The translations under genes and the position numbers were made by a program. Of a DNA stretch of 64,000 nt, positions 1 to 64,000 are shown piece by piece (positions within the stretch are counted from its first letter, which is position 1; each line of letters opens with the position of its first letter). The stretch comes from Octopus sinensis (Eukaryota), in the NCBI RefSeq assembly GCF_006345805.1, contig NC_042999.1, positions 27,156,001 through 27,220,000 of the forward strand. Reading direction: 5' to 3'. The notes below the pieces were generated by a model. That model was given only the letters and a program-made list of their open reading frames with translations, made no database searches and had not been told where the DNA came from.

Positions 1-1010
1 ATAATAAATACTTGACTGAAGCTTTCAAGAACATTCGTAAAGTAGTGGATCATTATATTTCCACCCAATCGTGCCTATTATGTCGCTAGTAGCATGGGTG
101 CAGAGACATGACCGTCCAATAAAAAATGGTCAGTCTTCAAGTATGTGATGCCAAATTCACTTTTATATTGGTATAGTCTCAAGAAATAGACGTTCCATTG
201 AATAATACAGTATATCAGGAAATAAAGATGGGCGATATGATCGGAAGGCTTTTGATAAGTTTTGCTCATTTAGGTCAATAATATGTTTCAAATTTCACAA
301 TATTGTATTCCTTCATATGCGTAACATCACAATATACAGAAAATAAAAATGACTAGAAGAGGAATGGATTTAATTTTAGACGAATGCTAACTGAATTATT
401 CAAGAAACCTCCCGGTAGTCGTTGAATTTTTGTTCAGGTCTAATGATTCGACTGAGTGACACACGTTTCTCGAGAGCTTATGAGGGATATCTCCTTAAAA
501 TGTTTTAATCTCGAATGCTACGCTGCCATCTTCAAAAATACAAGGATTAAAGAAGAATAATAATTTCGGATATCGATTCACTATTGACGTGAGGTCACTG
601 TTAGAGCGATTTTGCTTATGAGTCTGCTCAATGAAGACAGATCTAGGCAGAAACGACAACGAAAACAGTTATATTTCAAAATCAATTATAACAACAACAA
701 CCGTAATAATGATGATGATGATGATGATGATGATGATTGGCGGTTTACGAGGAGCTACACACCAAAAGCGACCGACTGTATGTTCCTAGAAACGGGGGCG
801 GAAGTGGTCTCATAGTTTGAAAGATCTGTATTGTCAACGAGAAGAACAGAAAAAAAATCATATGCATGAAACTATTGTTGATAAAATTTCGAGGTCACTG
901 TCAATAAAATTCAAAATATCGGATTTCTTCATGTTTTCAGTCTTTATATTTCTACAAAAATCTTCTAATCATATGTGTTTATGTTTGTGTGCGAGTGTGA
1001 GCGTTTAAGT

Positions 1011-1044
<34 letters not shown>

Positions 1045-1073
1045 GTATATGTCTGTTTGTTAGTGTGTGTATA

Positions 1074-1113
<40 letters not shown>

Positions 1114-1196
1114 CACACACACGTATAGATGCATGAATATATATATATATATATATAAGTTTGTGTGTTTATATGAATATATATCTATATATATAT

Positions 1197-1230
<34 letters not shown>

Positions 1231-1894
1231 ATATATATATATATATGCATATGTATGTATCCTCATGACACCATCAAATTCAACATTCTTTTGACATTCA
1301 ATTACCTCGTGTTTAATATTCTGATACAATCAATTTGCTAAATTGCGCGAAAAAAAATGCAATTAGATTCCTGTGGGCATTGAACACGACTGATGTGAAA
1401 ATATCCCCAATACTATAATAAACTACAGATCTGTTCATTATCTAAACATTTCAATCCAATTTGTACATAATATTGCAATCTCTAAAAGCATTATGGTCTT
1501 TCTGGAATATATCCATGTGAATTCGGTTTTAAAAGCGTCAATATTGTCTTTCAAATATTTTCTTTTCGTAAACTAAAGCATAATAACAATCTCATCAGAT
1601 ATGTTTTAACACAATCTTTGTTTATATTAACTTTCTAATTGATTCTTTCTCGGTACTCTCAACAGAGAAATAGAAAATTATAAACTATATCAATGACAAA
1701 TCGCTATTTGATTAATGTTTATTTTTCTCTCTGTCGCAGAAGTGTTTAAATGTAAAACGAAAAGAAATATCAATAGGTGTAGTCACACACACAAATACAA
1801 ACTCAGAAAAACGCTAAATTTTTTGTTAGTACAGTAGAATCAACCTTCAATTTTAGATCTATAGTGATTACTTTTATAATATAGTCTATCAGCA

Positions 1895-2283
1895 AGGCGG
1901 CGAACTGGCGGAAACGTTAGCACGCCGGACGAAATGCTCGGCAGTATTTCGTTTGCCGCTAGGTTCTGAGTTCAAATTCCGCCGAGGTCGACTTTGCCTT
2001 TCATCCTTTCGGGGGTCAATAAAATAAGTACCAGTTACGCACTGGGGTCGATATAATCGACTTAATCTCCTTGTTTGTCCTCTCTGTGTTTAGCCCCTTG
2101 TGGATAGTAAAGAAATAGGTACTTCGTCTGTCTTTACCTTCTGAGTTCAAATTCCGCTGAAGTCGACTTTACGTTTCATCCTTTCGGGGTCGATAAATTA
2201 AGTATCAGTTGCGTCCTGGGATCGATTTAATAGACTGACCCTCTCCCCAAACATTCGAGCCTTGTGTTTAGAGTAGGAAAGAA
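1895..2283 (+). mobile_element. tRNA-derived SINE, dimeric copy (abundant family A)
   Basis: Pol III A-box-like TGGCGGAAACGTTAG and B-box GAGTTCAAATTCC; body GAGGTCGACTTTGCCTTTCATCCTTTCGGGG recurs at 18770, 23511, 46670, 47585 and 54700; two bodies in tandem with different tails. Confidence 0.85.
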
Positions 2284-2714
2284 TATATTCTACCAGTAAC
2301 TCTTGAAAACGCTAACATTTCACAACGAACTTTTATTTTATGAACTCAGTGACTCTGAAAATATCATACAACAGAGCCCAGTGTTCTAAGAAATTTAAAA
2401 TTTAAAAATTGCTTTCAGTTCGTTAGCTATGCATTCAGTAAAAATCTTTTTAACATGATATTTTGAAACAGAATAGTTTTTGGTACGCCAAGACTGATTA
2501 CAAGGGGAAATGATTTCAAAGCTGGAACAACAATTACTTGTATGTCGGGAAAATTATGACAGACCGTTATAATGCATTGCACTTATCATTATTTGCTTTT
2601 ACTCTTTCACACAAACATAGATCCATCTATCTTATCGGCATCTCCCACTCATTATTTTGAAAGAAACAAAAATGTAGTTATCAGAGATCAAGTTACAGAC
2701 TAGATATGTTAGGT

Positions 2715-2850
2715 ATTACAATGTTTGAGGGCATAACATCGCATTGACCGCCGTACGTGACTGGTACTTTATTTCACTGGCACTGGAAACTTGAAATGCA
2801 AAACTGCCCTCAAAAGAAATTTGAACTCAGAATGTTAAAAACCGCAACGT
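2715..2850 (-). mobile_element. degraded SINE family A fragment
   Basis: Contains ACTGGTACTTTATTT and AAATTTGAACTCAGAATG, reverse complements of family A body motifs. Confidence 0.5.
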
Positions 2851-3815
2851 ATATCCATTACGTCTCGTCATTAACTGATGTAATTTCTGATATATACTCA
2901 TACCAACTCTCTTATGCTGGTATTTCGTTATGCTGACAAAGTTTCCAAAACATGGACGTCGCAAATCATTCATATATGTAGATATATTCCTTTAGGTGAT
3001 GAGCTGACAACCTAAAACAACGTGTATAATATATTTCCTCACTTTCTACATATTTTACAAGATATTTTAATGTAGGATAAAATTCTTTTCGAAAAAAATT
3101 CTTTTCCAAAAAAAATCTTATCAATGGCCAGCATATTAAAAAATACCTTTAAAGGTTAAATTTATAAACAATTCATAAATAAGGGCAAACGAAAAAATTT
3201 CTAATGCCAAATATGCCAAAAAATTGGACATATTGTCCATTAACCATTAATTTTTTCACAATTCGCACGCTACTCGAAAAAAGGTCGACAGAAATTTCTA
3301 AAAAATATCTCATTTATTTCTTTTGCCACATGTATCACCGACGAAGGGAGGGCTGTTATAAGCTAACCCTGAAATCGGTCCGATATGGTAATAATGTGAG
3401 AAAATATTTTACAAGATTATTACTGTATCCTATATTTTAAGCATTTTTTTTTCTAATCGATAACTTTAAATTTTTCTTTCCCACCATCAAGCACTGAACT
3501 TCACATTTAGTAATGTGACATTTTCTTATCTATTTCTATCGATTTTTCATACATTGGTCTTTGCAAACGATCAAGCATGATATTCTATCTCTTAGTTTTA
3601 AGCTTTCTTGCAGTTGCTATTTCCAAGTTTCTCCTTCCACGAATATCGCTCATTCCAATTATTTTCTCTTTGTATTATTTCCCTGAAATAACGAAAACTG
3701 CTTGATTATTCCTTTCATGATTGTTTAAGCTAAATGCATTGTAGTCTTCTTCTTGCATAACAGCCGTATGTCACCACACATACGCACATGCACACACACA
3801 CGCATATATATATAT

Positions 3816-3861
<46 letters not shown>

Positions 3862-4361
3862 TGATTGTGTGGCAACAGACGATACTTCTCAGTACAGCTA
3901 CTAATTTTATCTCATATAAAGTTTTTCTAACTATATATTTTTCTTGTTGCAAGATCAGTGATTGAGTGTCGCTCGGTTTTCTATATATTGAGAGCAGGAA
4001 TGAATTCCTGCTATCTCTAGCCGCTGTACGTTAACCACTGACGATGGGCACAATAGCTCTAATCCGTTCGGTCTGGTGATCCCGTCATCTGCTAGAGGAT
4101 GGTAGAGGTTTTCGACCCTGCTAGCAATATATAATTGATAACCAGCTGGAGGAAGGTCTTCCAGGGGTTGAGATATAAATATATACATATGCGTCTCTGT
4201 ATGCATGTATGTTTATATATATATATAATTTCAGCAAAAATTTAGATTCAAATGAATATGGTACTTAATTTAGATGCACCAGAATTTTGTATGGTGTTAT
4301 CCATAAAAATCCGTGGGGTGATTATAATCAAAATAAGCAACAAGAATGACTCCGGTAATTT

Positions 4362-4408
<47 letters not shown>

Positions 4409-4414
<6 letters not shown>

Positions 4415-4496
4415 AATTTTAGGGTAGCAAGAATATTCATCGAAAAATTCTTAGTTACCAGTGGATGAATATTCTTGCTACCGTAAGATTTTAATT
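4409..4496. repeat. hairpin: 33-bp inverted arms (2 mismatches), 22-nt loop
   Basis: 4409-4441 versus 4464-4496; core GGTAGCAAGAATATTCATC / GATGAATATTCTTGCTACC is perfect; starts at the end of a (TA)n tract. Confidence 0.9.
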
Positions 4497-4880
4497 AATA
4501 AAAGTTTTTTTGGCTAATTCTGGAAGAAAATTGGCAATTAATTTTTTTAATGCTGGTCGAGTTCCGCTTCTGCGCGGTAGATTTGAAAAATTAGAACCTA
4601 TAGAGACGTGGCGGGTTATTCATCGCTCCGTGCCTATGTGTTCAGTGCTGGCAACCCCCTGAAGAAGCAGCGCCAGACATAGACTGAAATTATTTTATTT
4701 CAGTCTGTATTTAAGTCTGCAGAAACCTTGCAAGGTCTAGAATTAAGGTAAAAGTTTTTATTTTCCAATCCCTTTCGGAAATACAACAATTGGTGGCTTG
4801 GAGATTTAACTGCTCTTTCTAGCGAGTCAGATATCCTATTCTTCGGGTATCTCTTTTGTGTTTGAACGTACATTGTATTC

Positions 4881-4920
<40 letters not shown>

Positions 4921-4962
4921 AATGTATATGTATGTATATAAATGTGTGGGGGTGTATGTATT

Positions 4963-5004
<42 letters not shown>

Positions 5005-5033
5005 TCAATAAATGGTGGGCTTGTGTCTCCCGT

Positions 5034-5247
5034 AGCGGTGCATAAAGAACAAATAAATCTCCCGGAATACCGACAAATTCCACTGAGCGACCACATAGAC
5101 TCATGCGCTAAAGACATAAATCCCAAATTCTACATATTCCCCTTCTACCAATGTAAAGACGGGATCACCACACAGGAGAGAATTAACAAGGAGAATATCT
5201 TTATTGAAAAATTCAAAACACAACTTAATATGCAAACTCCTCGTTGA
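5034..5247 (+). pseudogene. Penelope-like element, C-terminus of GIY-YIG endonuclease region (5'-truncated)
   Basis: VHKEQINLPEYRQIPLSDHIDSCAKDINPKFYIFPFY...KENIFIEKFKTQLN is homologous to LHRSQIKIPKNRKIAFSQLIDICANIKNPCFRMFP at 57182-57427; ends in the PLE-type FI-KF---LN motif. Confidence 0.75.
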
Positions 5248-6041
5248 TCATACTTCCTTTTTCTACCTCATTCTTCATGGATGGACTAACACAAATATAT
5301 AAGGATACCATGCATTCATCACGTCAAGCTAAAACTTATATTCTTTAAATATCATTTTTACTATTGTTGTTATTACTATCATGTTTTATTATATATGATA
5401 TAACAATCTGAAATGTAATTATAAATTGGTTTATGCAAAGTTATATAATTAGAAAATAATATAAATAAAGTATTAAAATCTGAATGTTAAGTTAACAAAC
5501 AATTATATAAAAAAGATAATGCAAATGAAGCTAAAATGATAATTTTATAAGTTAAGGTTTATTAACACCTTTTATTACAAAAAATTGATAAACACAAATT
5601 GAAGAACTCAAAAGAGTTGTCTCCCCTTATTCACAACACAGGAACTGAAGACTACAATTACTACTACTTCCTGTTTTGCCAACACCCTTAATTAAACTAA
5701 ACAACACATGGTTTTAATCCCATTGGATCCTAATACTTCAAGGTAATTTTTTCGTGAACAATCATTAAACTCAAGATACACAAAGAATTCACAATGTATC
5801 GGAGTACTTATTTTTAAATTTTTGTACGTATTTATTATTATTCTTTTGCAAAAAACAATGCAATTTTCTTTTTTCCCCTTTCTCACTTTAAAAAAAAAAT
5901 TTTACCTTACAATTCTTGAAAAGTCACATTATGACGAAAACCGGTTTGAATTAATATATATTTATATATTTTATCAATTTCTCATTTCATTAAAATTTTC
6001 TTTCAATTTAGCATTCTGCATTTTTACAATTTTTCCTTGCT

Positions 6042-6181
<140 letters not shown>

Positions 6182-7220
6182 AATGATGGTTGTCGACTGT
6201 TTAATGGAATGTGACTTTCTCAAAATCGACAACTGGCAGAGTTCATACACAGGAACCAAACTAGTTAAAAACTAAAATACGCAAATTCACAAGTAATATG
6301 GAGTCAAATACAAGTAAAGTTCATAAACGTGGTCAATCCATTTCGTGCAAATTCACATTGAGATTCCAGAAGAAAATTCAGTGAAATCTTATCGTTTAAT
6401 TTTGCATGAAGAATCCGAGTAAGTACATTGCTAGCAGGCGTTTAGCAGGTGATTTCCTTTTTGTGCTCGCGTTTAGTACTGTTTTCATCTTTCACACATC
6501 AAAACTTATGTTACGCATTAATTTCGCTAAATAATAATCTCTAAACCGAAAAAGTCACTGCCTGTTCCTATTCCATTTATTCCTAACACTTTTCCAGGAT
6601 TAAGTTTCTTAATACATATTGCAAACTCTTCAATTACAAATATATTATTCAATTCATAAATGATTGATATTTGCTGAAAATAGGAGATAATATACTTAAA
6701 ATCAGTATTTTGGTAAAATATTTTAGAAAAATGTTCTTTTTATCGTTTTACTGTACCTTCCATTGATTTAATGTGCATATGCCCATTGCTTCAGTGGAAA
6801 GGTGGGATTCTTGAACCTTTGGAACAATATGCTTTTTCTAAGATAGCATAAAACACGTTAGTATTTGAGAATCAGCAGTTCATTGACTATGCTTTGACAA
6901 ATCCCTCTATCAATTTTCTTTCCTATCTCTTATTTCTGTATGTGCCCATGTTTTAACTCGTTTCAGCTCATGTTGAATTTTTGTGCGCCTGAAAAAGTGC
7001 TTTTCTGGGTACATACTTGTGTTGAAGTAGCTGAGTTATCTCTATTATTTTCAGCAAACCATCGAAGCAATCCCGATTATCACCTTCTTTGACAACCAAG
7101 GATTTCAGAAGAGACACAACTTATTTTGTACTTCTCCCCATGAATATGGATATAAAAAATATAAAAGTATAAATATATAAAAACATTAAATTAAAAAACA
7201 TAAAAAATATACGTATATAT

Positions 7221-7309
<89 letters not shown>

Positions 7310-7542
7310 ATATTCGTGTATGGTCGTTGACCGGTGTCATGAGTTCGTCTGTCCTTCAACAAGCTTTCATATTTGTCCCGCACACTTCTCATCATATATG
7401 AGTGTGCGTCTGTGTGTCTCTGTGTGTGTGCCACATGCATATTTGTGCATGTGTGTGTGTGCGTTTACATTGTGTGAACTGCAAAGTTCATAGTCTGACT
7501 ATGAAGGAGTGATTCTAGAGCTGTGAAATCTTGATTGCATTA

Positions 7543-7630
<88 letters not shown>
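7543..7630. repeat. (GATA)n microsatellite
   Basis: Direct reading, about 22 units. Confidence 0.97.
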
Positions 7631-10179
7631 GTATGCATCTACGTTCTATTTTACTGAAGCGGATAAACGTCACAAAACTTTACTCGGAGTTTCAATATTA
7701 GATCATCGGCCAGAAGTGAACTTTTAAAAGTAATCAGCGATTTATAAATGCTTATAACTGCCGCAAAGATATTAACTTGATAACTTCTTAAACGTTTAAA
7801 GCAGATTTAACAGGGGCGTATTACTTCGAATGGAATCTGTTCCGTAATGCAATTATAAGTTGACGCAAAATATATAAACATTTAAAAGTTAAAGAAAACT
7901 GAATTATGCAAATTGCATATGTACATTGTAGTAAAAATGATAACTGTTTCAAAAGAAAAGTTGTTTCAGAAATTTAGAATTTAAAAAATTAAATTATAAC
8001 AAACCAAAATAATGATGAATGATCTTCCCAAAGCAAATAAATGAATAGATTTATTTCAGCAAAAATGGAATGAAAGTCTGTAAGAGAAGAAGAAACCAAA
8101 AGAGAGAATGCGGAAATCGTACTGTTGAAAGGAAGATATAGACTAAACATTAATAAGTGATTAATTACATTGTCAGCTTGCTTCGGATGCTGACGTAATG
8201 CATGTGTTTGTATATGCAGGTATATATATATGCATAAACATAGGAGAGGGGGGTCGTAAAAGCGTTTAGAAATCATTCATTTGATTGAAATTTAGACAGA
8301 GAAATCTATGTGTCTATGTATACGTTTGACAGAGCAGAATTACACATGGTGAAATGTGCATTTATACGGATTTTAACTGAACAAATGCCCAACTCGACGA
8401 GAGTATTATTCCTAATTTCAACTACAAAATATTCAATAAGCTTAAGAATGAACTTATATTTTTCGATTGAAGAATCATATTTAATACGAAATTTAGTCGT
8501 CTCAACTTCTCAAATGTTCCTCTTCATAAAGAATCTGGCAGTTTTGAGCCATACTGCAAGCTTAATAAATGGCAGTTCTACGTAAATAAGAATTCTAATT
8601 ACCCGCCATATGTCCCTAAGAATATAGTTCACGATATAAGAGACTAATTCCTCTCTTTTTCCGCTGTGGAGGCGGTCTTCGGCATAGTTTCATCTTATAA
8701 CAACGGTGCCGTTTGAATCAGCGTATCCTCTGAGCGGAACAAAAAATAACGTCAGGATATTTCATTGAACTAGCAAGGGCAAGATTTTGGTGTTTAATCA
8801 AAAATAGAGTATCTATGTTTGTCCTGATCTTTCTAAAGGGAGCATAAATAATATAGATTTCTCCACAGAAGCACACTAAATTGTTTTTTTTAATTGCATT
8901 AAGAGCTTCGCCTTTTTGTTTTTTTCTCCGACAATATCAGAATACTTGTTGACTGGACATAGTCTACTGTGACTGCCGTCTTAATGGCAATCGCTGGATC
9001 AAAGTGGTAGTATATAGATATTCCATGTTTGCAATAGACCCATGCGTAAAACTTACATTGGTTCCACTGAAGACGGTCTGATAACAGGCTTCTATGGGTC
9101 CGATAAAATGTTAATAACATAGGACAGTTCCTCAATAACGCTATAGATATGCCAACAGAAAGAAGTTGATTTGGCTCCTTTCAAAATCCACGATTTGATA
9201 TTAGAATGAGCAAGCCTTTACCTTCATGCTTCCTACTGCCATCCCATAAAATGATCCTCATTTTTAAGCGGGAAGGATAAAAATTGCAATTGGCTTCTAA
9301 TTGGCTAAATTTCTTCCATATTTTCACATACATCTGAAATCGTTCGTTTTCTGTTGATCAGGTTTTCTTGTTTTGTTTATGGTTTCATCGCAAGTCACAT
9401 GGACATTGAAATTCTAGGCGGCTTCGGATACAAAATAGGACCGTCCCCGAAGTGTACGTCATAAGAGAATAACTTCTTATTTTGGCGATGATTGTGTTTA
9501 ACACAATCAGCCCCTTTGCATTCGGAATGCTGGGACACCGGATGTTCGATAGTTGCGTCTTCTCAAAATGAAGCAGGAGGGCCTTTGAACCTAAAAGGAA
9601 GGAGCTCTCATGGGTGCTATCGATCTGCCAATTGATAAAAAATTGTTTTTTGTATTGTTTACAGTGGCATCTGGAACGGTTATTTGCATAATTATTCTCA
9701 ATGCATCCAGACAGCTTCACATTTAAATGAAATATGCTATACGTACCAGCATATTTTCCGTTTGAATCTGCCTATATCTGGTTACACAATAATAAGAATT
9801 TTAAAAGTTCAGTTTGGTTTAGGTTTAGAACAGAATGCCAGAGAATACTTTCTCCGGACGATGTTTTTACACTAATTATGCTATGATTCATAGATGTGTG
9901 TATGTGTCTGTTGTTCGTGTGTATACGTGTGAGTGGACAAACTAAATAAGGGCACTCGACACATTTATTGGGTATTACATATATGAATCAAAATAGTCTA
10001 ACTCTAACTCCTTGGTACTCCGAGTTTCAAAGTGTGATGCTAATTGTCAACCATTGGAAATTTTAATATATATATACCTATATATATGTATATATATATG
10101 TGTGTGTTGTATATATATTTATATATAATCATGTATATATATATAGATATATAAACATACATATATAGATATATTCACA

Positions 10180-10258
<79 letters not shown>

Positions 10259-10287
10259 ATTTATGCGCATAAACGTGTACATATATG

Positions 10288-10333
<46 letters not shown>

Positions 10334-11539
10334 CATAGATATATACATACTTGTGTTCTAGCTGTATGTATGCTTGTCTATGTCTGTGTTTCTACGTGTG
10401 TCTGAGTACACGTGTGTATTCAGATCCAAAGGTATACGCATTATAAATTGGATTTTTTGTAAATCGCTGTATCTTTTTTCTGCAACTTACTGTGTTTATC
10501 ATTATAGCGCTACACCAGTTTGTGAAAGGTTTCATCTCTAACTAGACTCAATGTTTATTGACATTTAAAATTCCTTTGTGTGGATACACGAAGGAATCCA
10601 GATCGGAATATTAACCACAGTGCCACCCCAAACATTACCTCCCCACATAGGTCTACATAGAAATGCAAATGCACTCCCACCCACTAACAAGTATGTGCTA
10701 GTCTCTTTTTGTGTGGATGTGTGTAAGAGAGAGAGTGTGGGGGGTAGAGTGCTGTTTTTGCATGTTTTTGAATGTATGAATGTGTGTTTCAATTCTCGAA
10801 ACAACATCATATTGTTCAGTGTCGGGGCCAGCGTTTAATTGATAACTATGAAACAATAGCTGGTCTTGAAGTGTGACATTTAAGATGTTCTTTATATAAA
10901 TAATTGGAGTTCTAATACAAACAGAAGACAATGAAATTAAAAGATGTAAAGTTTTGTATTGAAATTAACAAATTTCTCAAGTGGATTTTATAACTGTTAA
11001 GTATATCAACTGTTTGCATCTAATTGTAGAAACAGCATGATTTGCAGTTATTGACAGAAAAACCATGAGAAGCTTACTATTTGTTTCCTTTAATGGGGTA
11101 AACTTTTATATTCCTAGTTTTGTTCTTTATATTCCCTTGTTTATTCTGTCAAGCCTTTGTTAACATTACTATCGTTATTTCATTAAAATATAGACGATTT
11201 CCAATGTTTTTTTTGTATTTACGACTTTTCCTTCAATACATTACTTGTCAAATAATCCAAATAACCATAGGGATTGTTTACCAATTGGATATCCAACAGA
11301 TTATTTATTGATTGGAGACTTCTACATTCACAAAAAGTATTTTCCACATTATGTCTATATTATGTCGTTATTCATCTCTTTCTTTTCACTTTCACCAGTT
11401 GAAATCCAACATGTTTTCCGAGTTACACATATCCACTTTCACACCTTAACTTCCAAAACTTTTTTCAAATTACCTTTTGGCTTCATTTTATATCAAGTAT
11501 GGGGGGAATATTTATTAGTCTCTACTTAATAGTAAATAT

Positions 11540-11900
11540 CTGCATAGTGCCAAGGACTCCAAAGGACATCAAGATGTATGACAAGATACTGTGATAGCCT
11601 GGGCTTCCGAGGCCCACAGCTCTTCAATATCCTCCCGAAGAACCTAAGAGACCTGCATGGGGTGGATGCAGATTTCTTTAAAATGAAACTGGATCTCTTC
11701 TTGTCAGGTATCCTAGATGAACCAACTTCACGACAGGAGGTGCAGATGAGGGCAGCTGCATCAAACTCTCTCATGCACCAAATGGCAATTGCTAAAAAGT
11801 ATTCGTGAAGTAAAATCATGTAGCAACACCAAATGGCGGTGCCCCAGCATGGCCACTGCTCATGAGCTGAAACTAGATAAATAAAAAAATAAATAAATAA
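11540..11900 (+). mobile_element. 3' end of a CR1/L2-group LINE (5'-truncated)
   Basis: GPQLFNILPKNLRDL...FKMKLDLFLSGILDEP...RAAASNSLMHQ, typical C-terminus of CR1/L2-group ORF2; short 3' UTR and A-rich (AAAT)n tail. Confidence 0.75.
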
Positions 11901-12038
11901 TATAATCTCTTTACTCGTCTCTACTTTCACAATTGTAGTTGTGGAAATTTCTCCTGGAAATATTATCAAGAATATTCGTGATTTAAATATCCTTGAATTT
12001 ATTGATTTTCGTGTTCAAAATATGAAACTCGTACAACG

Positions 12039-12918
12039 CAAGGGGGTAACCAAAACACCGGAATCTTGCAATAATATTTTATTCACTTAGTTTTAAATGT
12101 TTATACTTTTATCGCTTTCAAAGTATTCTCCATTTGAAGCTCTGCATTGGCCTAGACATGCTTTCCACTGTTCGGAGCTGTACTGGCACTCTTATGAAGT
12201 GATGCCTTTTAACGCCTCCATCCTTTTTTTATTCTTCACCACTTCCACATTTGCAAATTCCGTAGCACTAGCCTTCGTCGCCAGTGACACCCCTCCAGAA
12301 AAGGTCCCGATCAACTTCCAACTGTTTGTTCAGTTCACGAAACGCATTCTCTCGCGACTGCTGTTGATCTTCCCTGAGCAGCCGAAGCACGAATTTTGCT
12401 GCAGCTCCTTTCATTTGCAATTCCTCGCTCAAAATTCGTTGGCATGTGCTCCAGACTACACCCGTCATATCAACAAGCTCGTCAGTGGTTGGGTGACGAC
12501 TATCTCAGATAAGTTTGTGAATTTTCGTGATGTTTTCATTCGTTCGGGAGGAAGACGGTCGCCCTGAACGAGGTTGATCCTCAAATAATAAGTGACCATT
12601 TCTAAAACGTGAAAACCACTCATAAACTTATGTTTTTTCATGACAGCAGCCTTGCAAGCTGTTTGAAGCATAACAACTGTTTAGGCCGCCGTTTTCCCCA
12701 GCAGAAAATAAAATTTCACAGAGGCATGTTGTTCCTTCGTTTCAGTCATCGCAAAAATCGCCAAACAGGAGAGACTCACTGCAAAATGAAGACGCATTAC
12801 ATGGCAGCACAACCTGACCCGCCTGAGGATCGCATCAATTGGCTTCTAGAGGCGGAAGCCTGAATTTCAACGGACTTTTCCCCCAGAAAACGTTTCCGGT
12901 TACTTTTCGGTACCCTCG
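12039..12918 (-). mobile_element. internally deleted mariner element with both TIRs
   Basis: TIR CCGGTTACTTTTCGGTACCCTCG plus TA at 12919-12920; degenerate partner TIR at about 12039-12063; frameshifted transposase VYEWFSRFRNG..EDQPRSGRPS..KFVLRLL..VTGDEG jumps directly to C-terminal QW..CLGQC..SNGEYFE. Confidence 0.85.
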
Positions 12919-15079
12919 TATTTTTACAGAAATCATGAAAATATTACACATGGTGTTTATCTAACATTTGGTCTCCCAATACGAACCACAATTATACGTC
13001 TATTGGAAACTTCTACAATATCATACATAGTGGCTACACTTGTGCGTTACTTTTCGGCATACACAATCTATTAAAAATATCACAGTTTACTTAATCTACA
13101 TCTAAATCAACTTGCTAATATTAACAGCCAATTCCCCCTTAAATTGCAGTAAAGGCTGTAATTTTAGGGAGAATGTTAAAGCATTATGGTGTTTGTTCGG
13201 CTACTTACGTTCTGAATGCAAATCTTGTTGAGATCAAATTTGTACTCATCCCTTCGAAATCGTAAGATGAAGAGCTAATGAATTACTGCGGTTGAATTTA
13301 TTCCAACCAAAGTTTCTGGACTACTTGTACGAGGAACATTAGTTACTGAGTTAATCCAAACGTTCTTTGGAAGTTCACTCCTGACAATTTGCAACTTGTA
13401 TTTTCATGTTACATCATTAATTCGATACAACTTATTGTCCAATAGTTGCTTAATTATTTCTTTTTAATTTTACAACTTCGATAATGAGTGGTGAAATAAT
13501 TGCAATTAGAACCATTTTACGCTTCCTATGGAAAAAATGACTGTGTGCAAGGGCAGCAGAAAACAAATTAACCTTGCGAATTCAGAACGTAAAAAAAGAA
13601 GACATGTCGCCAACAGATTTGTCCGGCGTGCTAACGATTGTCAACTGGGCCTTTAGCATGCTTGTTAATACTGCAACTACTATTACTCTTGTTGCTGCTG
13701 CTGCTGCTGCTGCTACTATACTACTACTACTAAGTTTAAAAACTTAGACAGTTTTCTATGGTCGGATACACAAACGATCATTAGAAATTTCGAAACTTTA
13801 ACATCTAAAATTTTCTGTAAATATTTTACCTTTCTTTTTTCTTTCACCACTACTGAAATATGTAAATTTAACGTTTATTACAACAATGCTATTAAACGCA
13901 CGATAAAAATGAAGGATAAAAGCAACTGCCGATGTATACAAACTGCACAATTACGAATACTGTAAACCACAGCAAAACCTATAAAAAGAAAAAAATTCAA
14001 CAGTGTTAATATCAGTATATACTATTATTTTTGTAATAGTAATTAAAACAGAACACGGTGAGTTGGCTCTCCCCAAGTTCAAGGTCAGAGCTCTCGGTGA
14101 TCGCTGTAATAGTAAACATATTTGACCACCGTTGATCGTTGACCGCAAAGGTGCGACACTTCTTTTGTTTCTTGTTCGCGCAGGAATTCAAAGCCCCATT
14201 GTTGATCTCCTTCACACCATCTGACGAACCTGTATACAGATTTATGGAATTTTGCTGTCTATTCACCAAGTCACTTCCCTTCCACCTACTATCCCCTCCA
14301 ATCCTCACGTATTTATGATCATCTCAAGTACAAGACAAAAGTCGAAACTAATCAACATTTAATAATACCACATAGTAGTAGGAGCAAATATGGCAGACTT
14401 AACAAAATAAAGGATATATTGTCGCCATGGCTACAAAGGTTAGCCACAACGATACTGATCAAAGTACTACTGGTGGTACCTAGCAATGAACAATGCTGTA
14501 AGGGCAAAGTTAAAGTAATTGTAGCAGTATTAATGGTGAAGTTGACAACAATGGCAGACAAAACAACCGTCTCTACATCTGCCACACAGGTCTCAATACT
14601 AATGATTTTAATGTAATACAAATATGTCTTACTAAACATAGAGAAAAACTACAAAAGTTCATAAAATCGCTTGTGCTATGATTAATCTGAAAGCGCGTCT
14701 CCCAGGAGGAAGCCAGCCTGGGGTCGAAATGTCCGCCACTGGCACAAACTCTTATCTGTATACGAACCTGGATGGTCTCTTGAAGAGGAACTGTTCCAGC
14801 CCCGCGCTCCAAGCTCACCATCACACCCACCACAGAAAAAAGAATGTAAGAGGATGATATGAACCCAAGAAGAGTATATAGAAGTAATATACGCATATTA
14901 CTATGCATTAGGTAGGCTATCTAAAGAGAAACATACAGCACACTCTTATCAAATAGAGAGAACACGAAAATAAATTAGCAAATGCTAGGAGGGATATCTT
15001 CAGAAATAAAAGACTCACAGATAATGAATAACCGCGATCAAGCACGCAGCGGAAAATGAACTAAATATACGACAGAAAG

Positions 15080-15331
15080 TTGAAGCGCGTGGCTTAGTGA
15101 TTAGGGTGTCAGCACCATGATCGGAAGATAGTGGTTTCGATTTCTAGCCCGGGCGACGCGTTGTGTTCTCGAGCAAAACACTTCATTTCACGTTGCTCCA
15201 GTCCACTCAGCTGGCAAAAATGAGTAACGCTGCGATGGACTGGCGTCTCGTCCAGCAGGGGAACTCATACGCCATAGAAACTGGGAAGCCGGGCCCATGA
15301 GGCTGGCTAGAATTTAATACTTATTTATTAT
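15080..15331 (+). mobile_element. tRNA-derived SINE (family B) with perfect 14-bp target-site duplication
   Basis: A-box TGGCTTAGTGATT, B-box GGTTTCGATTTC, core TGTGTTCTCGAGCAAAACACTT..CTGCGATGGACTGGCG; TATACGACAGAAAG at 15066-15079 and 15332-15345. Confidence 0.9.
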
Positions 15332-15598
15332 TATACGACAGAAAGGAAATGAAGAACAAGACGAAGAAAACAACTCTCCGGGAGTCTTTAATTAAAAGAC
15401 TACCATCTGACGAGAACACGTAAACGTCTGAAGAAATAAATTGCAATGCACCTGATAAACATAGCGAGGTAAGTGCTAAAGTAACAATATTTGAAGACTA
15501 CACTTTTACTGAAGAGCATAGAGAACCTATGATAGAACTGAAGTAGAAAATCCTGAATAAGCTTGAAGTTGTAAGATACGCTAATATGTATGATAGAG

Positions 15599-15660
15599 AA
15601 ACAATTCATAAACTCTCATTTTGCAATCCAAACAATTCATAAACTCTCATTTTGCAATCC
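15599..15660. repeat. perfect 31-bp tandem duplication
   Basis: AAACAATTCATAAACTCTCATTTTGCAATCC twice (15599-15629, 15630-15660). Confidence 0.9.
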
Positions 15661-16942
15661 AAAATAGAAAACAAATTATAATTGTCTATTTAACAAAAGA
15701 AATTTACAAGAACTAAAACCAGATCTCACGCAGTTAACGAATTATTTATGCAGTTGCTAATACAATTGAAACTAGTTATATGCTTCTGAATAAACAAAGA
15801 AATACAAACCTGAGAAGAATTCCAAACTGCAAAAGTAAAATTGAAAAAGAGATTGAAATAATGAGAGGTGAAATATCAACATTAAATGAGCTCATTTGTG
15901 AAAACTATGTAAAATCCAGAAAAGGAGAAAAGATGAAGGGAAAACACATTCTCACTAAGAGGAAGGTTTTCAATAAAGGAAACACTCCAACAAAAATCCA
16001 AACAAAAGATTAAAAAATACGAAGATTTGAGAAGAGAAATAAGTTTTACAAGCAAAATAAGCTGTTCATTTTCCAATGCGAAAACATTTTACACATTACT
16101 AGGGAAGGAGAATATAACATTTGAAGGCCCTGTTCCCTTGGAAGAAGCTGAAAACTTATGGAAAAAATTTGGAGTGATGAAAGGAGATACAATGAAAATG
16201 CAGACTGTATTATATGCCCAGAAGGATTCTACAAACAATTGCCAGAACAAGCATGGGACGACATCTCAGTAATAGACCTAATACTTACGAAGGCTCATAA
16301 GAGGGAATCCTCTGGTAAAGATAGGGTACCAAATTTCTGGCTCACATTGCTTTCATACGCACACGAAATGTACGTACAGTTATTCACCGAAATTATGACA
16401 GATGCTGAGAAAAAACCTGATTCGTTAGCAAGTGGGATTGCCTATCTACTCCCGAAGAATAATGAAACCAAATTTCTCCAAAACTATCGAACCATAACAT
16501 GTCTATCTACCGCTAGCAAACAAGCTTAGCCCGTAGCAAACAAGTTGATGTAGACCAAAAGTACACACATCAGTGGCTACGGAACTCGGGGCTAAACGCA
16601 GAGTGAAGGCTTTATCTTCGCTGCTCAAAGATCTGAGCTTATTGACCTGGAACTATCAAGTTAATGTAATGAATAATGGAGCAGACCCAAAGTGCCGTTA
16701 CTGCAACGATGGAATTGAAACAGTGGACTGACTACCTAATCTCTGGGTTTAAGTTCTGGCACCTGTAAAGTAAAAATCAAGACATGGTGGCACTGGTGAA
16801 TATCTACATTGGATAATGCGATGGCATTATAAAATCAAAACTGCTGACAATCGTCACAAGTACCGCCCTGAGGCTGTAACTGATGGAGAAAATGTAACGA
16901 TTCTTAGGGACTTTCCAGTATGTACAGACCGGACCATCAAAG

Positions 16943-17405
16943 GAAGGAATTACAACCGTGTTTCGTGGTCTGCTACCACAACAGCTCCTTTAAAGGATCC
17001 AGTTAGCTCAAGACATCATCAGGAGGAACCACGTCCGGTTTCGGCCCCTACTCCTCTACCGTTTTGACGTGGCAGGCCCCACCCTTTTCGGAGGTGTCTT
17101 CAGCTCTGGTGTTGGGTGCATGTCTTCTTTCTTCTTTCTTCTGTTCCCTGGCCTCTTCGATATATCGTCAGCGAGTGTCAGCCGGTGACTGACTTTCTTG
17201 TCAAATTTCTCCGTTTAAATACCTGCCGCATAGGCTCCAGCAGGCAGCCCCAGCAAGTTGTCACGTGACACTGCCTCACCTTAACTGACTAGTGAAGGCG
17301 CGTAGTTTTAGCCCGCGCTTTTTCTAAACGACCGTCACCTGTCAGCAGGCAGCCCCATCAAGTTGTCATGTGACACTGTCTCACCTTAACTGACTAGCCC
17401 GCGCT
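16943..17405 (-). mobile_element. GC-rich insertion nested in the Dong endonuclease region; possibly a Penelope pLTR-like fragment
   Basis: Dong frame breaks after ACCATCAAAG (16942) and resumes at AAACGAGATATTG (17406); internal 55-bp direct repeat (17238-17292 / 17343-17397); three CTGANGA motifs on the minus strand. Confidence 0.6.
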
Positions 17406-17718
17406 AAACGAGATATTGTTGCGAAAGACCAGAACGATAAAGAATACTCTGAGACCAGAATATCTCGACAAAAGAATATCTCAAGGTTTGAAAATATAAA
17501 GATTTGTTAATCGAAATCGAAAAGATGCGCCATCCCAAGACGGTTACAATACCAGTGTTTGTAGGAGCACTTGGAATTATCAAGAAAGGAAAATAGAATA
17601 AGTTGAGGATGATTTCTAGCTTATCATCCATGCAGGAAGTGCGAAAGATAGTCTTAATTTGTACGTCACACGTACTGAGAAGTGTATTGTCATTGTGAAT
17701 TTTCGTTCCATTTTTATT

Positions 17719-18082
17719 CTGGCAATATCGCCCGGCGATGATCGGGTTTGATTCGACAATTTAGAATTGGAATTGTTGAAAAGTAGCTTGTTATTCTCTT
17801 TAATTGAACATTTTTCTGGTTGAAATACACCGAAAAATGGCGACACAGCAGTAAAAAAATCGTAAAAAACAGGGATTTTCATAGAAAAAAAAAGCACCTT
17901 TTTGATGTAAATAATTCATGATCTTAACATGGTCCGATTTGATTTTTTTCTTCTGCGGAAGCCTTCTTCTATCATACTCTTAATTTTGGTCAACTTGCTC
18001 CGCAGTCTCGGAGGGGATAGAGTTAGTTGAAGGCTACCAAACTTGCCATACACAGACAACTTCAGCTTTATATATATAGAGA
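17719..18082 (-). mobile_element. non-autonomous Helitron-type element (family 2)
   Basis: Minus strand starts TCTCTATATATATAAAGCTG and ends CGCCGGGCGATATTGCCAG (CTAG variant); termini match 19420-19806 but the interior differs. Confidence 0.65.
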
Positions 18083-18186
18083 TTTACATTTTTTTCGTTT
18101 TTTCCTTATTTCTGTCTTTCTTCCCACTTTTCTCTATCACATGACTTTGTAAATGACAATATGGAAAAAGAATTGAAAGAAGAGGA

Positions 18187-18208
18187 TAATAATTACAACA
18201 ACAACAAC

Positions 18209-18273
<65 letters not shown>
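18187..18273. repeat. (CAA)n/(AAT)n compound microsatellite
   Basis: Direct reading; lies between a Dong 3' end and a minus-strand SINE tail. Confidence 0.95.
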
Positions 18274-18275
<2 letters not shown>

Positions 18276-18358
18276 CTTTCAAATTTTGCCACAAAGCCTG
18301 AAATTTTGCCGAAGGTGATCAGACGATAAGATCGATCCCAGTACGCAACTGGCATTTC
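18274..18358 (-). mobile_element. SINE family A 3' tail fragment
   Basis: Reverse complement CCAGTTGCGTACTGGGATCGATC..TTTCAGGCTTTGTGGCAAAATTTGAAAGCA(TTA)n matches the second-monomer tails at 2210-2283 and 48000-48240. Confidence 0.65.
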
Positions 18359-18769
18359 AGTGCTGCTTTCTGCAGGTACCCCACCCTTATTTCTCAAGAC
18401 GTTTTTTTTTTCCTTTATATTTGGCTGCTACAATTAGGTTCTATGTTTCGTTTTTTAATTGCCCTTTTTAAACTAAGCCCAGATTTTTGTTCCAGATACG
18501 TCTTCGGTGGCTCTCCAAAACTCGTCATGCAAGGATTTCTCTTGAATCTGCCTGACGTGCTCTCTTTCTATTTCATTCTTGTCCTGTTCTCTTATTACGC
18601 GCTGCATCACCTCTTTTTATTTACTGCCATTAGTAGCTTCCCTGTGTTACTCTGTAAATACTCTATTAGGATTTTTCTTTCCATCTCTCCATCTCGTAAC
18701 CTATGTAACATGGAAATGCCCATTAAACTAACTCACTAGCAATGCCTATAGAATATCATGTGTTCTGTT

Positions 18770-18984
18770 TCCACGCAAGCGCGCTGGGCGAAATGCTTAG
18801 CGATATTTCGTCTGTCGTTACGTTCTGAGTTCAAATTCCGCCGAGGTCGACTTTGCCTGTCATCCTTTCGGGGTCGATAAATTAAGTAGCAGTTACGCAC
18901 TGGGGTTGATGTAATCAACTTAATCCCTTTGTCTGTCCTTGTTTGTCCCCTCTATGTTTAGCCCCTTGTGGGCAGGAAAGAAAT
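18770..18984 (+). mobile_element. SINE family A monomer
   Basis: B-box GAGTTCAAATTCC, conserved body, tail GCCCCTTGTGGGCAGGAAAGAAA. Confidence 0.88.
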
Positions 18985-19419
18985 ATATATATTAGCCATA
19001 GTAATTCCATTTCAACGTAGACTATATAACCATGTCCATTCATTTAAGTGTCTTTATAAGGAATGCTGCTTATAGAGATGGTCAATGACAAAATTGATAT
19101 AGAATTTCAAAATTATCAATATAGACTACTCTGTATCTTAGTCCATGATTAGAACAGTTTCCATACATGGGTAGTCAGGTTGAACGCAATTTATGATAAT
19201 TAGAAACATTAGCGACCCTTGGGTGTAAAAACAGTATAATAAACATAATGAATTATTAAACAAATGCCCATCCACACAAATATGTATTTCGCTAGAATTT
19301 CGTTAAACTAGCATTATCTATTGCGGTTTCTATTCATTTTCCATTTTTGCGTGCTCACCTACTCAAGTATTAATCCATAATAAGCATCAATTAACACTCA
19401 CTTTAACTTTTATAAGCGA

Positions 19420-19806
19420 CTAGCAGTATCGCCCGGCGTTGCTCAGGTTTGTAATGGAAATAACTATAAAGCATTTTTAGAGAGTTATAGCCAAAAAATA
19501 GCCAAAAAATGGAAAAAAAATGATGGTAAATTTTTTTTTGAGAGTAATAAAAGGTTGAGTTGCGTCCCCTAGACAGTCTGTGGTTTGTTTTTTTTTATTC
19601 TCGACCCCATGTCGAATTTATCGATTTTTTTCAGAACTGGGGGAACTTTTCAAAATTTTCGCTGCGTTAGTTTTGAATTATGACATTGGGCTATGTGTGT
19701 GTCAAGTTTCATCAGAATCGGTTGAAAGCCGTGGTCAGGGTGAGGGTACGAGAAAACAGACACACAGAAACACGCACAGACAAACTGCCGTTTATATAGA
19801 GAGAGA
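19420..19806 (-). mobile_element. complete non-autonomous Helitron (387 bp)
   Basis: Minus strand A|TC...CTAG|T; empty site reconstructs to AT; subterminal GC palindrome GCAACGCCGGGCGATACTGC before CTAG; (ACAG)-like repeat near the 5' end; no TSD. Confidence 0.85.
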
Positions 19807-21639
19807 TTCTGTTATTTATATTGTTATAGTCTAGGTTTTAGCAGTGTACTCACAGTATGAATTTATTCAAAATTATTACCATTCTATAACTTAAAATCTC
19901 AAATTTTTATTGTTTTTTACTATTTTTCACATGCTTTAATGACGTTCATAATTTCATTCCCATAAGTTCCGTTTCGTGATCTTATAATTATATAATTTTA
20001 TATCTAGATTTTTTAAGATATATTTTTCATGATTATGGCTTTGCATGTTTCCTATAATTTCCACATTGACTCATTTTACAACCTACACAATCTTTGTAAC
20101 TGTGTATGAAACAGCTTTCTTAAAATCTTTGAATTGCTTTATACTTTTATTCTTTTAATACAATAGCCATTTTAACTTTTAATATCTTATGTTCGAAATT
20201 TTTAAAAAAACTTATAACGGCGGCCAATTTCTATGTAATGCTTATTTTCCTTCAATTTCGAATATATAACTGTTAAATTACTAACACCAGATGAAGGCTA
20301 GTTTTGGTTATTCTACACTGAAACATGAAATAGGATAAATAGACTCTGCATTATGAAATAGGCAGTAATCATTCCAGAAAAAACAGTCGTTCCGTTTAAT
20401 GATTTTAATTAATGAATTTATTATTTATTGGTTAATTTATCAATTGATTGATTTATGTATGTCTGAAAATTGAATTCATTTATATATCTATTTCATATTG
20501 CCCCACTCCATTCTGATCTAAATGAGTACCTTGCCAAGGACTGGGGTTGTGTTTAAGTGGATTGTTCGGATCTCGGTTATTATTATCGGCTGTATGAGTA
20601 ATAGGATATTGACGGACTTTACATCCTTGAAATTTAGGGAAAACAAAAATTTCCCAGGAGTGTTACCAGTCCAGGAAGGTATGTTTTTAGTCACATGATT
20701 AATTCTTACAAGAACAATTAGAGATGGTTTGCGCCGTGCATCTACAATATCTGGATGTAGTCAAAACAATAACTATATCAAGTTACCTCTCCAGTTCTAG
20801 AACAAGGATTTATTTAAATTTTGTGTATAAATTTGGCTACTTAAAATTATAATACAATTTAGAATTGACAGCTTAATTTATATCGCAAATGAAACTCATA
20901 TTAAATATGTTACCTTGAAATTAAGCTGTTATTCTTTTTTTTATGTTGAAACATTTTCTAGCAAGAGTGAAAGGAGTGAAGATATTTACAACATTGGCTG
21001 TTAAAATGTCACAGGCTTAAATGCGGAAAATGCATTCATATTAAAAATAAACTAAAAATCGAAATAGACAAGTGAAAACGCAACCGATACACACACAATT
21101 TTATTGATTTCGCAATGTAATATTTCCTTAAGGGGAAAATTATTTTCAGTGCTCTTCAATTTTTCAACACAATCTATTACGAGTGCTTATATATCTTTAA
21201 TATTTTATTGTTTAACGTTCTGTTATATCCTATGGCTGGGCACTTAACTCTACTTGTATTACAGAGCCGAAATACTTCATGTCTAATCGAGAAATATTAC
21301 CTCATTGTTCTTGTACTGTATTCTTCTTCCTTTTAATCCGTTTCTACGATCATGGTCATCATAGTTAACGTCATCGTCAGCACTATCGTTGTTGTTAGTG
21401 GTGGTATATTTTATATTGAGTGGACGTGCTCAAACATAGCTTCGTGGAAGATATGCCTGTACCACACTGCATTTAATGAAAGCATTGTATTCTTTTTTTT
21501 CATAATTTGCGACGAGAACGCTTTGGAATACTTGAGTATCCACTTCAGGTTACTTTAGTGTTTGTGTTCGGAGATTTTTTAATATTTCTTATTTTGGTAA
21601 ACATACGTTAAATTATATTTAAATATGGCTTTTTCTACT

Positions 21640-22175
21640 GGGATAACGGTGAACTGTACTAGTTGCAAACAAGTCAGTTGGTGATTATTGGGCTCTTGAA
21701 AATCCGAAAGACCTGCTCGAAAGAACACTGCCTAGCCTAAAAGCGAGGGTCTGGTGTGTTGTTGGAAAAGCGCCGTCAGTAGTCCTTAATTTTTTGAAGA
21801 TGATAATGGAAATACTGCTACTGTGATCTCCGGACGTTACCTCGAGATGATAAACAACGTATGTGTATTCGACGTGTGTGGTTTCAGCCAGAGCATCAAT
21901 GGACGTTCCTCGCACTCATTTCTGTGATCGCCTCATTTTCATGTTTTCTGATATTCCTTGGCCCCCTCGGTCCACTGATTTGACAATGTGTGATTATTTC
22001 TAGCAGGGAAACCTCAAGGCGCGTGTGTAAGCGCATAAGCCCCATACATATGGAAGTCGCCCCAATCGACAGAGCAATGCTGGAGAGAGTGGAGGCCAAA
22101 CTCCAACAACGCCTTTAAAAATGCATCAACGAATTCGGACACCACATGACGGATGTTGTTTCCCTTTTTGACAAA
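21640..22175 (+). pseudogene. IS630-Tc1-mariner superfamily transposase fragment
   Basis: YWALENP..VWCVV..FFEDDNGNTATV..RYLEMI..VWFQ..IPWPPRSTDLTMCDYF..LKARV..RL-KCINEFGHHMTDV, with stops and frameshifts. Confidence 0.75.
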
Positions 22176-23510
22176 TGCTAATCCAATACGAACACGTTAA
22201 TGATTTATAAGAAGCACTCCGATATCTAGAGAAGTCATGTCTGATGGCGTACAAGTAGCTACTGAAACTGACACAGCAGCGGATACTCTTGGATTCCCAA
22301 CAATGAACAGCGGCTGCAGTTTGGTACAATATATCTTTCTGCATACCATCTCTTTGATCGAACACCGAACTAAATCAATCACTAAAAGAGACCGGGTGTT
22401 TAGTATCTAGAATGTTGAAAATTATCCTGGCTTTCATTGCAATCAACTAACTTAATGTCTTTTACTTAAATTGATGTCTTTTACTTCACCTAACCGTCAT
22501 AAATTAGTATTATGTTGTCCCCCCCCCCGTATAAATTAGATTTTCACAGCCAATAAAATTAATCATCGTAATCAGCAACATGTTGACAGGAAGTAGGACG
22601 ATGTTACGAGCAGTGCGGCCTGTTTCATCCAGAAATGGGCTGAAGGGAAGATCTCAATGAATCGAGATGTCATATGCCTGTATCGCATCCTTCATAATCT
22701 ACCGCCTGACAAATATGCAAGACCCCCATCAAACCAAATTAGGGCATCTGCTCTTCCGCGTCTTGTGAAAGAGTTGAGTTTTACAGGTCTATTGATACCG
22801 TCACGTAAAAAACGGAATTAGCATGTCCTTTCTGCCGAGGCAAAGTCTCTGCCAACTCCAAAGATTCCTAGTGTGTTCTCCCGTTCTAACGCTGCTTTCC
22901 CTTAGCTCGACCCGTTGGCGAAGCTGCAGTCTTATGTCAACAATTACCAAAACTGGGTGCCTAGCACCTAGAATGCCACCGAGGCGTTACCACCTTCTAT
23001 CCATCGGCCAATGCGGTCGGTGGAAGTTCCACTTAAGCGGTATAATGAGCTTTAATGGTAGGTAAAGAGATGGCGTCGATGAAGAAGTAAGGATGCATTT
23101 CGAAGGACTTTCGTTATGGTAACTATTTTGTATCGTTTCCAGAAATCGTAGCCCGCTAATGTCACCGAGAAGGACTAGTGGTCTGAGATGAAATCTATGG
23201 TTACGATAGATCAGCTACACGAAAATTTTCGAGACGCGTAGGGTGATGAAACCGCTCATTGCTGACTGAAGGAGTTTTGCAGAACTGCGTGAAGGATGCC
23301 TGTAGGAAAAAGCTGGCTAGAGTTCGAGTTCTATTGTTTTCCTTTAATAAGATTAGTTAGACAGTTTCCCTACATCTGGGGACTATGAGGAAGTCAATCC
23401 CGTGACTATGTAAAGTCAACCTCATTCAGCACCCATTTAGCAAATAAAAGTACACCCATTATCACAATCGTGGTCATCGTCGTTGTTGTTAATATTATTA
23501 ATAAGCCCAC

Positions 23511-24405
23511 TAGCTGGCAGAATGGTTACCAGGCGGCAGGCTGGCAGAAACGTTAGCACGCCGGGCGAAATGCTTAGCGGTGTTTCGTCTGCCGCTACGT
23601 TCTGAGTTCAAATTCTGCCGAGGTCGACTTTGCCTTTCATCCTTTCGGGGTCGATTAAATAAATGCCAGTTACGCACTGGGGTTGATATAATCGACTTTA
23701 TCTGTTTGTCTGTCCTTGTTCGTCCCCTTTGTGTTTAGCCCCTTGTGGGTAGTAAAGAAATAAGTATTTCTTCTGCTTCTACGTTCTGAGTTCAAATTCC
23801 GCCGTGGTCGACTGTGCCTTTCATCCTTTCGAGATCGATTAAAAGTGTACAAGTTACGCTCTGGGGTCGATATAATCGGCTTAATTCGTTTGTCTATCCG
23901 TGTTTGTCCCCTCTGTATGTAGTCCCTCGTGAGCAATAAAGAAATAAGAATGGTTACCATGCCGAACAAGTTGTTTAGCGCCATTTCGTCAGTCTTTACT
24001 TTCTGAGTTCAAATATTCCGCTGAGGTCGACTTTGCCTTTCATCCTTTTGTGGTCGATTAAACAAGTACCAGTTATGCACTGGGGTCGTTATAATTGGCT
24101 TAATCCGTTTGTCTGTCCTTGTTTGTCCCCTCTGTGTGTAGCCCCTCGTGGGCAATACAGAAATAACAATGTTCACCATGCCAAACAAGTTGTTTAGCGG
24201 CATTTCGTCCGTCTTTACGTTCTGAATTCAAGTTCTGCCGAGGTCGACTTTACCTTTCATCATTTCGGAGTTGATGAAATAAGTGCCAGTTACGCACTGG
24301 GGTCGATGAAATAAGTACTAGTTGAGCACTAGAGACGATGTAATCACAAGCCTTCTCCTCTAAAAGTTCAGGTCTTGTACCTATAGCAGAAAGCATTATT
24401 ATTAA
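23511..24405 (+). mobile_element. head-to-tail tetramer of SINE family A
   Basis: Four consecutive bodies each with a GTTCAAAT/GAATTCAAGT B-box; the first three end in GCCCC..GTG..AAAGAAA-type tails (23760, 23944, 24163), the last in GTCTTGTACCTATAGCAGAAAGCATTATTATT. Confidence 0.88.
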
Positions 24406-24663
24406 TATCAATATCGTCATTATCATCAACGGCATCTTTATAGTCGTCGTCTCGTTAATTTCCTGACAGCAGGTAATGGAACACTAAAACATACGAGGTT
24501 AGCACGTGCTTGTTAGCCTGCGAAGTCATGTGAAGTTCCGTATGTTTTGAATATACGAAGCAGTGGCTTACTGGGTAGTTCTTCACATCGCTATACATAC
24601 TTGTTTCTTTACCTGCCTCAACACAATTCATGAATATTTTCCTTTATACCCTCTTTTTTTATT

Positions 24664-24703
<40 letters not shown>

Positions 24704-24916
24704 ACAATTTATATCCATAAATTCTCTGAAACAATTTTTATCCATAAATTCTATTTTATTTTGGCACATATTGTCTAAAATTGAATCTGACTTATTCGCA
24801 TTGATAGATTCGTGTAAATGTTATCCGCAGTTCCAATACAGTTTTATCTTTTGCCGTTGTTTATTTATTTATTTATTTATTTATTATTATTATTATTATT
24901 ATTTCATTATCATTAT

Positions 24917-25217
24917 TCACGTGATCACGTGACCGACCAGACCATCAGATGTTTTTACACATCGCTGGTCACAATGCGTTCGCATTGTTTTAGCCTTCGA
25001 ATGACGCCACCCCGCTGGCTAAGCGAGCAGGCCAAGAGAAGAAAGATAGAAAGAGTGGTGACAGAGTACAGCAGGGATCACCACCCCTGCCGGGGCCTCG
25101 TGGAGCTCTTTATGTGTTTTCGCTCAATAAACACTCACAACGCCCGGTCTGGGAATCGAAACCGCGATCCTACAACCGCGAGTCTGCTGCCCTAACAATT
25201 AGGCCATTGCGCCTCCA
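24917..25217 (-). mobile_element. tRNA-derived SINE (family C) with (AAT)n tail
   Basis: Minus strand GGAGGCGCAATGGCCTAATTGTTAGGGC (A-box), GGTTTCGATTCC (B-box); ends GGTCACGTGATCACGTGA then AAT repeats at 24861-24916. Confidence 0.85.
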
Positions 25218-25239
25218 TTTATCATTATTATTATTATTA

Positions 25240-27672
25240 CTTTTTTGTTTCTTCTTTCAAATTTGCTTCCATTTCTTGCCGAGTGTTTCCCGACTCCTAG
25301 GGCAAAGAAACTCATAGTATACATTGGTAGGCCATTAAACCAAACTCAGTAGTTCGTTAATTTAAAAAAAATTTTTTTTTTAAAGTTAAATTAAAATACA
25401 TGAGCAGCAACAGTTCTCACATCGACAATGCTCTTCTCAATACGTGTGATGTACCAGTTAAGACAATCTTTTGCACTTCTTGCAGGGATGGTAAGCCAGG
25501 GATCATTCTCATATAATTTTCGGTTCCCTTCTTGATCATTCCTAGTGCTCCTACGATCACTGGTATTGTAACCGCCTTGAGATGCCACATTTTCTCAATT
25601 TCAATGAGTAGGTCTTTATATTTTCTGAGCTTGTCAAACTCTTTCGCTGAGATATTATGATCACAGGGGATGCTCATGTCGATCAATAAGCAAACTTTAT
25701 TGTTTTGGTCTTTCACAACAATATCTGGTTTATTGGCCTTGATGGTTCGGTCTGTATGTACTGGAAAGTCCCACAGAATGGTTACATTTTCTCCTTCAGT
25801 TACAGCCCCAGGGTGGTGATTATACCACTTGTCGGCAGTTTTGATATTGTAATGCCGACTTATTAGCCAGTGGAGATATTGGCCAACTCTGTCATGTCTT
25901 AATTTATACTCCACTGGTGCTAAGACTTTACATCCAGAGATTAGGTGGTCCACTGTTTCAATCATGTCGTTGCAGAATCGGCATTTTGGGTCTGCTCCAT
26001 TTTTCATTACATTGGCCTGGTAGTTCCGGGTTAATAGGCTTTGATCTTGAGCAGCCAGGATGAAACCTTCGCTCTCTGCTTTTAGCCCTGAGCTCCGTAG
26101 CCACTGATGGGTTTGCTTCTGGTCAACATCAGCTTGTTTGCTGCGGGTCACATATTTGCCGTGCAGAGGTTTCTCCTCCCACCTATCAGCCAATTGCTCG
26201 TGCGCTTTTTTCATTGCCATCATTTTCACCTTCTTTGCAACAATAGTTGCCGTACTTCCCCCGGGTTGTTCAGTTTGGGTATCCTGCACGAAATCAATAG
26301 CACATTTTTTGCTTTCCTTTATGATAGAATGAAGCTTCTTTCGTCTCTCGTGATTTTCCACGAGCTTTAGCATCCAGTCATTCGATATTTCGAGATATTT
26401 GGCCAGTCCAATTGTGGTTGTTTTGTAGACTAGTTCAAATTGGATCAGGCCTCGATCTCCTTGGGCTCTGGGAAGGTAAAGGCGATCTACGTCTGCCTTT
26501 GGGTGGTGCATCCTATTACAACTCAGCAGCTTGCGTATTTTCCTATCTATATTGTTTACTTCACTCATATTCCAGTTCAACACATTGTAGCTATAAGTAA
26601 CAACTGGAACTGCTAAGGAATTTATAGCTAACACCTTGTTACGTGCATTTAGTTCAGATTTCAGGACTGCACGAACTCTCCTATAACATTCCTTCCTGAT
26701 CTTCTCTTTCATGCTTGCATGCTGAATACCAGAGCCTTCATTTATCCTAAATATTTGTATGTTTGTTCTTGCTCAAGCTCTCTTATGACTGTGTCAACAT
26801 CTAACACGACTGAATTTGTGGTCTTCACTTTCCTTTCTGGAAAGTGGCCTTGGCACACTTCTCAAGTCCAAACTCCATCTCGATGTCATCGCTGAATGCT
26901 TTCACGGTGCGCAATAGGCCTTCAAGTTCATTATTGTCTTTACCATAAAGTTTTAAGTCATCCATATAAAATAGATGGCTTATTTTTTTATTGGCAATTT
27001 TATACCCATACCTGTTCTGTTTAATTCACTTGTAAGGGGTATTAGGGCTATGCAGAATATTAAAGGTGAAAGTGAGTCACCTTGAAAAATTCCACAGTTG
27101 ATGTTTATATTTTCTGAGGCAAGTACTCCATTAGAGTGGTTATAATTGGAGATTCGTATCCACAACGACATATTGTGCTTCAGGAAGTTTGAAATCACAG
27201 GGGAAATTTTTAAGATGTCCAGCGATCTCAAGATCCATGGATGCGGTATACTGTCGAAGGCCTTTTTATAGTCAATCCATGCGGTGCTGAGATTTCTGCG
27301 CTTGTTGTGACAGTTCTCAAGGATCATACGATTGATTAGCAGTTGATCTTTGCATCCGTAAGAGCCTCGGCGGCACCCTTTTTGTTCAATGGGGAAAATA
27401 TCGTTCTTCTCCATGAATGCATATGTTTTCTCCGCCAGGATAGATGTTAGGATTTTATACGTGGTGGATAGACAGGTTATAGGCCGATAGTTTTTTGGAA
27501 GGTTGGTTTCGTTATTCTTTGGGAGTAAGTAAGTAATGCCACTTGCTAACCATTCAGGTGTTTTCTTTGGGTCTCTCATAATTCCATTGAGCAGCTGAAC
27601 TAGCTTACCGTGTGCGCATGGGAGCGATGCTAGCCAGAAATTCGGCACCCTATCTTTACCGGGGTATTTCCA
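25240..27672 (-). mobile_element. 5'-truncated R4/Dong-clade non-LTR retrotransposon (RT + CCHC + restriction-like endonuclease)
   Basis: RT motifs YRPITCL, WIDYKKAFDS, GIFQGDSLSPL, YMDD (26957-26968); CRFC..ETVDHLISGC, RHD, KPDIV, LLIDMSIP..KYKDL; 3' UTR 25240-25416; (AAT)n at both ends. Confidence 0.93.
25417..27672 (-). pseudogene. R4/Dong ORF remnant broken by at least three frameshifts (about 27010, 26835, 26750)
   Basis: ORF-track pieces 26980-27858 and 25417-26712 plus an intervening frame carrying KISHLFYMDDLKLYG..FGLEKCAK. Confidence 0.9.
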
Positions 27673-27836
<164 letters not shown>

Positions 27837-29542
27837 ATTTGCTAGAGTTGTTCATCAAACAATTATATACTGCAACGCAATTGTTTGCTGTGCCTTGAAT
27901 ATTTCTTAGAGAAGTTATACATACTATTGTAATATGTACATATATTCATACATATGTGTGTGCGTGTGTAATATTTGTGTGTATACAATATATATGTTTA
28001 TGTATGGATATGTGTGCGTATTCTTGTATGTGTGTATTTGTATATATAAGTGTATATATGTACACATATTTCGCCTGGTGAAGGATACCGAGATGAATAA
28101 AATTTAAAAACCAGTTCACAGGTAATCCTCTGCAATAATTGATTCTACACAAAGGTAGGGGTACTTCTATTTCCCTCTGCTCTCAGAAATATAGTAAAAT
28201 AGTCCTACTGTCACTGGAATGGAAAACTGTGACAACCGAAGTTACTGTACACTAGTTGAGATATAAATTTATTCTTGGATTACTTCTACACTCTACGATT
28301 TTGTCAGTGTCTTTTTTACTATCATTCATTTATATACATACAAACATATATACATACGCACACAGTAACAGACAGACAGACCTATACATACGCATTCACA
28401 TACACATATACACACTCGTGCGCGCGCCGCACACGAGCACGTATATTTTTACAGGATGTTTATTACAGAATATAAGTTATATAACCTTTATTTTGCTTTT
28501 ATCTAAACCGTGATACACTTAAGTCAATATATACTATGTTTCGTTCTTAGGCAGTATATTTTTAGATTATACTATATTTCCTTCCATTTTCTCTCGCTTC
28601 TACGCCGTTTTCTTCCTCATTAGAATTCATTTTTCCCTTGACGCTCAGTATTTCCTCTTCAAATGCAATATTATCTTCTGTTATTCTCTTCCGTCACGCA
28701 GCAACCATATCACACACTGTACTCCTCATATAACCGAACACTTGATTTTTATTCCTATGTTTAAACCTCACTTATACTCTTGAGACCCTATTATTTCACC
28801 AAATTATAAATAGCTTTTGAGGATTCCCTTATGGTTTCCTTTCGATTTAACACATCGTTAATTCATCTAGTTACATTAACTATTCTGAGTCATATGTCTC
28901 TTGATAGATTACAACAAACTAACCAATGCTTAACACATCTTGATAAAGCAGCATGCATTATTGACTTTGCTAGCAAGTATTCAAACATCGTGGCTTTAAT
29001 ATCGTTGACTGCTTCCAGTTGAGTCACTTTCTTCACATGACATCATATTGTAAATAAGCAGGGTGTGAATACTTAAGGTTATTTGTTCTCCTGAGGCGTG
29101 ATCTTCCATCGTTATTTTCCAGAAGTAACAAGGTAATCAGTATTTGTCCCAAAGAAACCCCAAATAAAGTATGAAATTCTTCGTAGAGAAATATTAGCAC
29201 AATTATGACAAAGCAAAATGTTTGCTTTCTCAGTGTTGACAAAATCTTCTAATCCCTCTTATTTATCTAAATCAGTCCTACCGACACTGGGAAATACTGT
29301 CCTTCTGGGGACGCTAGGAAAATCTAGAGGGCTTTGAAGAAACACGAGGTGATAATGGAGTGGTCAAATGGGGTTACTCGATTACAATGCTCAACTACGT
29401 ACTTTTCTCAGGTTTACAAAATAGAGTTTAAAAGCTTGTCATAAAATTCCTAAGGGAATTGCATAGAAAGATATATTACCGACTAAAAGCAACCTCAGAA
29501 ACAATATATTTGTGTCAAGTGTAGCAGCAGCAACAAGATCAA

Positions 29543-29608
<66 letters not shown>

Positions 29609-30811
29609 GTGTGCGTGCGGGTCAATGTGTCTGAATGTATGTTAAGGATGGGGGTTCTTCTTGTTCTAAAATTGTACCAGACTGTTGTATTCCCTAGACA
29701 TCTGATATTGATACTACTGAATACCTTTCATACCAATGCCAAATACGTGTGTGTTATTTAAATTCAGTCTTTTTTTGAATCTTTGAATCCTCATAAAAAA
29801 TAATAATTACACTGAGGGGATTCTTAGACACAAACAATGAATTTTTATAATTTTATTATGGGTAAGAATCAAAACAATTGTATGTCATTCGTCTTCAATA
29901 TCTATTACTTATTACTAGCAGAAAGATCACGCTCCCGGCGGTTTTCTGCTAGCCACTCTGTGACATGTCTATATTTGATTCCCAATTCTAATAATTTTTA
30001 TAGTTTAAGTCTAATTATTTTCTCGTGTTTTTATGTTCACTTGCTTAGTAAATATTGATTTAATTATTTTATTACAGTCATAATCTCTCTTTTTTAATCA
30101 AGCATCAAGGTAGTCCAACTACGTTTGATGTGCCAAAAAACATCAGCGATCGCATAGAGGTATTTTAATACCTATAACGTATCAAATAGCCATAGGAATG
30201 AAATTCACTTGCTAGATAACGACGCAAAGGAAATAAATCACATGAGTTTGAAGCTTCAGTAAGTTTTAATAAGTTGCCCATTATGATTTTTTTCAGTATG
30301 TATAAATAATAAACTTAGTGTATTTATACGGCGAATTTAAGTCAACAAAATACATGATTTCCTCATCTGAAATAATGAAATAAAACTTGAAGGGAAAACT
30401 TTATAACAAATATATATTAAGTAGATTATTATTAATGAAAAAAATTAGAGGCGAGGGAGAGAGGAAGTGAATGACTGTGTTGCAAATGAAAACGATGCAT
30501 TTTGTCAGAACATATTAATATTGTATATCAAATGTCAAAGTCTGCAGTGAACGTAACGCTTGGCAAAAAATATTTAAATTTGTGATAGTAAATAATAAGA
30601 TGCTTCGAAAGTGCCTTTTTTTCGATATATATTAACAGACGAATTTATAAAAATTTTCCAGAGTCAAACCTATAATATGGTTATTATGGAGGGTGTGAGT
30701 AACTAACTAAGTGACAGCCCAGAAATTTACATGTAGTTATATATCTGAGTCAATCTATTATATATATTTATCATTAATAATTGGTAGAACTTATATAGGT
30801 GTGCAAAGAGA

Positions 30812-30946
<135 letters not shown>

Positions 30947-31182
30947 GGATAAATGGATATACACACATACACACAAGTCTGGTGCTGCGAGGACACATGG
31001 TAATGCCGTTTCCTTACTTCTTCAAATGTACCCAAATTTAAAATGATCTAATTTGGTATCATTGATCCGATATGTGTTGAAATATACCAAAACAATTTTA
31101 TTCCTTACAAATGTATGTCACCTTACTTATAACTTATATGTTAATTCTACTTACTGAAACTTGCTAAAAAGAATATTTTGCG

Positions 31183-32075
31183 TTAAAGTAGTATCTCCTT
31201 GTATATACAGTCATCAGTAATCATAGTGTTTCCATTTTTCTCAGCCAATATTTTTTCATTAGCCTTCTTTTGAACTCTAGTTAATGCAACATACAGCTGA
31301 ACATGTGAGAAGAATTGTGTCGGAAGATATATTCCAATTCGATGAAAAATCTATTCCTGTGCCTTGTTGCAGGTCAAGGCAAAAGCTGGCTTGACAGGAA
31401 ATTCTTTGCGTGTAAATATGAATGGAAATTCCATTTCTTAAAATGCATGTGGTATTCTTGGGATTAGCAGAGTTGATCTTGCATAAGGACCAGAAGCAAC
31501 CTCAGCCTCCATAACATGATCACGTAAACTGACAATGATGTAGCGTGTGCCATTGCAATGTCCATTTGAAGCATCTAAATTTCACAGAAGTCTTATGCAG
31601 CATTTTCTTCAGTGTGAGAATGTCTGGTGGAAACCTTGATGGTATTTGTTGATGAACTCAATTAGGTACACAGTTTCTCTATAAACTGTATATGAACTTC
31701 TGTATATTTTTAGATCACAAGGGATCCTGGTCAACAGAAAATCATTCACAAATTGTGTTGCTTCCTTTATTGGAGTAACGATTGTTTTATTTGCAAGCCA
31801 CACAGGGTTTTTGAAGTTATTTGTGAGGTCAGCATATACAAAATCGCATAGAACTGAGAGAGTACTACGTTCAAGGAAAAGATCATTAGGTAGTTTGATT
31901 TTGAATTTACCTAGGCTTTGTTCAACAGAGATGTTACCATTTCCTACATCAAGAAGTCAAGAAAGTAATTAGCAAACTCTCTTTCATCAGAATGAGCTTT
32001 TGTAAGAAGTCTTAGATTGTTTTTTCACTCCACTACTTCCACATGATCCCAAAGAAAATATCTCTTTAGTATTAC
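31183..32075 (-). pseudogene. Helitron Rep/Hel PIF1-family helicase C-terminal fragment
   Basis: LKRYFLWDHV..LLDVGNG..WLANKTIVTP..EFIN..NLDASNGHCNGTRY..LLIPRIP..FPFIFTRKEFPVKPAFALTCNKAQG..FFSHVQLYVALTRV..CIYKEILL*. Confidence 0.88.
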
Positions 32076-33064
32076 CTTAACAATTTGTGGTCTGACGCCA
32101 TTATTTTGAAGTATGATATTCTCCTCTCAAGATACCCTAACCAGTCAGGCATGTGTAACGGAAACAGAATCGCGTCTACGTCTCCGTGCATATTTAGACA
32201 TCTGTTTCATCTGATGCAGTCGTCCGCCTTCCTCTCTGCTGTTGTGTCTTTGTTGCTAAATTTTCTTTTTCAGTCGCATACTTTTTGGGACGGCCCATGT
32301 TGAATTGCAAAATTTCAAACGTGATATTTTTGTAATAACGAAATCAAACCTGGAGAGAAATTTTGAGTGTATTTGTGTGTGAGGGAGAAAAGAAGGGGCA
32401 GAGAACATTGCAAACATTGAATGAAAATAAATATGAAATGAAAGAAATCATTTAAGTGAAAGAGTGCAAGAAATAGCAGCGATCACAAAGTTATTATTGT
32501 AAGACTTATAGCGTTTCGAGTACCCATACCAACAAAATCACTTCTTCATTAAAAGAATATATATATATACCGGTATATTAAAGAATTTTCATTTTATCAA
32601 AAATATTCATTTAACAAACTCCGGAAACATAATACTCTTGAAATTATGCCTCGTATCAAATATATATACCTATTATCAAATTATCATTATCGCCTGCATC
32701 GAATTAATATTGTTTATCATTAAACATTAAAACCTATTACACAGTCAATGCTTCAATATTTAAATTTGAAAAGAACTGGGAGTTACTAAAATTCAATAAA
32801 CTTCAGAAAACGAAATTGAAGTAGATTTCTTAGAACATAAATTTATAAAAATATATCCAGACGGCCTTTGATATCTTTCAGTGCATTTAGTAATTGTTAA
32901 ATACCTAATTAATAAGCAACTTTCTCCATTATAGCATAGATATTCTGTTATATTATTATAAGAATATAACATAATATAGTATTATACTAATAAATTTTAA
33001 TTTTTGAATTGACAATTGTATATATTTCCATTTTCTATTCCTTGCATGTATCTCAATTTTCTCT

Positions 33065-33066
<2 letters not shown>

Positions 33067-33117
<51 letters not shown>

Positions 33118-33167
33118 ATATAATATATATATATATGTATATGACTATATGTATGTATATGTATATA

Positions 33168-33206
<39 letters not shown>

Positions 33207-33207
33207 G

Positions 33208-33280
<73 letters not shown>

Positions 33281-33399
33281 TATGTATATATATATGTATA
33301 TGTATATATATATATGTATATGTATATATATGTATATATATAATATATATATATATATGTGCGTGTATATGTATATGTATATGTATATATATATAATAT

Positions 33400-33430
<31 letters not shown>
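33067..33430. repeat. long interrupted (TA)n/(TATG)n microsatellite
   Basis: Direct reading, about 360 bp. Confidence 0.95.
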
Positions 33431-33558
33431 CTTCGTTACAATATCATAAATCAAGAGAAGAGCATACCCTACAAAAAATATAGGGCAGTTTATTTTAGAA
33501 TGTGTAACGTAACAGTTGAGGTAAAAAAATACATTGGTTTCATATCTAATGTGAACTA

Positions 33559-34758
33559 TTAGGTTCTCAAAGTTCTTGCAGAATTTTTTATTTTGGTTTT
33601 AAATGATGTATTTTCAAATTAATGTTCGTTAAATGACTTTATATATCATTATAAAGCCCATTTGTTGGTCTATCGAATCGTGTTACTCTTTTTTTTTTGA
33701 ATAAGTAAGCCATTTTCTCCGGAACGTTGACTATAACATGGACAAAAAGCTAATTCGTACACTTTTCTTATTTCACTTCAAGCTAGGTCGAAAGGCTGTT
33801 GAAATAGCTCGCGATATCAACGATACGTTTGGCCCAGGAACCGCTAACGACGGTACAGCACAATGGTGGTTCAAGAAATTTCGTAGCGGTGACTAGAGTC
33901 TTGAAGCTGATAAGAGCCTTAGTGGAAGCCAATCTATGCACAACTATTCGAGACCTTGCTTCTGAATTAGACGTAACATATACGACAATTTCCAACCACT
34001 TGAAAGAGATTGGGAAAAAATACTTGAGAAACGATAACCAGAAAAAAAAAACGCCGTTTCGAAGTGTGGTCTTCCCTTCTTTTACGCAACAAGAACGATC
34101 CGTTTCTCGACCAGATTATGACTTGCTATGAAAAGTGGATTATTTTACGACAACCGGCGATGCTCAGCTCAGTGGTTGGACGCCGACAAAAGCCCCACAG
34201 CACTTCCCGAAGCCACAGTTGCACATATTGAAGGTCATGGTGACATTTTGGTGGTCTGCGGCCGGTCTCATCCATCACAGCTTTTTGGATCCAGGCGAAA
34301 CCATTACGGCGAGGAAGTACTGTCAGCAAATGGATGAAATGCATAAGAAACTCCGACAACAGCCAGCATTAGTCTATAGAAAAGGACCAAATATTCTCCA
34401 CGACAACGCTCAGCCGCACGTCACACAACTGACCCTGCACAAGTTGAAATGCGAAACTCTGCCTCATCCGCCATATTCACCAGACCTTGCCTACCGACTA
34501 TCACTTTTTCAAGCATCTCGACAACTTCCTGCGTGAGAAATGCTTCGAAAACCAAGACGATTCCAAATACGCCTTCAACGACTTCATCGCCACCAGAACG
34601 CAGGATTTTTACGCTACTGGCACAAACTTATTTCGCGTAGGCAAAAGTTGGTTGATTCTGATGGTGGTTATTTCGATTAATTAAGTTTTGTTTGAGCCGG
34701 GATATGTGCAGCTGAATTTAAAAGTCAAAAACCGCCAGAACATTCTTGACAACCTAGA
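33559..34758 (+). mobile_element. near full-length defective mariner element with TA target duplication
   Basis: TA at 33557-33558 and 34759-34760; degenerate TIRs TAGGTT(C/G)TCAA..; transposase from ATG 33738 MDKKLIRTLFLFHFKLG..QWWFKKFRSGD..TCYEKWILYDN..LHDNAQPH..PHPPYSPDLA..DYHFF..YFD* (34680), with frameshifts. Confidence 0.9.
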
Positions 34759-35184
34759 TATCTCTTCAGTTTCTCTAAACAATAACCGTTCTCTGCAAAT
34801 AATGTTGTTTTTTTTTAAACACAAGAACGCAGGTGATAGTTCAAGAACTATTCCTCTTAAAATTACGATCGGGTAGTTGTCTTCCTCCGCTTCCTAAAAT
34901 GTAGACAACACCCCAGGGCTTCCGTCCTGGAGTTTAGGGTCCCGGAGAGATGCAACACAACAACACTTGCAGCATACGTATAGCGCCTAAAAGAAGATCA
35001 TGTACACTTTAACATCAGGTAGAAATTACTGGAAGCTTGTGGACTCTATCGCAAAGGAATAAGACTGTGTAAATTGTGTATGGCAGAAAGATATATAATC
35101 CTCATGAACTCACATGACCTAGGAGGCTATGAGAGGTAATGGTGTCGGTGGGAACCAAAGGTGTCAGGTAATGCTAAATAAGTG

Positions 35185-36035
35185 CTATGGATAGACCTGT
35201 ATGCCTTTCTCCACAGCAGAATCTATGTCTGTAGATGGGTAGAGTGAAATCACATCCATACTACATACTACACAACCTGTGAGATCGTTGGTGTGGCTGC
35301 AAGTACTGATTTTACTGAGGAGATATTCCGTGCTCACACAGACATCAGGAGACATCTCTATGAGAGGTCGTAACACCTGTGAGATGAAGTAGGACAGCAT
35401 ATAGTTGCTGGAGATATTCGGACAGACTCAAGACTATTGAAAAGTTTGCAAGAAGCTAAGAAAATTTTAGGAAAATAAAAATAAGAATTAAGTGGAAATT
35501 TTACCGATGGGTGTGTTAAATTATAAGGCTCAAAAAGAAAATGACTCTCCCCAGACACAACAGTATATATATTGGTTCTTTATAGCATTGAAGATAACCT
35601 TAAGGACCAGCTTGTGTCTCCATGTATAACTATTCAACGTTAGTGAAAAATTGTTTCAGTGTTCCGACCTTTCTGCATTTGCATATATCTGAGACGTTCC
35701 ATTTACTAGATTTGCAGATGATGGCAAATAGGATGAACGAATCAGAAAACTAAGCCGAGATGTGCTCTATTCCAACTTATTTTTCTCTCAACAACTTGTT
35801 CCTATCATCTCGTCATCTGTCCTTGTTAAGGGTATTCGATCAAAAGCTCTCTTCTCTCTGCTTTCCTCGTTTTGATGTTGCTAACAACAAATCTCCGTTC
35901 GCTCCGCATCATACTTGCAAACGGTTTGAACCGATCTGCGCCGACATTAAGTCCCTTTCGATGAATTTCCACCCACCATATTTCGGTGTGTAAGAGAAGA
36001 CGGGATGTTACCAGTCTCTGCTTCTGCTTTGACAT
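35185..36035 (-). pseudogene. Penelope-like RT remnant
   Basis: LSYFISQVLRPL..STEYLLSKI..VCSMDVISLYPS (RT S-DV-SLYP motif) and an upstream RKGLN motif. Confidence 0.6.
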
Positions 36036-36974
36036 CCTGTCTTCTCTTCTATCTCAACTTTGTAATTTTAAGGTAAATGCAGGAGAATCTACATACGTTC
36101 TGTTAACAAAATTTTGAACGTCATTCTAAGTAATGATTGGTTTACAAAAATTATATACATTTTTGTAAATCTATATACTTTACAGTTTGCCTTCGTATAT
36201 ATGTTTTAAATTTAAGCTTGCTGCGATGTACTCATATATTGGTAAAATAACAGGTATTGTAAATATAAATTGGTATAATTATTTCTTTTTAAAATTAGTT
36301 CAGTGTCAGTAATCAGTACACAACATTTTTTTCTCTTTTTTAAGCTTATATATTAGAACCTCTATCATTTAGGTTTTTTTTTCTTAAAAAGGTATTTAAT
36401 TATGTGTTTGTCGGATTTTCAGAATTGCTGCCTTACATAAAGCGGAATTTCTCGTATTTTTTCGGCATTTTTCCATAATTCACTGGCGTTCCACATTTCA
36501 AAATACTCACAAGCGGATTTTCTTCAAAAGAAAACTTTCAAAGTAAATATTTTTCAACGTCTAAACTCACCACCGCCGCCGCCACCACAAACACACTCAT
36601 CGTACCATTGAAAAACAAACCATAGCTAATTTTTGTTTCTAATTTCTTTTTCGGTAAGTAGTATTCCACATTTTGAAACACTTAAGTTTTACAGAAAAAC
36701 TAAGTTGGCAAAGCTATAATGCATAAATTGAAATTTACGTGTTTCAAAATGTGGAATGCTATAATAGTTAAGGTATATTGTACAACATACACATAGCGAC
36801 CAAATTTACAATCAGATGAATGTCATTTGTTTCTTGCTTATGTTTGTTTCATAAAAGAGCTATTATTTGTAAGATAACTAGTAATAGATACAAAAATGTA
36901 GTAAGTATTTCATTTCTAAACAATAGATAGAACACCATAGATAGTAGTTTGTCATCCCTGCTTCATTCGTTTAT

Positions 36975-38485
36975 TGAAAATGCTATACCTAGTGTGTTTG
37001 CACACGTTGCAAATAACCTAAGTAGTAAACTTAAATCGTTGAACACTGTTATCACAGCCGTAAATGGCATCAAGTATCATACTCTCAATTCCCTACTGTT
37101 TCATCAGCTCTGCAATGAGAAGGATAAAGATTTTGAACTATTGTTTCTGCATACGGAAGTTCGATGGATGCTGATGGGAAACTGCCTGAAAGTTTCTACT
37201 CTCTTTTTAAAACAGTTGGGGGCGGCAGTCCGATAAATTTCAGTACCACTTATCTAAATAGCATACTTAATTTTGTCGCAAAATTACTTCAGACTTGTGG
37301 CTATTTGATTTCATATCCCACATGAGATTGCGGTCGGAATGGTATTTCTTGTTTCTTAGACGACAATCTTGCCAATATCGAGTTATTTTAAAACTAATTC
37401 TTTATACTATTCACATTTTTCGGCTTTGGAAAGGCATTTCAACACCATGTGCTAATTAGGGATGGCATATGAATTATCATTCCAACTCCATTAATGCAGA
37501 ACAAGATTTGGTATTTTCTCAAAAAGAGATTAATGTATTACTCCAATAGTAATGAAATCTGAAATGCCATCAATACCACAATATTTCAGAGATTTGTTTT
37601 TAATTTTTTTTTTTTGCAATACCCTAATTCTGTTTTTTGTGATGAACTAAGAAACATCGAGCAGGACTCACAAAGCTTAAAAGAAATAATTTGCAACCAG
37701 AAGAAAATGAAGTTGAATGTTATCAAGTTAAAATCACGCCTCTGTTCAAGTTAAAAGTTATTCAAATACAACCAAACCCGTTGTGAGAGCTTACAGTTTC
37801 AGAGCCTCCCTGACCTGGAGAAAGAAAAATGCATATCAGGAGATAATATTCAAGATATTGTTCACATATCGATGAGCTGCATAGAGACATGTCTGACAGA
37901 CGTCAAGATATTTCCTTTTGCTTACAATACCAACCTGAGAGATTCCTAGATATCAATTTTGACGTTAAAATGATACTTAGCTGAGGCGAATGTTCGAAGA
38001 AAACATATCAGGATTTTTGATTGCATTTCTCATTGCTACCTTGCACTGCAGAATACAGAGATGACGTACTTTAATGCCCACCCAAAGTTATGTTCAGTAG
38101 ACCGGACTTCGGGACAGCTGCCCACTTTCTTTCTAAGCAAAGTAAAACCAGACTGAAAATTATTGAACCCAAGGATCAAAGAATACTTATTGGTGTCTCT
38201 CTTCCCGATGTCTGGAAGCTGATATCCTTGCACCAAGTACATTCATCGCAGTAAAAATATTAAAACAATTTAGTGAGATGTAAATTTGTTCATTTATACT
38301 GTAAAAACAGCAAAATAATGAGTTAACAAGGTTAATTATTAAAAGTAAGATACGACTGTTTTCATTTTTCGGCAAGAAGAGATCTATGTTTATGGTGAGG
38401 TAGTGTGTGTGTATGGGAGAGGAGCACTTGGGATTTGGGCTGATGGCCAACATGGCGGCAATCCGAAAATGTTTGGGAACCACTT
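36975..38485 (+). mobile_element. hAT (Buster/Charlie-like) transposon remnant with right terminus
   Basis: LNTVITAVNGIK..LFHQLCNE..LLFLHTEVRW..GNCL; C-terminus TRLKI..LPDVWKLISLHQVHSSQ*; terminal AAAATGTTTGGGAACCACT followed by ATCTAAAG (Charlie-like NTCTARAN site). Confidence 0.8.
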
Positions 38486-38782
38486 ATCTAAAGTGAATCC
38501 AAGCTTTCGTTACATACTTGCTTCAGGCTTGTAGCTATATATTTTTTCCTATCCTGCATGAGATAGACAACTATCTTGCCAATCTCGAGTTGTTTTAAAA
38601 CTCATTCTTTATACCATTCACATTTTTCGTCAGTGGGAAGGCATTTCGACGCTATGTGCTAATTAGGGATGGCGTATGGATTATCATTCTAATTCCATTA
38701 ATGCAAAGCAAGATTCAGTATTTTCCCAAAATGAGATTCATGTATTTCTCTAATAGTAGTGAATCTGAAATGCCATTAATAC
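37221..38782. repeat. diverged direct repeat pair: hAT end plus flank (37221-37576 and 38454-38782)
   Basis: Both begin GGCGGCA.TCCGA..ACCACTTATCTAAA and share TCTTGCCAAT.TCGAGTT.TTTTAAAACT..GTGCTAATTAGGGATGGC..TCTGAAATGCCAT.AATAC. Confidence 0.85.
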
Positions 38783-39150
38783 ATAGCACAGAGATATTTT
38801 TTCCATTGTTTTAAGAAAAATACCGAATGTCTTCGTCATCTATAGCTTTTAGTTTGCCTCAAAATCACTAAAACATTTCGCTGCATTGCTACTGCTGGTT
38901 AACATTTTCCCTGTAATATTTCTGAACATTATTAATTTATTGTTCAAAATCATTTAATGAGACTGTGTTTCAACAAAGTTTTTCTATTTGATATACAACA
39001 AATGACTCCACTGATATACACAGAGCTAATAGCAGTTTCAAACATTTCTTCAGGGTTCTACTGTTGCTCTCTGTTGGCTTAAAATTAACTTGTGGTTCGT
39101 CATAAATTTTACTTTTAATATGTAAATAAATGTGTGACACGTGCACGCGC

Positions 39151-39190
<40 letters not shown>

Positions 39191-39201
39191 TGAAAAGCGT
39201 A

Positions 39202-39535
39202 TTCAAGGTGGAAAAAAGGATTTCCCGGATTACTTGAGTCTAAGAAAAAATAACTTGTTTGCCGCCTTCGGAATAGTCACCTTGTGCAACTATACACTGG
39301 TCCCATTGTTCCTGCCACTTTTGGAATCCTACCTGGAAGTCTGTCCGAAAGCCAGTCGAGGACCTTCTGCGATTAGGTTTAGATCTTGACAACGGTGTTA
39401 AAACAGTGACATTTGAGCTGCATTTTCACCCTTGGAAAGAGATTTCCAGTGCTAAATCGGGCGAATAAGGCGGGTGTGGAAGCGATACCACGTTGTTTTT
39501 GTCAAGAAACTCATTACTGAGGAGATCTCAGTGAA
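39202..39535 (-). mobile_element. mariner 3' fragment
   Basis: EFLDKNNVVSLPHPPYSPDLA..LFPRVK..FQKWQEQWDQCIVAQGDYSEG; terminus near TA at 39200-39201. Confidence 0.8.
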
Positions 39536-39544
39536 GAATTGTCT

Positions 39545-40232
39545 ACTCCTTATACAGAGTTTGACCACCTCCTGTGCATACACCTTAGCATGGCGTCTGA
39601 TGTGGTTTTTTAAACCAGACAAGGTTCTGAAAAGGGATCCACATAAATTGCACTTCTGATTTAGATAAATTCCGCTTTTTGTGGATCTTAAAATGTTTTT
39701 TGAGGCCTCCGTTGGATTTGCAAACCTTATGGCATACACTGTATTCAAAGGTGTGCACAGACATACAGGCAGAATAGTTGGTGGAGGTTCGTTTTCCATG
39801 CTTTCGCACATGTGATTTGATGTTAGCAAAAGACAGGCATGATCTGTCACAGACTGTGCCCACAAAAAGTTTGTCATTCACCTTCTCGATTGATACATTC
39901 CTCATTAGATCTTTTATGAGTTATCCTGGCTTCTTCAAATGCTTTCAGTCCTCTCCACACCTTTGTTAGCCATCTAACTCGATCCGAAGGAAGGGTTTCT
40001 ATATCTTCTGGAGCCATTCGATGTGACTTCATAGTAGTCCTTATGCTGCCCTTAAGTCTTTTTTTTAGTTTTACAACGATAGCGTTTCCCTTCTGCAAGC
40101 TCACCATAAAACAGTTGTGTCAGCATGCGTTCATCTGCCATTCGAACAATATGACCATACCATCTCAGTTGGTTCCTCAAAATCATAGCTTTAATTGAGG
40201 TGATGCCTGCAGATGTAAGGACATCTGTGTTT
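39545..40232 (-). mobile_element. RTE (BovB-like) LINE 3' end with three C2H2-type zinc fingers
   Basis: SIKAMILRNQLRWYGHIVRMADERM..QLFYGELAEGKR..KKRLKGSI..DRVRW; then VCDRSC..SHVRKH, VCHKVC..KHFKIH, CNLC..NHIRRH. Confidence 0.85.
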
Positions 40233-41902
40233 AGAGTAAAAGAACTCTATTTAATTTCTAAAATGCGATGAAGGCATTTTTGGCGGAATTGTTCTAACAG
40301 TTTAAAATGCGTTTCATAACAAGTCCGCATTTCACAGGAATACAATAGTAATGGTAAGACGAATGATAAAAATTATTTATCTATACATACAATAGCTACA
40401 CTCTGATATAATGTATATAATAACACGCAGACAAACAGGTATTATTTATATAATACATATCTATAAATCTATATTATATAATGATATGAAAGATGCTGCA
40501 AATATAAACGTTTTGTGACCATAAAATGAGGGGTCACTCGTAAAAAGAACTGGATAACAAAACCGTTCCCTAATCTAGTGTCCACCCATAATTATGACCC
40601 TACAGAGATGGAGTTTTGTGTGCGTTTTTCTTTCAATTTTTATGCTAATACATTTTTTCTTGTTGCTGTTATAAATGAATTAACTGCATATTTAATATAT
40701 AAAGAACATAGATAATCTCAGGTGTTAACGTTATCCACGTTTATATTTATGTATCTGGCTAAGTTCTGTGTGTGCAGACATAGTAGATAGTATTAAATGA
40801 ATTAGTTTCTTGTAATTTGAAGAATATATAACGTTTCAGGTGTTAAACATATGTGTATATATATACACCGCCGGAACGTCTTGTTGACAAACAACAGCAA
40901 TAATTGTGTTCACCACAATAGACGTCATTGATTGGTTGAAATTGCCAAAATGCGAGAAATTCAACAACAAATAGCTACAAACTACAGAATTTTCTCAATA
41001 ACGCCAAGTGAAGAAGCTGTTTTATGTGACACATTCTACCAGTATACGAAGTTTAAAAGTGTTCAGTTACAAAAAATGAATTTTTAAATCAGCCGGTCAA
41101 AGTGAAACGATCCTAAATATGGATCAATTCAACAAGTTAAATTAAAATTTTTTAATAAAAATATTTGAATAGTTAAATATGTAAATAGGTAAACATAAAG
41201 CCCTCAAAACCGGAAGTAGGTATTCATATACAGGTGAACGGCTAAAGTGAATCTAGGAACAATCAAATTTATGGACATGCCAAATCGATAACAAGTAGCA
41301 CTAAATAAGTGTTATTTACGGTGAGTTAGGAAATAGCTACAGGTTTGGTTCATAGAGTACAATTAATTCGATTTAGAGAAGAGCTTACTAAAAACTAGGA
41401 ACAAGCTAAATGGAGGACACACACAAAATACGAACCAGTGAATGCAAACATCCATATATGAAGATAAAAATATTTTTATATATATGATATTGACATGAGT
41501 TTAAATAGAGAGATGGGAATATACAAGAATTATAAAAAGAGCTAAGTAAAATTACACTGTAATTATATTACATGTATATACGGGTTGGAGTTAGGATCAA
41601 ATATAAAATCAATGGAAAATGAACAGTCAAGGAGAAGAATTTAACAAAAATAAATGAGCATACCAAGTAAATAAATTGGACTAGATAGAAAATTTGCATA
41701 TTATATATCCTTAAAGAGGTGTGCACGGTATGAAGTATAAAATACTAAATTAGATGACAAGTTAAATGGATTTATAACTAAAATATTAAAACATTCTACC
41801 AAAAATAGGAAAGAAAATGAAATATTTAATGGAATAGAGGGAATAATGCTTAATTTAAAGGTATGTAGGTATAAGAAAAACTGTAATTATAGTTTTATAA
41901 CT

Positions 41903-41969
<67 letters not shown>

Positions 41970-42009
41970 GTGTGTGTGTGTGTGTGCGTGTATTTCTCAC
42001 TGTGATTTT

Positions 42010-42205
42010 GTATCTTTGTTGGCCGCCCCCAACCATCGCTTGACAACCGATGTTAGTGAGTTTACGTCCCCATAACTTAGTGATTCGGCAAAAGTGACCG
42101 ATAGCATAAATACTAGGCTTATAACGAATAAGTGCGGAAGTCGGTTTCTTCGACTAAAACCCTTTGACTACAGTCAAATGACTGATACAAGTATTAGAAA
42201 AAAGA
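42010..42205 (+). mobile_element. probable SINE 3' fragment (family D)
   Basis: ACCATCGCTTGACAACCGATGTT..GTTTACGTCCCCATAACTTAG..TTCGGCAAAAG..CTTCGACTAAAACCCTT..AATGACTGATACAAG; recognised by resemblance to a common mollusc SINE body, not verified. Confidence 0.5.
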
Positions 42206-43022
42206 ATATCATTTTTCCCGCCAAAACTATTCGAACTTGGCATCTCATATTTTTTAATTGAACCGCTTAACCGTACAGCTAAGATATTTCAAAATAATTC
42301 GCTTCGTCGTTGAGTTAGTATTTTATGCTTCTGACAGCTATAAAAAAATATTCCGTTACAGATTTTTATCAACCTTATTATTGATACGGAGACTTGCCTT
42401 GTTACATTTACCAGACTGCTATATGTAATATATCCATTAGAATATATTTTCGCGTCAAACTTTTGAGTGCCTGGCAATTTATAAGAGGAATATGAAGAAA
42501 TGTATTTTAACGAAAATATGTGATATATGACATCTTATAATTCCTATATTTTATCTGAAAAATTTCAAAGAAATCAAACGATGAATCCATATTTTCTGTT
42601 CAACTATCGGTGTCGTGATGTTTTATATCAATTTGTCTAGCTCATAAAATAAAACATTGAATAAAGAACGAATCACTTTGGTATATCGAAAGAACACGAA
42701 CATCCTCCACAACTATTAATGTAACCTATTGTCCTGCCTGTCTATGAGGAGAACTTTTGAAAGCTTATCTAAAGTACGGCATGAAATGTGAATTGTGCTA
42801 TTAGAACAAGTTATATGAATTATCCCTACATGACTAGGCACACTAACCACAACCAATTGTAAATATTTGTAAAAACACTCACATACATCGCTGTGTCCAC
42901 ATAAATGTGAAAAAAATACGGGGTGTTCTACTAACGTATTAATATTTAGGAATTACACACACAGAGACACACACACACGGACGCACACACACGGATGCAC
43001 ACACACACACACATATATATGC

Positions 43023-43065
<43 letters not shown>

Positions 43066-44942
43066 ACTCTGCTCAATGCAGACCTGAAAATTTTGACAAA
43101 GGTGTTAGCCAAGAGGTTGGCGCTTGTCATGGAGAAACTGGTCGACAACGCACAAACGTGCGCCGTGCCGGGCCGGAGCATCCATGACAACCTCCATCTG
43201 ATGCGCTACATCATAGACAGGGTAGTTAACGAACCTGGCATGGGTGGGGCCCTGATCAATTTGGATCAATCGAAAGCCTTTGATAGGGTAGACCATCGAT
43301 ACTTGGAGGCAGTCCTGAGAGCGGCTGGTTTCGGTCCCGTCTTCCGCGGCTGGATAGCTGCCTTGTACAGGGGCATCCGTTCGGTAATTCGCGTAAATGG
43401 ACATCTATCGAGACCCTTCGACATTGCACGTTCGGTCCGTCAGGGATGCCCCCTCTCGGCGCTTCTATACGTATTGACTCTTGAGCCACTACTGCGGAAG
43501 CTGGCGACTCTGAGGGGCATCCCGCGAGAATTAGGATGCGGGACGAGCGTGTCTGCATACGCGGACGACGTCACCGTCATAGTGTCAAGCCACGAGCACA
43601 TCGAGCGGGTCGGCGAGACACTGAAAGACTACGAAGCGGTGACAGGAGCAAAAATCAACCGGGAAAAGTCAGTGGGCTTGCGGCTCGGCACCTGGAGAAG
43701 CAAGCCCATGCCGTCCACCAGTACCTCCGTCGTGGGACGCTGGACAGACGGCCCGGTTGAGTTGCTCGGGGTCTGGTTCGGTCCGGACCTCCAAATGGAG
43801 AAGAACTGGAACGAGATAACGAGTAGGGTGGTCACTCTCGCCCAGCAATGGGCCGAGAGGAAACTGTCCCTAAAAGGTCGGGCGGAGGTGGTGAACGCGT
43901 ACATCGCGTCCATCATCTACTACCGCCTGACCGTCGTACCTTGTCCCGACCCTACCATCACCAAACTAGAACGCATCCTCTTCCGCTTCTTGTGGAAAGG
44001 ATGCGTCCCGATGGTCAGGCGATCCATTTGCTGTCAACACCCGTTAAAAGGAGGGCTGGGCATGCCGTGGTTGATGATGCGCAGACACGCGCTGAGACTG
44101 CGACATCTCCGGCTCTATGTAGACGACGGTGAACAGGTGTGGTCGCCGTTTGTGAGGCACGCATTCCCGCAACTCGTCTCCATGACCGAACTACAGTCGT
44201 GGATCAAAAGGAGGCCGAAGAAGGGCGAATGGCACCGCGAGTGTCGCGTTGCTCTCAAGCAACTCTGCCGTCCCGGGTCGGCCTTGAGTGACTTCAACAC
44301 AACCAAAGCATTCTATAGGGGATTAGTGGAGGGGAGGTACGACGACGAGCTCGGGGCAAACCTGGGCGTCGACGAGGAATACCTGACCCGCCTGTTTCAA
44401 ACGACTTTCGGCCCGGGACCTATGGACAACTTCCAGAGATCCCTGGCCTGGCGGTGCTACCGAGAAGCGCTACCCGTTCGGGATAAGCTCTATAGGCATG
44501 GCTCGAGAAACACGGGGCCGACCTGCCCGAGATGCGGGCAGAGCGACGAAACCGCTCTGCACGCAATCGTGCAGTGTCCAGCAATTTCCCACCTGTGGGC
44601 TTATGTCGAACGACTGCTGTCACGTGTGGGACGTGTCGGTTTATCAGCCGAGTCTATCGTTAATATCGTCACGCCTCCTTCCTTCAAACGGGAAGGAAGA
44701 GCTATTTTTATCATACTTGTGGCTATGGCGAAAGAATGTATCTGGTGGACGCGTCTGAAAGGATTAGAGACAAACACTTTCCTCTCTGGTCAATCTCTCA
44801 TCAACTTCTTCAAGTATCACTTGAAGAAAAAGTGAGAGTAGAGAGGCAAGTTTTGTCTAGTGAATGTTTTAAAAAAAGATGGGTGAATGTAGCAAGGATG
44901 GCACGTATGAATGACGAAGCCACCTTGACTATGATTCTATGA
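43066..44942 (+). pseudogene. Tx1 ORF2 remnant (RT to C-terminus), open apart from one frameshift near 44828
   Basis: 580-aa ORF 43093-44835 stops at ..LKKK*, while the adjacent frame continues KVRVERQVLSSECFKKRWVNVARM..MIL* (44942). Confidence 0.85.
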
Positions 44943-45384
44943 ACCGTAAAAATTAATACAGAGAGTTGCTTATTTGCAAAAAAAAAAAAAAGAAATATAA
45001 CATGTGACTTCATTGACCGAGGTTACCGTGGTCTTTTCCGTAGGCTTTTCTTTCCACGGGTAAACCTCACCTGTCCTCCCCTTTACACTTCATATTGACA
45101 TTTCTGTGATAACGATCCCTATTGATCAATTTTTTTTCCTCTCCCCCTTTTTTTTTAACCCCCCCCTTCTTTTTGTCCTCTTTCTCTCCTTTTACGATTC
45201 CTTTTGATCGAACCCCCCTTTTTTATTTTATTTTATTTGTTATTTTATTATTTTTTTTTAATTTTTAATTTTTTTAATTTTTTTAAATTTTTTTATTTTA
45301 ATTTTTTTTTTAAACCTTCAAAAGAAAAGCTCTACCTTGTAATTTGTTCTATCTGTGTGCAGCCCTGTGTGGCTAATAAAGAAA
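43066..45384 (+). mobile_element. 5'-truncated Tx1-group (L1 clade) non-LTR retrotransposon inserted in (ATCT)n
   Basis: RT TLLNADLKIL..LDQSKAFDRVDH..SVRQGCPLS..YADD; CCHC CPRCGQSDETALHAIVQC; about 440-bp pyrimidine-rich 3' UTR ending AATAAAGAAA; (ATCT)n at 43023-43065 and a degenerate copy at 45385-45409. Confidence 0.93.
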
Positions 45385-45394
45385 CATATCTACC

Positions 45395-45428
<34 letters not shown>

Positions 45429-45536
45429 CATATGTGTGTGTGTGTGTGTGTGTGTATAATTTGAGGGAATATTATTCCTAACTTACAGGGAAAAATTCAA
45501 TTTAGAAATACTAAATCAAATTTCATAAGATATAAA

Positions 45537-45855
45537 ATATATACATAAATTAGAAAAAAAACACCTTTTATCAATTCAAAATGAAAAATTAAATTACACC
45601 ATTTAGAAAATTACATATAATAGAAATATTAAATATGAGGAAAAAAATAATATAGCGATGATTAAGTAATGTGCAAAATAATAAATATGACGTATATATA
45701 TGTTTTATTTATTATTTTGCACATTACTTAATCATCGGTATATTATTTTGTATCTTATATTAATATTTCTATTATATGTAATTTTCTAGATGGTGTGATT
45801 TAATTTTTCATTTTGAATTGATAAAAGGCGTTTTTTTTCTAATTTATATATATAT
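45537..45855. repeat. long fold-back palindrome (about 150-bp arms, 18-nt loop)
   Basis: 45537-45687 is the reverse complement of 45706-45855 with roughly 10 differences. Confidence 0.92.
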
Positions 45856-46355
45856 ACAAAATTTAGAGGACTGACCACTAAAACAATGGACAGCCTGTAT
45901 GTTAGATATAGACGTCAAAATCGCCATTTTCCACGAAGAATGTGTTCTCAAGAAAAAATTTCAGCAAAATATTAAAGTGTAAAAATAAGCAAGATAAATG
46001 AAAATATACGAAATAAAAAAACGATTACCTATGTACTTATTAGTTTCACTTGTTAATATTTATGTATATGCATACGCAAACATCTGCAAGATCATCAGCA
46101 TAGTCTGTCGTTTACAAAACACAATTTCCAGAACTAGATACAGAACGCTCGATCGAAATCCAGCAGGTGTAAAGTCCAACAAATTATATTTAGCTGAAAT
46201 AAGATTAAGATTAATGTAAAAAATAAATAACACTGAAGCAAAGTAACACCAAATATATAGTGCGTGTGTTTTTATTGGCTAAACTGGCAAAATGACCGTT
46301 CCGAAATACAAGAATAATAAATATTTATCAATCAATCAATCAATCTATCTATCTG

Positions 46356-46462
<107 letters not shown>

Positions 46463-46669
46463 TTGCACACGCACACGCACACACACACATACATACACAT
46501 ACATGCACACACACCTAGGAGATGCATTTGAAAAGTATGCAACTTTATTTTTGTCCGCCAAAACTAATTCCACTTAGGCAAAATCCTTTTGGTGTGATGT
46601 GACGACACTCCTCTTACGTATACGTGAATATTTTCGCATTGGTAGGCTGCATCAGTTATACCTAGATTA

Positions 46670-46816
46670 CCGACGTGTTGACTTTGCCTTTAATTCTTAC
46701 GGGGTCGATAAATTAAGAACCAGTGACGCACTGTGGTCGATGAATCGACTTAATCCCTATGTCTGTCCTTGTTTGTCCCCTCTGTGTTTAGCCCCTTGTT
46801 CCGCAATAAAGAAATA
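46670..46816 (+). mobile_element. SINE family A 3' half
   Basis: GTTGACTTTGCCTTT..GGGGTCGATAAATTAAG..GCCCCTTG..CAATAAAGAAATA. Confidence 0.85.
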
Positions 46817-47584
46817 AGAAACTGACGTGTGTGTATGTGTGTGCGTGTGTGATTGGACGTTTATGCGTCACATTTATTTAAACACAGGGATTTCAGCACA
46901 GTAGATACTGGCATTAAACTCAATGAAATCAGTCTGACTAGTTTCAATAGCAGCCCATTTTACTGATCACCAAGAGAATATATCTATCCGTGCGATATTC
47001 AGACTGGAGTGTCAGACTGGGTTAACGAATGTTTTGGAACAGTGTTGGTGTAAATTACAAATCGTCAAAAGCCAGTATTCTGTTTGGGACCAGGAATTTA
47101 ATGAATCGATTTCTGGTGAAGCAAAAATAAATGCTGAAGATTACAAATCTTTTTTTACTACAGATATGAACATCTTGCATAGCATCTACTTTCATGGCGT
47201 CAGCAGAAACGTGTTTTTAATACAATCCCATGATCAGTAATTTGTATTGCTTCTCCGTTTCTTCTAGTATCATGTATTGATTTGATTCATGATTCATGAA
47301 CGTTTCCAACCTTTGCACTGCGATGCAAATAGCGACAGACAAAGCTAGTTTATTTGAGTTTGTGCTTACTATAAATAGCTGCAAACTGCTATATTTTTGT
47401 GTGGTCGGGAAAGTGATAAAGCGTTATTAAATGATGAAACTAGTGACATTGGTCGCATGATGATTATAACGAGGAAAAAGATCTTCCACAGTATCTACTT
47501 TTCACAGTAAGATAAAAAAAAATTGTAAATGCTTCTTATATCTCTGTCTTATGTTGTGTAGTTTTATTGATTATTTGTTATGCA

Positions 47585-48425
47585 CCTAGCTGCCAGAAAC
47601 GTGAGCACACGTTGCAAAATGTTTAGTGACATTTCGTCCACTTTTACGTTCAGAGTTCAAATTCCGCTGATTTCGACTTTGCCTTTCTTCCCTCGGGTTC
47701 GATAAAATAAGTATCGGTTGGACGCTGGGGTAGATTTAATCGTTTTGGCTCTTCCCTTAAGTCTGTTTGCGTTCAGTTAAAATATCTATTGAATGTTAAA
47801 ACTTATAAGTCGGTAAACTGGCAGAATTGTTAGCACGCCGGGCAAAATTCTTCGCGACATTTCGTTGATCTCCTGAGTTCAAATTCCACTGAGGTCGACT
47901 TTGCTTTTCATCCTTTCAGGATTGATAAAATAGGAACCATTTGAGTACTGTAAACGATGTAATCGACTTAACTCTCGATCGAAAATGCTGGCCTTGTGCC
48001 AAAAGTTAAGATCAATATTATGCACCTGGCCATCGCGGCGAGCGGGCCGGATCTTAAACTCACCGGGTAAAATGTCTCACTGCATTACATCCGTAATTAT
48101 GTTCTAAGTTTGAATTCCGCCGAGGTCAGCTTTGCTTTTCATCCTTTCATGGCCAATAAAATAAGTAAGATTTGAACACTTGGGTCAGTTTAATCGACTT
48201 ATATCTCTCCAAAGAATTGCTGACCATGTCAGAAAATTTGAAAGAAATATTATGTATTCAGCGGACAAACCTCTAAGAAGCATTTCTTCGGGATTTTTCG
48301 GTTGTGCGGTCAGATTCCACCGAAATAAATTTTGTATTTCATCCTTTTCGGAGTCGATAAAAAAAAACCCAGTTATGTAACTGAAAACCCTTTGCCTTCA
48401 AATTTGATGGCCTTCTGCCGAAATG
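47585..48425 (+). mobile_element. cluster of four diverged co-oriented SINE family A copies
   Basis: B-box-like motifs at about 47652, 47875, 48105 and 48310, each followed by a TTTCATCCTTT-type body; heads GCCAGAAACGTGAGC and GGCAGAATTGTTAGCACGCCGGGC. Confidence 0.75.
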
Positions 48426-48973
48426 ACATAACAAGCTCAAGCTCATGTATGTTTGCATATTGAAAACGTTAAGAATTGAAAGCGCTTGCACATTTATAAA
48501 ATCAAAGCCTACACGCATTTTGTGAAAACCCTTCTCAAATGTTAGTGTCTTTCGTTCTTTTTCAGTCTGTTCGTCTCTGCTATAAGACTGCCGCTACGCT
48601 TCCTCTTCGGATTATAACATAGCGTTTTTCAGAAATCTCACACGAATTTATCTAAAATATCTCCACACAGCTTGATTCGCAATTACTATGAACTATATAT
48701 GGACAAACGCATTTTCTGTGAGTACGATACTTCTCATCACATCTCCAAGATTCCAACTTTAGTCAATAAGGATATATTCACACCCTAACTTTTGTCTTCA
48801 CTTTCTGGAAAACTAAGAGGTTTTGAAAAGACTTTTTATAAACCTGATATATGACTATGTAATACTAACTGAAATCTTAGAAACCAATTTGTTATCTAAA
48901 TTTTCCCCTTTTATAGAACTCTCCATGGTGTTTCATGATTGTAACATTACTCCCTTTGATGTTTGGAAATATC

Positions 48974-49079
48974 GGATGTTTTTTCGGCTGATGAGTACGA
49001 GCCATCTATATTTACTGCAATTTCTGTAGCCTTATTAAAGATGTCTTCGTACGAAACAATTGTACCGATATTTTGATCC
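48974..49079 (+). ncRNA. type I hammerhead ribozyme with palindromic helix III
   Basis: TCGG-CTGATGA-GTACGA..TCGTAC-GAAA-CAATTG-TA-CCGA; all core nucleotides present; helix II extends via CATCT/AGATG; helix I extends via GGAT/ATCC. Confidence 0.8.
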
Positions 49080-49995
49080 ATTCTTGTTGCTTTTTTCCTA
49101 TATATATATATATAGTATTTTGGAAATTCCTTGATACACTTATAATATTGGTGGGAGAGATTTTTTCTCAAAGAGTTCGGATTGATAAAAGAACCTTTTT
49201 TAGAAAGTCGAAAGACACTAACATTTGAGAAGAGTTTTCACAAAATGCGTGTAGGCTTTGCTTTTATAAATGTGCAAGCACTTACAATTCTTAACGTTTT
49301 CAAGCACGTGTTATTAGACATAGTGGAAGTTATTTTCAGTAAGATTGTTGTTAACTATTTCCGGTTTAGTTTCGGACTCAGAAATCTTATGAAATATACT
49401 GCTTTTGCCTTCCGGAGAAGGCAAAAGCCTTCTCTGCATTTATTTTATGTTCTCTTCATTTGTTTTATGAAGAGGGAAAATTATGAATTTTCCTTGTGTA
49501 CAGGTGTCCAATTGATCGCTACATGGTATGCATCTAAATGTAGGATGTTTTATTTAATGTCTATGGACATTTACACGGTTAATTAATTTCGTTTTAGTTT
49601 CCCCAATATAATATTCGTTTCATCGTAGGCATGTGATACAATATTTCAGGTTTTTGCTTTTGTAGTTCGTATTTGCCTTCACCTTAAATTCTTATATATT
49701 CTTAAATATGTGTCTGGTCCCTGTTCTATTAAATCACATGTATCACCTCCGGAGTCTTCGCATTTAGTAACTTGCCAGCCCCAAAAAATCATGAATGGAA
49801 AAGATCGTCCAAAGAGTTGCAGATAATTCCGAAGTCATCTGGAGACCGTGGTTGAATGGGAGTTTTATGGAATAAATTTACATTTGTATTTCAAGATATG
49901 TCTTGTGTAGTTTTGGCAAATATATCTTTTAAAATGAGATGCCAGAGTTATTTTCATCTTTGCGTAAATTAGACGACTGTTTATTGAATGCACCC

Positions 49996-50077
<82 letters not shown>

Positions 50078-52619
50078 TAGTGTACAAATAATTTACGTAT
50101 TTATGAGAGTTTGTGTATGTATGTACATACATGTACATACATACATACATACATACATACATACATACATACATACATACATACACACATACATATATAT
50201 ATATATGATAATATATATGCCTCTCTCTCTGTATCTATCTATCTATCTTTATTAATCAAAATAAGCAACAAGGATATTCAGAAGTAATGCAGTACGATCA
50301 TTTCAAGCTACTCCATTTAATTGAACAATGCAATCGATACATCAATTTAAATGCAGAGCAGTCCTCAGCTGCATAAAGACATAGAATTTAATTAAATCAA
50401 AACAGATGGACACATTAGTATAATTTTACCTACAATCTCCAAGAACGTAAGGAGATAGACAGAGAAGATGTTGTCTTCACTTCAGCATAGAAGCTACTAA
50501 GGTATCAGAAAGAAAGTCTTGTAGCTGATTTTCCTTGTCACTGTTTTATGGGATTTATAGATTAGTTTATCAAATCTTTATATATTTAAGGTCAAAAGAG
50601 CAAGAAGCAAAAGAAGCAATACCTGTAACGAAGTGGGCTGAGAGAGTCGACAGAAGTCATAGTGGGTATAGTCATAAAAAACTATCAGGATTTATTTGAA
50701 GGCATTATCATGAGATTTGGTAAAGGAAATCTTAAATCAAGATGTCAGCTGACAATTAAAGGGGCAAGCCACTAGTAGACAATTGATAAGAAAACGGGGA
50801 AAATCATATCATATGGTACTATAGTTACATATTTTAAACAATATTGTCATATTGTATAAAGTTAAAATTTAGGGTTATTCAGAAAATTATTAAGAATATT
50901 ATAACAAAAGGATAAAACGTTTTTGAACGCTTTGGAGTATATACAAAACTTTTACCACTATAGAAGTAGGAAAAGAAATAGTTTAAGAATTGTTTAATAT
51001 TTATACACATTATATACTTAAATACTAATTTATCAGATGGTATCTATGACAATTGATCAATTGGTATATACTGGTATTTAATAAAGGTGTACTGCGGTAA
51101 AAAAAAAAATATTCTAATTATATATTACTTAAACTATAATCTAAGCAGTTTATTTTAAGTAGCGAATATACCAGTATTGTTTTATATAAGCTAAGTATGA
51201 ATTTCTAGAGGTAGAGAATTAGATTTATCTTATAAATAAATAAATAAATAAATTATAACATAATAAATAATAAATAATCAGGTAGTGCAGAATACCATAG
51301 AAAAGGAATAAAATAGCTTAATCATTTAAAACATGACAAAGTATATATAGCTTATTAACATCAGTAGAGAAGATTTATAGAAAATGTATAATAATTTAAG
51401 TATATTGAACTAGTATACATAAATGTCTTCTACTATAGGCTCAAACCGACTAAAGACAGCCAGACAGTCAGACACACACACAGATAGTTATAGGTATATT
51501 GCTCGAAAATCTCCATAGCGGATGAAAGCAGTAGCTGTACTGAGACCTAATGTTTATTGCCCATTAACATGTGTGCTCTATAGAAACAGACGTTAATGCT
51601 ATTTTAAACTCTACAAGAATGCCTTCTCCAGGTGGCTATTGGATGCAGTCTGTTCCTGATATATGTTAGCAGCCGGGGATTGAACCCCTACACTCTTCCA
51701 GGCACGAGACCACTGGAGAATATGCTTTTGACCTCTTGCAACGAGGTTTCCTCCTAAACAGCCATTTTTATGTGGCAATAACTGTTACTTTTTAGTATAG
51801 TTAGTTTTCATCTCCTATAAAGATTTTCTAACTAGCTAATTTGGTTCTTGTAAGATAGGTGACTGTGTTTCACTTGGTTTCTGTATATTACGGGCTAGAG
51901 TGGTAGGAACTCACTACCCTGCTTGAAATATATGTATTCCACCCTCTTTAATTCCTTCTCACTCGGTCTCTCTTTCTCTCTCTCTACCCTCTTGCGACCT
52001 GCTGCTTAACAAGCCATTTCGTTGGTGACTGCGGCCCGCTCAACATCGTTTCCCCTCTGCCGAAAAGGCAATTTTCCAAACACGCCTGCTAGATAAGTTA
52101 TATTTGTCTCATTTTGTCTAAAGTCGTAAGACACCTGCTGTTATCTGTTATTAACCATTCTTGTTTTTATTTTTGTTTTCGTTTTTTTGTATTTATATTC
52201 GTCCCTGTTGCGTTTACATTCGTTCCTTTTTCCAAGAAATCTAATGCTCACAGCTTAGTTTTTCCTTGGGGCTGGCCGCGTTGGAGCAAATATCCGAATT
52301 AATCAGCCGAAATTTGCTATGATGATCCGGTTTCTGACTGAAGATTAAAGGCTTCGAATGACCCGTCTGTTTTCTGTGTTACTCCCTTTGTGTATTTCAC
52401 GTTCTTGTTTATTTATTTATAAATTTTATTCCTATATATATATCAGGTGCAGATTGCATCGAATAACCAGCTGGAGGAGGCGTACTCCTGGGGTTAAAGA
52501 TAGATGTAACGTCAGACGTTGGTTCCTACTGAACTGCCATGTCTAAAGTGCCAATAAACATTACTTCTTTATGTATATATATATGTATGTATGTATGTAT
52601 GTATACACACACAAACTCA

Positions 52620-52719
<100 letters not shown>

Positions 52720-53004
52720 TATGTATCTGTGTATTGTATGTATGTATAAATAGTCATGGTTTCTGGATTGGATGAGAATTTGGCTTTGCCAGAATGTTAT
52801 TAATTCACGCTTAATTTCACTACATAGTACTCTAATTTCAAATGACATTTAATATATTTTAAATCAAACAAAGTCTTCTAAGAGAAATTGTTTGAAAGAA
52901 GCCCCTTAGAGGATATATTTTCCTGGTTTACACCCCCTCATTTGGCCCATAATTATTAGATTCAACTATGTAACAAACATTTAGCGAGGCCTGTGATCCG
53001 AAGT

Positions 53005-53457
53005 TCTGTTTCTTCAGGTACCAATCACGGAGCACCACCAAAGGATATTCATCCTCAATGCTGCATCTCTCACAAACGCCGACCAGGCCTGGCGATTTGA
53101 GGTTAACGACCGTGTGATCTCCAACCCCTCCTTATTCCAGCGGCGAACGCCGTAGATATGGGGGCCTAGGGTGGGTTCCAGATCAGCCTTGACTGTCATC
53201 AGCCAGGTTTTTCGTTGTCCAGCATATCGCTCTCACCAACCCTGAAGGGGAGCTGGGGCAATTGCTTCGTAGATAAATTCTCCTGGTTGTCGACGGAGGG
53301 CATGACCCAGCCAACGCTGACGTCTCGTTAGGATGACTTGTCGGAGGGAGGTGATTCTGCACTGGCGTCGCACCAAATTGTTGGAGACAAAGTGATGCCA
53401 TCGGACAAGAAGGATGCGGCGTAGACAGAAGTGATCGAAGGATTCACTGACTACCAT
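53005..53457 (-). mobile_element. RTE-clade LINE 3' end
   Basis: FDHFCLRRILLVRWHHFVSN..RRQRWLGHALRR..GQRKTWLMTVKADLE..NRQAWSAFVRD. Confidence 0.85.
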
Positions 53458-53947
53458 ATTGAAATTGCATCCAATATGAGCATAATTTGCGTCTACCCGT
53501 TTATAAAAGAGACTACATTATAGTAACGATCATTTGTAAAATACGTTACATTATGGAACACTTTCTTCTAACTGCTAGCGGTCTTTAGTTGAGCATTTTC
53601 TCTAACAAGCATTGGAAACAGCTTCTAGTCTTCCAGATTTCGGGTTGAAAGATAACCTATTCCTTGTGTTTTACTCTTCAATGCGTATATAGCGTCTTGA
53701 GATAACCGTGGGACAATGGTCACCGGTGCTGTTTCACCTCCTCTGGCTATGCCACAACAAAACCCCTGATTTAATCACAGCTGAGTGGACCGTGTTGAAA
53801 ATGTTCGTTCTCTCTGATAGCATAAAATTAATTACAACATAATTATTATAAACAGTTTATAACTTCATGATATAATTAATGCACAATTCAAAGTCATTAA
53901 CAGATAAATGTAACAGGTTATACGCACTAAGAAACGTAAAAGAAATT

Positions 53948-54004
<57 letters not shown>

Positions 54005-54699
54005 GGGTGTATGTGTGTGTTTGTATTTCTATATATGCCTTGTGCGTGTGTGTGTGTGTGTGTTTATTTCTGTGCATATCCATGTTTATGTGTGGTTGTG
54101 TGTTTCATAGTGCGTGTGATTTTGTCTCATCTATTAGAAAATCCTAATCAATAAACTCAAATAATTACGCATCTGTTCTCACGTAATTCGAAAGTTAATT
54201 ATAATTTCTTTATGCATGCACATGTATGGTTATATATTCATTGACTCGGTTATATATATAATTTAATCAACACGTAATATAAATCAGCTTTGTCTCAGCT
54301 GGTAAGTGTGGGTGTACATTAATGAAGAAAATTTGATAGGTTATCATATATGTGTGTATGCGCGAGTATATGAAAAATGTATGTGTGACTATACGCTCAT
54401 ACATACACAGAAATATATTGTTAATGAAAATAATTTCCTATAAGACACAATGTCAATTTCGCTTTTGTCTGTAGTAGGATTCTGGACTGAATGGATTTTA
54501 GTATTTGACAATTTTTTTTATCATGTGGAAATCGGAATCACAATAGTTAAATATGTTGGGATTTGAAATCATCTAATGATATTGATAACGGCTTCTTCTT
54601 TAGGGTCAAAGCCAGAAACTCCAAAGTAAAAGAATCGATCTCATTGAACCTAGTACTTGGTATTAGAAATCGAAGTATAAAAAGGTGGAAAAGAATAAC

Positions 54700-54875
54700 C
54701 TTCGAAACATAGGTACAAAGCCTGAAATATTAGAGGAAGGGCTAGTCGATCACATCGAGTCCAGGGCTCAGTTGGTACTTATTTTATGGAACCCGAAAGA
54801 ATGAAAGACAAACTTGAACTCGTTTGAATTTTAACGAAGAAAGAAAAGACAGACGAAATGCTGCTAAGCATTTTA
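54700..54875 (-). mobile_element. SINE family A copy
   Basis: GTTGGTACTTATTTTAT..CCCGAAAGAATGAAAG..CAGACGAAATGCTGCTAAGCATTT, reverse complement of the family A body. Confidence 0.75.
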
Positions 54876-55367
54876 GAACAGCGAGACCAAATGAATGATC
54901 GTTTATAATGCTCGTGTCAAAATTGTATTTTAGAAGTTAATAGTGACCGAGATTCGTGATGACAAGGGGAGGAAATAAATGTCCATATTAAACAATGAAA
55001 CAAAATCGAAAATAAACAAAAGAAATATGCCATTTAAGACCATGATATTCAGTTTAATAAGAGAAATGGTTGTCCAGCAAATAATGGACACCTAGTGACA
55101 TTTCCCGTCAGGGAATTTGATCTTTTCGATTTTAATTCTGTACTTACATCTTTTACTGATCAGTGATATGTGTGTGTATTTGTGTATGTGCTTCTATGTG
55201 TTTGCGTGTGTCGGTGTGTCGGTGTGTGCATGTGTTTGTGAGCGCACATGTATTCATACATGCATAAATTAATACATACGTAGCACATGGGGAAGTTTAC
55301 ATATAATACATCCGATAAATGGCTGGCTTCTTCGAATTGCATTTCGGTTAGGAAAGGTTTTTTCGGA

Positions 55368-55856
55368 ATAAAATTATTTAACAATTAAGGATAACTTCTT
55401 AATAAGGAATCTTAACAAGAAATTATCAGGTAGATAGCGTGAAAAACCCCATAAGAGAAAAATTTCGAAAATAATTCTTTCTTATTGAACATATTAATTT
55501 ATATATAGAGGGTACAGGTCGTTTATTTATGATATGTTCAGAATCAGTCTTGCTGATGAGTACGGTCGCAACTGCGGTAAGTACGAAATCACAGGTGATA
55601 CAAGACTAAATTCATTTTTTAAATGTCTTGCTTTGAAAAATTGCATTGGATATGATTAGTAAAATTTTTGGTAGAAATGACTAATGTCCCTCTTAGCGTG
55701 TGGCATGTATGTATAATAAAGCCCTCTATATATAAATTAATATGTTCAATAAGAAAGAATTATTTTCGAAATTTTTCTCTTATGAGGTTTTTCACGCTAT
55801 CTACCTGATAAATTCTTGTTAAGTTTCCTTATTAAGAAGTTATCCTTAATTGTTAA

Positions 55857-55866
<10 letters not shown>
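55368..55866. mobile_element. 499-bp fold-back element: 145-bp inverted arms (3 mismatches) around a 209-bp spacer containing a hammerhead ribozyme
   Basis: 55368-55512 is the reverse complement of 55722-55866; the right arm runs into (TA)n. Confidence 0.85.
55546..55607 (+). ncRNA. type I hammerhead ribozyme
   Basis: AGTCTTG-CTGATGA-GTAC(17 nt)GTAC-GAA-ATCA(CAGG)TGAT-A-CAAGACT: 7-bp helix I, 4-bp helix II, 4-bp helix III, AUA cleavage triplet. Confidence 0.88.
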
Positions 55867-55904
<38 letters not shown>

Positions 55905-56031
55905 AAAAAAAGCGAAGGTAGAAAATGCTAAAATGATTTTATAAAACTCATTTCAGTACCGGTTTCATTTATTGAGACTTTTTCAACTGTAGGTATGGAA
56001 AACAATTAAATTTTCGAAAAATTAAAAGATC

Positions 56032-58029
56032 TAAAAGAATATTTGCATAGTGTTCAAATATAAGGAGCATTTTCTTTGTTTCCGCCTGTCTCTGTCTCTA
56101 TTGTTTTACTCTTTTGGGTTCGAGGTGGTTGTGAATTCTTGGCAGACAAGAAGAAGAAGAAGAAGAAGAAGAAGAAGAAGAAGAAGAAGAGAAGAAGAAG
56201 AAGAAGAATGTCATAATAGTAGTAGGATGTTAAATAGTCAAGTGTCCTGAATATGACCTGTGTACGGTAGTAGTGATTGAATTCTTGAGACATCTCATTT
56301 GAATGTGTATTTTATAATATTTGCGTAGGTGTTATTCTAAACCGCAATAGAAGTAAAGTAAGGAAGTGGGTGGCGGAGAGGAAGAAGTCGAAGAAGAAGA
56401 AGGTAAAAGAGAAGAGAGAATTATAATGAACGATGGAATATAGCCATCAACAACTTCTCTTCCTCGACATCCTCATTAAGAAATCTAACAACGTAATAGA
56501 AACAGATATATTCTATAAGCCCACGGACACCAAGCAAAATCTACCGTTCAACTCATGTCACTCCAGACACACCAGAATGAATATCCCCTTCAACCTAGCA
56601 AGAAGGATATTATTATAGTTTCTAATGCAAGCACCAGAGACAAACGACTGCATGAACTGGATAAACTCATCACCAGGAACCATCCACCTTCACTAATTGA
56701 CATATGCTTTCAAGGTACCCTAGAACTCAACATCCACGAACTTAGACACCCAAGCTTAAAGACGGATTTACAACCAAAAGCCCTACCATACATCTCCACA
56801 CACAGCCCTATACACAATGGAGCCTTCGACACCATCCTCCAAAACGTTCCCCTGCTAAAAATGGGCCACAGAATGAACTTGATCCTCCAAACACACATCA
56901 TCGTAAAAAGCAAGAGACAACCCAAATCTATTAAAAGTTTCCTAACACAAGCCAGAATACGTTCAACAACAACACAGAAGACGTCAGTAAAAGAATTAGG
57001 AAGACTCAACTGTGGAATATGCGTTAATTTAATTGAGTGATCAGACTTTTTCAAACAGGGACAACGTTTCAGATTAAAAATCAGCTTCACATATGCTTCG
57101 GGGAACTTAATATACGCCCTAACATGCTCTGGGTATCAAGAGTAAAACATAGGTAAAAAAGAAAACAGTCTACGTCAAAGGATGGCTCTGCACAGATCCC
57201 AGATCAAAATTCCGAAAAACAGAAAAATAGCATTCAGCCAACTCATCGACATTTGCGCCAATATCAAAAATCCATGCTTTAGAATGTTTCCCCCCCACCC
57301 CTACCAATTCAGGGACGATACAACCTGTAGTCAACGAAATAGTAAAGAGACACACTTTATTACAAATTACAGACACCTTGTGAACGCATCTACCACAAAA
57401 GACATATCTACCACGGCCTCTGAATAACACAAGCACCCAAGTCTCAATTACAGCTATAATCCACAGCGAGTCACTTTTAGTTCACTTGACAATTTAACAT
57501 CTATCGTACCCCCTACATTCCTTTATTCTTCCCTCTTCTCGTTCTCCTTCTTCTTCTTTGTGTTCTTCCTCTACGCCACCTCCTTCCTTACTTTACTACT
57601 CTTACTGTTTAGAATAACACCTACGTAAATATTATAAACAATACATTCAAAAGAGATATCTCAAGAAATCAATCACTACTACCATCCACAACAAGTCACT
57701 TTCAGGTCACTTGACCATTTAACATCCTACTGCTATCATGACACTCCCGTATTCTTCTTCTTCTTCTTCTTCTTCTTCTTCTTCTTCTTCTTCTTCTTCT
57801 TCTTCTTCTTCTTCTTCTTTTTCTTCTTCTCCTTCTTCCTCTTCTTCTTCTTTTTCTCCTCCTCCCCTTCTTCCTCCTCTTCCTCTTCTTCTTCTTATTA
57901 TTATTATTCTACTTCTTTGCCAAGAATTCATAACCTCCTCGAACCCACAAGAATAAACAAGAGAGACAGAGACAGGCAGAAACAAGGAAAATGCCACTTG
58001 TATTTGAACACTATACAAACATTCTTTTA
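56032..58029 (+). mobile_element. 5'-truncated Penelope-like element with inverted pseudo-LTRs
   Basis: 56032-56434 is a diverged inverted copy of 57502-58029 (both contain an AAG/CTT microsatellite), enclosing RT-thumb and GIY-YIG coding remnants. Confidence 0.85.
56433..57427 (+). pseudogene. Penelope RT C-terminus plus GIY-YIG endonuclease remnant
   Basis: LLFLDILI..TDIFYKPTDTKQNLPFNSCH..NIPFNLARR; CGICVNL; NLIYALTCSG..NIG...LRQRMALHRSQI; several frameshifts. Confidence 0.85.
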
Positions 58030-58558
58030 ATTTAGGAGATTTTCTGTTGGAAAGAGCACTCTAGTAGATCCATCCCACATTTGAATTTTACAAATTTGGA
58101 AAATTTACTGGCTTAAATTCTCCAAAAGAAATGGTTGTGTGAATCGTCAGAATAACAAGGTCTCGAATATTCCAGTCAGGGACTTTGGTGATCTGAATTT
58201 TATTGTTTAACCTAATCTAGAATTCAATTGACGTGTATGTGTGTGGAGTTGCTCCAGCTATATCATTCCACGCTATATAATAACGAATTCTCTCTGTGGC
58301 TTTATTTGAATGGATGAACATGTTTTATTCACTTCGAAATGTTTTAAGTTGGGTCACTTAGGGACTTTGAGCGTACCATTTCCACATTTTGTATCTTGCT
58401 CTGTATATTATATATGTGGATATTCCAAACTCTTCTGGTGTTACAAATTAGATTTCGGGCAAGGACGCCAGAATATATGAATCAGATTGTGGAGAGGAGA
58501 TTGGGAATGGACTCTGGGAAGATAAAAATAGCACACTTCAAAACATTGATTCTGAAAT

Positions 58559-61610
<3,052 letters not shown>

Positions 61611-62159
61611 GGAAGCCAGAGAGGAAGGCGAATTTTTTTAACCAGTTCTGATGTTTTAACGTTCCTATACCTTCCACGCTTCCCATTATTCCTCACCAGT
61701 TCTCTTCTGTCATTAAAACTCTTCTGCCAACGAAAAACAGATACTCAGCTCACAAGTTAATCCATAAGCAGTTAAAACATTTCATAAAAAATCTGTAGTG
61801 TTTTTTCACAGTTTAACACAAAGATTTGTCGCATATCGTGCTTCCGAATTCTTTTCTCTACCCAATTGCAAACTGCAGCCTAGTCAGTCGTAGCAAGCAG
61901 TAATTACTAGCATAATCTCAAAGCCCTGTTACAGCAGTCTCCTTCAAGTTGCCTGGTCCGCTTATTAGTATGTATAGTAATGATATAACGATAATCTTGG
62001 TCGGTTATAAATATCTCTTTAAAAAACAAAATCTTCAACCTTCTGGAATGTCATTTGTATAAGAACGGTAATATAGAAATTAACAAATAGCGAAATAAGA
62101 GAATATATGACATAGTGAAAGGAAGGCAGTAAGACAGAGAGGGAGAGAAAAGAATATAA

Positions 62160-62589
<430 letters not shown>

Positions 62590-63398
62590 CTGCAAATATT
62601 GATAATTTGATTCGATGTAATTTGTAAGAGGAAATTGAATTTACATTGTGAAGGTTTGTTCCACATTTTACAAGGATGGCAAATTGTAGAATATATCATA
62701 GAAGATATATATTCATAATCACAGAAAATATATGAAAAGGTAAAATGGTATAAATATATCTTATGTGTATATTTCTGTGTTTCGCCTGCGCATACGTAAG
62801 CGTATTTGTTTGTATAGAACTAACAGCAGGATTAATGTCCTCTACTGAATGTTGACGGAAATTACAAGTTGGAACATCGATAAAACAGAATGCTGTTTAG
62901 TAAAATGCTGAATTTAGTAGCAAGGATGAGAATTTGTTAATTGTTAGAGACGAAGTTATAAAATGAGAAAGTTAACTTATAGGAAAGAAAATCAAATAAA
63001 AGTAAAATTAAATGCAATATAATAGTCTTGTAGGCTTGCGTTATTGTGCGAGAATATAATTAGTGTAAAGGGACATGTATCTCATAGGATTTATCCATTT
63101 GGAAAAGTTGTTAGCCTTCAGAACCATAATAGGTGAAATTGCATGTGTTGACATACAGAAATCAACTGCGAATATTGCCCAAAAGACAATAACGATTGAG
63201 AAGAAAGAGTTTAAAGAATAACATTCAGAAATACAAACTACGCGTGGTTTGTATTTAGAGTTTGTAGAAAACTTGACGTATTCATTCATTCTTATGGGAT
63301 CGTTGATTTACGTACATTGTGCATTAGTTTCAATGTAATCGACTAGCGACCCCCTCCAGCAATCTAAGGTTGTGACTATAGCAGAAAGGGTTCTAATG

Positions 63399-63437
<39 letters not shown>

Positions 63438-63464
63438 TAATAATAATAATAATAATAATAATAA

Positions 63465-64000
<536 letters not shown>

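What the first reader, a model, noticed from the sequence alone, without database searches (positions are those of the whole stretch)
45343..45384. The abundant SINE shares its 3' terminal 42 nt with the Tx1 LINE
Seen: the LINE end TTTGTTCTATCTGTGTGCAGCCCTGTGTGGCTAATAAAGAAA aligns without gaps to SINE monomer ends: 34/42 identities with 2074-2115, 32/42 with 24122-24163, 31/42 with 23719-23760, 30/42 with 18942-18983 and 23903-23944. Both terminate at the same AAAGAAA. Known: SINEs borrow LINE 3' ends for stringent recognition, mostly from CR1, L2 and RTE clades, whereas L1-clade mobilisation is usually poly(A)-dependent. Inference: this SINE monomer is or was mobilised by a Tx1-group partner with stringent 3' recognition.
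Basis: partly seen in the sequence, partly recalled or inferred. Interest (0 to 1): 0.75.

Follow-up and report, generated by a model that had tools for sequence, protein, structure and literature searches.

The report
Octopus SINEs borrow an L1/Tx1-like LINE tail
The last ~45-55 bases of an abundant octopus short repeat (SINE) are the same sequence module that ends a family of L1/Tx1-like LINE retrotransposons in Octopus and Argonauta, so this LINE lineage is the likely engine that copies those SINEs: a textbook kind of parasitism, but with a rarely seen partner clade.

Summary
All five stated identities (34, 32, 31, 30 and 30 of 42) reproduce exactly. No other 42-mer in the window exceeds 25/42, and 20,000 shuffles never exceed 25 against an observed 32.

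The tail is not peculiar to this LINE copy. Eight LINE copies from the window species, Octopus sinensis, Argonauta hians and three unidentified samples are 46-81% identical in ORF2. All end with the same module: TCTGTGT..GGCC-CTTGT-GGCY-AATAAAGAAAT.

A profile built only from SINE tails finds the LINE tails at E = 1e-11 to 1e-7. In Argonauta, at least two different SINE families carry the Argonauta version of the tail, matching 30 of the last 31 bases.

The LINE has an APE endonuclease, an L1-like reverse transcriptase and zf-RVT. It has no poly(A), and the window copy sits inside a (TATC)n microsatellite. That fits Tx1, but no RT tree against Tx1 references could be made.

A small hairpin with an almost unvarying CUUGU loop has modest covariation support.

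Verdict: a real SINE/LINE tail pair, and a new member of a known kind. Mobilisation itself is inferred. The closest partner family is probably not the window's (TATC)n-inserted copy.

The parts
43063..45384 (+). 5'-truncated copy of an L1/Tx1-like LINE. The 5' junction is ambiguous within 43063-43066 because of overlap with the microsatellite.
   Evidence: ORF listing, sequence, tblastn with relatives 43039-44939.
43084..44835 (+). ORF2 remnant with a reverse transcriptase and a C-terminal zinc-binding domain. It ends about 35 aa short of its relatives.
   Evidence: Pfam RVT_1 6.5e-27 and zf-RVT 7e-8. Best solved-structure match is human L1 ORF2p at 2e-25, against R2 at 1e-13. Alignment A1.
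44836..45384 (+). LINE 3' UTR, T-rich, with no poly(A) tail.
   Evidence: Sequence.
45335..45385 (+). Shared 3' tail module of about 45-50 nt: CCTTGT..TTTGT..TCTGTGT-GC-AGCC-CTGTGT-GGCT-AATAAAGAAA.
   Evidence: Identities, shuffles, SINE-only profile hit at 45342-45384 with 29.5 bits, alignments A4/A5.
43024..43065 (.). (TCTA)n microsatellite that abuts the LINE 5' junction.
   Evidence: Sequence.
45387..45410 (.). Imperfect (TATC)n immediately 3' of the LINE. It is the other half of the interrupted microsatellite.
   Evidence: Sequence.
1896..2117 (+). Full-length SINE with the LINE-like tail ('type A'); the tail is at 2066-2117.
   Evidence: 53.6 bits.
2118..2281 (+). 5'-truncated SINE unit with a different tail ('type B'), fused to the preceding unit. 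The whole dimer is flanked by an 18-nt target-site duplication (1878-1895 and 2282-2299, 15/18 identical).
18778..18985 (+). 5'-truncated type A SINE.
   Evidence: 54.1 bits.
23531..23762 (+). Full-length type A SINE, the first unit of a head-to-tail array.
   Evidence: 53.5 bits.
23763..23946 (+). 5'-truncated type A SINE, the second unit of the array.
   Evidence: 47 bits.
23947..24165 (+). Type A SINE with a divergent, truncated head; the third unit of the array.
   Evidence: 55 bits.
24166..24400 (+). SINE unit with a type B tail, the fourth unit of the array.
46679..46823 (+). 5'-truncated type A SINE with a putative 7-nt target-site duplication, GACGTGT (46672-46678 and 46824-46830).
   Evidence: 46.9 bits. 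The duplication was read by eye and is not tested against chance.

Best explanation
The window is octopod DNA. It holds a 5'-truncated copy of an APE-type LINE of the L1 group, most likely the Tx1 clade, inserted into a (TATC)n microsatellite.

LINEs of this lineage end, without poly(A), in a conserved 3' module of about 45-55 nt: TCTGTGT, a short GC stem around an almost unvarying CTTGT loop, then AATAAAGAAAT.

One subfamily of the abundant Octopus SINE carries a copy of that module as its own 3' end. So do at least two unrelated SINE families in Argonauta.

The proposed mechanism is the classical stringent SINE/LINE partnership. The LINE ORF2 protein recognises this tail on RNA and starts target-primed reverse transcription there. 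A Pol III SINE transcript bearing the same tail is therefore copied in trans.

Shown here: the homology of the tails, their conservation across the LINE lineage, their presence on several SINE bodies, termination at the same point, and the absence of poly(A).

Inferred: recognition by ORF2p, the role of the hairpin, and the direction of capture (LINE to SINE). The SINE's actual partner is probably a sister family of the window copy that is not microsatellite-bound.
For: 1. The identity figures are exact and specific.

2. The tail is present at the 3' end of 8 LINE copies:
- window;
- O. sinensis L010 at 11030-11069;
- Argonauta L001, twice;
- Argonauta L011;
- L003, L009 and L012, from unidentified samples.
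Their ORF2 identity to the window copy is 46-81%.

3. A profile built from SINE tails alone detects LINE tails at 41.5, 39.9, 33.3, 29.5 and 20.8 bits. Within the window it hits nothing except the 6 SINE tails and the LINE tail.

4. SINE-LINE tail identity is 23-33/41. LINE-LINE identity is 21-33/41, so the two ranges largely coincide.

5. The tails track the lineage. Argonauta SINE tails equal the Argonauta LINE tail (L001 5618-5654) at 30 of the last 31 nt, including the trailing TCTATT. Octopus SINE tails differ from it by paired changes in the stem.

6. The same Octopus SINE body occurs with a second, unrelated tail (type B), which shows that tails are exchangeable modules.

7. Hairpin support. 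In the 4-bp stem, 85% of cells are paired, against 30-46% when the partners are slid. Pair 30:40 occurs as G:C, C:G and A:U. Only 2-5 of 500 shuffles reach the observed values.

8. The LINE is of L1 type:
- APE 47 bits in the Argonauta copy;
- L1 ORF2p is the best solved match, 2.5e-74 against 1e-17 for R2;
- zf-RVT is present.

9. Literature. L1-Tx1 is recently active in O. vulgaris, and most SINEs there are 'unclassified' with no partner named (PMC13282606).
Against: - There is no functional evidence of trans-mobilisation or of RNA binding.
- RNAalifold predicts no consensus structure for the tails. The lower stem shows almost no covariation. Upper-stem covariation rests on about two independent events.
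- The Octopus SINE copies in the window are not in (TATC)n, unlike the window LINE, so target choice does not match this particular LINE family.
- Other LINE clades in the genome could not be screened for the same tail.
- Tx1 membership was not tested by phylogeny.
Confidence: 0.75

Rival explanations
1. Chance or compositional convergence. Both ends are T/G-rich and contain a poly(A)-signal-like AATAAA, so the resemblance would not reflect common descent.
For: The tail contains AATAAA and low-complexity TGT runs. Single-sequence folds are not better than shuffles for most copies.
Against: - No unrelated 42-mer in 128,000 positions exceeds 25/42, against 30-34 observed.
- None of 20,000 shuffles reaches the observed score.
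- The SINE-only profile scores LINE tails from three species at E of 1e-7 to 1e-11.
- In Argonauta SINEs the AATAAA is AATAGA, so a poly(A) signal is not what is conserved.
Confidence: 0.02
2. Reverse direction or nested insertion. The LINE copies end in a fragment of a SINE, either through a short 5'-truncated SINE landing at the LINE end or through an ancestral LINE capturing a SINE tail.
For: SINE units in these genomes often land directly next to other elements. The direction of transfer cannot be read from a pairwise match.
Against: - Eight LINE copies of diverged subfamilies all end in the module at the same place, and none shows an alternative LINE-specific end.
- The (ATT)n-associated sublineage (L003 and L011) shares about 70 nt of UTR running into the tail, plus its extra A.
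- The tail sits on at least 3 unrelated SINE bodies. The Octopus SINE body also exists with another tail, which points to the LINE as the stable carrier.

An ancient capture by the LINE ancestor is not excluded. It would not change the functional reading.
Confidence: 0.07
3. The true autonomous partner of the Octopus SINE is a LINE of another clade that carries the same or a closer tail. The L1/Tx1-like lineage would then be only a second user of the module.
For: - The octopus literature reports active RTE, CR1 and Dong-R4 LINEs, and RTE-2_OV is the element reported as transcribed in octopus brain.
- The SINE insertion sites differ from that of the window LINE.
- No genome-wide screen could be run.
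Against: - The other two LINE fragments in the window (22579-23234 and 26989-27669) show no such tail. The profile finds no further hits in the window.
- The more distant Tx1-like LINEs L007 and L008 lack it.
- Every tail-bearing LINE found belongs to one protein lineage.
Confidence: 0.1
4. The shared module serves something other than RT recognition. Candidates are 3'-end formation or stability of the RNA, or base-pairing of the RNA end with the nicked target.
For: - In Argonauta both SINE and LINE copies are followed by TCTATT. In one case this is part of the target-site duplication (L001 6621, CTATTTCAAGGAA).
- The window LINE sits in (TATC)n.
- So the sequence around the junction may relate to target choice.
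Against: The conserved block is internal (CTTGT loop, GC stem, TCTGTGT), not just the terminal bases. The flanks differ between families ((TATC)n, (ATT)n, none) while the module stays the same.
Confidence: 0.06

Closest known systems
Stringent-type SINE/LINE pairs with a common 3' tail (eel UnaSINE1/UnaL2; zebrafish ZfL2-1/-2; CR1, L2 and RTE/Bov-B pairs)
   Same: The SINE 3' end is homologous to the 3' end of a LINE. Both end at the same point without poly(A). There is a small stem-loop with a conserved loop, like the one ORF2p recognises in ZfL2 (PMC4176376). Several SINE bodies share one tail and one body can carry different tails, as in the mollusc 'jigsaw' SINEs (PMC4758252).
   Different: The partner here is an L1-group (Tx1-like) LINE, not L2, CR1 or RTE. 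SINEBase lists LINE-derived modules only for Bov-B, CR1 and two L2 types. No Rfam family, including the UnaL2 3' element, matches the tail. Recognition is untested.
L1-clade LINEs with stringent tails: maize LINE1-1_ZM with ZmSINE2/3, and a green-algal pair (Ohshima 2012, PMC3472496)
   Same: An L1-clade LINE with a conserved, structured 3' end that is shared with SINEs. This is the exception to poly(A)-dependent L1 mobilisation.
   Different: Those cases are in plants and algae. [quoted passage not shown] This one is in an animal and in the Tx1-like branch.
Crocodilian SINEU mobilised by Tx1-Mar (Kojima 2015, PMC4494074)
   Same: A SINE family attributed to a Tx1-clade partner. The Tx1 families are target-specific, and some target microsatellites.
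   Different: That partnership was inferred from a shared insertion target (Mariner-N4_AMi) and shared U1/U2 5' heads. SINEU ends in poly(A), and no shared 3' tail is reported. Here the link is a shared 3' tail, and the SINEs show no strict target.
Microsatellite-specific Tx1 elements Kibi ((TC)n), Koshi ((TTC)n) and crocodilian (TTCC)n/(TTTC)n families
   Same: The window LINE interrupts a (TATC)n microsatellite with repeats on both sides. Two related copies are followed by (ATT)n.
   Different: Different repeat units. Specificity here rests on one two-sided case and two one-sided cases, not on a family-wide count. Other related copies (L010, L001a) have no microsatellite flank.

Membership tests
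SINE/LINE pair with a shared 3' tail (stringent type) | The SINE 3' end is homologous to the LINE 3' end beyond chance | tested here: met
   30-34/42 ungapped identity. Nothing unrelated scores above 25/42 in the window. No shuffle among 20,000 reaches the observed score. The SINE-only profile hits LINE tails at 20.8-41.5 bits.
SINE/LINE pair with a shared 3' tail (stringent type) | The tail is a property of the LINE family, not of one copy | tested here: met
   Eight LINE copies, from at least 3 identified species, 46-81% identical in ORF2, all end in the module.
SINE/LINE pair with a shared 3' tail (stringent type) | Both elements terminate at the same position and lack poly(A) | tested here: met
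   All end at ..AAAGAAA(T/C), with 0-4 further bases before the flank and no A-run.
SINE/LINE pair with a shared 3' tail (stringent type) | The tail RNA forms a conserved stem-loop | tested here: inconclusive
   In the named 4-bp stem, 85% of cells are paired against 30-46% when slid. Pair 30:40 occurs as GC, CG and AU. But RNAalifold predicts no structure, and the lower stem lacks covariation.
SINE/LINE pair with a shared 3' tail (stringent type) | The LINE protein mobilises the SINE in trans through the tail | not testable with these tools
   This needs a retrotransposition assay or an RNA-binding assay.
Tx1 clade of the L1 group of non-LTR retrotransposons | ORF2 carries an N-terminal APE endonuclease and an L1-type RT with a C-terminal Cys/His domain | tested here: met
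   Exo_endo_phos scores 47 bits in the Argonauta member and in P0022. RVT_1 and zf-RVT are present in the window copy. Human L1 ORF2p is the best solved match, 2.5e-74 over residues 8-857, against 1e-17 for R2. The window copy itself is 5'-truncated and lacks the APE.
Tx1 clade of the L1 group of non-LTR retrotransposons | The RT branches with Tx1 reference elements rather than with L1 proper or other clades | not testable with these tools
   No Tx1, CR1, RTE or other reference sequences were available, and the hits carry no clade names. Indirect support: octopus repeat annotations list L1-Tx1 as the only L1-type LINE class.
Tx1 clade of the L1 group of non-LTR retrotransposons | Sequence-specific insertion | tested here: inconclusive
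   The window copy has (TCTA)n/(TATC)n on both sides. L003 and L011 are followed by (ATT)n. L010 and L001a have no repeat flank. There are too few copies for a family-level count.
Tx1 clade of the L1 group of non-LTR retrotransposons | ORF1 of the RRM/CCHC type | tested here: inconclusive
   One CCHC knuckle in the Argonauta ORF1 scores 17.7 bits, below the 20.8 cut-off. The same is true of the L008 ORF1. This fits the description of Tx1 ORF1 in PMC5203782.
tRNA-derived SINE (SINE2) | tRNA-like head with an internal Pol III promoter | tested here: inconclusive
   Rfam tRNA gives no hit at E<=1 on the Octopus SINE. On the short Argonauta SINE it gives 18-19 bits, below the gathering score of 29. 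B-box-like GAGTTCAAATTCC was seen by eye. The literature classes octopus SINEs as tRNA-Core, tRNA-Deu or unclassified.
tRNA-derived SINE (SINE2) | Short, non-coding, multicopy, with 5' truncations and target-site duplications | tested here: met
   There are 13 SINE hits in the window (14 BLASTN hits including the LINE tail). Several are 5'-truncated. An 18-nt duplication flanks the dimer at 1896-2281. A 13-nt duplication flanks Argonauta L001 6621.

The most novel reading that the evidence does not exclude
An octopod-wide L1/Tx1-like LINE lineage uses stringent, hairpin-based 3' recognition, which is rare in the L1 group. It has been the engine of the large SINE expansions of octopod genomes, and SINE tails have co-evolved with their LINE partners since before the Octopus-Argonauta split. 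The frequent head-to-tail SINE arrays and the single-event dimer would be by-products of this machinery, arising by template switching onto a second tailed RNA or by re-use of a regenerated target.
Probability: 0.35. Interest if true: 0.7.

Novelty: new member of a known kind. Interest (0 to 1): 0.5.

Why it matters
SINEs make up about 8-12% of Octopus genomes and are central to discussions of cephalopod genome evolution. Yet a curated 2026 O. vulgaris annotation still lists 893 of 900 recently active SINE families as unclassified, and none of the papers searched names a LINE partner for them. The one LINE highlighted as active in octopus brain is an RTE.

A shared tail with L1-Tx1-like LINEs names a concrete candidate engine and makes the question testable. 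The tests are tail-swap and loop-mutant retrotransposition assays, and age and target-site comparisons.

It also adds an animal case to the very short list of L1-group LINEs that appear to need a specific 3' end rather than poly(A). That list held 3 of 58 pairs in the 2012 survey. The new case bears on whether stringent recognition is ancestral in the L1 group.

Tried and rejected
No genome-wide consensus sequences, copy numbers, age profiles or target logos could be made.
- A scan of metagenome contigs with the ORF2 alignment returned one unrelated 29%-identity locus.
- Exact-pattern scans for the SINE body in viral and prokaryotic genome collections found nothing.
- P0005 was not on record.
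- L002, L004 and L005 stop before the LINE tail.
- The more distant Tx1-like LINEs L007 and L008 come from a non-octopod assembly and are 46-49% identical. They do not carry the module.
- I suspected that their 3' UTR motif GGCCTTGTG matches the SINE 'type B' tail. Only 1 of 5 type B copies scored above shuffles, so this stays a weak lead.
- RNAalifold gave no consensus structure.
- Rfam gave no match for the tail and no tRNA match for the Octopus SINE head.
- I considered and rejected the idea that the LINE tail is a nested SINE fragment (see rivals).
- I ran no further search on clade naming, because the earlier searches returned almost only unnamed proteins.

Full report
**What is at the coordinates**

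The window is AT-rich animal DNA full of a SINE typical of octopods.

- From about 43063 to 45384 on the + strand lies a 5'-truncated LINE.
- Its open frame (43084-44835) has Pfam RVT_1 (6.5e-27) and zf-RVT (7e-8).
- A 550-nt T-rich 3' UTR follows. It ends at 45384 in ...GTGGCTAATAAAGAAA, with no poly(A).
- The copy interrupts a microsatellite. (TCTA)n at 43024-43065 abuts its 5' junction, and imperfect (TATC)n at 45387-45410 follows its 3' end.

**Checking the observation**

The five stated ungapped identities between the LINE's last 42 nt and the SINE ends (34, 32, 31, 30 and 30 of 42) reproduce exactly. A sixth SINE tail at 46772-46815 matches with one indel.

- Across all ~128,000 positions of both strands, every 42-mer scoring 26 or more is one of these SINE tails or the LINE itself. 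The best unrelated score is 25.
- Against the SINE consensus the LINE scores 32/42. Dinucleotide shuffles give 12.7 ± 3.0 with a maximum of 25 in 20,000.
- BLASTN of a SINE monomer finds the LINE tail unaided, E=6e-4.
- With a small indel the similarity extends to about 50 nt (alignment A2).
- Strictly, both elements run 1-4 nt past AAAGAAA. The SINEs continue with TA(AG). The related LINE copies continue with T, and the window copy with C.

**Is the tail a property of the LINE family?**

I therefore collected relatives of ORF2 from public assemblies and read their 3' ends.

| Copy | Source | ORF2 identity to window | 3' end |
|---|---|---|---|
| L001, near full-length copy | Argonauta hians | 65% | ...TCTGTGTCAGCCAGGTGGCTAAGAAAGAAAT |
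| L001, second copy (5'-truncated, downstream) | Argonauta hians | not given (3' UTR fragment only) | ...TTCTGTGTCGGCCCTTGTGGCTAATAAAGAAATCTATT |
| L011, near full-length copy | Argonauta hians | 58% | ...TCGTCCCCTCTATGTTTTTGCCCTTGTGGCTAATAAAAGAAAT, then (ATT)n |
| L010 | Octopus sinensis | 46% | ...TTGTCCCCCTCTATGTTTGGGCCCTTGTGGCTAATAAAGAAAT |
| L003 | unidentified sample | 72% | ends in the module, then (ATT)n |
| L009 | unidentified sample | 64-67% | degenerate version of the module |
| L012 | unidentified sample | 59% | version of the module, cut by the contig end |

So the module is conserved across a LINE lineage that has diverged to less than 50% protein identity. The hypothesis 'acquired in this copy only' is rejected.

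**Significance at the consensus level**

I built a sequence-only covariance model (R1) from 16 SINE tails, with no LINE sequence in it, and searched 166 kb (window plus 12 loci).

| LINE tail | Score (bits) | E-value (rough calibration) |
|---|---|---|
| L010 | 41.5 | ~1.5e-11 |
| L001 second copy | 39.9 | ~4.7e-11 |
| L011 | 33.3 | ~5e-9 |
| window | 29.5 | ~8.5e-8 |
| L003 | 20.8 | ~4e-5 |
| L012 | 13.0 | 0.011 |

- In the window, the only hits are the six SINE tails and the LINE tail.
- SINE-LINE identity over the 41 aligned tail columns is 23-33. LINE-LINE identity is 21-33, so the two ranges largely overlap.
- BLASTN of the Octopus SINE also finds the LINE tails of O. sinensis (38 nt, 84%) and of Argonauta L011 (57 nt, 81%).

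**More SINE families use the same tail**

In 29 kb of Argonauta sequence, the pattern search lists 14 SINE copies ending in TTCGGCCCTTGTGGCTAATAGAGAAAT(CTATT), and the profile search about 30 tail hits in L011 alone. They sit on at least two different bodies:

- a ~250-nt element whose body is homologous to the Octopus SINE body;
- a ~157-nt tRNA-like element that occurs in head-to-tail arrays.

This tail equals the Argonauta LINE tail (L001 5618-5654) at 30 of the last 31 nt, including the trailing TCTATT. The Octopus SINE tail has its own variant, AGCCCCTTGTGGGC. Conversely, the Octopus SINE body also occurs with an unrelated 'type B' tail, for example at 2237-2281, 24345-24400, 47960-48030 and 54700-54750 on the minus strand.

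Tails are therefore exchangeable modules, and the LINE lineage is their constant carrier. That favours capture from LINE to SINE.

**What kind of LINE is it?**

- The Argonauta L001 copy shows the full anatomy. ORF1 has one weak CCHC knuckle (17.7 bits). ORF2 starts with an APE endonuclease (Exo_endo_phos, 47 bits), followed by the RT and zf-RVT.
- A full-length relative (P0022) matches human L1 ORF2p over residues 8-857 at 2.5e-74, against 1e-17 for R2.
- These features fit the Tx1 branch of the L1 group: no poly(A), a microsatellite insertion with repeats on both sides, and two relatives followed by (ATT)n. Members of that branch are known for target specificity, including microsatellites (PMC4494074).
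- Octopus repeat annotations list L1-Tx1 as the only L1-type LINE class. It has 13 recently active families in O. vulgaris (PMC13282606; PMC8967140).
- I could not place the RT on a tree with Tx1 references. 'Tx1' therefore remains the most likely label, not a tested one.

**A possible recognition structure**

Single-sequence folds repeatedly give a two-tier hairpin. The lower stem pairs UCUGUGU with AUAAAGA. The upper 4-bp GC stem closes an almost unvarying CUUGU loop.

On the 25-sequence alignment A5 the upper stem behaves as follows:

- 85% of cells are paired, against 30-46% with slid partners.
- Only 2-5 of 500 shuffles reach the observed values.
- One pair occurs as G:C (most LINEs and the Argonauta SINEs), C:G (Octopus SINEs) and A:U (LINE L012).

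That amounts to about two independent compensatory events. The lower stem shows almost no covariation, and RNAalifold predicts no consensus structure.

The hairpin is a reasonable candidate for the element that ORF2p recognises, as in the L2-clade ZfL2 elements (PMC4176376). It is not established.

**Which LINE family is the SINE's partner?**

The Octopus SINE copies in the window are not in (TATC)n. One copy has a putative 7-nt target-site duplication. The dimer at 1896-2281 has an 18-nt duplication (15/18 identical), which points to ordinary, largely unspecific integration.

The O. sinensis family (L010) has no microsatellite flank. It matches the SINE tail at least as well as the window copy does: 32 against 30 of 41 columns, and 41.5 against 29.5 bits. 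The lineage is the candidate partner, not this particular (TATC)n-inserted family.

**Comparison with what is known**

SINE/LINE tail sharing is textbook, but the described partners are overwhelmingly L2, CR1 and RTE/Bov-B (SINEBase).

- The one described Tx1-SINE partnership is crocodilian SINEU with Tx1-Mar. It rests on shared targets and 5' heads, and SINEU ends in poly(A).
- I found no open paper that names a LINE partner for the octopus SINEs. I could not consult Repbase or Dfam, which may already record it.

I therefore rate this as a new member of a known kind, of moderate interest.

Noticed in passing
window 2237-2281, 24345-24400, 47960-48030, 48190-48260; 54700-54750 (minus strand): The same SINE body occurs with a second, unrelated 3' tail ('type B': ..CCCTTCCCC.AAAATTTCAGGCCTTGTGCCTATAGTAGAAAG.ATTATT). 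One of five copies resembles the 3' UTR of a more distant Tx1-like LINE (L007 12690-12720). The other four do not exceed shuffles.
   Followed up: partly
window 1878-2299: A full type A SINE (1896-2117) is fused to a 5'-truncated type B unit (2118-2281). The pair is flanked as a whole by an 18-nt target-site duplication (aatataKtctaYcagYaa, 15/18 identical). So the dimer arrived in one integration event, either by template switching between two SINE RNAs or from a dimeric master copy.
   Followed up: partly
window 23515-24400; L011 4995-5361 and 13817-14023: Tailed SINE units often lie head to tail with 0-3 nt between them. In the window, 4 of 6 type A tails abut another unit. Two junctions start the next unit at the same SINE position (GGTAYTTCKTCTG). 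In Argonauta, three 157-nt units are separated by TCTATTT. This suggests re-use of a regenerated target or template switching.
   Followed up: partly
L001 6570-6670 (minus strand); L011 15100-15260: In Argonauta most SINE and LINE tails are followed by TCTATT. In one copy this is part of a 13-nt target-site duplication (CTATTTCAAGGAA). That hints at a target preference resembling the (TCTA)n unit in which the window LINE sits.
   Followed up: partly
window 42940-43065 and 45385-45450: The LINE sits in a compound microsatellite with mirror-like order: (CA)n (TA)n (TCTA)n | LINE | (TATC)n (TA)n (TG)n.
   Followed up: no
window 44800-44835: The window LINE's ORF2 stops at ...HLKKK, about 35 residues before the end seen in all relatives (alignment A1). 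The copy is degenerate as well as 5'-truncated.
   Followed up: no
window 22579-23234 (+) and 26989-27669 (-): Two further decayed LINE RT fragments, 29-31% identical to the Tx1-like proteins. The first lies just upstream of the SINE array. Neither has the tail module.
   Followed up: no
window 39452-39920 (minus strand): Two overlapping open frames carry C2H2 zinc-finger-like motifs (for example CNLCGSLFRTLSGLKNHIRRH). They may be a fragment of one of the expanded octopus zinc-finger genes.
   Followed up: no
L011 5361-5600: The near full-length Argonauta LINE begins directly downstream of a three-unit SINE array in the same orientation.
   Followed up: no
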